Shown here: positions 1-38,126 of the stretch, one piece after another
Layout of the letters: the number at the start of each line of letters is the position of its first letter
How positions within the stretch are numbered: position 1 is the stretch's first letter
Virus record (IMG/VR): IMGVR_UViG_3300014160_000008
Coordinates: 1 to 38,126 of that record
From: a virus
Lineage: Duplodnaviria; Caudoviricetes
Direction: 5' to 3' (one strand)
Length of the DNA stretch: 38,126 nt
The notes under the pieces: model-generated
Seen by the model: only the letters and a program-made list of their open reading frames with translations
What the model was told of the DNA's origin: nothing
Database searches by the model: none
Position numbers and translations under genes: made by a program

Positions 1-1764
1 AACCCGGACAAAGCGCCCGAGGCCCTGCGCCGCAAGGAAATCGTGCGCGGCTGGATCGCCCGGCGCGATTCGCTCGACCGCGACCGCACCGGCGCGCGCG
101 ACAACTTCGCCGCCGGGCACGGCATCAGCGGCGCGACGCTGCACCGCTGGTCGGCCGCCTACGAGGCCAACCATCGCCTCGCCGACCTGGCCGAGAACTA
201 CGGCACGAATAAGGGCACCACGCGCGTCGACGCCGAGCGGTGGGGCGAAATTCTCAGCCTCTATCTCGACCGCAAATGCCCCAACCGCACCGTGGCGCAG
301 GTCTACGATTATTACGCCATGCGCTGCCGCTCGCTCGGGCAATCGCCGGTGACTTACAGCACGATTTTGCGCCAGTTATCCACTCCGGAAATTGAGATTT
401 TGAAGTACGCGGCGCGCAAGGGCATTCAGGCGGCGATGGACCGCTTCGGCCCGTTCATCACGCGCACCCGCGCCGAGGCCTGGGCGAATCTGGCCTGGGT
501 CGGCGATCACTACAACATCGATATCCGCTGCGTTTCGCCCGACGGCCGTTTCCTCGCGACGATGTGGCTGACCGGCTGGCAAGATTACAAATCCACGATG
601 CTCGTCGGCCACGAAAAATGCGAGAGCCCGAGCGGCCAGAGCATTCAAACGGCGCTGCTGCGCGGCATCGAAAAGCACGGCCTGCCGGATATCGCCAACA
701 CCGACAACGGCAAGGATTATCTCTCCGAGGCCGTCGCGCTGCTTGTCGAGCAAACGCTGCACATCAAGATCGTCCGCTCGAAGGTCAAAAACGCCAAGGC
801 CAAGACGATCGAGCGCGCGTTCCGCAACTGGTCGGAGCGTTTCTGCCCGGCCATCGTCGGCTGCCGCGGCCGGAACAAAAACGAGCGGCCCGAGAAGCTC
901 GCCGAACTCGAAAAACTCACGAAAGACCGCATTAAAGCGGGCCTTCCGGTGGGTCTCGATCACGGCACGCTGCCGACCTGGTCGGAGCTTTCCGGCTTCG
1001 TCGATCACTTCGTTCATTGGTTCAACACGCGCACGGGCAGCGACGCCGAAGACCTCAACGGCGTGAGCCCGGCCGAGGTTTGGAAGACCGGCGACAACAC
1101 CATCCGCACGGTCGATCGCGAAGCCCTCTGGATGCTCTGGCTCACCGTCGAATCGGTCACCGTGCGCAACTGCCAGGTGACCTTGTTCAAAGACTGCATT
1201 TTCCGCGACGCGGTCGCCCTGATGCCCTGGCACGGCCGCCCCGTCCAGGTCCGTTACAACCCGGATTATCTCGACAAGGTTTTCGTTTGCGACCCGGCGA
1301 CGACGAAGTTGATCTGCGTCGCCCCTCGCGTGGCGAAAGTGCCCGGCTACGTGCCGGCGATGAGCAAGGCCGCCAACGAGGCGCTGGCTCACGAGAAAAA
1401 AGCCTTCAAACAGGCCGTGGGCATGGAGCAACTGCACGCGGCCCGCATCCGCAATCTGACCTTCGCGCAATCGGCCGGCATTCCGGAGCGCGCCGATCTG
1501 CCGCCGGAGCCGACGATCGCCGACCACGCCGGCGGCTCCGTCTCGCAAATTCTGCCGATTTCGACGGCCGCGCGCGATGCGAAAACGGCGGAAAAAAGAC
1601 TCGAAGAAAAGGCCGCTGAAACGGCCTTTAGAGACGCTTCAATCGACGATTATTACCGAGCCCCGGCCGCGGCGCCGCCCAAATCCGCCGCGATCGACGC
1701 CGACGAATTCTACCGCCCGCTGAAAACCACGAAAACCAAGGAGGTTGACCATGACCGAGACTAA
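1..1764 (+). CDS. A: MuA-like DDE transposase, 5'-truncated by the window
   Basis: Frame open from base 1 (NPDKAPEALRRKEIVRGW...). Catalytic triad motifs WVGDHY, TDNGKDY and AKAKTIER. Mu-transposase C-terminal pattern VQVRYNPDYLDKVFV. Confidence 0.92.
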   Translation, partial: NPDKAPEALRRKEIVRGWIARRDSLDRDRTGARDNFAAGHGISGATLHRWSAAYEANHRLADLAENYGTNKGTTRVDAERWGEILSLYLDRKCPNRTVAQVYDYYAMRCRSLGQSPVTYSTILRQLSTPEIEILKYAARKGIQAAMDRFGPFITRTRAEAWANLAWVGDHYNIDIRCVSPDGRFLATMWLTGWQDYKSTMLVGHEKCESPSGQSIQTALLRGIEKHGLPDIANTDNGKDYLSEAVALLVEQTLHIKIVRSKVKNAKAKTIERAFRNWSERFCPAIVGCRGRNKNERPEKLAELEKLTKDRIKAGLPVGLDHGTLPTWSELSGFVDHFVHWFNTRTGSDAEDLNGVSPAEVWKTGDNTIRTVDREALWMLWLTVESVTVRNCQVTLFKDCIFRDAVALMPWHGRPVQVRYNPDYLDKVFVCDPATTKLICVAPRVAKVPGYVPAMSKAANEALAHEKKAFKQAVGMEQLHAARIRNLTFAQSAGIPERADLPPEPTIADHAGGSVSQILPISTAARDAKTAEKRLEEKAAETAFRDASIDDYYRAPAAAPPKSAAIDADEFYRPLKTTKTKEVDHDRD

Positions 1765-2755
1765 TGCGGCCACGCCGTTGCGCCGCACGCGGACCTATAC
1801 GGCCGCCGAACTGGAAACGATCCGCGCCGTGCGCGAACGCGCCGCGGTCTGGATCAGAGCCGAGGCGGGGCGCTCGATGCGCTCGATCGCGGCCGGGACC
1901 AATTACAGCTATCCGAGCATCTCGCTTTTTCTCGCGGAAAATTACGACGGCAACAATGTGGCCGTCGCGCAATCGATCGCCGCGTTTCTCGATCGCGAGG
2001 AAAACGTCATCGAGGTCAAAATCGAGTTGGAGCCGGTCGAGTTTCCCTCATGGAAGACCGTCATCAAGGCCCTCGATATTGCGAAACGCGAGCGCAGCCT
2101 CGCCGACATTTACGGCGACCCGGGCGTCGGCAAGACGTTTCCCGTGGAATTCTTCGCGGGCGAGGACCCCGAATTCAACGTTTTGCTCCGCACGACGGCC
2201 GGCATGCACAGCCTGCAAGCGTTTCTCGCCATCCTCAACGCGCGGCTGGCCAAGACCCAAACCATCGTCTACAGCCGTCTGGAGAAAATGGCGGATGAAG
2301 TGATTAATTCGCTGATCCGCAAGCCGCGGTTCATCATCGTCAACGAGGGGCAGCGCCTCAGCTTCGACGTGTTCGATTTCGCCTGCGACGTGCAGGAAGC
2401 CGCCGGTTGCGGCATCGCTTTCGTCGGCCATCCGATCATGCACGACAAGATCGTCGCGGCCGAACGGCACGATTCGCAGACCTACGATCGCGTGGATCGG
2501 CGCATCTCGCACACCGAAGTCAAACGCGGCAAAATCGAGCCCGACCTGATGGGCGAACTCGTCCGGCAAATCCTGCCGGAGATCACCGACGACGCGCTTT
2601 CGTTCCTCTGTGATGAAATTCTTTTTCCGCAAATCGGCCACGTCGTTGCGACTTGCCAACGCGCCAAGACGCTGGCCGCGTTGAGCAAAAAAGGCCGGAA
2701 ACAAGATCGGGCGCTGATCGTCTCTGCCGCCGCCGACCGGAAGGGAGGCGCGTGA
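1751..2755 (+). CDS. B: MuB-like AAA+ ATPase (transposition target-capture protein)
   Basis: GGAGG RBS before ATG 1751, overlapping the transposase end. N-terminal HTH-like segment, Walker A GDPGVGKT, Walker-B-like FIIVNEGQRL. Confidence 0.9.
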   Translation: MTETNAATPLRRTRTYTAAELETIRAVRERAAVWIRAEAGRSMRSIAAGTNYSYPSISLFLAENYDGNNVAVAQSIAAFLDREENVIEVKIELEPVEFPSWKTVIKALDIAKRERSLADIYGDPGVGKTFPVEFFAGEDPEFNVLLRTTAGMHSLQAFLAILNARLAKTQTIVYSRLEKMADEVINSLIRKPRFIIVNEGQRLSFDVFDFACDVQEAAGCGIAFVGHPIMHDKIVAAERHDSQTYDRVDRRISHTEVKRGKIEPDLMGELVRQILPEITDDALSFLCDEILFPQIGHVVATCQRAKTLAALSKKGRKQDRALIVSAAADRKGGA

Positions 2756-3012
2756 TGGCCCCTGAGCGCGCCGAATTCCGGCGGTTTTTGTGGCGAAACG
2801 GCGGCGTTTTCTGCACCTATTATCGCCCCGGGCGAGAGCAGAAAACGGGAATCGAGCCGACGACGGCCCCCCGCAAGCCCAGCGTTTTGCTTGCCATTCT
2901 CGGCGCGCTGATCGCCTGCGGCGCCCTCGGCACGATGCAGAGCGGTTATTCCTATGGCGGCCTTTTCGTGTTCGTCATCGGCGCGTTTCTCGTATGGAGG
3001 AACCGGCCATGA
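2755..3012 (+). CDS. small membrane protein (two predicted TM helices)
   Basis: TGATG coupling to the B stop. Hydrophobic segments SVLLAILGALIACGALG and GGLFVFVIGAFLVW. Confidence 0.65.
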   Translation: MAPERAEFRRFLWRNGGVFCTYYRPGREQKTGIEPTTAPRKPSVLLAILGALIACGALGTMQSGYSYGGLFVFVIGAFLVWRNRP

Positions 3013-3698
3013 CCAGTGAACAGCGAACAGCGAACAGTGGTCAGTTCCCGGATATCGACGCCGTGCTCGCTCGCGCCGACGCGCTCGAACGCGCCAGCGC
3101 CGATCTGCTCGCGAAGGCCCAGGAAACCGCGCGGAAACTCGACGCGGCGAACAATCGCCAAAGCGCGGCAGCCAGCATCCAATGTCCGAAATGCGGCGAG
3201 ACGATCAAGCCGGTTTTTTATATCGGCGGGACCGCGACGCGCGAAAACCCCACCGTTATTGATCTTTCGCCGACCGCAACCTTCGGATGCGACGCCTACC
3301 AGGTCTGGGAAGAATGGAAATTCACGGTCGTCACGGCGCCGAAAATCGAGGGGTTGGAAATTCCGAAGGCCTGCCCGTCGTGCAAAAAGCCGATCGATTC
3401 AATCGGCATCGGCTTTTCGGTGCCCGACGACGACGGCCTCGGGCCGACCATGATGTGCCCCGAGTGCAACGACGAAATTTGTTATGCCGTCGGCTGGACC
3501 ATTTTTCATGCCGGCTCGTACACGATGCACTCGCCGCGCCGCTGCAAATCCTGCGGCTGCACCGATGACAACGCCTGCGTCGATGCCGACGGCGAGGCCT
3601 GCGCCTGGTGCGAAGACGAGCCCGACCTTTGCACCGCCTGCATGAGCAAACAAAACCAGGCCGCCGAAGCCGCCGAGGAAGCCCATGAAACGCTGTAG
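3009..3698 (+). CDS. multi-Zn-ribbon protein
   Basis: ATGA overlap. CPKC, CPSC and CPEC motifs, plus C-terminal CKSCGCTDDNAC...CAWC...DLCTAC. Confidence 0.7.
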   Translation: MTSEQRTANSGQFPDIDAVLARADALERASADLLAKAQETARKLDAANNRQSAAASIQCPKCGETIKPVFYIGGTATRENPTVIDLSPTATFGCDAYQVWEEWKFTVVTAPKIEGLEIPKACPSCKKPIDSIGIGFSVPDDDGLGPTMMCPECNDEICYAVGWTIFHAGSYTMHSPRRCKSCGCTDDNACVDADGEACAWCEDEPDLCTACMSKQNQAAEAAEEAHETL

Positions 3699-3870
3699 AC
3701 GCCTGCTGGCGATTATCCTGATCGCCTTCGCGCTGGCCGCCGGCTTCGTGGCTGCACTGATCTATTTGCTCGGCGAAATTATCACCATTCCGGCGCTGAT
3801 CGGCGGAATCATCGGCGTCGGAATTTTCGCGGCCGGCTGCGCCGGCGCGCGCAAACTTTGGAGGAACTGA
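3685..3870 (+). CDS. small membrane protein (two predicted TM helices)
   Basis: GAGGA RBS. 61 aa, mostly hydrophobic, coupled to gam by TGATG. Confidence 0.6.
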   Translation: MKRCRRLLAIILIAFALAAGFVAALIYLLGEIITIPALIGGIIGVGIFAAGCAGARKLWRN

Positions 3871-4403
3871 TGGAAGCTCAGGAAATCGGCCTGCCGGCCG
3901 ACGTGAAAAAATGGACCAATGACGATCTCAACGAGGCGCTGCGCCGCATTTGCGAACGCCAACTCGCGCTGCGCCAGGCGGAAATCGCCTACGACGTGGC
4001 GCTGAAAAAGGCCAAGGAAAAGCTGGAGGCCTCGAAGAAAATCGAGAACGACGGAATCAAAGGCCTCAAGGCAAAAATCAAAAAAGCGTCCGAGCGGTTG
4101 CGCACCGCCTGGGAAAACAAATCGGTCAAGTTTTCCTGGGGCCGGGTCGGGTTCCGCGACACGCCGCGCCATTTGACGCTGATCGACGGCCGCAACGAAA
4201 ACGACGCAATCGTCATGCTCGAAGGTCTCGGCGTCGCCGGCGCGGTAAAGATCGAAAAACGCGTCGTCTTGGAAGTGCTCGAACGCCAAGCCGACAATGT
4301 CATCACCGCGGCCGGCTATCGCCGGGTCGATTCGACCGAGCGCTTCGAAATGAAAACGAAAATCGAAATCGAAGACGAAGAACCGAAGGTCAAGGAGGCG
4401 TAA
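3870..4403 (+). CDS. gam: Mu Gam-like host-nuclease inhibitor (DNA end protection)
   Basis: N-terminal coiled coil followed by KSVKFSWGRVGFRDTP, resembling the Gam core. Typical early-region position. Confidence 0.8.
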   Translation: MEAQEIGLPADVKKWTNDDLNEALRRICERQLALRQAEIAYDVALKKAKEKLEASKKIENDGIKGLKAKIKKASERLRTAWENKSVKFSWGRVGFRDTPRHLTLIDGRNENDAIVMLEGLGVAGAVKIEKRVVLEVLERQADNVITAAGYRRVDSTERFEMKTKIEIEDEEPKVKEA

Positions 4404-4405
4404 CG

Positions 4406-4888
4406 ATGGAAAAGAATCTGGCGCAAAGCCCGTGCCTGATTTGCGGCGCGCCCAAGCCGCCGGGCGACGTTGTCGTCGAAGCTCGCGGCTGGACGAGCGG
4501 CTATGGCATGACGTCGGCCAGCCTTTGTTCGACGTGCTCGACGGCCGTTGCCGACCCCGCCAGACGACAGAATATTCTCGCGGACATCATTTGCCGCACG
4601 GACACGAACATCACGCGTCTGGCCGGCGTGCTTTGCGAGGCCGGCATTAACGATTATCTCCGCTCGAAGGTTGACGGCGTGGCCGATGCCGCGCGTCGAT
4701 TGGCCGGTCAGTTCGGCTCGAAGATCAGCCCCGATGAGGAAGACGAGGCCGAGGCCGAAGACCTGTCGGAGCCGCCCGCTGCCGCCCGCAAATGCCGGAG
4801 CTGCGGCGTTCATTTCGTCGAGGAACATTTGTGCCCGCGGTGCGTGCTGAACGCGCCGGCCGCGGCCGTGCCCGACGATCGCGATTGA
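4406..4888 (+). CDS. hypothetical Zn-finger protein
   Basis: AGGAGG RBS before ATG 4406. CLIC, CSTC, CRSC and CPRC pairs. Confidence 0.65.
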   Translation: MEKNLAQSPCLICGAPKPPGDVVVEARGWTSGYGMTSASLCSTCSTAVADPARRQNILADIICRTDTNITRLAGVLCEAGINDYLRSKVDGVADAARRLAGQFGSKISPDEEDEAEAEDLSEPPAAARKCRSCGVHFVEEHLCPRCVLNAPAAAVPDDRD

Positions 4889-4890
4889 GG

Positions 4891-5247
4891 ATGACGACGA
4901 TGATGATCTGCCAGTGCTGCCACGGCGAAAATCACACCGACGTTTTCACCTGCGCCGATTGCGGTCACCGGGTATGCTCGGGCTGCATCCGCGCCTGCGA
5001 CGCGTGCGGACGGTCGGCGTGCTCGGATTGCATCGTCGGCGGCGATCCGTCCCTCTGCCGAATTTGTCAAGACATTTGCGATGCATGTATGGAGCGCGCC
5101 GACTGCCCGGGCTGCCCCGAAACGCGCGCCGAAGTGCCGGCGAATTGCCCGTACAAATACGATCCGGAGGCCGCCGCGCCGGACCCCGACGATGAGGATG
5201 CGATCGATTGGTCCTATTTGTCGAAGGAAGGCCAGGAGTCTTTTTAA
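4891..5247 (+). CDS. extremely Cys-rich small protein (8 CxxC motifs) with acidic tail
   Basis: 18 Cys counted in the first ~86 residues. TAATG coupling to the next gene. Confidence 0.7.
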   Translation: MTTMMICQCCHGENHTDVFTCADCGHRVCSGCIRACDACGRSACSDCIVGGDPSLCRICQDICDACMERADCPGCPETRAEVPANCPYKYDPEAAAPDPDDEDAIDWSYLSKEGQESF

Positions 5248-5483
5248 TGAGCACCACGCGCACCTGGTCGAAGGGCATCCGCGGCAGCACCGGGACGACG
5301 GTCGTTTGCGACACGCCAGGCTGCCGAAAGTCCGTGTACGTGAAAAAGGGCGGCCGGATCGCGGCCGAGCGATACGCCATGTGTCGGAATTGGTCGATTC
5401 TGGTTGGCGACAAACATCAACATTTTTGCCCGGGCTGCACAGCGCAGCGCGACGCGGAAATGGCGGGGGCGATTCCATTTTGA
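5247..5483 (+). CDS. small Zn-finger protein
   Basis: TAATG overlap. CDTPGC...HFCPGC pattern and a C-terminal IPF. Confidence 0.65.
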   Translation: MSTTRTWSKGIRGSTGTTVVCDTPGCRKSVYVKKGGRIAAERYAMCRNWSILVGDKHQHFCPGCTAQRDAEMAGAIPF

Positions 5484-5583
5484 ACGGAGTGGCGCAGACA
5501 GGAAGCGCGCGGCGAACCTGGGGCCGGGATGAAACCGACCCCAGACTTGGCCGAGGTCGCGGGTTCGAATCCCGCCTCCGTTC
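5483..5583 (+). ncRNA. tRNA-like RNA with an extended hairpin in place of the anticodon loop
   Basis: Acceptor stem AACGGAG/CTCCGTT, D arm GCGC-AGACAGGAA-GCGC, variable loop AGGTC, T arm GCGGG-TTCGAAT-CCCGC. 36 nt lie between CGGC and GCCG of the anticodon stem. No encoded CCA. Confidence 0.75.
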
Positions 5584-5622
5584 CTCGTTATCCGATGGGC
5601 GCGTTTTAACCAGGGGAGCGAT

Positions 5623-6069
5623 GTGACCAAGGTCGATGCGAGCCAACTGGCGCTCTTTGCCGCGCCGCAACTGCCGCCGGGCTTGTCTGCCGACGAGCGG
5701 CGCGTTGCGGAGGCGCTCCGGAAGCATTGCGGCAAAGCCCAGGCGGCGGCGCGATCGTCGCTGGCGCAATCGTTGAAACTCGACGATCGCGAACTGCGGC
5801 GCATCATCGCTTCCCTGGTTTCGACGCGCGGCCTGCCGATCGCGGCGCGCGCCTCGAGCAACGATTTCCCCGGCGGCGGCTACTACTGGATGACGCGTCC
5901 CGACGAAATCGCCCGCGAAAAAAGCAAACTGACCCACTACCTGACTTCGATCGTCGCGCGCCTGCGCGGCCTCGTGGGCGGCGCCGAAGCCGCGGCAATC
6001 CTTGGCCAGCTTTGCTTGACGTTCGGGCCGCACAAGGCCCCGCAGGGCGCGGAGGGCGCGAAATCGTGA
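5623..6069 (+). CDS. winged-helix/HTH DNA-binding protein
   Basis: GGGGAG RBS. Segment ARSSLAQSLKLDDRELRRIIASLV...GLPI...GGYYW. Confidence 0.7.
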   Translation: MTKVDASQLALFAAPQLPPGLSADERRVAEALRKHCGKAQAAARSSLAQSLKLDDRELRRIIASLVSTRGLPIAARASSNDFPGGGYYWMTRPDEIAREKSKLTHYLTSIVARLRGLVGGAEAAAILGQLCLTFGPHKAPQGAEGAKS

Positions 6070-6287
6070 AACTGCGCAAGTCCGACCTTTACAGTGGCTG
6101 GTGCCCGTTTTGCGGCGCCGGATTCTTCGGCCACGTCTCGAACAAAAAATACCGCCAACGCAAATGCGAGACCTGCGGATCGATGCTCTATCCGGCGGAC
6201 AAACGCGCAATGCATGGCACGGTTCCGCACGCGCTGACGGTCGAGATCAGGCCGCCGAAGGGCGAGATCAGGATGAAAACGAAATGA
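6066..6287 (+). CDS. small Zn-ribbon protein
   Basis: GTGA overlap upstream and ATGA overlap downstream. CPFC...CETC motifs. Confidence 0.6.
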   Translation: MKLRKSDLYSGWCPFCGAGFFGHVSNKKYRQRKCETCGSMLYPADKRAMHGTVPHALTVEIRPPKGEIRMKTK

Positions 6288-6988
6288 TCGACCGCGACGC
6301 GATCCTCGAAAAAATCCGCAAGCTGATCGCGTTGGCCGGCAACAATCCCGACCCGGCCGAGGCCGCGCTCGCGGCCGGCAACGCGCGATCGCTGATGCTC
6401 GAACATGACCTGGCCGAGGCCGACCTCGGGAAGATCGCCGGCGACGTGCGCAGCGAGTATGTGGGCGAGAAAAAAGAATGGCCGGTTTGGCAGTCGATGC
6501 TTTTTACGGCCGTTGGCGAACATCTGAATTGCCGCCCATTAGTCGAACGCGCCGGTTGGGCGGATCGGTTGATTCTGGTCGGCCGGTCGAGCGACATCCA
6601 GGTTGCTCAATATCTTTTTACGTTTTTGCTGCGCCAGGTGGCCGGTCTCGGGAACAAATATAAACACCTGCACCCGCGCATGAAATGGGCCTCGATCCGG
6701 GAATATTACGTCGGCGTCGTGTCCGCGATCGCGGCGAAATTTGCTGACGAAAAGCGCGGCGACGAACGGCTGCATTCGGAGCCGGGAACGGCGCTCGTCT
6801 TGGCTAAAGACGCGGCGATCGACGAATTTTTGAAGCGCGAAGGTTGGACGATCACGAGGCGCGGACAATACAAATCGTGCAGCCGCAACAAAATGGCGCT
6901 GCTTGAAGGCATGCTCGCCGGCTCCCAGATCGACATCCGCGCCGGCGTCGCCGGCGACGGCCGCAACGCAGGGGTGCTCAATGGCTAA
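6284..6988 (+). CDS. DUF2786-domain protein
   Basis: N-terminal ILEKIRKLIALAGNNPDPAEAALAAGNARSLMLEHDL matches the DUF2786 pattern common in Mu-like early regions. Confidence 0.8.
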   Translation: MIDRDAILEKIRKLIALAGNNPDPAEAALAAGNARSLMLEHDLAEADLGKIAGDVRSEYVGEKKEWPVWQSMLFTAVGEHLNCRPLVERAGWADRLILVGRSSDIQVAQYLFTFLLRQVAGLGNKYKHLHPRMKWASIREYYVGVVSAIAAKFADEKRGDERLHSEPGTALVLAKDAAIDEFLKREGWTITRRGQYKSCSRNKMALLEGMLAGSQIDIRAGVAGDGRNAGVLNG

Positions 6989-7307
6989 TCTCATCAGCCC
7001 GGAATTTTCACCACGCGACGAGCGCAACAACGTCGCGCTCGAAGGCGAGGTCGCCGGCATGCAGCAGCGGGCCAACGGACGCGGCGTGCCGATCGCGCTG
7101 TTTACGCTTTATCACAAACACACGGGCGCCGATCGCCGCGACGCGTTTTCCGTCGTCGCGACCGGGCCGGCCGCCGCCAACTGGATTCGGGTCAATTTGC
7201 GCGAGGGCGACCGCGCGGTCGTGCGCGGCAAGCTCATTCACACGCAGCCGCAGATGGCCGCGGCCCGCGTCGAAATCGTCGCCGGGCAAATCGAGGTGAT
7301 AGAGTGA
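6981..7307 (+). CDS. SSB/PriB-like OB-fold single-stranded DNA-binding protein
   Basis: NNVALEGEV...PIALFTL...FSVVATG...LREGDRAVVRGKL...VEIVAGQIEVI follows the OB-fold pattern. No acidic tail. Confidence 0.75.
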   Translation: MANLISPEFSPRDERNNVALEGEVAGMQQRANGRGVPIALFTLYHKHTGADRRDAFSVVATGPAAANWIRVNLREGDRAVVRGKLIHTQPQMAAARVEIVAGQIEVIE

Positions 7308-7555
7308 TATCACAAACCGCCGCCGCCGATATCGGCCACATCGGCACGGAAAGCCTGAAAACAAAGGGTTTCAGCGCGCACGATGCCAACAATAATGGCC
7401 GGGTTATCAATTGGGAGGGCCGTTGCCCATTTTGCGATAAAGCCGTTTCCGGCGTTCGGATCAACGGCCAGCCGGTCTTTAGAAACTGCCCCAAATGCGG
7501 CGCGCTGCTGCACCTGGTCACAGGCGTCGCGTATCACAAGGAGGACGAAGCATGA
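7304..7555 (+). CDS. small Zn-ribbon protein
   Basis: GTGA and ATGA overlaps. CPFC...CPKC motifs. Confidence 0.55.
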   Translation: MISQTAAADIGHIGTESLKTKGFSAHDANNNGRVINWEGRCPFCDKAVSGVRINGQPVFRNCPKCGALLHLVTGVAYHKEDEA

Positions 7556-7881
7556 CGGTGACGAATCTGAATAACGCGAACCCCGAACTCGATCTGGCGA
7601 CCCTGATCCTCGAAAAGTGCAAACGCGGCGTGCACTGGAATCTGGCCGATTACGCCGAGCTGGTCCGCGACATCGGGCAGATGGCCGGGCAGGCGTCGGG
7701 CCTCGATCCGGATCCGATTTCGAAGGAAGGCCTGGCGATCGGCAGCGGCCTGATCGGCGCGGCGGCGGCGGCGATGGCCGCGCACGCCGGCGCGAAGGTC
7801 GCGCCGCGCGCGTTCGGCATTGCGATCGCGCCGAAACCGGCCGTGGCCGCGGCGCCCGCGGCGGCGCAACCGGCGAAGTAA
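7552..7881 (+). CDS. hypothetical protein
   Basis: AAGGAGG RBS and ATGA overlap. Ala/Pro-rich C-terminus. Confidence 0.65.
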   Translation: MTVTNLNNANPELDLATLILEKCKRGVHWNLADYAELVRDIGQMAGQASGLDPDPISKEGLAIGSGLIGAAAAAMAAHAGAKVAPRAFGIAIAPKPAVAAAPAAAQPAK

Positions 7882-7888
7882 ACCTTTT

Positions 7889-7927
7889 CCCTCGGCCCCT
7901 TTCCCGCCGCCGGGAAGGGGGCTGGGG
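7889..7927 (+). terminator. GC-rich stem-loop (terminator-like or REP-like)
   Basis: GGCCCCTTTCCCG-CCGC-CGGGAAGGGGGCT just after the stop at 7881. No U-tract on +; on the minus strand a short AAAAGG follows. Confidence 0.45.
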
Positions 7928-7944
7928 CGCGGAGCGAGAATCTG

Positions 7945-8694
7945 ATGCCGCAAGCGAAACGCCAACAAACGCTGGGGCTCGGCGATGAGACCTTCGGCAA
8001 ATACAACCGCGCCCGGCGGCACTATGAATCGCTGCTCGTGAAGCACACCGGCGAGCCCGCGGCCGTCGTTAATGCATTCGTCAAAGCCGAGTTAATCGCC
8101 GTTCAAACGGGAAATAAAGACGGATCGTCGAAAGACCTGGACGACGAAGGCTGGCGGGCGGTGCTGAACGAAATGGACCGGCGCGTGGGCATGGCCGAGC
8201 GCGGCGAGCCCGGCGCGCTCAGCCCGATTGCGAATGGCGAATCGCGAATGGCGAATGTCGGCCGGCCGGAATCTGCGAAATCTGTGAAATCTGCGGATGG
8301 CTCGGGATCGTTCGACCCCGGCCGCAACCCCAGCGCCCTCGCGACGGCCGCGCAGCGCGGCGCCATTCAGAAGCTCGCGGCCCGCGTCGGCATGACCACC
8401 GAAGATTTGCAGACGATGTGCGAGAAGCGTTGGCGCTGGCGCATCGCCGGCCGGCGCTGGCAGGCCTCGAATCTGATCGAGGCGTTGAAGTCGATCGTGT
8501 ATCAGGATCTGCAACTCGGCGAGCGCGTCGCGAAGCTCGACCGCGACGGCCTGTTCGGAGCCGATCGTGATTTGCTCGACGATTTTCTCGCGACCGCGAA
8601 ACCGAACGCGCTGAAAATCGGCGCGATTCTCTGGGCGGCCGACCTATGCGACCGGTTCGAGATTCCGCTCGCCCCGCGCGAGGACGCGCAATGA
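7945..8694 (+). CDS. gemA: GemA-like (Mu gp16/DUF1018) regulatory protein
   Basis: SSKDLDDEGWRAVLNEM and QASNLIEALKS resemble the N- and C-terminal GemA motifs. Position at the end of the early region. Confidence 0.75.
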   Translation: MPQAKRQQTLGLGDETFGKYNRARRHYESLLVKHTGEPAAVVNAFVKAELIAVQTGNKDGSSKDLDDEGWRAVLNEMDRRVGMAERGEPGALSPIANGESRMANVGRPESAKSVKSADGSGSFDPGRNPSALATAAQRGAIQKLAARVGMTTEDLQTMCEKRWRWRIAGRRWQASNLIEALKSIVYQDLQLGERVAKLDRDGLFGADRDLLDDFLATAKPNALKIGAILWAADLCDRFEIPLAPREDAQ

Positions 8695-8915
8695 CCCTCC
8701 GCGACGCCGAATTGCTGCCGGCCGCCGAAATCGCGGCGCATTGCGGCGTCGAGGTTCCCACTGTGCATCGTTGGGTGCGCGAGAAGAAAGTCCGCCGCGC
8801 CGGCGGCCTCGGCAAGGCGATGATCTACCGCCAGAGCGTGCTCGATTTTCTCGGCTCGCCGAACCCAACGCGGCAGCACGTCCTCCGCAAAGCGAAAAAA
8901 AAGGCGCCGCCGTGA
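8691..8915 (+). CDS. excisionase-like (HTH_17/MerR-type) DNA-binding protein, probable late regulator
   Basis: GAGGA RBS and ATGA overlap. LLPAAEIAAHCGVEVPTVHRWVREKKV...MIYRQSVLDFL. Sits where Mu has its Mor/C activators. Confidence 0.75.
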   Translation: MTLRDAELLPAAEIAAHCGVEVPTVHRWVREKKVRRAGGLGKAMIYRQSVLDFLGSPNPTRQHVLRKAKKKAPP

Positions 8916-9128
8916 AAAATTTTTTGATCTGATTCGCTGATATTGATGCTGATTTGATACCATTCGTGAACATCATGTAACGCGAGACGAATGTCAATTT
9001 ACTTGCAATTAGCGGTTTGCCCGGCGCAAAATATCTCAACTCGTTAGTCGATCTCTTGAAGGTTTTCAGTTCAACCAGGTCCGGGCCGGCTGGGCGGCCG
9101 GCCCGGGCCGCAGGAAACGGAGAGCAAA
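8916..9128 (+). promoter_or_regulatory. AT-rich late-operon control region
   Basis: AT-rich gap between early and late genes. Six TGAT repeats (8925-8958), TTGCAA-N18-CAAAAT (9003-9032) and a GC hairpin (9078-9109). Confidence 0.55.
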
Positions 9129-9377
9129 ATGACGCAAAGCACCGCGAAGGAAGCCGAGGCGGGACAGGCCGTGGCGAAATTGCTGGCGGCCTCGACCCCG
9201 GAAAAGCCGGTCTGGAAATCGAAGAAATTCTACGGCTCCCTGCTGACCGGCCTCGGCCTGCTGTGTTCGCATCTGCCGTTCCCCTGGGCCGCGCCGGTCG
9301 GCCAGGCGCTCTCCGCCGCCGCGGGCTTGTTCACGATGGGCCAGGGCATGGCCGATTGGGGCAAGAACGCGCAATGA
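9129..9377 (+). CDS. putative holin
   Basis: GGAGA RBS. KPVWKSKKFY followed by two hydrophobic segments. First gene of the late operon. Confidence 0.65.
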   Translation: MTQSTAKEAEAGQAVAKLLAASTPEKPVWKSKKFYGSLLTGLGLLCSHLPFPWAAPVGQALSAAAGLFTMGQGMADWGKNAQ

Positions 9378-9676
9378 CGCCGCGTCTCGCCGTTGCCCGT
9401 TTCGACCCGAAACGCCTGCCGTTCGCGCGCCCCGATCGCGTTGTCTTGGCGGTCGGCTTGGTGCTGATTGTCGTGCTGCTGATCGCGGCGCATTGCGTCG
9501 GCCGGCGGCCAGCGTTCGCGGCGGAACATGCAGGGGCGCCGCTTGCCGCGCCCGCGACCAACGAACCCGAAATGACCCCGATTCCCGAAGCCGACCTTTG
9601 GCCGAATACGTGGGTTCGCGCCGCCGCGCGTCTCGACGCCGAACGCGCCGCGCGCCGCGCGAGGCATCACCAATGA
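9374..9676 (+). CDS. single-pass membrane protein (lysis cluster)
   Basis: ATGA overlaps on both sides. TM segment VVLAVGLVLIVVLLIAA. Confidence 0.55.
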   Translation: MTPRLAVARFDPKRLPFARPDRVVLAVGLVLIVVLLIAAHCVGRRPAFAAEHAGAPLAAPATNEPEMTPIPEADLWPNTWVRAAARLDAERAARRARHHQ

Positions 9677-10095
9677 TCCCGACGAGCGATGTCATCCGCG
9701 CTTGGGGAAACCTCGGTCTGGCGAGCGCCTTGGCCCTCGCCGTGCTCGCGCTGGCCGGAGCGTTGATTTACGCGACGCTGAGCTTCGTCAAGCGTCAGGC
9801 AGCGGCACAGGCCGCACAAACGGCCATCCTGCGCGACTCGCAGAACGTCCAGGCCGATTTGTGGCGCAAGGCCATCGAGCAGTTCACCGCGGGCCAGAAG
9901 GCGATCGCCGACGGCCTGACGACGCAGACGGCCGCGATCAGTCACCTGGCGCAGTCCGTCGGCGCCGATCAATTGAACGACATTCGCGCCGGCGCGGCGG
10001 CGATGGCGCATGAAACGCAACGGCAGACCGAACGCCTCGCGGGCCTCGTCGATCGGCTCGCCGGCCGCGTGGAGGCCTTGGAGAAAAATGAATAA
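9673..10095 (+). CDS. N-terminal TM plus coiled-coil protein (holin-like or Mu gp25-like)
   Basis: TM segment GLASALALAVLALAGALIYATLSFV, then an Ala/Gln-rich coiled coil. Position just before the gp26-like gene. Confidence 0.6.
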   Translation: MIPTSDVIRAWGNLGLASALALAVLALAGALIYATLSFVKRQAAAQAAQTAILRDSQNVQADLWRKAIEQFTAGQKAIADGLTTQTAAISHLAQSVGADQLNDIRAGAAAMAHETQRQTERLAGLVDRLAGRVEALEKNE

Positions 10096-10594
10096 CGACG
10101 ATCTCCGCGACGTGATTTTGAAACTGATCGCCGACGCCTTCCCGCGCGAAGTGTGGCGCCGCGAGATCGATCGCGCGCTCGCCGGTCGCGCCGAAGATAA
10201 GGAAATCCTTGCGGGCTTGAATTATCTGCACGACGAAGGCGGCCCGGAGTTCGTGTCCTGGCGCAAGGCCGGCCACGAATGGGCCTATTCGCTCACGGCC
10301 GCCGGCTGCCGCGCGACGGTATGCTGCGATATGCAGACCGCGCTTGTCGCCGGCAACGTCATCGAGCTTCTCTTCGGCCAATATCCGCATCACGTTTCCG
10401 ACAAACGCCTGACCGGCGCCCTGCTCGCGAAGCTCGGCATGAGCGGCTTCGATCGCGAGCGCCTGGCGAAGGCGCTGCGCTATTTGGAGATTTCGAAATT
10501 CGTGCTCGTGGAGGACGAAGGCGTCAAACTCGCGCCGCTCGGCGTTGACCTGGTCGATGGGGCCCTGACCGACGAAGGCGTCACATTGCTTTGA
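10088..10594 (+). CDS. Mu gp26-like winged-helix protein (two tandem repeats)
   Basis: C-terminal LRYLE...KLAPLGVDLVDG...GV motif. Directly upstream of the DUF3486 gene. Confidence 0.65.
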   Translation: MNNDDLRDVILKLIADAFPREVWRREIDRALAGRAEDKEILAGLNYLHDEGGPEFVSWRKAGHEWAYSLTAAGCRATVCCDMQTALVAGNVIELLFGQYPHHVSDKRLTGALLAKLGMSGFDRERLAKALRYLEISKFVLVEDEGVKLAPLGVDLVDGALTDEGVTLL

Positions 10595-11349
10595 AAAAAG
10601 ACCGCCGCCAACCCCCGACCGAACTGCGCGCGCTCGCGACCGTCTCGCGGCGGTCGATGCGCCGCGATTCGACGATCGCACAATTTCCCGCGGAAATTTA
10701 CGCCGAGTTTTATCGGCGGTTCACCGAGGGCGAGGGATATCGGGAAATCTGCGTGGCGGTCAATCTCATTGTCGATGCCTACAACGGCGTCGATCCGCGG
10801 CCGGCGAAGCTCGTGCCGCACCTGACGGAATCGGCGATCAGCCGTTGGTGGAAAAACAAGGAAGGCCCGGCCGCGGCCGAGGCCGCCAAACGCACGGCGG
10901 AAATCAAACGGCTGCGCGACCAGATCGCGACCGCCAAGGACGGCGGCGACCCCTACGACCTCATCATGAATTGGGCGCAGATGACCATGCTCAAAAAGGG
11001 GCAGGGTCTGGAACGCGTCGAAACCGAAGATCTCGGCTGGCTGCTCGCCGAACTGAAAAAGCAGGAAATCAAGCGCGACGAAATGGACATCAAACGCCAG
11101 CGCCTCGAACTCGACACGCAGCGCCTCAAGCAAACAATCGCGCAATATCAGCAAAAACTCGCCGCCGACAACAATCTCGAACTGCCGCCGGCGTCCAAGG
11201 TTTTCGATTTCGTCGCCGGCAAGATTCTCGGCATTTTGGGCACGTGGGAAGAAGTGCAGCCGCTGCTCGACAAGCACGGCCGCGGCATCGCGAAACGGCT
11301 GGCGACGGAAGCCGAGCGCTTCGATTACGGCGAGGCGCTCAATGCTTAA
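10591..11349 (+). CDS. Mu gp27-like (DUF3486) putative terminase small subunit
   Basis: RRDSTIAQFPAEI...GEGYREI...LTESAISRW motif and a coiled coil. Precedes TerL. TTG start is uncertain. Confidence 0.7.
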   Translation: MKKDRRQPPTELRALATVSRRSMRRDSTIAQFPAEIYAEFYRRFTEGEGYREICVAVNLIVDAYNGVDPRPAKLVPHLTESAISRWWKNKEGPAAAEAAKRTAEIKRLRDQIATAKDGGDPYDLIMNWAQMTMLKKGQGLERVETEDLGWLLAELKKQEIKRDEMDIKRQRLELDTQRLKQTIAQYQQKLAADNNLELPPASKVFDFVAGKILGILGTWEEVQPLLDKHGRGIAKRLATEAERFDYGEALNA

Positions 11350-12964
11350 GCGCCAATTGCCGAAACAGGCCCGCATCAACGCCGCGATCTCGATGTTCCT
11401 GGCGCTGCTCGATTTCGCCGACCAAAAACAAGACCGCGTGCCGGGCATCGGCAAGATGCTCGAAACCTACGACACGGCGCACGCGATCGCGGATTGGGGC
11501 CGCAAGTATTGTCCGCATTTGCTGCGCAGCCAAAAGACCGGCAAAGAGACGCCATTCGCCACGATTCATTTCGTGCTTTTCGCCGCGCTGCTTTATGCGC
11601 AGCGCGTCCTCGTCGTGCTGCCCCGCGGCTTTGGCAAATCGATTATCTGCACCGTGATTTATCCGCTTTATTGCATCTGCCGGAAGAAAAAACGTTACAT
11701 CATGATCGGCTCGTATGTCGCGGCGAACGCGCAAAAAATGGTCTACACGTTGCGCGCCGAACTGGAACACAACCCGCAGATCAAGCGCGATTATGGCAAT
11801 CTGAAAACCGAATCCGACCGTTGGACGGACGAATATTTTATTACCACCGACGATGTTGTCGTCGAGGCGATCTATTACGGAAAAGGCGACGTGCGCGGCT
11901 CGCGTTATATCAACGTGCGGCCCGAGCTTGTCGTTTTGGACGATCTGCAAACCAAAGAGCAGGCCAAAAATCCGGAGCGCTGCCGCGACCTCGTGGCGTG
12001 GATTTATGACGAAATCGCCAAGCTCTATATCGACGTGCAAATCATCGTCGTCGGCACGATCGTCGAAGACGGCGATGCGATCTGCCAACTGATCGAAGAC
12101 GCCGAGTTGCTCCACGATGTGGACGGCATCATGGCCGGCCTGCATTCGTCCGAGCCGATCGCTGCGCGGCGCTTCCGCCTGGTCATGTGCGAGGCCTCGG
12201 ACGCCGAGGTTTCCTATTCGGCGTGGCCGGCAATGTTCCCCGTCGAAACGCTCGCGGCGATGCGGGCCGAAAACGAAGCGAGTTACGATCAGGAAATGCG
12301 GCATCTGCCGCGGTCGCGCCTGACGCGGGATTTCCACACTTTCCATTATTACGACCGCCGCGAACTCGACGGCCTGCCGCTGCAAATTTTCACCGGCTTC
12401 GACCTCATCCCGGGCATCACCAATCTGCGCGAGCGGCGCGGCAAAGACACCGACTATTACGCCCGCTGCGCCTTGGCCCGCACGGCGTTGCGGCCCCGCG
12501 ACCTCTATGTTTACAGCCTCTATCGCCTGCGCGAGGCGACGAAGGCGCAGATGGTCGCCGACGCGCTCGATAACTATAAAGAGCTTCGGGCGATCGATCC
12601 GACGGTGCGGATTCGCGGCGAGGCGAACACCTTTCAGGTTTGGTTCCTCGACGAACTGGCGGCAGCCGCGGCCGACGAGGGATTGTATCCGCCGATCGAC
12701 GCAATCAATTCCAAAGGCGACAAGATCGACCGCATCACGTCGATGGACACGGCCGTCAATACCGGCCGCATGAAGTTCCTGCGCGGCGACCCGATGCAGG
12801 AAATCCTCATCGCCGAGCTTCGCCATATCCGCAACGCCCGCGTGCATGACGATTGCGCCGACGCCTTGCAGGAAGCCTACGACCAGGCGCTCGCGAATCG
12901 CGCCGCGCCCGGCAGCGCCGAGGCCGCCGTCAACAAACGCCCGCGAAAAGCGATGGGGTTTTAA
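11342..12964 (+). CDS. terL: terminase large subunit
   Basis: Walker A VLPRGFGKS, Walker B RPELVVLDDLQ, coupling motif VVGT, nuclease motifs TGFD and HDDCADAL. Confidence 0.92.
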   Translation: MLKRQLPKQARINAAISMFLALLDFADQKQDRVPGIGKMLETYDTAHAIADWGRKYCPHLLRSQKTGKETPFATIHFVLFAALLYAQRVLVVLPRGFGKSIICTVIYPLYCICRKKKRYIMIGSYVAANAQKMVYTLRAELEHNPQIKRDYGNLKTESDRWTDEYFITTDDVVVEAIYYGKGDVRGSRYINVRPELVVLDDLQTKEQAKNPERCRDLVAWIYDEIAKLYIDVQIIVVGTIVEDGDAICQLIEDAELLHDVDGIMAGLHSSEPIAARRFRLVMCEASDAEVSYSAWPAMFPVETLAAMRAENEASYDQEMRHLPRSRLTRDFHTFHYYDRRELDGLPLQIFTGFDLIPGITNLRERRGKDTDYYARCALARTALRPRDLYVYSLYRLREATKAQMVADALDNYKELRAIDPTVRIRGEANTFQVWFLDELAAAAADEGLYPPIDAINSKGDKIDRITSMDTAVNTGRMKFLRGDPMQEILIAELRHIRNARVHDDCADALQEAYDQALANRAAPGSAEAAVNKRPRKAMGF

Positions 12965-15466
12965 GTGTCGCAGCTCGTCGACCAGTTCGGGCAGCCGATC
13001 AAACCGGCGCAACTGACCGCGCCGATGCGGCCGGACCAGACGCTGACGACGCAGCGCCGTTTGTGGCGGCAGGCGACGATCGAGCCGACGGAAGTTTTCA
13101 ACGCGGTCATGCGCGCGGAAATCGGCGAGACCGTTTATCTGCAAGACCTGTTGTTCCGCATTTCCTTCGATTCGCGCGTTACCTCCGACAGCGAAAAACG
13201 GGTCGGCAAGCTCGAGCTGGTCGATTTCGGCGTGAGCCCGTTCGAGACGCCGGCGGACCCGGCGAACGATCGCGAGCAGATGATCGCGGATTTCTGCGCC
13301 GAGGCGATCGATCGCATTCCGAATTTCGGCGGCGCCCGGGCGCACCTGGGCGGCGGGCGGCTCTATGGCTGGCGCGTTTGCGAAATGCGGTGGGACCATC
13401 GCACGAGCAAGGGCACGAAATGGCTGCTGCCCGTCGAGCTGCGCGAACGCCGCACGCGCGATTTCCGGCCGAACCCTGCCGATCATTCGCAGTTCCAACG
13501 CTGGGTCGGCCTCGGCTCGCAGATCGTCGAAAATCAAAAGCCGTTGAACCCGCAGACGTTCGGTTGGGCGCCGCTCGAACCGGCGCGGTATCTGGTCAAC
13601 TGGTTCACCAACGATGGGTCGGCCATGCTCGCCGGCCTTTATATCAAGCTGGTTTTCCCGGTGCTCGCGATCAATTGGACGCTGACGCAGTGGGGCGAAC
13701 TGCTCGAATTGTTCGGCAAGGGCTCGGCCGATGTCACCTATGACGCGGTGAAAGGCGGCGAGCAAAACACGGCCAATGCCATCGCCGAAGGCAGCGGCAC
13801 GCCGCTTTGGACCGCGATGAATTCGGCATATTCGATCAAGCGCGAAATCATGACCGGCCGCGCGACCCACGCCGACTTTCACGACCGTGCGAAAAAAGCC
13901 GTCAGCGAAGTGCTGCTCGGCTCGCAACTGACGACGGACCAGGGCACGGTCGGCAGCCAGGCGCTCGGCAACGTGCATGCGCAGGAACTCGACGATCTGC
14001 GGGCGCGCGACGCCAAGCACCTGGCCGAATGCTGCCTGACCGAGCAACTCGTCAAGGCGATCGTCATTATCAATTTCGGGCCGCAAGAGCGGTATCCCTA
14101 TGCCTGGCTGAATTATAAAAAACCGGCCGACCTCAAGCTCGAAATGGCGACCGATACCGGTCTGCATCAGATTGGCGTGCCCCTGTCGAAATCCGACACG
14201 TACCAGCGCTACAACCGGCAGCCGCCGAGCGGGCCGGACGACACGCTGGCGCCGGGCAATAATACCAATGCGGCTGCGGCTGCGGCTGCGGAAAACAATG
14301 GGGGCGCGGGCGGACAGACCTTTGTCGCCCGACCCGCGCCCCGCCGATTCTCCGCCGGCAACGACGGCGGCGGCGACGGCGACACGGCGGCGCCCGACGA
14401 AATTCTCGCCCTCGATGCGCGCCTGCAATCCGAGGCAATCGCGGCGATCGAGGACGCGCCGTCGCTGACCGCGGCCGAAGCGGCGCTACGCGACCTGATG
14501 GCGGCCGTCGAAATCTCTCACACCGGCCGCGTCGCCTACGAGCTTTACCGCGTGCAGGCGCTGGCGCATTTGGCCGGCATTTGGTCGGACATGCGCGACC
14601 ACGGCGAGACGCCGGCGAGGCCGCGCAGCGCGCTATGGCTGCCCCACCGCGCGCGCCTGGCGCGTCTCTGCAAGCTCGGCGATCTGCGGGCTGACGGCCT
14701 CGCCTCCGTAAGCGGACGCGCGTTTGCAACCGTCATCGACGAATGGGCCGACGTGCCGATGCAAGAGGCAATCGATTACTTCGAGCGCAAGGGCATCGTG
14801 TCGGCCGACGAATGGGCCGCGCTCGATGATGCCTACAAACATCGGGGCTTTTTTGCCGCGAAAATCGGTACGGGCGAAGAATTAAAGACCGCTTATGACG
14901 CCATTAACAACGCTTTAAAAACCGGGGCGGCGCGCGATAGCGTCGTGCGCGATCTGCGCGCGAAACTCGCCAATCCGCCCTCAACATCCTATTTGCGATT
15001 TTTGTTCGATGAAAACGTCGGCACGGCGCAGGCGTTCGGCCGCTATGCCCGGCAGGAAAAAACCAAGGCCGACCGTCCCTACGGCCGTTACGTGACGATG
15101 GGCGACGGCCGCGTGCGCGCGCGGCACGCCGCGGCGCATGGCGTCGTCAAGCATTTGGATCATCCCTGGTGGCAGCGCAACACGCCAAAAAACGGCTACC
15201 GCTGCCGCTGCGAGAGGAACACCTACACGGCCGCCGATCTGGCCGCGCATGGTTGGTCCGAAACGCCGGGCACGCCGCCGGACGTTTGCGATCCGGGCTT
15301 CATGCACACGATGAGCGCGGCGGCCGGCGCCGACGAACGCTTGAACGCGCTGGTCGCGCAGTCGCACGAAGACGGCCTGCTCAGCGGTTATGACGTTCCC
15401 GCGATTATCACATTCGGTTCGGACAAAGGCCGGCCGATCATCGTCGGACAAAGGAAGGCGCAATGA
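12965..15466 (+). CDS. portal protein (Mu gp29/DUF935) fused to Mu gpF (gp30) head morphogenesis domain
   Basis: Portal motifs LVDQFGQPI and VSEVLLGSQLTTDQGTVGSQALGNVH. gpF motifs QEAIDYFERKG, YVTMGDGRVRARH and WWQRNTPKNGYRCRC, all in one uninterrupted frame. Confidence 0.88.
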   Translation: MSQLVDQFGQPIKPAQLTAPMRPDQTLTTQRRLWRQATIEPTEVFNAVMRAEIGETVYLQDLLFRISFDSRVTSDSEKRVGKLELVDFGVSPFETPADPANDREQMIADFCAEAIDRIPNFGGARAHLGGGRLYGWRVCEMRWDHRTSKGTKWLLPVELRERRTRDFRPNPADHSQFQRWVGLGSQIVENQKPLNPQTFGWAPLEPARYLVNWFTNDGSAMLAGLYIKLVFPVLAINWTLTQWGELLELFGKGSADVTYDAVKGGEQNTANAIAEGSGTPLWTAMNSAYSIKREIMTGRATHADFHDRAKKAVSEVLLGSQLTTDQGTVGSQALGNVHAQELDDLRARDAKHLAECCLTEQLVKAIVIINFGPQERYPYAWLNYKKPADLKLEMATDTGLHQIGVPLSKSDTYQRYNRQPPSGPDDTLAPGNNTNAAAAAAAENNGGAGGQTFVARPAPRRFSAGNDGGGDGDTAAPDEILALDARLQSEAIAAIEDAPSLTAAEAALRDLMAAVEISHTGRVAYELYRVQALAHLAGIWSDMRDHGETPARPRSALWLPHRARLARLCKLGDLRADGLASVSGRAFATVIDEWADVPMQEAIDYFERKGIVSADEWAALDDAYKHRGFFAAKIGTGEELKTAYDAINNALKTGAARDSVVRDLRAKLANPPSTSYLRFLFDENVGTAQAFGRYARQEKTKADRPYGRYVTMGDGRVRARHAAAHGVVKHLDHPWWQRNTPKNGYRCRCERNTYTAADLAAHGWSETPGTPPDVCDPGFMHTMSAAAGADERLNALVAQSHEDGLLSGYDVPAIITFGSDKGRPIIVGQRKAQ

Positions 15467-16638
15467 GCAAGCGGTATTTCGTCGATTGCCAAAATGAAAA
15501 AGGCGAACGCCGCCGGTTCTTTTATTTCGGCCAGCCGCTGGCCGAATCCAACTCGGCGCCCAACGAAATGCCGGTTATCGCCGAGGGTCAATATTACGAT
15601 TATTGGGACGAATCGGTTCCCACGATCGTCATCGATCAGCAATGGTTCGATGCGGTGCTCGAATGCCATGCCTACGACGCCGAGCACGGCGTCTTCGTGG
15701 CGATCGATAAGAATCATCAGCTTGCTTATGGCGACCGCGACGCCGAGGCGCTCGGTTTCGCCACGCTCGAACTGCGCGGCCAGGCCCCGGAGCGCGTGCT
15801 CTGGGTCGTGATGAAGAAATGGACGGACGACGGCGCGGCGACGGCGGCTCGCGGCGGCCTTCCCTACACCTCGGCCGCGCCGATGGATACGCCGCATCCG
15901 GCGCTCGGCGTCCAACCGTGGATGCCCACCGTCGCCATCTGCGGCAGCCCCTACATGCGTAACGTCGGCCCCTACGTCGCGATGACCGCGGGCGGAAAGG
16001 GCCGCAAACGACAGGAGGACGAGATGAAGAGATTGTTTGCGGTCCTCAAGCTGGGCGACAACGCCACCGAGGACCAGGTGCTCGAACGGATCGCGCCGCT
16101 CAACGTGCGCGCGCAAGCGTTCACGGCGATGGCGACCGGCGCGGGCCTGACGGAAGCGGCGACGGGCGAACAAGTCGTCGCGGCGATCGCCGCCGGCGCG
16201 GTGCGGCCGTTCGCGCTCGCCGTGGACCTCGCGGCCGACGCCAAGGCCGACGAAGTGCTCGCGAAGGTCAAGGCGTTCGGGCTCGCGGCGAAGGCGGCCG
16301 GCGAGCAGGCGACGAACGTCGCCAATCTCCAGGTGCGGCTCGACGAGCAAGACGCGAAGGCGCTGAAAAAGTCGGCCGAGCAGTATCTCGCCGGCGAGCC
16401 GCTCAAGGCGTTTTGCCTCGACGTGGACAAAGACCTCGCGGGCGCGAAGAAAACGTTCGCCATGCTGTCGAATATTCTGCCGAAGCTGCCGCTCGGCGCG
16501 GCGGCCGACGGCGGCTCCGCTCCCGCCGGGGCGCAAACGTTCACGGCCGACGAAATCGCGCTGTGCATGCAAATTCACGGCTTCACGGCGGCGAAGGCTC
16601 AGGAATTCCTCAGCAAACACGCCCCGAAAACGGCGTAG
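15463..16638 (+). CDS. Mu gpI-like head maturation protease with C-terminal scaffold
   Basis: AIDKNHQ and KWTDDGA...YTSA protease-like motifs, then an Ala-rich region (LKLGDNATEDQVL). Position after the portal. Confidence 0.75.
   Translation: MSKRYFVDCQNEKGERRRFFYFGQPLAESNSAPNEMPVIAEGQYYDYWDESVPTIVIDQQWFDAVLECHAYDAEHGVFVAIDKNHQLAYGDRDAEALGFATLELRGQAPERVLWVVMKKWTDDGAATAARGGLPYTSAAPMDTPHPALGVQPWMPTVAICGSPYMRNVGPYVAMTAGGKGRKRQEDEMKRLFAVLKLGDNATEDQVLERIAPLNVRAQAFTAMATGAGLTEAATGEQVVAAIAAGAVRPFALAVDLAADAKADEVLAKVKAFGLAAKAAGEQATNVANLQVRLDEQDAKALKKSAEQYLAGEPLKAFCLDVDKDLAGAKKTFAMLSNILPKLPLGAAADGGSAPAGAQTFTADEIALCMQIHGFTAAKAQEFLSKHAPKTA
16024..16638 (+). CDS. nested in-frame scaffolding protein (Mu gpZ analogue)
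   Basis: AGGAGG at 16013-16018 ahead of an in-frame ATG at 16024, at the protease/scaffold boundary. Confidence 0.6.
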   Translation: MKRLFAVLKLGDNATEDQVLERIAPLNVRAQAFTAMATGAGLTEAATGEQVVAAIAAGAVRPFALAVDLAADAKADEVLAKVKAFGLAAKAAGEQATNVANLQVRLDEQDAKALKKSAEQYLAGEPLKAFCLDVDKDLAGAKKTFAMLSNILPKLPLGAAADGGSAPAGAQTFTADEIALCMQIHGFTAAKAQEFLSKHAPKTA

Positions 16639-16653
16639 GAAGGACGGCGCAAC

Positions 16654-17487
16654 ATGCAGATCCAAAACATCGGCCGCCCGGCCAAGCTGTACGACGTGCA
16701 ATACATCAGCGGCATTCCCGTGGCCGCCGGCGAGCACATCTTCGAGAACTCGGGCGTCGATATCCGCGGCGGCTATGCCTATGCCGCGACGGGCAATCCG
16801 ACCGGGCTGCAATGGTCCGGCCTCGTCGCCGACGCCGAGGTCGATAACACGGGCGGCGCGAACGGCGCGGCGACCATCACCCTGAAGGCGTTCGGCATTT
16901 TCCTGTGGACGAACTCGACGGCCAATCCGCTGGTCGCGGCCAACCTCGGCCAGAAGGTGCGGTTCGAAGACAACGACACGATGACGCTGGCCGGCAACGG
17001 CGGCGTCGCCGGCATTTTCGTCGGCTTCGGCGGCCCCGCCAACACCCTGGTATGGGTCAAGATGACGAGCGAACCGATCATCGCCCGCGGCCAGATCGCG
17101 GCCGACGTTTTCGGCGCGGGCCTGGCGCTCGATGCCAACGCGCGCATCACCACGTCGGCGTTGGCCACGCCGGCGACGCGCTTCGCCGATCCGCAAACGG
17201 TCGGCGCCGGCGCGATCGCGCTCGCGGCCGGCTGCGATTTCTTCCCGTTGCAAGCCGCCGCGCCGGCGAATCTCGCCGACGCGAATGTCCCGGCCGTCGT
17301 GCCCGGCCGCGAGATCACGCTGTTCGGCACGGACAATGTCAACACCATCACCATTCCCGCCACGCTCGCCGCGGTGAAGCTCGCCGGCGGCGCGTCGGCC
17401 ACGCTCGGCGAGGGCTCGAATCTGACGCTGGTCGGCATCAATGCCGGCGGCTCGACCTGGTGGCAGGAGAAAGGCCGCGCGCTCTAG
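16654..17487 (+). CDS. putative head decoration/cement protein with C-terminal extension
   Basis: Between scaffold and capsid genes. GLVADAEVDNTGGANGA...VRFEDNDTM...VWV pattern; Gly/Ala-rich beta character. Confidence 0.6.
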   Translation: MQIQNIGRPAKLYDVQYISGIPVAAGEHIFENSGVDIRGGYAYAATGNPTGLQWSGLVADAEVDNTGGANGAATITLKAFGIFLWTNSTANPLVAANLGQKVRFEDNDTMTLAGNGGVAGIFVGFGGPANTLVWVKMTSEPIIARGQIAADVFGAGLALDANARITTSALATPATRFADPQTVGAGAIALAAGCDFFPLQAAAPANLADANVPAVVPGREITLFGTDNVNTITIPATLAAVKLAGGASATLGEGSNLTLVGINAGGSTWWQEKGRAL

Positions 17488-17505
17488 CGCGGAAAGGAGA
17501 CGCTC

Positions 17506-17970
17506 ATGAAAAACCTAACCTTGATTCTTTCGGTTTTCGCGCTGCTCGTCGCCGGGGCGATCGCGGCTCTCGATTGGCCATCGCCGGCGAACGCCGTGCA
17601 GACCGCCCCGCAGATCGACCATAGCGTCAACTTGCAGGTCGGCGGCAGCGTGCGGCTCGATTACGCGACCGCCTCGACGCCGCCGCTGATCGACGCGGGC
17701 AACCAACTGGTCTCCGGCGGCTTCTACGTTCGTTCGGCCAGCACGGCGACCTGCGCGAGCGTGTGTTCGCCCGGAATTTGCGCGTTCGGCCAGGTCACTT
17801 CGACGACTCTCCTGGCCGCCTGTTCGGCAAGCATCAGCGGTTCGTGCGTCTGCCTGACGACAACCGGCGACGACGACAACGACGATAACGACGACAACGA
17901 CAATGACGACAACGATAACGACGATAACGATAACGACGACAACAACGACAACGACGGTTCGCCCGCGTAA
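17506..17970 (+). CDS. signal-peptide protein with six-Cys domain and Asp/Asn-repeat tail
   Basis: AAAGGAG RBS. MKNLTLILSVFALLVAGAIAA, then CASVC...C...C...CVC, then DDDNDDNDDNDN repeats. Confidence 0.75.
   Translation: MKNLTLILSVFALLVAGAIAALDWPSPANAVQTAPQIDHSVNLQVGGSVRLDYATASTPPLIDAGNQLVSGGFYVRSASTATCASVCSPGICAFGQVTSTTLLAACSASISGSCVCLTTTGDDDNDDNDDNDNDDNDNDDNDNDDNNDNDGSPA
17868..17955 (+). repeat. GAC/AAC low-complexity coding repeat (Asp/Asn)
   Basis: gacgacgacaacgacgataacgacgacaacgacaatgac... read directly from the sequence. Confidence 0.85.
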
Positions 17971-17990
17971 GCGGAGAAAGGATTCGGACC

Positions 17991-19001
17991 ATGCCCAGCA
18001 TTGTCAATTTTAACAAGCTCCTCGCCGCGCGAACGAACCTGATGGCGATCTTCAATCAGACGCCGCCGGTTCCGCGCCCGGAGGACACTCCCGAGCGGGA
18101 GTTCGTCGACTGGTTCGGCACGCCGATCCTGCTGGTGGACGGCGCGTTCCTCGGCCTCGATCGCGCGCCGAAGGAATTCACCGAGCAGGGCCGCCAGTAC
18201 GCCCAAATGATCTTCGATCAATGGGTCATGTACTACAAAAAGTGGACCCAGAGCGTGAAGCTCGACGAAGACAGCGTGAAGCTGCTCAATGCGAAAATGG
18301 CGACGTGGATGCGCACGGTGCAAAGCTGGCTGCCGGCCTACGCCCAGGCGCAATCGAATGCGGCGGGCCTCATGATCGCGAACGGCGAAAGCACGCCTTG
18401 CTATGACGGCCAGAACCTCTACGACACGGACCACCCGGGCTATTACCAGGGCGCGCCGACCCAGAGCAATCTGCTGCGCTGGAAGTTCTCCAAGGACGCG
18501 TTCTGGGACGCCATCCGCGTCTTCGAGGGCCTGATGGACCCGTTCTCGCCGGGCCTCTACATGAACCGCGTTTGCACGCACGTGCTCTACGCGAAGGACA
18601 TCGAGGAGCAGGTCCTGACGGCGTTGCTCGCCGGCTACATCAGCGCGACGGAAAACGTCGCGCTGCGTTCGAAAAACATCAAGCCGGTCAAATGGCGGCA
18701 AATGCCGCCCGGGCAATTCGTGCTCGTCGATCGCCGCGCGGGCGCCGATGCGCCGTGCACCGGCGTGTACGATTCGGAAATCGGCGCGGGCCTGACGGCC
18801 GGCCTCGAAGGCACGACGGACATGGCCGCGGCCGAGGCGTTGAGGGCCGGGCGGCTCGAATGGCAGGAATCGGTGGACGAAGATTACTGGTTCGAACACC
18901 GCGCGATCAAGATCGGCACGTTCGGCGCGTATCAGATTCACGCCGGGCAGTGGACCACGTCGCTCAAATGCACCGGCGAAACCGCCTTCCCCGGATCGTG
19001 A
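17991..19001 (+). CDS. major capsid protein, Mu gpT-like
   Basis: NGESTPCYDGQNLYDTDHP matches the gpT CYDGQxFFDTDHP signature. 336 aa. Confidence 0.88.
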   Translation: MPSIVNFNKLLAARTNLMAIFNQTPPVPRPEDTPEREFVDWFGTPILLVDGAFLGLDRAPKEFTEQGRQYAQMIFDQWVMYYKKWTQSVKLDEDSVKLLNAKMATWMRTVQSWLPAYAQAQSNAAGLMIANGESTPCYDGQNLYDTDHPGYYQGAPTQSNLLRWKFSKDAFWDAIRVFEGLMDPFSPGLYMNRVCTHVLYAKDIEEQVLTALLAGYISATENVALRSKNIKPVKWRQMPPGQFVLVDRRAGADAPCTGVYDSEIGAGLTAGLEGTTDMAAAEALRAGRLEWQESVDEDYWFEHRAIKIGTFGAYQIHAGQWTTSLKCTGETAFPGS

Positions 19002-19011
19002 GGAGAAAATC

Positions 19012-19206
19012 ATGGCGAAAAACAACGTTGCCGAGACCGGCCCGGATCAGGTCTTCGTGATTCACCTGAAACGCGAACGCGCCTATTGGCGCGGCGGCCA
19101 CAAATGGACGACGGAAGCGCAGACCGTGAACGGCAAAGACTTCACGGCGGAGCAATGGGGACAAATCGCGAAAGACCCGTTGCTCGTCATCGTCGAGAAA
19201 AAGTAA
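19012..19206 (+). CDS. HI1506-like small Mu head-region protein
   Basis: GAGGAG RBS. YWRGGHKWT...FTAEQWGQIAKDPLLVI motif, directly after the capsid gene. Confidence 0.7.
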   Translation: MAKNNVAETGPDQVFVIHLKRERAYWRGGHKWTTEAQTVNGKDFTAEQWGQIAKDPLLVIVEKK

Positions 19207-19214
19207 CAACGGAG

Positions 19215-19246
19215 GGCCGGGCGGCCCTGCGAAGGGTCGCCCGGCC
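19215..19246 (+). other. 14-bp stem with GNRA tetraloop
   Basis: GGCCGGGCGGCCCT-GCGA-AGGGTCGCCCGGCC, immediately followed by the GGAG RBS of the gp36-like gene. Confidence 0.65.
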
Positions 19247-19255
19247 GGAGACGCA

Positions 19256-19708
19256 ATGGGCAATTATTGGGATACTCCGGAAGACATTTTGACCGTGATG
19301 ACCCTCGCTCAGGTTGTCGAACTGAGCGCGGATCAGCCCGATCAAGACGGCGTTTATCGGCCCGATTGGAGCATCGTCGAAACCTTCCTGCGCGATGCGC
19401 AGGACAACATCAACAATAAGCTGCGGCGGCGCGTGAACCTGCCGCTCGATGTTGTTCCAAATAGCGTGCGGCTCGACGTGAAGCGGCTTGCGAAGATCGG
19501 CCTGTTTCGCCGACGTGAAAAAGCAAACGACGATATGGGCAAAGAAGAAAAACGAATTCTGGACAAATATCAGGCGATCGCCGACGGCGACGACGAATTG
19601 GTCGGTGTGACCGACCAGGGAAAAACGGCGTCCGGCATTTCCGGCGCGCAGGCCGCGGGCAACGCGCCGCAAACGATGTTCGGCAAGAAAAAGCCCTGGG
19701 GGTTTTAG
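19256..19708 (+). CDS. Mu gp36-like (DUF1320) head-tail adaptor
   Basis: YWDTPEDIL...DAQDNINNKLRRRVNLPLDVVP...LFRRR pattern, plus synteny. Confidence 0.8.
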   Translation: MGNYWDTPEDILTVMTLAQVVELSADQPDQDGVYRPDWSIVETFLRDAQDNINNKLRRRVNLPLDVVPNSVRLDVKRLAKIGLFRRREKANDDMGKEEKRILDKYQAIADGDDELVGVTDQGKTASGISGAQAAGNAPQTMFGKKKPWGF

Positions 19709-20277
19709 TGTCTGACGCCTTCGAATTCATTGACGACAACATCCGCGCGCAAATCCGCGCGCGGATCGAATCGTTGAAAAGCCCCGAGCGGCTGTGGAAC
19801 GCGGTCGGTGAACGCCTGGCGTCATCGATCGACGAGAACTTCGAGGTCGGCGGCCGGCCGAATCGCTGGGCCGCGGTGAAGCTCGAAACGCGCCTGATGG
19901 CCGCGGGCCTGCGCAGCAAGGCGCAATTGTTCGGCAAGCGCGGCGGCGTTCGCGCGAGCGATCTGAAAAAGGTTGCGCTGAAAAAAATTCTAGTGATGAG
20001 CGGCCGGCTCCGGCGGTCGATATCCTATTTCTTCCAAGGCCTATTGTTCATGATCGGCTCCAATCTGGTCTATGCCCGCATTCACCAACTCGGCGGCATG
20101 ACCGGGTCGCGATATCACCCGTTCTATATGAAGCCGCGGCCGTACCTCGTCATTCAGGAGGAAGACAAAAAGGGCATTACCCAGATCGACGTTCCGCGCT
20201 GGCTCGAAATATCCGTGGCGATCGTATTGATCCTGTTGATCCTGTCGAAAAATGCCGTTATTCCGGAGGTCGCGTGA
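19708..20277 (+). CDS. Mu gpG-like virion morphogenesis (tail completion) protein
   Basis: ENFEVGGRPNRWA, LVMSGRLRRSI, GSNLVYARIHQLGG and KPRPYL motifs. Confidence 0.85.
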   Translation: MSDAFEFIDDNIRAQIRARIESLKSPERLWNAVGERLASSIDENFEVGGRPNRWAAVKLETRLMAAGLRSKAQLFGKRGGVRASDLKKVALKKILVMSGRLRRSISYFFQGLLFMIGSNLVYARIHQLGGMTGSRYHPFYMKPRPYLVIQEEDKKGITQIDVPRWLEISVAIVLILLILSKNAVIPEVA

Positions 20278-20837
20278 CGACGTACGCCGCCCTCGCGAAA
20301 CAATTCATCGTGCGCCTGGCGTCGCTGAAAGGCGGCCCGCTGCCGCTGCGCGCCGTCGGCTATTACATGGGCGACCTGGACTCGCTCGTCGACGATCTCG
20401 AAGCGGGCGACGTGCCCGTGCCGCCCTGCGCCTTCGTGAAATTCGACCGCGAGGATATGCACGAGGAAGGCGCACTGACCGAGGACCGCTCGGGCCTGCA
20501 TTGGGCGGTCATCGTCATCGCCGAAAATCTGCGGTCGAGTTACGACGCGGCCGTCGCCGCGCCCGACGCGGCGCTCGCGATTTTGTTCGCCGTGCGCCGC
20601 GCCGTCGTCAATTTTATCCCCGCCGGCTGCGACACGCCCGTGCGCTGGGGCGGCGCGCAAAGCCTGTGGGAATCAAAAAAAAGAAATTGCTGCGTTTACC
20701 TCGGGCGGTTCTTCCACGAGGCGCAGATCTGCGATGAGCCGACGTTCGCGCCGCCGATTACGTCCGTGCAATCCACGGCCGCGGTTGACGGGCGCCGCTT
20801 CTTTCAACGCACCGACAAAATGCCGGAGGGAAAATGA
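20274..20837 (+). CDS. Mu gp37-like tail terminator
   Basis: GGAGG RBS and GTGA overlap. VIVIAENLRS motif; synteny gp36-G-gp37-gp38-sheath. Confidence 0.65.
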   Translation: MTTYAALAKQFIVRLASLKGGPLPLRAVGYYMGDLDSLVDDLEAGDVPVPPCAFVKFDREDMHEEGALTEDRSGLHWAVIVIAENLRSSYDAAVAAPDAALAILFAVRRAVVNFIPAGCDTPVRWGGAQSLWESKKRNCCVYLGRFFHEAQICDEPTFAPPITSVQSTAAVDGRRFFQRTDKMPEGK

Positions 20838-21019
20838 CAGGAAAACTTTTCGTGCCGAAAACGGGCGTCGTGATTCCGCGCCACGGCGCCGCGCGTGGGG
20901 ACGTGCCGGCCGCCGGCGAGCGCCTCACGGCGGAGAACGCCAACTATTACCGGCGCTGCGTCGCGCGCGGCGAGGGAACGATCGTCGATGCGCCGGCGGC
21001 GAAAGGGGGTCAATCATGA
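20834..21019 (+). CDS. Mu gp38-like (DUF2635) protein
   Basis: VPKTGVVIP...VPAAGE...YYRRCVARGE pattern, directly before the sheath gene. Confidence 0.75.
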   Translation: MTGKLFVPKTGVVIPRHGAARGDVPAAGERLTAENANYYRRCVARGEGTIVDAPAAKGGQS

Positions 21020-22929
21020 TGTGGCACTGGCTTGGCCTGCTGGCCTTCTGGACCTTTGCCTGCTGGGGCCTGCGGATCGTGTTTCAGAACCTCGACCCGA
21101 GCGATCATTCGCCCGGCCTTTATATGGAAACTGTGTTCACGCCGGGCCAATCCGTCGGCGCGCAGCCGTATATGCTGCTCTTGATCGGCCAAAAGCTCGG
21201 CGCGGGCTCCGCCGGCGCCGGCCAGGTCTATACGCCGATGCGCGAGAACGACGTGATTTCGCTCTTCGGCGCGGGCTCGATTTGCTGGCGGATGTGGAAA
21301 GAAGCGCGGCGCATCTGGCAGGGCCTGCCGATCGGCGTCTTGCCGATGGCCGACCCGACGGTCGGGGCCGCCGCGGGAAACATCATTTTTTCCGGCCCGG
21401 CGACGCACGCCGGGAACGCCGTGGTCACGATCGGCAATGTCACGGTCACGTTCGCCCATGCGGCGGATGCGACCGCGGCGGACGTCGCGGCCGGCGTCGC
21501 GGCGCTGCTCACGTCGGGCGTGCAGCCGGGTTTGCAGGCCACGGTGGCCGTTGACGCCGACAACACGGCGAAACTCAACGTGACGCAAATTCCGGGCCGC
21601 GGCAATATCGTCCAACTGGCCGCGGCCTTCTCCGGCGGCAGCACGGGCGTAACCGCCGCAGTCACCCAAACGACCGGCGGCGGCTTCGCGCGCGGCGGCA
21701 TTTTGTTCGCCGGCGCGGCGACGGGCAACGGCAGCGTCACAATTGATATCGGCGACAACGTCGAGGTCGTCGCGACGTACCAAACCGGCGACACGGCGGC
21801 CGATCTTTGCGCCGCGGTCGCCGCGTTGCTGACGGCCGCCGCGCAGCCCGGCCTGCAGGCCGAGGTCGCGCAGGACCTGGCGACGCCGGCGCAGTTGGAT
21901 GTTTATCACAAGCACATCGGCGTGCTCGGCAACGAATTGCAATTGCGCGCGACGTTCGGCGAAAACGCCGGCCTGTCGGCGACGGTTGCGCAGCCGGCCG
22001 GCGGCCTCGGTACGCTCGATCTGACGACGGTCGAATCGGTGGTCGGCGACGCCGGTTACAACTATCTCGCCTGCGCGGTCAACGATGCGACGAACGGCGT
22101 GACGCTCGCCCGCTGGCTCGCCGACTTCTGGTCGGGCGCGGTCGGCAAACCGACCGTCGGCGGCCTTTGCTCGCTCGACACTTACGCCAATGTGCTGGCG
22201 CTGGCGAACGCGATCCAGGCGAAGCACCTGATGGTGATCGGCTCGCCGGGCAGCGTCTCGCCGAGCTACGCCCGCACGGCCGTCATTATGGCCGAACGCG
22301 CGCGGCGCGATTGCAACGTCTCGCCGAACGACGCGCTGCAGAACTTCGTCACGGGCCTCACCGGCGCGTGGGACCAGACGCAGCAATTCTCGGTCAAGGC
22401 CGGCGAGTGGCGCGCCTGCTTCGATCGCGGCGTTTCGCCCTGCATCGTCAACGCCAGCGGCGACGACGTGCTCGGCTGCGATGTGTGGTCGGAATTCAAA
22501 GACCCGGAAACCGGCCTGACCATCGGCCTGCAATTCTTCACGTTCAGCGGCGTGATGTCCTATCGCCTTTACCGCGTGCTCGCCCGCTGGGCGCGGTCGC
22601 GCGCCGGCGACGCCAATTGGCCGATGCGCGTCGGCACGCAGCCCAAGACGGTCACGGTCACGTTGCCGGACAATTCGAAGGTCAATATTTTGCAATCGGA
22701 CCAATCGCTCGCGCTCGCCTTGCAGGCCCGCGCCGAGGATTTGGACCTCGAACAAAACCATTATCTCAATTTCGTCAGTTCGCGCACGTTCGCGCAGAAC
22801 TACCAGCATCAGGTGCTCGATTACGCCAAAGGCCAGGTCGCGGTCAGCGCGCAAGTCTGGCCGGCGCCGCCGATCGTCGGCATTTTCGGGCAGCAGGTCA
22901 GCAACGCCTCGCCGCCGGAGGACAATTAA
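21016..22929 (+). CDS. contractile tail sheath protein (Mu gpL-like) with hydrophobic N-terminal leader
   Basis: IVFQNLDPSDHSPGLYME...MLLLIGQKL...LFGAGSICWRM matches the gpL N-terminus. AAGGGGG RBS and ATGA coupling at 21016. Confidence 0.88.
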   Translation: MMWHWLGLLAFWTFACWGLRIVFQNLDPSDHSPGLYMETVFTPGQSVGAQPYMLLLIGQKLGAGSAGAGQVYTPMRENDVISLFGAGSICWRMWKEARRIWQGLPIGVLPMADPTVGAAAGNIIFSGPATHAGNAVVTIGNVTVTFAHAADATAADVAAGVAALLTSGVQPGLQATVAVDADNTAKLNVTQIPGRGNIVQLAAAFSGGSTGVTAAVTQTTGGGFARGGILFAGAATGNGSVTIDIGDNVEVVATYQTGDTAADLCAAVAALLTAAAQPGLQAEVAQDLATPAQLDVYHKHIGVLGNELQLRATFGENAGLSATVAQPAGGLGTLDLTTVESVVGDAGYNYLACAVNDATNGVTLARWLADFWSGAVGKPTVGGLCSLDTYANVLALANAIQAKHLMVIGSPGSVSPSYARTAVIMAERARRDCNVSPNDALQNFVTGLTGAWDQTQQFSVKAGEWRACFDRGVSPCIVNASGDDVLGCDVWSEFKDPETGLTIGLQFFTFSGVMSYRLYRVLARWARSRAGDANWPMRVGTQPKTVTVTLPDNSKVNILQSDQSLALALQARAEDLDLEQNHYLNFVSSRTFAQNYQHQVLDYAKGQVAVSAQVWPAPPIVGIFGQQVSNASPPEDN

Positions 22930-22930
22930 C

Positions 22931-23377
22931 ATGACGACGCTCATTCTCGCGATTTTGTTCGGCCTGATGGCATACGCCGTCGGCATCACCGCGATCGAGG
23001 TGCCGCTCGCCGGCATCTACATCATGAAAATCGAAGGGTTCCCGGTGCTCGAACAGGTGAGCTTCAACATCGACGGCCACGACCAGGTGGTTGCCGAGGA
23101 TCTGCTCATGGGCGTCGGGACATCGCTGACGTTCGGCGCGGGCTCGGGTTCGATCGAAACGAAAGAACCGCAAGCGCAATTGATCCCCTGGGAAAGCATG
23201 AACGGCCAACCGCCGATGAACAACGTGGCGGCGTCCTTCGAGCCGATCGCCGGCATCGGCAGCTGCTTCGACTTGCAGAACTTCTACGTCATCAATTGTG
23301 CGACGTTCCGTCAGGACAAAAAGGCGGCGCTCAGTCGCCCCATCAAAATCGGCTGGGCCTCGCTCACGCCGCGGTAA
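22931..23377 (+). CDS. tail tube protein with hydrophobic N-terminal leader
   Basis: Between sheath and chaperone. LAGIYIMKIEG resembles the Mu gpM N-terminus. GGAGG RBS. Confidence 0.72.
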   Translation: MTTLILAILFGLMAYAVGITAIEVPLAGIYIMKIEGFPVLEQVSFNIDGHDQVVAEDLLMGVGTSLTFGAGSGSIETKEPQAQLIPWESMNGQPPMNNVAASFEPIAGIGSCFDLQNFYVINCATFRQDKKAALSRPIKIGWASLTPR

Positions 23378-23384
23378 CAACCAA

Positions 23385-23450
23385 CGGGATTCGGGGCTCG
23401 GGATTCGGCTGCGGCCTCCCGGACCCCGGACCCCGAAACCCGGAACCCGA
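23385..23450 (+). repeat. inverted pair of heptamer tandem arrays
   Basis: CGGGATT-CGGGGCT-CGGGATT-CGG, then CCGGACC-CCGGACC-CCGAAAC-CCGGAAC-CCGA, in the tube-chaperone gap. Confidence 0.7.
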
Positions 23451-23460
23451 GGGGGAAATC

Positions 23461-23838
23461 ATGGCAACCATCAACGACGCGGACATCGTCCGCAAAATGC
23501 GCGAACTGACCGAGCCGTTCACGCTCACCGGCGGCGTCCTGATCGCCGGCAACGTCTTTCGCACGGGCACGATGCGTATCCTCACCGGCCACATTCAGTC
23601 GGAAGTGACCGCCCAAAATCCCAAAAACGCCGACGAAGAAGCCGCGATGCTGATCGCCAAACGCATCACGCTCGACGGCCTCGATCCGAAAGCGCTCACG
23701 CACACCGCCATTCTCGAGCTGCCGTCGTTCGATCGCGGCGAACTCGATATGGCCGCGGGGAGATTGTACGAAAAGTACAGCACCTTTCGTGACAAGCAAC
23801 CTGCGACCGCGGCTGCAAACGGCGGGAAGACTGGCTAG
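23461..23838 (+). CDS. tail assembly chaperone (Mu gp41-like)
   Basis: GAGGGGG RBS. FTLTGGV...ILELPSFDRGELD pattern. Between tube and tape measure genes. Confidence 0.78.
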   Translation: MATINDADIVRKMRELTEPFTLTGGVLIAGNVFRTGTMRILTGHIQSEVTAQNPKNADEEAAMLIAKRITLDGLDPKALTHTAILELPSFDRGELDMAAGRLYEKYSTFRDKQPATAAANGGKTG

Positions 23839-23950
23839 GCATTTCCGCATGTCGCTGGGCGAGGCGTTGTCCTTGCCCCGCGACATTGCGGTTTTGCTCT
23901 GGGATATCGCAAACGAAGAAGGCGAGGATCGGTGCCCGTTCATGGGCTGA
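23786..23950 (+). CDS. frameshift extension of the tail chaperone (gp41.5/E'-like), +1 frame
   Basis: The +1 frame from TTC at 23786 reads FVTSNLRPRLQTAGRLARHFRMSLGEALSLPRDIAVLLWDIANEEGEDRCPFMG* and fills the gap to the tape measure gene. Confidence 0.6.
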   Translation, partial: FVTSNLRPRLQTAGRLARHFRMSLGEALSLPRDIAVLLWDIANEEGEDRCPFMG

Positions 23951-23964
23951 GACGGTGATTGACG

Positions 23965-26145
23965 ATGGCGATGGATATCATGCGTGCGGCGCTAATGATC
24001 GACCTGGGCGGCAACGGCAGCGCCGGTCTTGCGCGCATGAACACCTACTTGGAGAAAACAGGCCTCATCACCGAAAAAAATCGTCCTGGCTGGCGCGGCA
24101 TGACGTCGGACATCAAGAATGCGACGGCCGCGTTGGGGGCATTTTATACCGCCGGGCGTATGATCGAGCGGATCGAGCCCGGCGCGGCCCGGCTGCAAAC
24201 GTCGCTGCGAAATCTGAAAATCAATCTCTCGACCGAGCCGCTCGACGACCTAGACAAGACGATCAAAAAATACAGCCAGAACGCGTTCATGATCCAGGCA
24301 AAATTCGCCGTGGATATGACCGACGTGATGGAGGCGCAGAAGTATCTCAAGGGCCAACAGTGGGGCACGTCGGACATCCTCGGCGTGGGCGGCCACGCGG
24401 CGACCGCGTCGAAAATGGCGACGATCTTCAAGCGCGATTATGCCAATGCGGAAATGGCGGCCGTCGATGTTTCGCAGGCGATGCGCATGTTCGGGTTGAC
24501 GGGCTCAAGTGCGCGCTTCGGCGACATTTTGACGCGCGCCTCGACGATGGGCGTGAACCCGGCCGACCTGATGCATCAAATGGAATACGTGGGGCCCTTG
24601 GCGAAGTCGGCGTTCGGCGCGCGCACGCAAGAGCAGCGCTGGAAGGCCCTGGAAGAGACCGTGTTCGGCATTTCGCTGGGCGTCTCCAGCGGCGCGAAGC
24701 CCGAGGCGATCGGCCGTTACATGGGCGATTTCCTCGCGCGGATGGCCGGCGGCGCCGGCCGCGGGCATCACGGCACGGGCGGCCTGAATTTGTGGGAAAC
24801 CACGGGCACGGGCAAGGACCGCACGAGGCACCTGAAGGATTGGATTCAGATCAGCGACGAGCTGAACAAAAAATTCGGCAACATGACCGACGCCCGCAAG
24901 CGCGAGGCGGAACTCGTAAAAATTTTCGGCGAGCAAGCCGCGCGCCTGGCCGTCGTTTTGATGGACCTCGGCGATCGCGCCAAGACGGCGCGCGAAAAAT
25001 ACCAAAAAGCGCCCGGCGCCGAAGAACGAATCGCCGGGCTCAAAGGGTCGTCCGAGTACGAGACCGCGATCGCCAAGAGCACGCTGAAAAGCATTTCCGA
25101 CCTGGCCGGCCAGCGGCTGGCCGAACACAAGGGCCGGGCGTACGGCCTGCTCAATAGCGTGCTCGGCGTCGGCGGCGACGTGGCCGCCAACGAGAACGTG
25201 CAGGGCGGCCTCGCCTACGGCCTGGAAGGCGGCAAGTTTGTGGCGGGCGGCCTGGCGGCGTTCCTCGCAGCCCGCGGCCTCGTGCGCGGCGCAGGGGCAT
25301 TAAAACAGGCCGGCGGCCTTTCCAAGATTCTCGGCCTCGGTTCGAGCGCCGTCACCGGCGACCTGGCCGGCACGGCGATGCAGCAAATCGACAAAAACCT
25401 GAGGAAGGTGTTCGTCGTCAATTGGCCGAACGGCGGCTGGGGCGGCGGCGCGATCGGCGGCGCGGGACTCGGGCGTTTGTCGGCAGCCGACGAGGCGATT
25501 CTATTCGGCAAAAAAGCCGAGGCGACCGCCGCCGGCGAGGCGGCCAAAGGGTTGACCACCTTCGGCGCCAACCTGACCAACACCAGCACGGCGCTCGGCG
25601 CGTTCGCGTCCGTCGCCGGCTCGGCCGGCCTGGTGCTGGCCGCGATCGCCGCAATCAAAGCCGGCGACGAGGCCAAGGCCGCTTATGACGATCTCGATTA
25701 TCTCAACCGTCTGCCGCATCCGGGCGTCGGCGCGATCGCGAAGACCCGCGACGCCTCGATCGAGCGGGAAATCAAGAAACGCGGATTGAAGGGCAAGGCC
25801 GCGGAAAATTACCGCCGCCAACGAATGGGCAAGCCGCTGCTCTCTGGCCCGAATGACCCGCTGGCGCACGGCTCGATCGCGCACAATATGTTTTTCCCGC
25901 CATCGGAAGACTGGACCGATTTTACCGGCCAGAGCCACAGCGACACGGAATATATGTCGCTGCCCGCGGGCAAAAAACAGTATTCGCGCCCCGCCGGCCC
26001 TTACGATCAAGGGTCGGAAGAAGCGCCGATGCCCTGGGAAATTACCGTCAACGTGAAGGTGGACGACGACCGCACCAAGACGCAGGTCGATGGCGGCTCG
26101 CGCAAGCCGCGCAACGTCAAGCTTCGCACGCAGGGGGCCGAATAA
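23965..26145 (+). CDS. tail tape measure protein
   Basis: About 726 aa, Ala/Gly-rich and helical. LVKIFGEQAARLA and KVFVVNWP motifs. Synteny. Confidence 0.88.
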   Translation: MAMDIMRAALMIDLGGNGSAGLARMNTYLEKTGLITEKNRPGWRGMTSDIKNATAALGAFYTAGRMIERIEPGAARLQTSLRNLKINLSTEPLDDLDKTIKKYSQNAFMIQAKFAVDMTDVMEAQKYLKGQQWGTSDILGVGGHAATASKMATIFKRDYANAEMAAVDVSQAMRMFGLTGSSARFGDILTRASTMGVNPADLMHQMEYVGPLAKSAFGARTQEQRWKALEETVFGISLGVSSGAKPEAIGRYMGDFLARMAGGAGRGHHGTGGLNLWETTGTGKDRTRHLKDWIQISDELNKKFGNMTDARKREAELVKIFGEQAARLAVVLMDLGDRAKTAREKYQKAPGAEERIAGLKGSSEYETAIAKSTLKSISDLAGQRLAEHKGRAYGLLNSVLGVGGDVAANENVQGGLAYGLEGGKFVAGGLAAFLAARGLVRGAGALKQAGGLSKILGLGSSAVTGDLAGTAMQQIDKNLRKVFVVNWPNGGWGGGAIGGAGLGRLSAADEAILFGKKAEATAAGEAAKGLTTFGANLTNTSTALGAFASVAGSAGLVLAAIAAIKAGDEAKAAYDDLDYLNRLPHPGVGAIAKTRDASIEREIKKRGLKGKAAENYRRQRMGKPLLSGPNDPLAHGSIAHNMFFPPSEDWTDFTGQSHSDTEYMSLPAGKKQYSRPAGPYDQGSEEAPMPWEITVNVKVDDDRTKTQVDGGSRKPRNVKLRTQGAE

Positions 26146-27416
26146 TGGCCGACCGCGACCCATTGCTCGTTCCCTGCACGTTAAACGGCATGCAACTGCC
26201 GCTTAAATCGTTCACGGATCACCACGCCCGCGCGCTGGCCGTGCACAGTTACAAAGACATTCCGGGCGGCGACGTGGACGACGCGGGCGCCGAGCCGCTC
26301 TGGGTGGATCTCGTTGTCGTGCTCGGCGGCATCGCGGCGCACCAAAACAAGCGCGCGCTCGGCGCGCTCATCGACAATACGCTGCCGCCGCTCGTGCTCA
26401 CGCACCCGGTTTACGGGACGATGCCCGTGGCCGTGAAGACCGGCGATTCGGTTTGGACGGCCGGAACGCAGCGGCACGAATGGACGATCCACGTTGTCCG
26501 CGACACGCCGACGCCAACCCTCGCGATGACGCCGCCGATCGCTTCGACGATCGTCAGCGCGCCGGCGATCGCCGCGGTGAACGCCGATTTCTCGCAACTC
26601 GCGGCCCTCCTCATGTGGCTGCTGGCGTTCGTCAACGCGCTGCGATCGCTGATATTGGGTTGGATCAATTTTCTCGGCCAATTGGGTTACGCCGCGCAAT
26701 ATCTCGAAGACGTGGGCGCGTCGCAAATCGGCGAGTTCGGCTCGCTCGTGGCCGATGCAATGGCCGCGGATATGAGCGCCATGAAAAGCCTTTGCAATTA
26801 CCCCGAAGACCTCGCCGCGGCCTGCCAGCAGCAATGGAAGAATCTTTCGCTGGCCTACGCGAACGAATGGGGTTTTCCGGTGCAGACGTTGCGCGATTAC
26901 GAATCGGGCGCGCGGGTCTACGATTCCTCGCCCTTCGCCAACGGCCGGCCGGCCGACGTGGAAAGCGCCGACGTGCAAACGCACGCGTTTCTGACCCTGA
27001 TGGCCGGCGCGCGCGTCGGCTTCACGGCGGCGATGATCGAGACGGCCAGCGGCATGCTTTGCGACGCCGACCAGGCCGGCACGCTGACGGCCGCGCAGGC
27101 GACGATGACGGTCAACGCCTGCTACGGCGAGATTCAGAAGAGCCACCGCCTGGCGCGCACGATTCTGCCCGGCGGCCAGGCCGCGCAGGCGTGCCTGGAT
27201 ATGGCCGCGGGTTTGCGGCAACTGATGAACGGCCTGCGCATCCGCAGCGCTTATCGGCAAACCGTCGTGCTGAAAACCGCGCCGTTGTTTCTCATTCTTG
27301 CCGAGCACCGCATCGACCAGGGGCGGTTGGAAGAGATTCAACGCGCGAACGATCTGCCCGACACGCTTCGCGTGCCGGTCGGCGCGAAAATTTGGATTCC
27401 GGCGGAGGCGGCGTGA
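26145..27416 (+). CDS. Mu gpN (gp43)-like DNA circularization protein
   Basis: N-terminal ARALAVHSY...VDDAG...LVLTHPVYGTMPV. C-terminal LysM-like IQRANDLPDTLRVPVGAKIWIP. Confidence 0.8.
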   Translation: MADRDPLLVPCTLNGMQLPLKSFTDHHARALAVHSYKDIPGGDVDDAGAEPLWVDLVVVLGGIAAHQNKRALGALIDNTLPPLVLTHPVYGTMPVAVKTGDSVWTAGTQRHEWTIHVVRDTPTPTLAMTPPIASTIVSAPAIAAVNADFSQLAALLMWLLAFVNALRSLILGWINFLGQLGYAAQYLEDVGASQIGEFGSLVADAMAADMSAMKSLCNYPEDLAAACQQQWKNLSLAYANEWGFPVQTLRDYESGARVYDSSPFANGRPADVESADVQTHAFLTLMAGARVGFTAAMIETASGMLCDADQAGTLTAAQATMTVNACYGEIQKSHRLARTILPGGQAAQACLDMAAGLRQLMNGLRIRSAYRQTVVLKTAPLFLILAEHRIDQGRLEEIQRANDLPDTLRVPVGAKIWIPAEAA

Positions 27417-27417
27417 A

Positions 27418-27448
27418 CAGTGGTCAGTGGCCAGTGGTCAGTGGTCAG
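27418..27448 (+). repeat. CAGTGGY heptamer tandem repeat
   Basis: CAGTGGT-CAGTGGC-CAGTGGT-CAGTGGT-CAG between the gp43 and gp44 genes. Confidence 0.8.
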
Positions 27449-27497
27449 CATCCGGACTCCGCAGCGTCTCTGCGGCGCCTCCGTGTGAGCCTTTTAA

Positions 27498-28586
27498 ATG
27501 ATCTTTAAGCACACCGTCATCGTGTCGTTCGACACATTGCCCGTCGTACAGTGGGACGCGTTGGACGTGGATTTGACGTTCGACAAACTCTGCGGCTTTC
27601 ACCTGCGCCTGCATCCGCGAACGATCGCCGAGGAATTGGCGCTCCGGGCCGCCTGGCGCGTCGTCGTGACGTTGAACGGCAAGCCGGTGCTGCGCGGGGT
27701 CGTCGATCATCCGCATCTGGATGAAAAACGCGACCCCGACGAATATTCCATCGATGGGCGCGAGAGCGTTGCGGTCGCGGCCGATTGCGACATCATCAAC
27801 GTTGCCGATTTGACCTCGTTGACGATGGGCGCGGCGATGCCGACGGTGCTCGGGCCGTTCAAGATCGGCTTCGTGCCCGGCCCGCGCGCCGCGGCCAAGG
27901 AAATTCTCGAACCGCTGCTCGGCAAGCGGCCGTATCACGCCATTCAACATTTGGCCGACGAAGCCGGGCTGGCGACCTGGACCGATCCGGTCGCCGGCGT
28001 CATTTTCTGCGACGAATACGCCGCGTTGCTGGCCCAGGCGCGCAAGCTGCCGCCGATCCAGATTTTCCGCATTCCGGGCAATCCCGCGAACAACGTCGAA
28101 CGGTTCACCTATGACGATGAAAAGTGCCTCAAGATGAATACCTGCTCGATTATCGCGGACATGCAAATCCAGGCCACGATCGACAACGTCGCCGCCGCGC
28201 CGGCGGTTCCCGCGTTCGCCCAGGGCCTGCCGCTGCCGGCGCTCGCGCGAAAACCGGACGATCCGGAGCTCGCGGAATATCGGCCGCTGTTGATCCACGG
28301 CCGCGGCGCGAAATATAGCGACTTCGCCCAGCGGCCGATGGCGGAATTGAAAAAACGCCTGGCGCAAGCCACGCGGCTCGGCTACGAGCTCGCCGGTTGG
28401 TGCGACAAAAAAGGCGTCCCGTATTCGGATATCCGCATGGCCCAGGTTGCCGACGCCAGGCGCGAGATTTACGGCGAATTCTTTGTGGCGGCGGCGCGGC
28501 TCACGGCGAAGCGATCGAAGGACGACCCGAACGGCGGCTTCAATACACTTCTCAGTTTGATCGATCCAGGATGTTTGGCGGCATGA
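27498..28586 (+). CDS. baseplate hub protein (Mu gp44/gpP-like)
   Basis: VTLNGKPVLRGVVD...IDGRESVAVAADC pattern. Size and synteny fit. Confidence 0.78.
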   Translation: MIFKHTVIVSFDTLPVVQWDALDVDLTFDKLCGFHLRLHPRTIAEELALRAAWRVVVTLNGKPVLRGVVDHPHLDEKRDPDEYSIDGRESVAVAADCDIINVADLTSLTMGAAMPTVLGPFKIGFVPGPRAAAKEILEPLLGKRPYHAIQHLADEAGLATWTDPVAGVIFCDEYAALLAQARKLPPIQIFRIPGNPANNVERFTYDDEKCLKMNTCSIIADMQIQATIDNVAAAPAVPAFAQGLPLPALARKPDDPELAEYRPLLIHGRGAKYSDFAQRPMAELKKRLAQATRLGYELAGWCDKKGVPYSDIRMAQVADARREIYGEFFVAAARLTAKRSKDDPNGGFNTLLSLIDPGCLAA

Positions 28587-29065
28587 CAATCGAACGCGAT
28601 CGCGAAGAACTCGCCGAATTGGGCCGCGCGACGGTCGCGGCCATGCTGCCGTCGCCGACCGGGCGCCTGGTGTTGCAACTGCTGCGCGGCGCGGCCGGGC
28701 CGCGGGCGAACGTCGAACTGTGGGGCAACGGCTGCACGGATTTTCTGCCGACGAATCCGGCCGGCCTCGAAGTGCTGCTCTCGCAGTTATCGAGCGGGGC
28801 GCCGGCGGCGATCGCCGTCGCCTGCGATATCGCGATCAAGCTCGCCGGGGTCGTGCTGCCCGGCCAGGCGCGCCTGTTCAACCCGTCGGACGGCAACCAG
28901 GTGCTGCTCGACGTGGGCGGCATTATTCGCCTGGGCGGCCCGCTGGCGACGCATCCGGTCGTCTGCTCCGGCGACGTTATTACCGGACTGACCGCCGGTC
29001 CCTATGCCGTAACCGGATCGATTGTCGGCACGCCGGCGAGCGGCACGCGAAAGGTGATGGCATGA
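28583..29065 (+). CDS. baseplate central spike (Mu gp45-like)
   Basis: ATGA overlap. OB-fold-like N-terminus and beta-rich C-terminus (IRLGGPLATHPVVCSGD...SGTRKVMA). Synteny. Confidence 0.65.
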   Translation: MTIERDREELAELGRATVAAMLPSPTGRLVLQLLRGAAGPRANVELWGNGCTDFLPTNPAGLEVLLSQLSSGAPAAIAVACDIAIKLAGVVLPGQARLFNPSDGNQVLLDVGGIIRLGGPLATHPVVCSGDVITGLTAGPYAVTGSIVGTPASGTRKVMA

Positions 29066-29322
29066 AAAAGCGAGAAGCAAGAAGCCGGAAGCCGGAAGCC
29101 GGACTGCGCGCCTGGTTGCGCGGGCAGGCGGAAACGCGTTGCTTTATGGCCGGCCTGCGCGCGGTCGCGAAAAATCCGCGACGGCCGAATTACCGCTGGG
29201 CCCAGTTGTGGAAACGCCTGGCGATCGCGCTCGGCGCGAAATTCGCTGGGAGCGCCGACGCCCTCGTCGGCGACAGAAACGCCGGCGGGGGCGCCGGCGC
29301 TCCCGGCAAGGGGCGCCCGTGA
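29062..29322 (+). CDS. small basic hypothetical protein
   Basis: ATGA and GTGA overlaps with both neighbours. Starts with a heptamer-repeat-encoded segment. Confidence 0.5.
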   Translation: MKKREARSRKPEAGLRAWLRGQAETRCFMAGLRAVAKNPRRPNYRWAQLWKRLAIALGAKFAGSADALVGDRNAGGGAGAPGKGRP

Positions 29323-29696
29323 GCCCGTTTCTCTGCCAGCCTGGCGTGGGCCTCGTCCTCGGACCCACAGGAAGGCCCGTCGCCGATCCAAGCGCGGCCA
29401 CGGCCGTCTACGTGCGCCTGGCGGCCATTTTTGACGGTTGGTGGTGGGACGCGACGAAACCGGCGGCGACCGAGGCCGAAATCGTCCGCGAAGTCTCGCC
29501 GGGCAGCGCGCCGCGCGTGGAAGCGCGCGCGACGATTCTTTTGCAGGCGCTGATCACCCAGGGCCTCATCAAAGACGTGACGGCGACCGCGACGCCAAAT
29601 TACGCGAAGGCCGGATACGACCTGGTGATCAACTACACCGACCTCGTTTCGAACACGCCGGCGACGCTCAATGTCTTCGCCGCGATCGGGGATTGA
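29319..29696 (+). CDS. baseplate wedge protein (Mu gp46-like)
   Basis: ATAVYVRL...DGWWWD...LQALITQGLIKDVTATA pattern. Precedes the J-like gene. Confidence 0.65.
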   Translation: MSPFLCQPGVGLVLGPTGRPVADPSAATAVYVRLAAIFDGWWWDATKPAATEAEIVREVSPGSAPRVEARATILLQALITQGLIKDVTATATPNYAKAGYDLVINYTDLVSNTPATLNVFAAIGD

Positions 29697-29697
29697 C

Positions 29698-31053
29698 GTG
29701 GACCCGACGATCAAAACATACGCGCAAACGCAGGCCGAGTACCAGAACACCTTTGTCGCCACGATCCCCGAGGGCGACGCGGCCGACCCGAACGGGTTTT
29801 TTCACGGCCTGACGCATGCGCTCGCGCAGATCGACACGGGCATCGATGGCCGAATTCAACGCGCGATGATGAACGGCTTCCGCGGGACGGCCGATCCGGA
29901 CGCGATGGCGAAAATTGCCGGGCCGGAAATCGGGCCGCCGCTGCCGGCGACGACGGCTTCGATGAACGTGCTCTTGCAGGGGACGCTCGGGGAACCGTTC
30001 GACGCGGGTGTCGAACTGCTCGAACCGAATTCCGGCGTCACAGTCAAAACGACAAGCGGCGGCGCATTTGTGCAGATGCAGGTCACGCAGTTCGTCGGCC
30101 TGCTGCCGATCATGATGACGCTCAATGCCTGCGTCGTCTCTGCCGTTTCGGAAACGCCGGGCGCGGTCGGCATGCTGAAAAACGGCACGGCGCTGCAGGT
30201 GACCAGCAATACGCCGAACGTGCTTTCGAACGCCTCGGTATACGGCGGCGATGCGACCGGCGGCACGGACCAGGAAGACCCCGAGGCGTATCGGCAGCGC
30301 GACCTTGATTGGGTGCAGCACAAGCCGGCCGGCGGCAGAGACGGGGACCTGGCGATGCTGGCGAAATCGCTGCCCGGCATCGTCAAGGCCGTTGACTTCC
30401 CGGAACTCGACGGTCTCGGCACCCATGCGGTCGCCGTTTGCGGCGCGAACAACGAGCCAGTTTCGGCCGATCAGCTCGCGGCCGTGAGTGCGGCCATCAA
30501 TGGCCGCGATTTTCGGATTGTGGGGATCAAAAATTATTACGCCCTCAATGCGACGCCGCGGTCGGTCGATTTTGCGCTCGCGGTCGAAACCGTCTGGTCG
30601 AATATCGGCAGCCCGAAACTGGTCGTCGCGGGCAGCACCCAAACGGTCGTCAACGTTTCCGACGCATCCGGGATTCGCTCCGGCATGAATATCGTCATCG
30701 CCGGCGCCGGCGTCGGCGGCGTTCCTTTCTGTGCGACCGTGTTGTCGGTCACCGGCAACGCGATCGCGCTCACGAACGCCAGCGCCTGCCCGATCGTGCC
30801 GGCGGCCGGCGCTGTTGTGACCGGGGGCTGCGCGGCGTTCAATACGCTTTATCAGCGCATTTTGCAGATGTTTTACGCGCTCGATCCGGGCGATGCGCTC
30901 TCGCCGTCAATGTCGGTCGATCAATTCACGTTGGCGCAAATCACCGACGTAACAATTCTCGCGCCGGTCGCCACGGTGCGGCCGGTTGTCAGCGCGGATG
31001 TCGTGGAAATTTGCACCCCGGGCGCAATCCTCATTGTGCCGATGGAGTCTTAA
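29698..31053 (+). CDS. baseplate J-like protein (Mu gp47)
   Basis: TGGTDQEDPEAYRQR...PAGGRDGD...PGIVKA...GLGT are baseplate-J signature motifs. Confidence 0.88.
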   Translation: MDPTIKTYAQTQAEYQNTFVATIPEGDAADPNGFFHGLTHALAQIDTGIDGRIQRAMMNGFRGTADPDAMAKIAGPEIGPPLPATTASMNVLLQGTLGEPFDAGVELLEPNSGVTVKTTSGGAFVQMQVTQFVGLLPIMMTLNACVVSAVSETPGAVGMLKNGTALQVTSNTPNVLSNASVYGGDATGGTDQEDPEAYRQRDLDWVQHKPAGGRDGDLAMLAKSLPGIVKAVDFPELDGLGTHAVAVCGANNEPVSADQLAAVSAAINGRDFRIVGIKNYYALNATPRSVDFALAVETVWSNIGSPKLVVAGSTQTVVNVSDASGIRSGMNIVIAGAGVGGVPFCATVLSVTGNAIALTNASACPIVPAAGAVVTGGCAAFNTLYQRILQMFYALDPGDALSPSMSVDQFTLAQITDVTILAPVATVRPVVSADVVEICTPGAILIVPMES

Positions 31054-31054
31054 T

Positions 31055-32323
31055 ATGGCCCCCACTACCGACGATGTCGTTCTCGATTTTTACCCGGTTG
31101 CGGGAATTCCGCTCGGTCGCCAGACGACGCTGACGGGCCTGCTGACCGCGGCGCAACAGCTTTATGGCCGCGGCGTCCTGCGCCTGCAGGCTGTGACCTT
31201 CGACCCGTCCACAATTGCGGTTCCTGCGCCGGACGCGCTCTATCTCATTCACCCAGCGGCCTCGCAAAATCCCGGACATCTGGCGGCATTCACCAGTGCG
31301 GATTCGCAATGGCATATTTCGACGTATCCGATCGGCGACGCCATTGTCACTCTCGCCGGTGACGACGGCGTGCACGAGCCGGGAATGCGTTATGCGCTGC
31401 TCGATGGCTTGTTCTGGCCGCTCGACCCGGGGATTCCCCGTCACGTCGTGGACATCGGCGCCATCCATCCGCCGGCCAGTCCAATTGTCGGCGGCCTTTA
31501 TATCCTCGGTGATTCTGCCGCGCGCACGGGCGCCTGGGGCGGCACAGGTTCGATCAATCGCGCGCTCTGGAACGGAACGTCCTGGGTTTTTTACGGGGGC
31601 GACCTTGGCGACTTAAACGGCGGATGTCTGCTTCGCGTGGACGCCGCCGACAACCCAACCGTCGCCGCCCCCGGATTGTATTGGTGGCGCGGAGGCGCTT
31701 TCGTTCCGCGGTTGATCAAATCTGATGCGCTGCCCGGCGATATCGATCTGACGATTCATAACATGATCCCGGACGTTTCAGGCGTCACCGCGCCGGGTCT
31801 CTGGGTCGTCGGGCCGGATGATGGGATTCCGACGCTCTATTTGGCCGTTCCCGGCGGCAATCCGATTCGCCTCGGTCAATTGTGCGGAATTCAAATCGCC
31901 GACGTGGCCGGGCTCTCGGACGCGCTGGCGGCGGCCGGCGGCCCGCAGCGCACCTATGCCCGCAACGTCAATCTGGTGCAGGCAAATAGCTTCGTCGATT
32001 TCGATGCGACGATTACCGTGCCGGACGGCAAAAAGTGCATCTTCACGAATCTATATAGCTGGGTGCAGAGCGGCGGCACGGTCCAGTTTCTCAACGGTGA
32101 CGCGCTTTATATCGTCAGCGCAGGTTTGACCGTTCTCGCCGGCCACACGCAGCCGACGCAATTGCAGCATATCTGGCAGACCATCATCCGCGCGCTGACC
32201 AACGTGGACGGCCCGATCGAGAGCGGCGTGACGCCGCGCATCGAGATCGATGGGGCGGACAGCGGGGCGGACGCCGCGGGCCTCGCGACCTTCATGCTCG
32301 AATATATTTTTGTGGATGCGTAA
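31055..32323 (+). CDS. tail fibre/receptor-binding-type protein with DUF2793-like repeats
   Basis: HPPASPIVGGLYILGDSAARTGAWGG...ALWNGTSWVF and IADVAGLSDAL motifs are typical of fibre proteins. Confidence 0.55.
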   Translation: MAPTTDDVVLDFYPVAGIPLGRQTTLTGLLTAAQQLYGRGVLRLQAVTFDPSTIAVPAPDALYLIHPAASQNPGHLAAFTSADSQWHISTYPIGDAIVTLAGDDGVHEPGMRYALLDGLFWPLDPGIPRHVVDIGAIHPPASPIVGGLYILGDSAARTGAWGGTGSINRALWNGTSWVFYGGDLGDLNGGCLLRVDAADNPTVAAPGLYWWRGGAFVPRLIKSDALPGDIDLTIHNMIPDVSGVTAPGLWVVGPDDGIPTLYLAVPGGNPIRLGQLCGIQIADVAGLSDALAAAGGPQRTYARNVNLVQANSFVDFDATITVPDGKKCIFTNLYSWVQSGGTVQFLNGDALYIVSAGLTVLAGHTQPTQLQHIWQTIIRALTNVDGPIESGVTPRIEIDGADSGADAAGLATFMLEYIFVDA

Positions 32324-33214
32324 ATGTCCCAATTCGGCGCACTCGGCTTTCCGTTCGACACCATCGGCTTCGCGCCGCCGGCCCCCGCTGCGCCGATCGG
32401 CGCGACGATGACGCCGGATGTGACGAGCCTCCATGCCGCCGAGATACTCACGCTCACCGCGACCGCCGGTGTCTTTCCGATGAACCCGACGGCGACGATC
32501 GACGGAGTGGCGGCCGTCAAAATTGTGCGCGTCGATGACACGACGCTGGCGGTGACCACGGCGCAATTCATGCGCACGAACGAACGCGCCGACGTGATGA
32601 TTTATGACGCCGGCGCGCCGATCGCGCAGGCGTCGATCGCCGTCCGGGACGAATTTTTGAAAATTCTGCTGGCCGCGACCGAGCGCGCCTGGTCGCCCGA
32701 GCCATCGTCGGTCGGCTACCGCGTACTCGCGGCGATCGCCGCGGGCCGCGAGCGCCGCAATGAATTGAATCGACGCTGCCACGACCAGATTTGCCCGGAG
32801 TCGGCCGACGCGATCGAGGGGCTGCCGGACTTCGAGCGGGACCTGGCGCTCGCCGCGCGCGAGGACCTCTCGGCGGCGCAACGCCGCGCGCGGGTGCGCG
32901 CCAAGCTCAACGAATCGCCATCGCTGGCCTGGGGCGCGGTGCTCGATGCACTCGCGCCGTTTCTCGTCGGCTGCGCCGGCGCGGATTTGCCCGTCATTCA
33001 CGAGCTCGAAAATTATGACGTTTATGGCGATTTGATCTGGTTTTTCTGGGTCGAAATCACCGATGCAATTATCAATGGCCCTGCGTGGGATTGGTCCTCG
33101 GCCGAGCAGGCGATTCGCGACGTGAAGCCCGGCTTCGCCGGTTTTTGCCTCGGCCGCCGCGGCTTTTTCGCCGGCATCAGCGGCGCCGGCCGCGACGCGG
33201 TCGCATACGTGTAA
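32324..33214 (+). CDS. Mu gp48-like (DUF2313) baseplate protein with extra N-terminal Ig-like segment
   Basis: CPESADAIEGLPDFERDLAL...QRRARVRAKL motif. The N-terminal ~105 aa are beta-rich (VVRVDDTTLAVTT-like IPT/TIG pattern). Confidence 0.72.
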   Translation: MSQFGALGFPFDTIGFAPPAPAAPIGATMTPDVTSLHAAEILTLTATAGVFPMNPTATIDGVAAVKIVRVDDTTLAVTTAQFMRTNERADVMIYDAGAPIAQASIAVRDEFLKILLAATERAWSPEPSSVGYRVLAAIAAGRERRNELNRRCHDQICPESADAIEGLPDFERDLALAAREDLSAAQRRARVRAKLNESPSLAWGAVLDALAPFLVGCAGADLPVIHELENYDVYGDLIWFFWVEITDAIINGPAWDWSSAEQAIRDVKPGFAGFCLGRRGFFAGISGAGRDAVAYV

Positions 33215-33225
33215 GAGAGGAATAA

Positions 33226-34419
33226 ATGCAAAACGGCAAGCAATTCGAAACCCCCGACGGCGGCCCGATTTTTCCGTCCTATTTCAACTCGCTTTTTCGT
33301 CTATTCAAAAACGGACTCCGGCCGGGCCTCTTCTGCGATGCGGCCTCATTGCTCGGCGCGCTGACCGCGACCGCGGCCACGCGCCTGACAATGACGGCGC
33401 CGAACGCGGCCGACGGCGAGTTCATTTATTCGGCCGGGATGTTCCTGACTGACGTCAACCAGGCCTTCGTCGATTTCGGCGTCGGCGACGCCGCCGGTCC
33501 CTATACCCTCTATATCGACGCCTCCGAAAACACGGCCGCGCCGTTTCCGCGCTTCGAAATCTTCCTGCGCAAGTTCCAGATCGGCGGGGGGGACGGCTCG
33601 GCGGCCAACAATTGCCTCGCGATCGGCGTGGCGAATTGGGACGGAACGACGGCGACTATCGATCCGGTTCTCACCGCCGCGCTCCGCAAGGCCGCGCTCG
33701 GAATTCTCGATCTGACGCGCCTTTATGCCAATCCGCAGGCCCTGCGCGATCTCGACAAAATGACCTGGGGCGACGGCGTCCGGCTCGGCGGCGAGCCCGC
33801 CGAAGACCCGACGGCGAGTGTGAATCCCGAAGGCGTCAATGTGTTCCTCGGGCGCCTTTGCTCGCTCTTTTTCGGGCCGTCCGGCAACATCAAAATGGGG
33901 GCCGGCGGCCAGATTATCCTCAGCGACGGCAACGGCGGTTCGGTCCAAGTGGGTGATGCGCTGCTGCGCATCATCGCCGGCGCGTTGGCGCTCGACGGCT
34001 CCCCGCTGCAACTCGACCAGACCTCGCCGATCGTCTTCGGAGCCTCCGACGCTCCGCAGCACCAAGGCGACAAGAATGTGCTGACCGTCGAGCACATCGC
34101 CAAGGTCGATGCATATGCCCCATACGCCGCTTGGGGCGCGCCCGGCGGCGTGGCCGATATTAGCGGGATCGGAGTGGACTCGATCTTCAATTCGGCCGAA
34201 GGCGTTTATGTGGTCAATTTTCTGCATGCCTTTGCCGTTCCGCAAACCTATCGTTTGCACGTAGATTCCGATTATTGGGTGGCGCCGTGGTACTTCGTCG
34301 CCAGTCCGAAAGCCGCGGGCTCGGTGACTTTGGCGTTCTATTTTTGGGATAATACGACCAATGCTTACGTGCTGCGGAATACCTCGTTTTCAATTTACGC
34401 CAGCGGGGTGCTGGCCTAA
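33226..34419 (+). CDS. putative tail fibre protein
   Basis: GAGAGGA RBS. Follows gp48, the Mu gpS position. C-terminal GVDSIFNSAEGVYVVNFLHAF domain. Confidence 0.62.
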   Translation: MQNGKQFETPDGGPIFPSYFNSLFRLFKNGLRPGLFCDAASLLGALTATAATRLTMTAPNAADGEFIYSAGMFLTDVNQAFVDFGVGDAAGPYTLYIDASENTAAPFPRFEIFLRKFQIGGGDGSAANNCLAIGVANWDGTTATIDPVLTAALRKAALGILDLTRLYANPQALRDLDKMTWGDGVRLGGEPAEDPTASVNPEGVNVFLGRLCSLFFGPSGNIKMGAGGQIILSDGNGGSVQVGDALLRIIAGALALDGSPLQLDQTSPIVFGASDAPQHQGDKNVLTVEHIAKVDAYAPYAAWGAPGGVADISGIGVDSIFNSAEGVYVVNFLHAFAVPQTYRLHVDSDYWVAPWYFVASPKAAGSVTLAFYFWDNTTNAYVLRNTSFSIYASGVLA

Positions 34420-34454
34420 TGCGATCCGAGAGGACCCTCGGCTCGAATGATCGG

Positions 34455-34943
34455 CTAGCCCGGAGTGCAGTCCGACGGCGGCCCGGCAATGCCTTCTTGC
34501 ACCAACGCGACAAAACAATTGCTCATAATCTGGCAACTGGAACCGGCGTAATAAATGCACTGTCCGAGCTGCTGCGTCACGCCATACGGAACTTGGTTGT
34601 TTTCGCAAGCCGAAACGAACTGGGCCTCGGTGCAGCCGACGATCCCGAGGCCGCATTTCGTGCAGAAAGCGTCGTAGAGGGATTGGCAGGTCGGTCCGCT
34701 GTCGTCGTCATCGTCGTCGTTGTCGTCATTGTCATCATCATCGTCGTCGTCATCGGCCGCATCGTTATCGTCGTCGGCCGCATCGTCGTCGATCGTAGCG
34801 TCATCATCGGCGGTCGGCGAGCCGTCGTCGTCGGCGGCGACGTAAATGTTATTCGTGGTCTTGGCGCCGGGAGCGCACGTCGCCAGGAGCAAGAGGCAGC
34901 CGGCCAGGAGCAAGGACGCGATCGCGACAGTCAGGGCCTTCAT
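34455..34943 (-). CDS. Asp-rich, Cys-rich lipoprotein (moron)
   Basis: Lipobox LLAGC, poly-Asp linker, C-terminal domain with 9 Cys. GGGAGA RBS. Only convincing minus-strand gene in the window. Confidence 0.82.
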   Translation of the reverse strand: MKALTVAIASLLLAGCLLLLATCAPGAKTTNNIYVAADDDGSPTADDDATIDDDAADDDNDAADDDDDDDDNDDNDDDDDDSGPTCQSLYDAFCTKCGLGIVGCTEAQFVSACENNQVPYGVTQQLGQCIYYAGSSCQIMSNCFVALVQEGIAGPPSDCTPG

Positions 34944-34975
34944 CTCAATCTCCCATTTTCAAACGTGATGAGCGG

Positions 34976-35005
34976 ATTCTCCCGCCGCAGGCAGAAGAAT
35001 GTCAA
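34976..35005 (-). promoter_or_regulatory. sigma70-like promoter for the lipoprotein moron
   Basis: Minus strand reads TTGACA-N18-GAGAAT, with the -10 box 32 nt upstream of the ATG. Confidence 0.55.
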
Positions 35006-35059
35006 GGGCGGTATTCACGGGCGTTCGCGCGAATTCGTGATTTTAAAAAGGAGTCCTAA

Positions 35060-35527
35060 ATGAGCGACCTCGGCCGAAAACTTCTCAATACCGCCAAATC
35101 CTACCTGGGCGTGCGCCGCGAACCGGGCACGTGCCCGCCCGCGATCGCCGAATTTCTCGCGGCCGTTGGCATGCCGCCGAACGAAACGCTGGCCTGGTGC
35201 AAAGCGTTTTTCACTTTCGTTTGCCAGCAGTGCGGCGTGGCCATCGACACGCACCCGAACGCCCGCGCGCTGCTCTCCGACCCGGACTGGCAACGCGTCG
35301 AGCCAGCCGACGTGCAGGCCGGCGACGCGGCCGTTTTCTGGCGCGGCGACCCGAAGGGCTGGGAAGGCCACATTGCATTTGTCGCCGAGCCGCCTGGGAG
35401 CGCTGGCGTTCCCGCCGGCTTTTTGCGCGTCCTCGGCGGCAACCAGGCGTCATCCGTGTGCTATGAGAATTTCCCGGTCAACCGCGTGCTGGCCTATCTG
35501 CGGCCGAAGGAGCAAGCCGATGCCTAA
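35060..35527 (+). CDS. endolysin, CHAP/NlpC-P60-like peptidoglycan hydrolase (TIGR02594-like)
   Basis: AAAGGAG RBS. Catalytic Cys/His motifs AWCKAF and GHIAFV, plus GDAAVFWRG and LGGNQ. Confidence 0.85.
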   Translation: MSDLGRKLLNTAKSYLGVRREPGTCPPAIAEFLAAVGMPPNETLAWCKAFFTFVCQQCGVAIDTHPNARALLSDPDWQRVEPADVQAGDAAVFWRGDPKGWEGHIAFVAEPPGSAGVPAGFLRVLGGNQASSVCYENFPVNRVLAYLRPKEQADA

Positions 35528-35789
35528 ACAACGCGAGTGCCATTGCCCCTGCTGCGGCTCCGCGGCCGTCCCAACCTATGCGGCCGGCCCGGCTGAGGGT
35601 TCGGTCCTTTGGGTTGAAGTTACAAGGTGCACCGATTGCGGCTTTGCCGTTCATTATCCGAAAAACGCCGCGACCTACGAGGCCGGCCTCTCGCGCACGT
35701 ATTTCGCGATGATCCGCGAGCTGCTCGAACTCTACGACAAGGCGCCCCCGGCGTGCGATCGCAACGTGCTGCCCGGACGGCAGGCGTGA
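35520..35789 (+). CDS. small Zn-ribbon protein (at the Mu com position)
   Basis: AAGGAG RBS. CHCPCC...CTDC motifs. Overlaps the endolysin stop. Confidence 0.68.
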   Translation: MPKQRECHCPCCGSAAVPTYAAGPAEGSVLWVEVTRCTDCGFAVHYPKNAATYEAGLSRTYFAMIRELLELYDKAPPACDRNVLPGRQA

Positions 35790-35843
35790 ACGCTCTTTAC
35801 GATCATCTTCACGTCGAAGTGCACCCCGGAACGGGAGCGTAAT

Positions 35844-36650
35844 ATCACAACTTCCGCGCGCCAGTTTTCACCCAACGCCCCGACGCCGATCGAGCACGTC
35901 GCCGGCGTCATGGTCAAACGCGATGATCTTTTCGAAGTCGCCGGCGTGTGCGGCGGTAAAGCACGGGCCTGTCTGGGTTTGGTGCGAAGAGCCCCAAAGC
36001 CGCGGCTCGGTCTCGTCACGGCCGGCGCGGCCGCATCGCCGCAGGTAAATATCGTGGCCCACATTGGCGCGGAATTGGGTCTGCCGGTGCGGGCGCACGT
36101 GCCGAAAACGAAGGTACTGTCGCCGGAAATTGCGGCGGCGAAGGCCCGCGGTGCGGAGATCATTCAGCACGCGCCTGGCTACAACACCGTGATCGTCGCG
36201 CGCTGCCGCGCCGACGCTCGCGCTCGGGGCTGGATCGAGATCCCATTCGGCATGGAGTGCCCCGAGGCCGTCATACAGACGTGGCAGCAGGCGGCGCTGC
36301 TGCCCTGGGGCCAATTCAAACGGATCGTCATGCCCTGCGGCTCGGGAATGAGCCTCGCCGGCGTCCTCTGGGCCCTGAAAGAATCGGGATGCAGAACGCC
36401 GGTGATTGCGGTGCGTGTCGGCGCGGACCCGAGCAAGCGGCTCGATGAGTACGCGCCGGATGAATGGCGGGCGATGGTTCAGATCGTCGATTCGGGAACG
36501 GGCTACAAAATGGCCGCAGAAACGCAATGGAACGGAATCACCCTCGATCCGCACTATGAAGCAAAGGCGGCGAGGTTCGTGCAGCCGGACGATCTTTTTT
36601 GGATCGTCGGGCTGCGGCAGACGGTTAAGCGCTCTTTAACAACTGAATAA
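35844..36650 (+). CDS. PLP-dependent fold-type-II enzyme (ACC deaminase/D-cysteine desulfhydrase-like); start uncertain (ATC 35844 or ATG 35910)
   Basis: PTPIE...VKRDDLF...GGKAR (Schiff-base Lys), VMPCGSGMSLAG (phosphate-binding loop) and LDPHYEAKA motifs. Confidence 0.85.
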   Translation: MTTSARQFSPNAPTPIEHVAGVMVKRDDLFEVAGVCGGKARACLGLVRRAPKPRLGLVTAGAAASPQVNIVAHIGAELGLPVRAHVPKTKVLSPEIAAAKARGAEIIQHAPGYNTVIVARCRADARARGWIEIPFGMECPEAVIQTWQQAALLPWGQFKRIVMPCGSGMSLAGVLWALKESGCRTPVIAVRVGADPSKRLDEYAPDEWRAMVQIVDSGTGYKMAAETQWNGITLDPHYEAKAARFVQPDDLFWIVGLRQTVKRSLTTE

Positions 36651-36806
36651 TGACGGTTTTTTAGGTGTAAAAACGCCCCGAAAAAAAGGGGCAGAGTTGG
36701 CATGTTAGCGCATGCCGAACCGACGACGCTTGCACGTCGCCCCGACGAAGCCGGCTGCCCCTAGCGAGAACACAGGCATTCTAGCCGGCGAAAAAGGGAT
36801 GACAAG

Positions 36807-37709
36807 ATGCAGTCTTCATTGCGTGATTCGTTCATCGTGCCGCCGTTCAGCGTTCTGGATGCGCGGCAGGGTTATTGGCAGGAGCGGAAACGGCGCTGGC
36901 TCGAGCTGATCGGCGAAATGCGGCCGACGTGCCCGCAGCCGCTGTTTCACGACGTTTCGATCGGCGGGAAAACCAAGAAGATCAAGGACGGCAAAAACCT
37001 CTCGATTTTCGACCCGGTTCTTGCCGAAGTGCTTTTGCATTGGTTCTGCCCCGTCGCCGGCGACGTGTTCGATCCGTTCGGCGGCGAGGCGGTCAAGGGC
37101 ATCGTGGCGGCGACGTGCGGCCGGCAATATTTCGGCGTCGAAATTCGGCCGGCGCAGGTCTGGGAAAATCGGCGCATCGCCAAGCGTCTCGGCGCGACGC
37201 GTTGCACCTGGTTGATCGGAGACGCCGGCAAGCTCGCCGCGCTCGTGGCGGCGCAGCGGACCTTCGATTTTGTGTTTTCTTCACCGCCATATTGGAACCT
37301 CGAACGCTACCGCGGGCCGCGCGGCGATCTCTCCGAGGCGCGCGATTACGGGTCATTCCTGGCCGCCTTTGAGCGCATCGTTTGCCTCTCGGCCGAGCGG
37401 CTGCGGCCCGGCCGGTTCATGGCGATCAAGGTCGGGAATTTCCGCGATCGCCGCGGGGCGCTGATCGATTTTGTGGGCGACACGGCGCGTTGCGGCGCGG
37501 CGGCCGGCCTGGCGTTCTACAACCAATACGTTCTCGCCGGCGTGAATGGCGCCGCGCCGCTGCGAGGACGCGGCATGATGCGCACGCGCAAATGCGCCCC
37601 GACCCATCAGGCGGTGCTGGTCTTTTTCAAGGGCAACCCGCGCGAGTTCGATCGGCGCGCGTTCCCGGAGATCAAGAGATACGATGATCCGCTTCCGGCT
37701 GCGGAATAA
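36807..37709 (+). CDS. SAM-dependent DNA amino-methyltransferase-like protein (N6-A/N4-C type)
   Basis: Motif I-like VFDPFGGE...GVEIR precedes motif IV FSSPPY. N-terminal VPPFSVLDARQGYWQERK and SIFDPVLAE patterns resemble phage MTases. Confidence 0.85.
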   Translation: MQSSLRDSFIVPPFSVLDARQGYWQERKRRWLELIGEMRPTCPQPLFHDVSIGGKTKKIKDGKNLSIFDPVLAEVLLHWFCPVAGDVFDPFGGEAVKGIVAATCGRQYFGVEIRPAQVWENRRIAKRLGATRCTWLIGDAGKLAALVAAQRTFDFVFSSPPYWNLERYRGPRGDLSEARDYGSFLAAFERIVCLSAERLRPGRFMAIKVGNFRDRRGALIDFVGDTARCGAAAGLAFYNQYVLAGVNGAAPLRGRGMMRTRKCAPTHQAVLVFFKGNPREFDRRAFPEIKRYDDPLPAAE

Positions 37710-38126
37710 GGCGCTGCGGGCGCGGGTCATCGCCGACCACCTGGCGAAACTCGGCCAGACGCGCTGCCTCGTATATTCGTGCGGCAATGCGGCGCGCGAA
37801 TTGCGCCGCGTCGGCCTCGACGTTGTCGAGGTTGGCGCGGCCGGCGCCCTGATCGCCCAGCGGGAGCTTGATTGCGAGGAAATGCTCCTCACGCACCCCG
37901 GGCTTTTCAACGCGACCAGCGGCCATTTGTCGCCGGCGTTGATGGCGCGCCTGGCGGACGTGTTCCGCCAGTGGCTGCCACCCAAAATTCTAGGTTCGAG
38001 CGAGCCGGTTTGGTGCCCTTGCGGCAGCGGCGAGACGCTGGTCGCCCTGGCGGCGAGCCTCGGTTTCCGCCGTCTGCGGGCGATCATTTCGGCCGATATT
38101 CCGGCCATCAACTTCGGAATGACGCC
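37684..38126 (+). CDS. second, compact PLP fold-type-II-like protein, 3'-truncated (absent from the ORF track)
   Basis: Manual translation: MIRFRLRNKALRARVIADHL...CLVYSCGNAARELRRVGL...FNATSGHL...VWCPCGSGETLVAL. This shows a Lys, an SxGN loop and a PxGSG loop. No stop before the window end. Confidence 0.7.
   Translation, partial: MIRFRLRNKALRARVIADHLAKLGQTRCLVYSCGNAARELRRVGLDVVEVGAAGALIAQRELDCEEMLLTHPGLFNATSGHLSPALMARLADVFRQWLPPKILGSSEPVWCPCGSGETLVALAASLGFRRLRAIISADIPAINFGMT

Follow-up and report, generated by a model that had tools for sequence, protein, structure and literature searches.

In a Mu-like prophage, the tail sheath and the likely tail tube both open with a hydrophobic leader of 18 residues, ending in Gly18 directly ahead of the point at which the homologous proteins start. 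We call the whole stretch of DNA analysed, 38,126 nucleotides in length, the window. The leaders are real, unusual and restricted to a single lineage; their role, judged from sequence, is putative. Our tentative reading, held at somewhat less than even confidence, is that the tail core is built by way of the membrane: both precursors would be clipped after Gly18 and drawn from a membrane or periplasmic pool, a step like that of filamentous phages, newly added to a Mu-type tail. The clade would already be exporting a capsid-adjacent protein. The accepted view is that contractile tails are built in the cytoplasm from soluble subunits. Should sheath and tube travel via the membrane or secretion, two short added leaders can break this cytoplasmic-assembly rule, the leaderless close relatives offer a ready before-and-after comparison, and it becomes more credible that tailed phages can, in some cases, mature components outside the cytoplasm. 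Neutral leaders would instead show the N-terminal tolerance of tail proteins. With one lineage and an uncultured host, the case carries limited weight. Hydrophobic leaders on contractile sheath or tube proteins were not found reported in the open-licence literature.

The window is a Mu-like prophage lying in a host contig (G000:C5), in which a repressor-like gene and the start of the transposase gene adjoin it on the left. Mu-like genes identified within it include those for transposase, Gam, terminase, portal, gpI, gpT, gp36, gpG, terminator, gp38, sheath, tape measure, gpN, hub and wedges, and the order gp36-gpG-terminator-gp38-sheath-tube-chaperone-tape measure-gpN-baseplate is common to the window and phage Mu. 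A single base, at position 24017 in the tape measure gene, differs between the window and both G000:C5 and L012. The portal and a gpF-like minor head protein are fused as one ORF (12965-15466), likewise in both close relatives.

The sheath ORF (21016-22929, plus strand) begins MMWHWLGLLAFWTFACWG-LRIVFQNLDP. Its leader (21016..21069, +) contains no D, E, K or R and is only moderately hydrophobic (mean KD 1.03); Arg20 follows directly after the hydrophobic segment. The 619-residue body (21070..22929, +) is 45-47% identical to its two closest relatives. The whole protein matches phrog_165 in a profile search (E 3e-46) and its gene stands after gp38, which at the level of sequence confirms it as a relative of Mu gpL. 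A profile built from 60 sheath hits matched the window protein at E 3e-46 and 3e-36 and the Mu sheath at E 4e-184; the window sheath thus matches the Mu-type profile (Mu sheath gp39, gpL; tube gp40, gpM; PDB 9khy). Compared with Mu, the window sheath also has an extra duplicated domain, a tandem copy of about 105 residues (21364..21678, +) that is 46% identical to the domain following it and is not found in the relatives. The sheath without its leader contains 8 Cys, and none of 135 full-length hits contains more than 7; its Cys density of 1.3% is close to that of two relatives (1.0-1.2%); the terminator, which has no leader, is also raised in Cys (5, against 0-1 in relatives). An AlphaFold model of the sheath was too poor for use (pLDDT 45), with the leader drawn as a helix at low confidence.

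The next ORF (22931-23377, plus strand) begins MTTLILAILFGLMAYAVG-ITAIEVPLAG. Its leader (22931..22984, +) likewise has no D, E, K or R and a mean KD of 2.05, against 1.03 for the sheath leader; no positive charge follows the hydrophobic segment, where Glu23 stands instead. From position, size and end-to-end alignment, on which its link to the family rests, this ORF is likely the tail tube: it lies between sheath and chaperone/tape measure, its 130-residue body (22985..23377, +), which has 2 Cys, falls in the 115-135 residue range of Mu gpM-type tubes (PF10618), and it is 38-50% identical to seven leaderless homologs. Searches of Pfam, PHROG and PDB gave no significant match for it, Atlas hits fell below the Atlas bar, hhalign against 22 Mu-like tubes gave a probability of 0.34 (E 0.18), and the structure model (pLDDT 33) was too poor for use. 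Sixteen bases of the tube leader (22946-22961) match the terminator gene exactly (20574-20589), both encoding LAILF in frame; with E 0.05 genome-wide, the match is probably chance.

Several observations indicate that translation starts at the upstream ATGs, with which the leaders begin. The initial annotation had described both leaders as uncharged, hydrophobic, 18 residues long and ending at Gly18, behind good ribosome binding sites (RBSs) and with an ATGA-coupled sheath start, and all of this holds in the ORF translations and in pairing with the canonical anti-SD, by which RBS strength was measured. ATG 21016 overlaps the TGA of the gp38-like (DUF2635) gene (20834..21019, +; ATGA/TGATG), with ATG 21019 an equally possible start, and is preceded by the RBS AAAGGGGG (21002..21009, +; -11.6 kcal/mol). 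The tube RBS, GGAGGA (22917..22922, +; -9.5 kcal/mol), lies within the end of the sheath gene, as in relatives. Both pairings are among the strongest in the late operon. The downstream starts that the annotation had named as alternatives pair more weakly (GTG 21079, -4.7; ATG 22967, -2.0), and the upstream starts look real. The spacing of stop, RBS and ATG equals that at the relatives' gene starts, so the leader codons lie downstream of the ancestral initiation region. The start regions are less folded than shuffled sequences (z +1.8 and +1.6).

The leaders are not an assembly error, because contigs from several runs cover them identically: those from runs X1-X3 span both leaders with no difference, one of these runs possibly being the source sample, and those from X4 and X8 span the tube leader; the low-share runs X5, X6 and X7 gave fragments only. 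No deletion or joint at the leaders was found in four runs at 90% identity. Excision or bypass of the leaders at the RNA level was considered and rejected: no stable hairpin spans them (z +1.8 to -0.15), and they hold no in-frame stop. Of the host's open intergenic 17-codon stretches (n=22,664), 132 are uncharged and of mean hydropathy at least 0.98 (the sheath level) and 23 are uncharged and at least 2.0 (the tube level). By a purpose-made gene caller and dicodon model, the leaders have codon scores of 8.2 and 11.9, against a median of 10.4 for host hydrophobic coding windows (n=5,276). The median for 425 uncharged hydrophobic intergenic windows is -8.8; 6.6% of them reach 8.2 and 3.1% reach 11.9, and the high-scoring "intergenic" windows listed resemble uncalled small genes.

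We then compared the leaders with homologous N-termini. The initial annotation had taken absence of the leaders from related phages as evidence against its proposal, and no related phage examined has them. They occur in 0/4 prophages of the host family, 0/22 other Mu-like loci and 0/7 tube homologs, and in 0/150 other sheath hits among the matches listed (database gene calls, judged by eye and by a hydropathy column). The close prophages of the host family, in G003 and G006, have sheaths 45-47% and tubes 47-50% identical to those of the window and no leaders; two more distant Mu-like prophages of that family (G001 and a second in G006) lack them as well. The 22 other loci comprise 14 viral contigs and 8 annotated phages, and no such stretch occurs at their gene starts or in the open frames upstream; Mu and 21 other Mu-like loci begin directly at the N-arm, to which the window sheath and tube each add 18 hydrophobic residues. 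The seven tube homologs include two pairs that are near-duplicates or prophage types already counted, and four are gene calls without DNA. A search for closer leader-bearing relatives found none among viral contigs (1 locus), genome contigs (2) and metagenome contigs (2, one being the window's own DNA). Among 17 genomes of the phylum, 4 gave a sheath match, G000 included, and a sheath 45% identical occurs in the record of Deltaproteobacteria bacterium fen_1099, a lineage now presumably placed in Lernaellota. Being absent from all relatives examined, the leaders are a one-lineage innovation, and no conservation or covariation backs a function for them.

The claim that the leaders end just before the normal N-terminal region fared better. 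All seven tube homologs (7/7) begin at the column of Ile19, and two close sheath homologs have Met1 in the Gly18 column. Met is removed before Ala or Pro, and a sheath cut at G18/L19 would therefore have the same N-terminus as the close homologs after Met removal. Since homologs start at the residue 19 or Gly18 columns, a cut after Gly18 would restore the ancestral length in both proteins.

We evaluated the leaders as signal peptides with a home-made segment model, not SignalP, trained on 315 host proteins with signal-like starts and set against a cytoplasmic control that was deliberately non-hydrophobic; it learned A/S/G/V at -3 and A/G/S at -1. The best sheath site is CWG/LRI, after Gly18 (posterior 0.69), and for the tube the model is undecided, giving residues 16, 18 and 20 nearly equal posteriors (0.25-0.26 each). 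Both leaders have small residues in the -3/-1 pattern (C-W-G in the sheath, A-V-G in the tube) and an h-region, with a best 11-mer KD of 2.9 in the tube and a marginal 1.9 in the sheath. The positively charged n-region of a Sec/signal peptidase I signal is missing, as neither leader has K or R; of 499 host proteins that have an early h-region, only 15 are without K/R in the first 8 residues. Ranked against host signal peptides, the sheath scores at the 8th percentile and the tube at the 2nd; at 18 residues, both leaders are also shorter than the 2nd length percentile, 19 residues, of the signal peptides predicted in the host. With low scores, short length and no early K/R, the leaders are weak, atypical signal peptides at best. 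On a biological scale, the best 17-mer sums are -1.7 (tube) and +1.5 (sheath).

Two other processing routes were rejected. In a type IV prepilin (class III) signal, a short basic leader ends in Gly at -1, with Glu at +5 and a hydrophobic helix beyond the cut. The tube's G/ITAIE resembles a pilin site, but its hydrophobic stretch precedes the Gly, the sheath has no Glu+5, and no N-methyl family match was found at E<=1. The lipobox of a lipoprotein (signal peptidase II) signal is L-[AS]-[GA]-C; the sheath has T-F-A-C16, and the tube leader has no Cys.

The explanation we consider best, though still doubtful at roughly a third of our confidence, is that the leaders act as Sec-type signal peptides, though short and atypical ones, with host signal peptidase I predicted to cut behind Gly18; two genes for this enzyme are present in the host. 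The leaders would bring sheath and tube subunits to the inner membrane, and the peptidase would remove them to give proteins of ancestral length. Tube and sheath might then polymerise from an extracytoplasmic pool, either in the periplasm or once lysis has opened the inner membrane, and disulfides may form in the exported subunits. We infer each of these steps: membrane targeting, export, cleavage, extracytoplasmic polymerisation and perhaps disulfides. A capsid-adjacent, Cys-rich gene (17506..17970, +) provides context. It sits between the decoration and capsid genes, is Cys-rich in its C-terminal part and has no family match of substance; the same position and signal peptide recur in 3/3 relatives with a visible start, its counterparts being L006 14896-15609, L007 9340-10461 and one in L033 (reverse strand, between decoration and capsid genes). 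Because this gene carries a classical signal peptide, the clade already exports one late protein; any link to the leaders is hypothetical.

Export has one main difficulty: leaders are missing from the baseplate, tape measure and chaperone, the parts on which polymerisation of tube and sheath normally takes place. No leader was found on the chaperone, tape measure, gpN, hub, spike, wedge or terminator genes, and since only sheath and tube carry one, export would part them from baseplate, tape measure and chaperone. In addition, Arg20 after the sheath h-region favours a C-terminus inside, against export. Both points are accommodated if the leaders are instead N-out/C-in anchors that would keep subunits at the inner membrane on its cytoplasmic side. 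Tail assembly would take place there, together with the cytoplasmic baseplate and tape measure, and a cytoplasm-facing or intramembrane protease would free the subunits at Gly18. All tail parts would then share one compartment, neither leader has a basic n-region, the tube segment is strongly hydrophobic (-1.7), and the Gly18 boundary coincides with the relatives' N-termini. We nevertheless regard anchoring as unlikely: the sheath segment is a borderline membrane span (+1.5), the tube has Glu23 rather than a positive charge behind its segment, and the only peptidase found among the window proteins scanned is the Mu gpI-type head protease, with no phage-encoded signal peptidase among them.

Equally improbable in our estimate is that the leaders arose by chance, as insertions behind the start codon, and are either tolerated or, in a prophage that has ceased to make particles, have disabled tail assembly. 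Their restriction to one lineage is consistent with this, as is the presence in this prophage of host repeats in frame. Host heptamer repeats lie at gene boundaries or in frame at 3014-3037, 8230-8257, 23385-23449, 27418-27448 and 29074-29103, the one at 3014 directly behind a start codon. A host repeat also gives the gpG-like tail completion protein 20 extra hydrophobic residues at its C-terminus (20209..20268, +), with 36 genome matches at E<=0.01. This gpG tail had been a candidate for a third "membrane" tail protein and was dropped, being derived from a host repeat; we judge it incidental. Its origin means that hydrophobic extensions can arise by chance in the prophage. Repeat-bearing open intergenic windows are uncharged and hydrophobic in 97/5,550 cases, and the sheath leader shows weak 8-base periodicity. 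However, neither leader matches a host repeat at E<=0.01, and their likeness to tandem units of the host does not exceed that of controls, with 5.7% and 50% of 600 hydrophobic coding windows reaching equally high scores; a mobile or repeat origin was rejected on these grounds. The leaders' codon scores are coding-like, and the repeat-derived extensions within the prophage score below both (2.3, -8.2, -2.0 and -10.6). Two adjacent genes for 1:1 partners share the length and character of the leader and its terminal Gly. The bodies have not diverged unusually and give no sign of decay, as they are conserved like other virion genes (45-50% against 33-53% identity).

Less probable again is that the leaders are retained in the tail, packed against one another between tube and sheath or serving as a lipid-binding tube surface after contraction. 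Sheath and tube are 1:1 neighbours, the sheath leader is modelled as a helix at low confidence, and phage 80alpha tolerates uncleavable leaders on its capsid protein (PMC5744158). Against retention, the 12 extra helices per ring would have little room, the extended Mu sheath has a pore of 79 Å with its N-arm locked in a handshake sheet (PMC11915804), and residues 1-7 of the Milano tube form the inter-ring contact (PMC10811340). These two N-terminal contacts argue for leader removal, if the phage makes particles. A further point against retention is that SRP is expected to be the first to meet a nascent hydrophobic N-terminus. Least credible is that downstream starts (CTG 21070/GTG 21079; ATG 22967/ATC 22985) yield most of the protein and the long forms are minor membrane-bound isoforms, since, although codon 19 is near-cognate in both genes (CTG and ATC, one base off ATG), these four sites pair at only -2.0 to -4.7 kcal/mol against -9.5 and -11.6 upstream, the upstream context is the relatives' start context, and sheath and tube are high-copy proteins.

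Returning to export by signal peptides, the nearest known process, by analogy, would be found in filamentous phages, whose coat proteins carry type I signal sequences (PMC4823517). Ff pVIII and pIII resemble the window proteins in that a virion part is made as a precursor with a hydrophobic leader; Ff subunits, as described there, keep a transmembrane helix and assemble during export, whereas the window bodies are soluble contractile-tail proteins. The window leaders also differ from those of Ff in having no basic n-region, and their processing is predicted only. The initial annotation had drawn an analogy with staphylococcal Prp, which shares with the present case the notion that virion proteins lose N-terminal leaders to a host protease, in 80alpha the capsid and scaffold proteins; Prp cuts F/A within an L27-like motif (PMC5744158). 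The analogy did not hold. The window leaders are hydrophobic and not alike, and would be cut at G/L and G/I; Prp (PF04327) was not found in G000, which is 94% complete, and host L27 begins MAHKK, unextended.

Agrobacterium phage Milano also has a Mu-type sheath with raised Cys, and its sheath and tube are disulfide-linked (PMC10811340). In the main text of that paper "periplasm" has 0 occurrences, and any disulfides in the window proteins are hypothetical. Type VI secretion systems (T6SS) and the Streptomyces contractile injection system (CIS) with CisA (PMC12237407) link a tail-like machine to a membrane, as proposed here; there a dedicated anchor holds the machine, whereas in the window each tube and sheath subunit would bear a hydrophobic segment. 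The window further differs from these systems in containing head and transposition genes.

Other features of the window lie outside the leader question. A 422-aa gene with a weak DUF2793 match (31055-32323) is inserted between the gp47 and gp48 wedge genes; G003 has none at the same place, and the window gp48 is shorter than those of the relatives. Between the fibre and CHAP-domain genes, a gene on the minus strand (34455-34943) has a lipoprotein-like start and Asp-rich repeats. At the right end (35910-37709 and beyond), a PLP-dependent (PALP) gene and a DNA methyltransferase gene are a possible DNA-modification module in place of Mu mom.

Follow-up and report, generated by a model that had tools for sequence, protein, structure and literature searches.

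The last genes of a Mu-like prophage, found in a viral DNA stretch of 38,126 nucleotides (the window, at its full length), encode a protein with the fold of amino-methyltransferases (MTase-like) and two PLP-dependent enzymes. From sequence comparisons, we slightly favour a scheme in which the MTase-like protein transfers a 3-amino-3-carboxypropyl (ACP) group from SAM to a DNA base, which is then tailored by PLP enzymes, probably to an aminopropyl base. The main argument is the covariation, across hundreds of phage relatives, of a residue in the putative SAM pocket with the type of partner gene, and this support for aminocarboxypropyl transfer followed by decarboxylation is real but indirect.

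Gene order at the right end of the prophage

The Mu-like prophage has 41,666 bp (C5:15806-57471), with TG…CA ends, terminal repeats in which 21 of the first 30 nt match between the two ends, and a 5-bp target duplication, which is ACAGA on both sides. It encodes a DDE transposase, called from IS481-type and rve matches below cut-off, and an AAA ATPase, Gam, Mu portal/F and protease I, all above Pfam cut-offs. The right end is located at window-equivalent 38406, 171 bp past the fourth gene, and therefore no further components follow downstream of the window, as an earlier note on this DNA had thought possible; beyond the end there is a host polysaccharide-export gene on the opposite strand. The com-mom-like position proposed in that note agrees with these borders, and all cassette genes, which an end before position 36807 would unlink, lie between both ends.

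The four ORFs of the cassette are all present on the same strand (Table 1). They had been described as following the tail genes, and they are downstream of them, not directly, as two ORFs lie between. The second of these, which matches TIGR02594 (E 3.7e-11, below its cut-off) and phrog_1259 (E 1.6e-12), is context and stands outside the modification module. Contigs from runs X1 and X2, which may be the source of this DNA, span positions 34707-38126 with zero differences from the window.

Table 1. Features at the right end of the prophage (window coordinates)
Feature	Position	Strand	Remarks
Lipoprotein-like ORF	34455-34943	minus	Between tail genes and cassette
CHAP/TIGR02594-like peptidoglycan hydrolase gene	35060..35527	+	Overlaps Zn-ribbon start
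Zn-ribbon ORFan, 89 aa, CPCC...CTDC	35520..35789	+	Sub-threshold Zn-ribbon matches only
Mini-ORF, 18 codons	35786..35842	+	GTG overlaps Zn-ribbon stop; TAA 1 nt before ATC 35844
PLP family A, fold type II	35844..36650	+	PF00291 E 5e-12; Schiff-base Lys codon at 35958
Spacer, 156 bp	36651..36806	.	Separates add-on genes from MTase/mini-PLP core
Amino-methyltransferase-fold transferase, 300 aa	36807..37709	+	PF01555 E 8.5e-7; phrog_12517 E 8e-79
PLP family C mini-enzyme, 183 aa	37684..38126, on to window-equivalent 38235	+	Complete at C5:56749-57300

The core of the cassette is formed by the MTase-like gene and the mini-PLP gene (family C), and the Zn-ribbon ORF and the PLP family A gene are an add-on to it. 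The closest relative (L370) carries only the MTase and the mini-PLP, and the two partner types are seen together in the window alone, so the idea of a fixed four-gene system is not supported. No sigma-70-like site was found on the plus strand of the spacer between add-on and core.

The Zn-ribbon ORF has no homologue by sequence among proteins of 48-156 aa and no Com family match in Pfam, NCBIfam or PHROGs, which leaves the suggested Com-like role without support; its model has a pLDDT of 0.49 and its Atlas matches are weak. No Com-type hairpin beyond chance was found over the PLP-A start, the region 35760-35920 folding no better than shuffled sequences (z 0.85). The mini-ORF that follows is possibly a translational coupler or a frameshift remnant. 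The PLP-A gene has no canonical start before its conserved N-terminus, and the ATG at 35910 truncates the TP[IV]E stretch. Comparison with the N-termini of homologues indicates that translation likely starts at the in-frame non-canonical ATC, 6 nt behind GGAG. An assembly error at this start was discarded, as the covering contigs, including a piece from run X3 that covers the ATC, show no indel or substitution. In the prophage, PLP-A may be a weakly translated add-on.

The methylase-fold protein and its partners

The MTase-like protein has a class I fold and the (D/N/S)PP(Y/F) motif IV of amino-(N6A/N4C) DNA methyltransferases, here SPPY (residues 159-162, 37281-37292), which comes after motif I, DPFGGEAVKG (37071-37100, with E94 and K97). 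Its closest PDB sequence is TTHA0409 (2zie), circularly permuted, and no spermidine synthase is found among its PDB sequence matches. The model has a pLDDT of 81.9 and its nearest folds are aTrm11 and TrmN (Z 19.1 and 18.7, respectively). The protein has a long branch (1.36). Its motif I is atypical, as the earlier note described, and it is not peculiar to the window, since a whole clade shares it. The segment FGGEAVK aligns to FAGTGTT or FMGSGTT, the classical F-x-G-x-G-T/S is absent, and the second Gly of FxGxG is lost family-wide.

E94 aligns in register with the acidic residue of the aminopropyltransferase motif hhhhGGG(D/E)G, which is part of the site for decarboxylated SAM (PMC11107197). 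Three clusters without any partner, decarboxylase included, combine an acidic residue at this position with Lys, and therefore E94 is not diagnostic. Ordinary gamma-class methylases can carry Asp or Glu at this position. The possibility that family C makes decarboxylated SAM, which had been drawn from E94, was lowered, since lineages with Asp and Lys and without decarboxylase exist.

PLP-A belongs to fold type II and all its catalytic residues are intact. Its alignment (28 rows) has an invariant Lys in GGK and a G-S-G phosphate loop, and its PDB matches are IlvA, D-Cys desulfhydrase and ACC deaminase. It shares the fold type and only 22% identity over 277 columns with M6 gp52 (E 1e-8), with the Schiff-base Lys aligned to gp52 K36. 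The HMMs of families A and B match gp52 with E 1e-11 and 2e-14, respectively. By sequence, both families are homologous to gp52, in agreement with the proposal that the first PLP enzyme is kin to a thymidine-tailoring phage enzyme. Of the 22 lineage entries for family A, 16 show it as a fusion or an insertion, in many cases located between motifs I and IV.

The mini-PLP ORF, which overlaps the MTase gene by 26 nt and had been missed by the ORF track, is complete, and its model (pLDDT 88.8) matches fold type II. The best 33 fold matches are all fold-type-II PLP enzymes (Z 7.1-10.8; next row 5.1), with a Foldseek E of only about 2e-3. Besides the fold, PLP-C has the Lys, the S/T-x-G-N loop and the phosphate loop of fold type II. 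In a 35-row alignment of family C, K9, G34-N35 and GSGE are invariant, as are R12 and ATSG. The PDB sequence search with PLP-C gave no match, the family HMM does not match M6 gp52, and profile comparison with families A or B is weak (probability 10-40%). Family C is always a small separate protein (121-263 aa in the best 150 representatives, none with an MTase domain), and it may be an undescribed minimal PLP enzyme of 160-200 aa. Its viral loci were recovered by alignment search, and a single-sequence scan of viral contigs found none. The MTase lies upstream in 77 of the 80 family-C viral loci, and the other three have less than 300 bp upstream.

The MTase-like and PLP families are linked across phages, fusions and insertions included, a co-occurrence that the earlier note had proposed to test. 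Partner types are mutually exclusive, the window prophage (A and C) being the sole exception among the elements seen. A SAM decarboxylase is nearby in 33 of the 34 lineages with an aromatic residue at the K97 position and in 1 of the 111 with Lys or Arg (110 without; the 147 informative lineage representatives include two with Thr), counts that rest on few independent events, since the three motif types largely correspond to three clades. PLP partners accompany Lys or Arg at this position. Of 79 new loci retrieved by the MTase alone (FAGDTVF pattern), 74 have a SAM decarboxylase downstream. In phage P2559S, an MTase homologue is directly followed by the decarboxylase gene, whose product brought spermidine back in speD mutants of E. 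coli (PMC9992855). This pairing occurs only in the sister clade of the window MTase; the window cassette has no SAM decarboxylase, and the host carries one homologue, on a separate contig (C219).

In a tree with the motif columns masked, the decarboxylase clade has a support of 0.998 and the change from Phe to Lys occurs twice inside it. One change is in a group of four lineages (0.99) with no decarboxylase nearby and the other is in L390 (sister L349, 0.987), in which a PLP family B gene replaces the decarboxylase. An independent origin of L071, which has Tyr and a decarboxylase outside this clade, was not significant (AU p 0.30). Exceptions to the pattern are L445, which has Lys and a decarboxylase, L336 and L312/313/315/316, which have Phe and lack one, and L016 and L401, which carry the window-type motif without family C. 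In Gly/Arg/CPPY lineages, no partner was detected nearby in 42 of 69 informative cases of the first set and in 7 of 8 of the metagenome set, which is as expected of a self-sufficient methylase.

Predicted chemistry and its alternatives

In the favoured scheme, the MTase-like protein would move the ACP arm of SAM, not the methyl group, onto an exocyclic amine of the base, with A-N6, C-N4 or G-N2 as candidate acceptors. K97 is predicted, from alignment and covariation, to hold the SAM carboxylate, because the relatives paired with SAM decarboxylase carry Phe or Tyr there. With a decarboxylase partner, SAM would be decarboxylated first and the aminopropyl group then transferred; with PLP partners, transfer would come first and decarboxylation would follow on DNA, giving the same product. 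The PLP enzymes would likely act on the amino-acid arm, most simply by decarboxylation, and the aminopropyl base would shield phage DNA from host nucleases. By analogy, family A may decarboxylate the arm as M6 gp52 does for Gly-thymine; gp52 decarboxylates a DNA-bound amino acid and requires a free alpha-amine (PMC8989533). Family C is the obligate partner of the window clade and its step is the least certain. Since it retains the S/T-x-G-N carboxylate loop found in beta-eliminating enzymes, this step may be decarboxylation, at slightly below an even chance, or another reaction at C-alpha, for example epimerisation or elimination.

In the main rival scheme, the partners would convert SAM itself, by decarboxylating, epimerising or destroying it, as a private methyl donor or a sink that starves SAM-dependent restriction of the host, and the phage base would be merely methylated, from SAM or the altered donor. 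This would account for the optional partners in Gly/Arg lineages; both family C and the SAM decarboxylase are invariably small, separate proteins, SPPY/CPPY with a class I fold is typical of amino-methylases, and CmoA/CmoX is a case of a private SAM analogue made by a phage (PMC12783734). It is nevertheless unlikely. PLP-partnered enzymes keep Lys or Arg at the K97 position, and L390 regained Lys when the decarboxylase was swapped for PLP-B, so PLP enzymes apparently do not supply decarboxylated SAM. Moreover, a SAM-destroying domain within a SAM-using enzyme would be self-defeating.

A target other than DNA, such as RNA, protein or a small amine (for example in tRNA protection or polyamine-like synthesis), with the same chemistry or with methylation, is quite improbable. 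The best fold matches are indeed the tRNA m2G methyltransferases aTrm11, TrmN and Trm14 (Z 17.9-19.1), and the window protein has neither a ParB domain nor an evident target-recognition domain. The nearest sequences, however, are beta-class DNA amino-methylases, many relatives sit just before terminase genes, several are annotated as ParB fusions, and the window gene sits at the right end of a Mu-like prophage. Net charge was dropped as a test of DNA binding, because M6 gp52 is itself neutral. We also regard as very doubtful that the protein is an ordinary orphan m6A/m4C methylase, with unrelated PLP neighbours and the Zn-ribbon/PLP-A pair as a decaying insert. Many partnerless lineages, the non-canonical PLP-A start and the long MTase branch would fit it; the position of family C behind the MTase, the repeated in-frame insertion of family A, the motif/partner covariation and the intact catalytic residues of PLP-A argue against it.

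Relation to known systems and significance

M6 gp52 and ViI gp226 are PLP-dependent decarboxylases of thymidine hypermodification (PMC8989533). They act on Gly or Ser put on hmdU by a kinase and an amino-acid:DNA transferase, and neither of these was seen in the cassette as far as the right end of the prophage; the partner in the cassette is a SAM-dependent transferase. CmoA/CmoX of Synechococcus phage S-B43, often with ParBc nearby, resembles what is predicted for the window: a methylase homologue whose cofactor pocket is retuned, a SAM-processing partner enzyme, and transfer of a group other than methyl (PMC12783734). It differs in its C5-cytosine methylase scaffold, carboxy-SAM donor and carboxymethyl group; the scaffold of the window enzyme is that of an amino-methylase, and the predicted group is a C3/C4 amino-alkyl.

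Spermidine and thermospermine synthases, which work with AdoMetDC, share the class I fold, and an acidic residue of their motif I is in register with the non-diagnostic E94 (PMC11107197, PMC9992855); the sister clade of the window MTase is likewise paired with a class 1b SAM decarboxylase. Their acceptor is a polyamine, and the window enzyme has the basic K97 and PLP partners. Beta-class N4C/N6A methylases such as TTHA0409 and the phage ParB-N6_N4_Mtase fusions (PMC12704722) share SPPY..L..Y, PF01555 and the prophage location; the window family differs in its permuted motif order (I then IV), the lost Gly and the decarboxylase-type partners, and the accessible text of that survey makes no mention of PLP or decarboxylase partners.

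Like the cassette, com-mom of Mu closes a transposable prophage at its right end, and a small Cys4 protein is encoded upstream in both. Mom uses Gly-tRNA to make 6-NcmdA (PMC13219725). The last genes here encode MTase-fold and PLP-fold proteins and have no Mom match, as the earlier note had observed. It is possible, at somewhat below an even chance, that the methylase-fold family as a whole is widespread and consists of DNA aminoalkyl transferases with interchangeable routes to an aminopropyl base, either a SAM decarboxylase ahead of the transfer or any of three PLP enzymes following it, that the motif-I residue sets the route, that family C is a minimal PLP enzyme, and that A and C of this prophage would make a further tailored base, which replaces the product of Mu Mom.

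For a PLP protein of fold type II, family C is notably small. The covariation yields predictions for single residues, K97F and E94G, and the cultured phages P2559S and ZRG1 (decarboxylase type), Pam4 (family A), R6L and Mae-JY30 (family B) and phiCTP1 (family C) bear relatives, with DNA open to analysis. In the literature searched, no description of a cationic, amine-bearing base of the predicted kind in DNA was found. If the proposal is true, two genes would serve as a tool for attaching primary-amine handles to DNA with natural cofactors, many phage genes called “DNA methylase” or “ParB-methylase” would write such a base, and this would add a route of restriction evasion and explain the SAM decarboxylases of phages without spermidine synthase.

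Prophage ends and cassette genes

The cassette belongs to a Mu-like prophage of 41,666 bp, which has exact ends (TG...CA), is flanked on both sides by an ACAGA duplication and has 21 of the first 30 nucleotides alike at its two ends. Its other genes include those for a DDE transposase, an AAA ATPase, Gam, Mu portal/F, protease I, baseplate J and gp48. The fourth ORF stops 171 bp inside the right end, beyond which lies a host polysaccharide-export gene on the other strand, so the cassette genes are linked and the cassette is complete. The four ORFs of the earlier note are real and lie inside one element, and its suggestion that more components may follow past the window fails, as the prophage ends shortly after the fourth gene. 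Wetland metagenomes contain DNA of this prophage.

Features of the prophage and of related loci
Feature	Location	Strand
Window	G000:C5:19066-57191	
Prophage	G000:C5:15806-57471	
Fourth ORF stop	G000:C5:57300	
Mu portal and Mu F domains within a single 833-aa ORF	window 12965-15466	
162-aa lipoprotein-like ORF, opposite the late genes	window 34455-34943	-
18-codon ORF	window 35786-35846	
MTase	window 36807-37709	+
Stand-alone PLP-A abutting a partial MTase match on the opposite strand	L110:3338-4824	
PLP-A within a long ORF that overlaps the MTase end	L114:2352-5587	
Cys-rich domain, phiCTP1 gp50	L004:5364-5975	
N-terminal piece and MTase core in separate overlapping frames, family-B group (example)	L024:3449-5213	
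Second, unrelated prophage of the same genome (L368), in which a homologous CHAP/TIGR02594-like gene follows the gene for the capsid	G000:C108:9144-12272	

The lipoprotein-like product has a long Asp-rich linker and a Cys-rich C-terminus, resembles proteins that the host encodes on this contig, which have similar runs of Asp, and is a possible moron.

The Zn-ribbon protein has no homologues among proteins of 48-156 aa, and its family matches are sub-threshold only. PLP-A matches PF00291 (E 5e-12), and a threshold of E<=1e-20 gives 598 relatives. The TP[IV]E stretch that the family conserves is encoded upstream of the first ATG, and a median of 21 residues precedes the KRDD motif in homologues; an in-frame ATC at 35844, with GGAG 6 nt ahead, would give a normal N-terminus. 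Since the contigs covering this region are identical, the start appears to be weak or decayed. The 18-codon ORF, which has a coding-like base pattern (GC 0.79/0.32/0.53), joins the Zn-ribbon stop (GTGA) to this ATC (TAA-T-ATC).

The 300-aa MTase has a class I SAM fold (model pLDDT 81.9), with aTrm11 as best fold match (Z 19.1, rmsd 2.5 over 182 residues) and TTHA0409, circularly permuted, as nearest sequence. The 183-aa product of family C is a minimal fold-type-II protein, and the top 33 of 48,161 chains in the fold comparison are all of that type. The family forms 239 clusters at 50% identity, with K9, G34-N35, ATSG and GSGE invariant in a 35-row alignment; the 150 best representatives have 121-263 aa, none with an MTase domain.

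Partners of the MTase in other phages

Loci collected by three queries (MTase, PLP-A and family C) give four recurrent MTase partners, which are families A, B and C and a class 1b SAM decarboxylase. Of 22 family-A lineage entries, 16 have the PLP domain fused to the MTase or inserted in it, frequently between motif I and motif IV, and one of 34 family-A loci (L116) has no MTase within 4 kb. Family B is a separate gene downstream. The MTase is upstream in 77 of 80 family-C loci, the other three having <300 bp of upstream sequence. The Glu/Lys/SPPY motif type of the window has family C in 11/12 loci of the MTase-only query and in 10/11 informative metagenome clusters, the window copy and its closest relative (L370) set aside. 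Co-occurrence or fusion of these families in other phages, a point raised in the earlier note, is borne out.

Among the loci examined, only the window prophage has two partner types in one element. The closest relative (G008:C138, 54% identity) has MTase and C after baseplate and tail genes, and neither Zn ribbon nor PLP-A on a contig that ends inside C; MTase and C are therefore the core, with Zn ribbon and A as an add-on.

In several lineages whose partner is A or C (L004, L074, L086, L107, L111, L115, L158), a Cys-rich domain adjoins the MTase or is fused into it; this domain has no match in Pfam or NCBIfam. In dozens of loci of a family-B alphaproteobacterial-type group (L020-L075), the MTase core and an N-terminal piece, formed by a ParB side and MTase residues 2-34, lie in separate overlapping frames. 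In the cultured Erythrobacter phages R6L and ZS04 (H22/H23, H100/H101) the family-B domain lies between two MTase pieces, so B can also be inserted.

Motif I and the partner

The window motif I, FGGEAVK, aligns with FAGTGTT and FMGSGTT of solved methylases. Among 352 MTase cores (140 clusters at 70% identity), three types dominate: that with GGSVR and CPPY has partner A, B or none, that with GE..K and SPPY has C, and that with GDTVF and CPPY has the decarboxylase, which is present in 74 of 79 new loci fetched by MTase alone. The K97 site was scored in 160 representatives, 13 of which have too little flank or are gapped there; in the others the residue is aromatic with decarboxylase in 33 and without in 1, Lys/Arg without in 110 and with in 1, and Thr in 2. 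The set comprises all first-set representatives passing the length filter and 22 of 40 metagenome clusters, hand-listed; L401, which has the window-type motif and no partner, was lost by length.

In a tree with the motif columns masked, whose supports come from FastTree and are not bootstraps, Phe changes to Lys twice inside the decarboxylase clade. One change is in four lineages that have no nearby decarboxylase, the other in L390, which has a family-B gene after the MTase. L071 has the reverse pattern, Tyr and decarboxylase among Arg lineages, but support for its independent origin is not significant (AU p 0.30). Because the three motif types are mostly three clades, independent events are few. 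No partner occurs within 2 kb in 42 of 69 informative Gly/Arg lineages. Both points tell against the chemistry proposed below. Near the family-C clade, L376, L207 and L220 have other motif-I variants (GSHSK, GSLAR), with C in one.

The P2559S phage decarboxylase is a proven AdoMetDC and some of the homologues from other phages decarboxylate Arg/Orn instead, according to the available part of PMC9992855. The acidic residue E94 agrees with the aminopropyltransferase motif in the accessible text of PMC11107197, and as a mark of such enzymes is not diagnostic.

Predicted chemistry and precedents

Judged from these sequences, the MTase would, on balance, transfer an aminocarboxypropyl group, on which a PLP step follows. 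In the simplest reading, Lys or Arg at K97 would hold the SAM carboxylate; decarboxylase-partnered MTases would take decarboxylated SAM as donor and PLP-partnered ones intact SAM, so that the PLP step would come after transfer. Both routes would lead to an aminopropyl base, and lineages without partner would halt at the carboxylated form. A methyl group would offer the PLP enzyme no handle, whereas the aminocarboxypropyl arm has a free alpha-amine, which M6 gp52, the phage M6 decarboxylase of a DNA-bound amino acid, requires (PMC8989533, in the part available); families A and B are gp52 homologues. Among the alternatives, a plain methylase is improbable, partners that give a private or depleted methyl donor are doubtful but somewhat better, and a target other than DNA is about as improbable as plain methylation.

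In beta-eliminating enzymes the [ST][CS]GN loop binds the carboxylate of the substrate. This loop is kept in 122 of the 150 best family-C representatives, and family C has no match to gp52, so its step is the weakest link of the proposed mechanism.

Iyer et al. 2013 reportedly predicted, in their abstract, phage bases from modified SAM, and may thereby have anticipated the decarboxylase variant by computation. Neither a module of this MTase with a PLP enzyme or a decarboxylase nor a DNA base with an aminopropyl or aminocarboxypropyl group was found described in the literature searched at the level of main texts, which includes the available portions of PMC9992855, PMC12704722, PMC8989533, PMC11107197, PMC12783734, PMC13229309, PMC13219725 and PMC8256090. 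The closest worked-out precedent there is CmoA/CmoX (PMC12783734). The cassette is predicted to carry out a post-replicative hypermodification of phage DNA.
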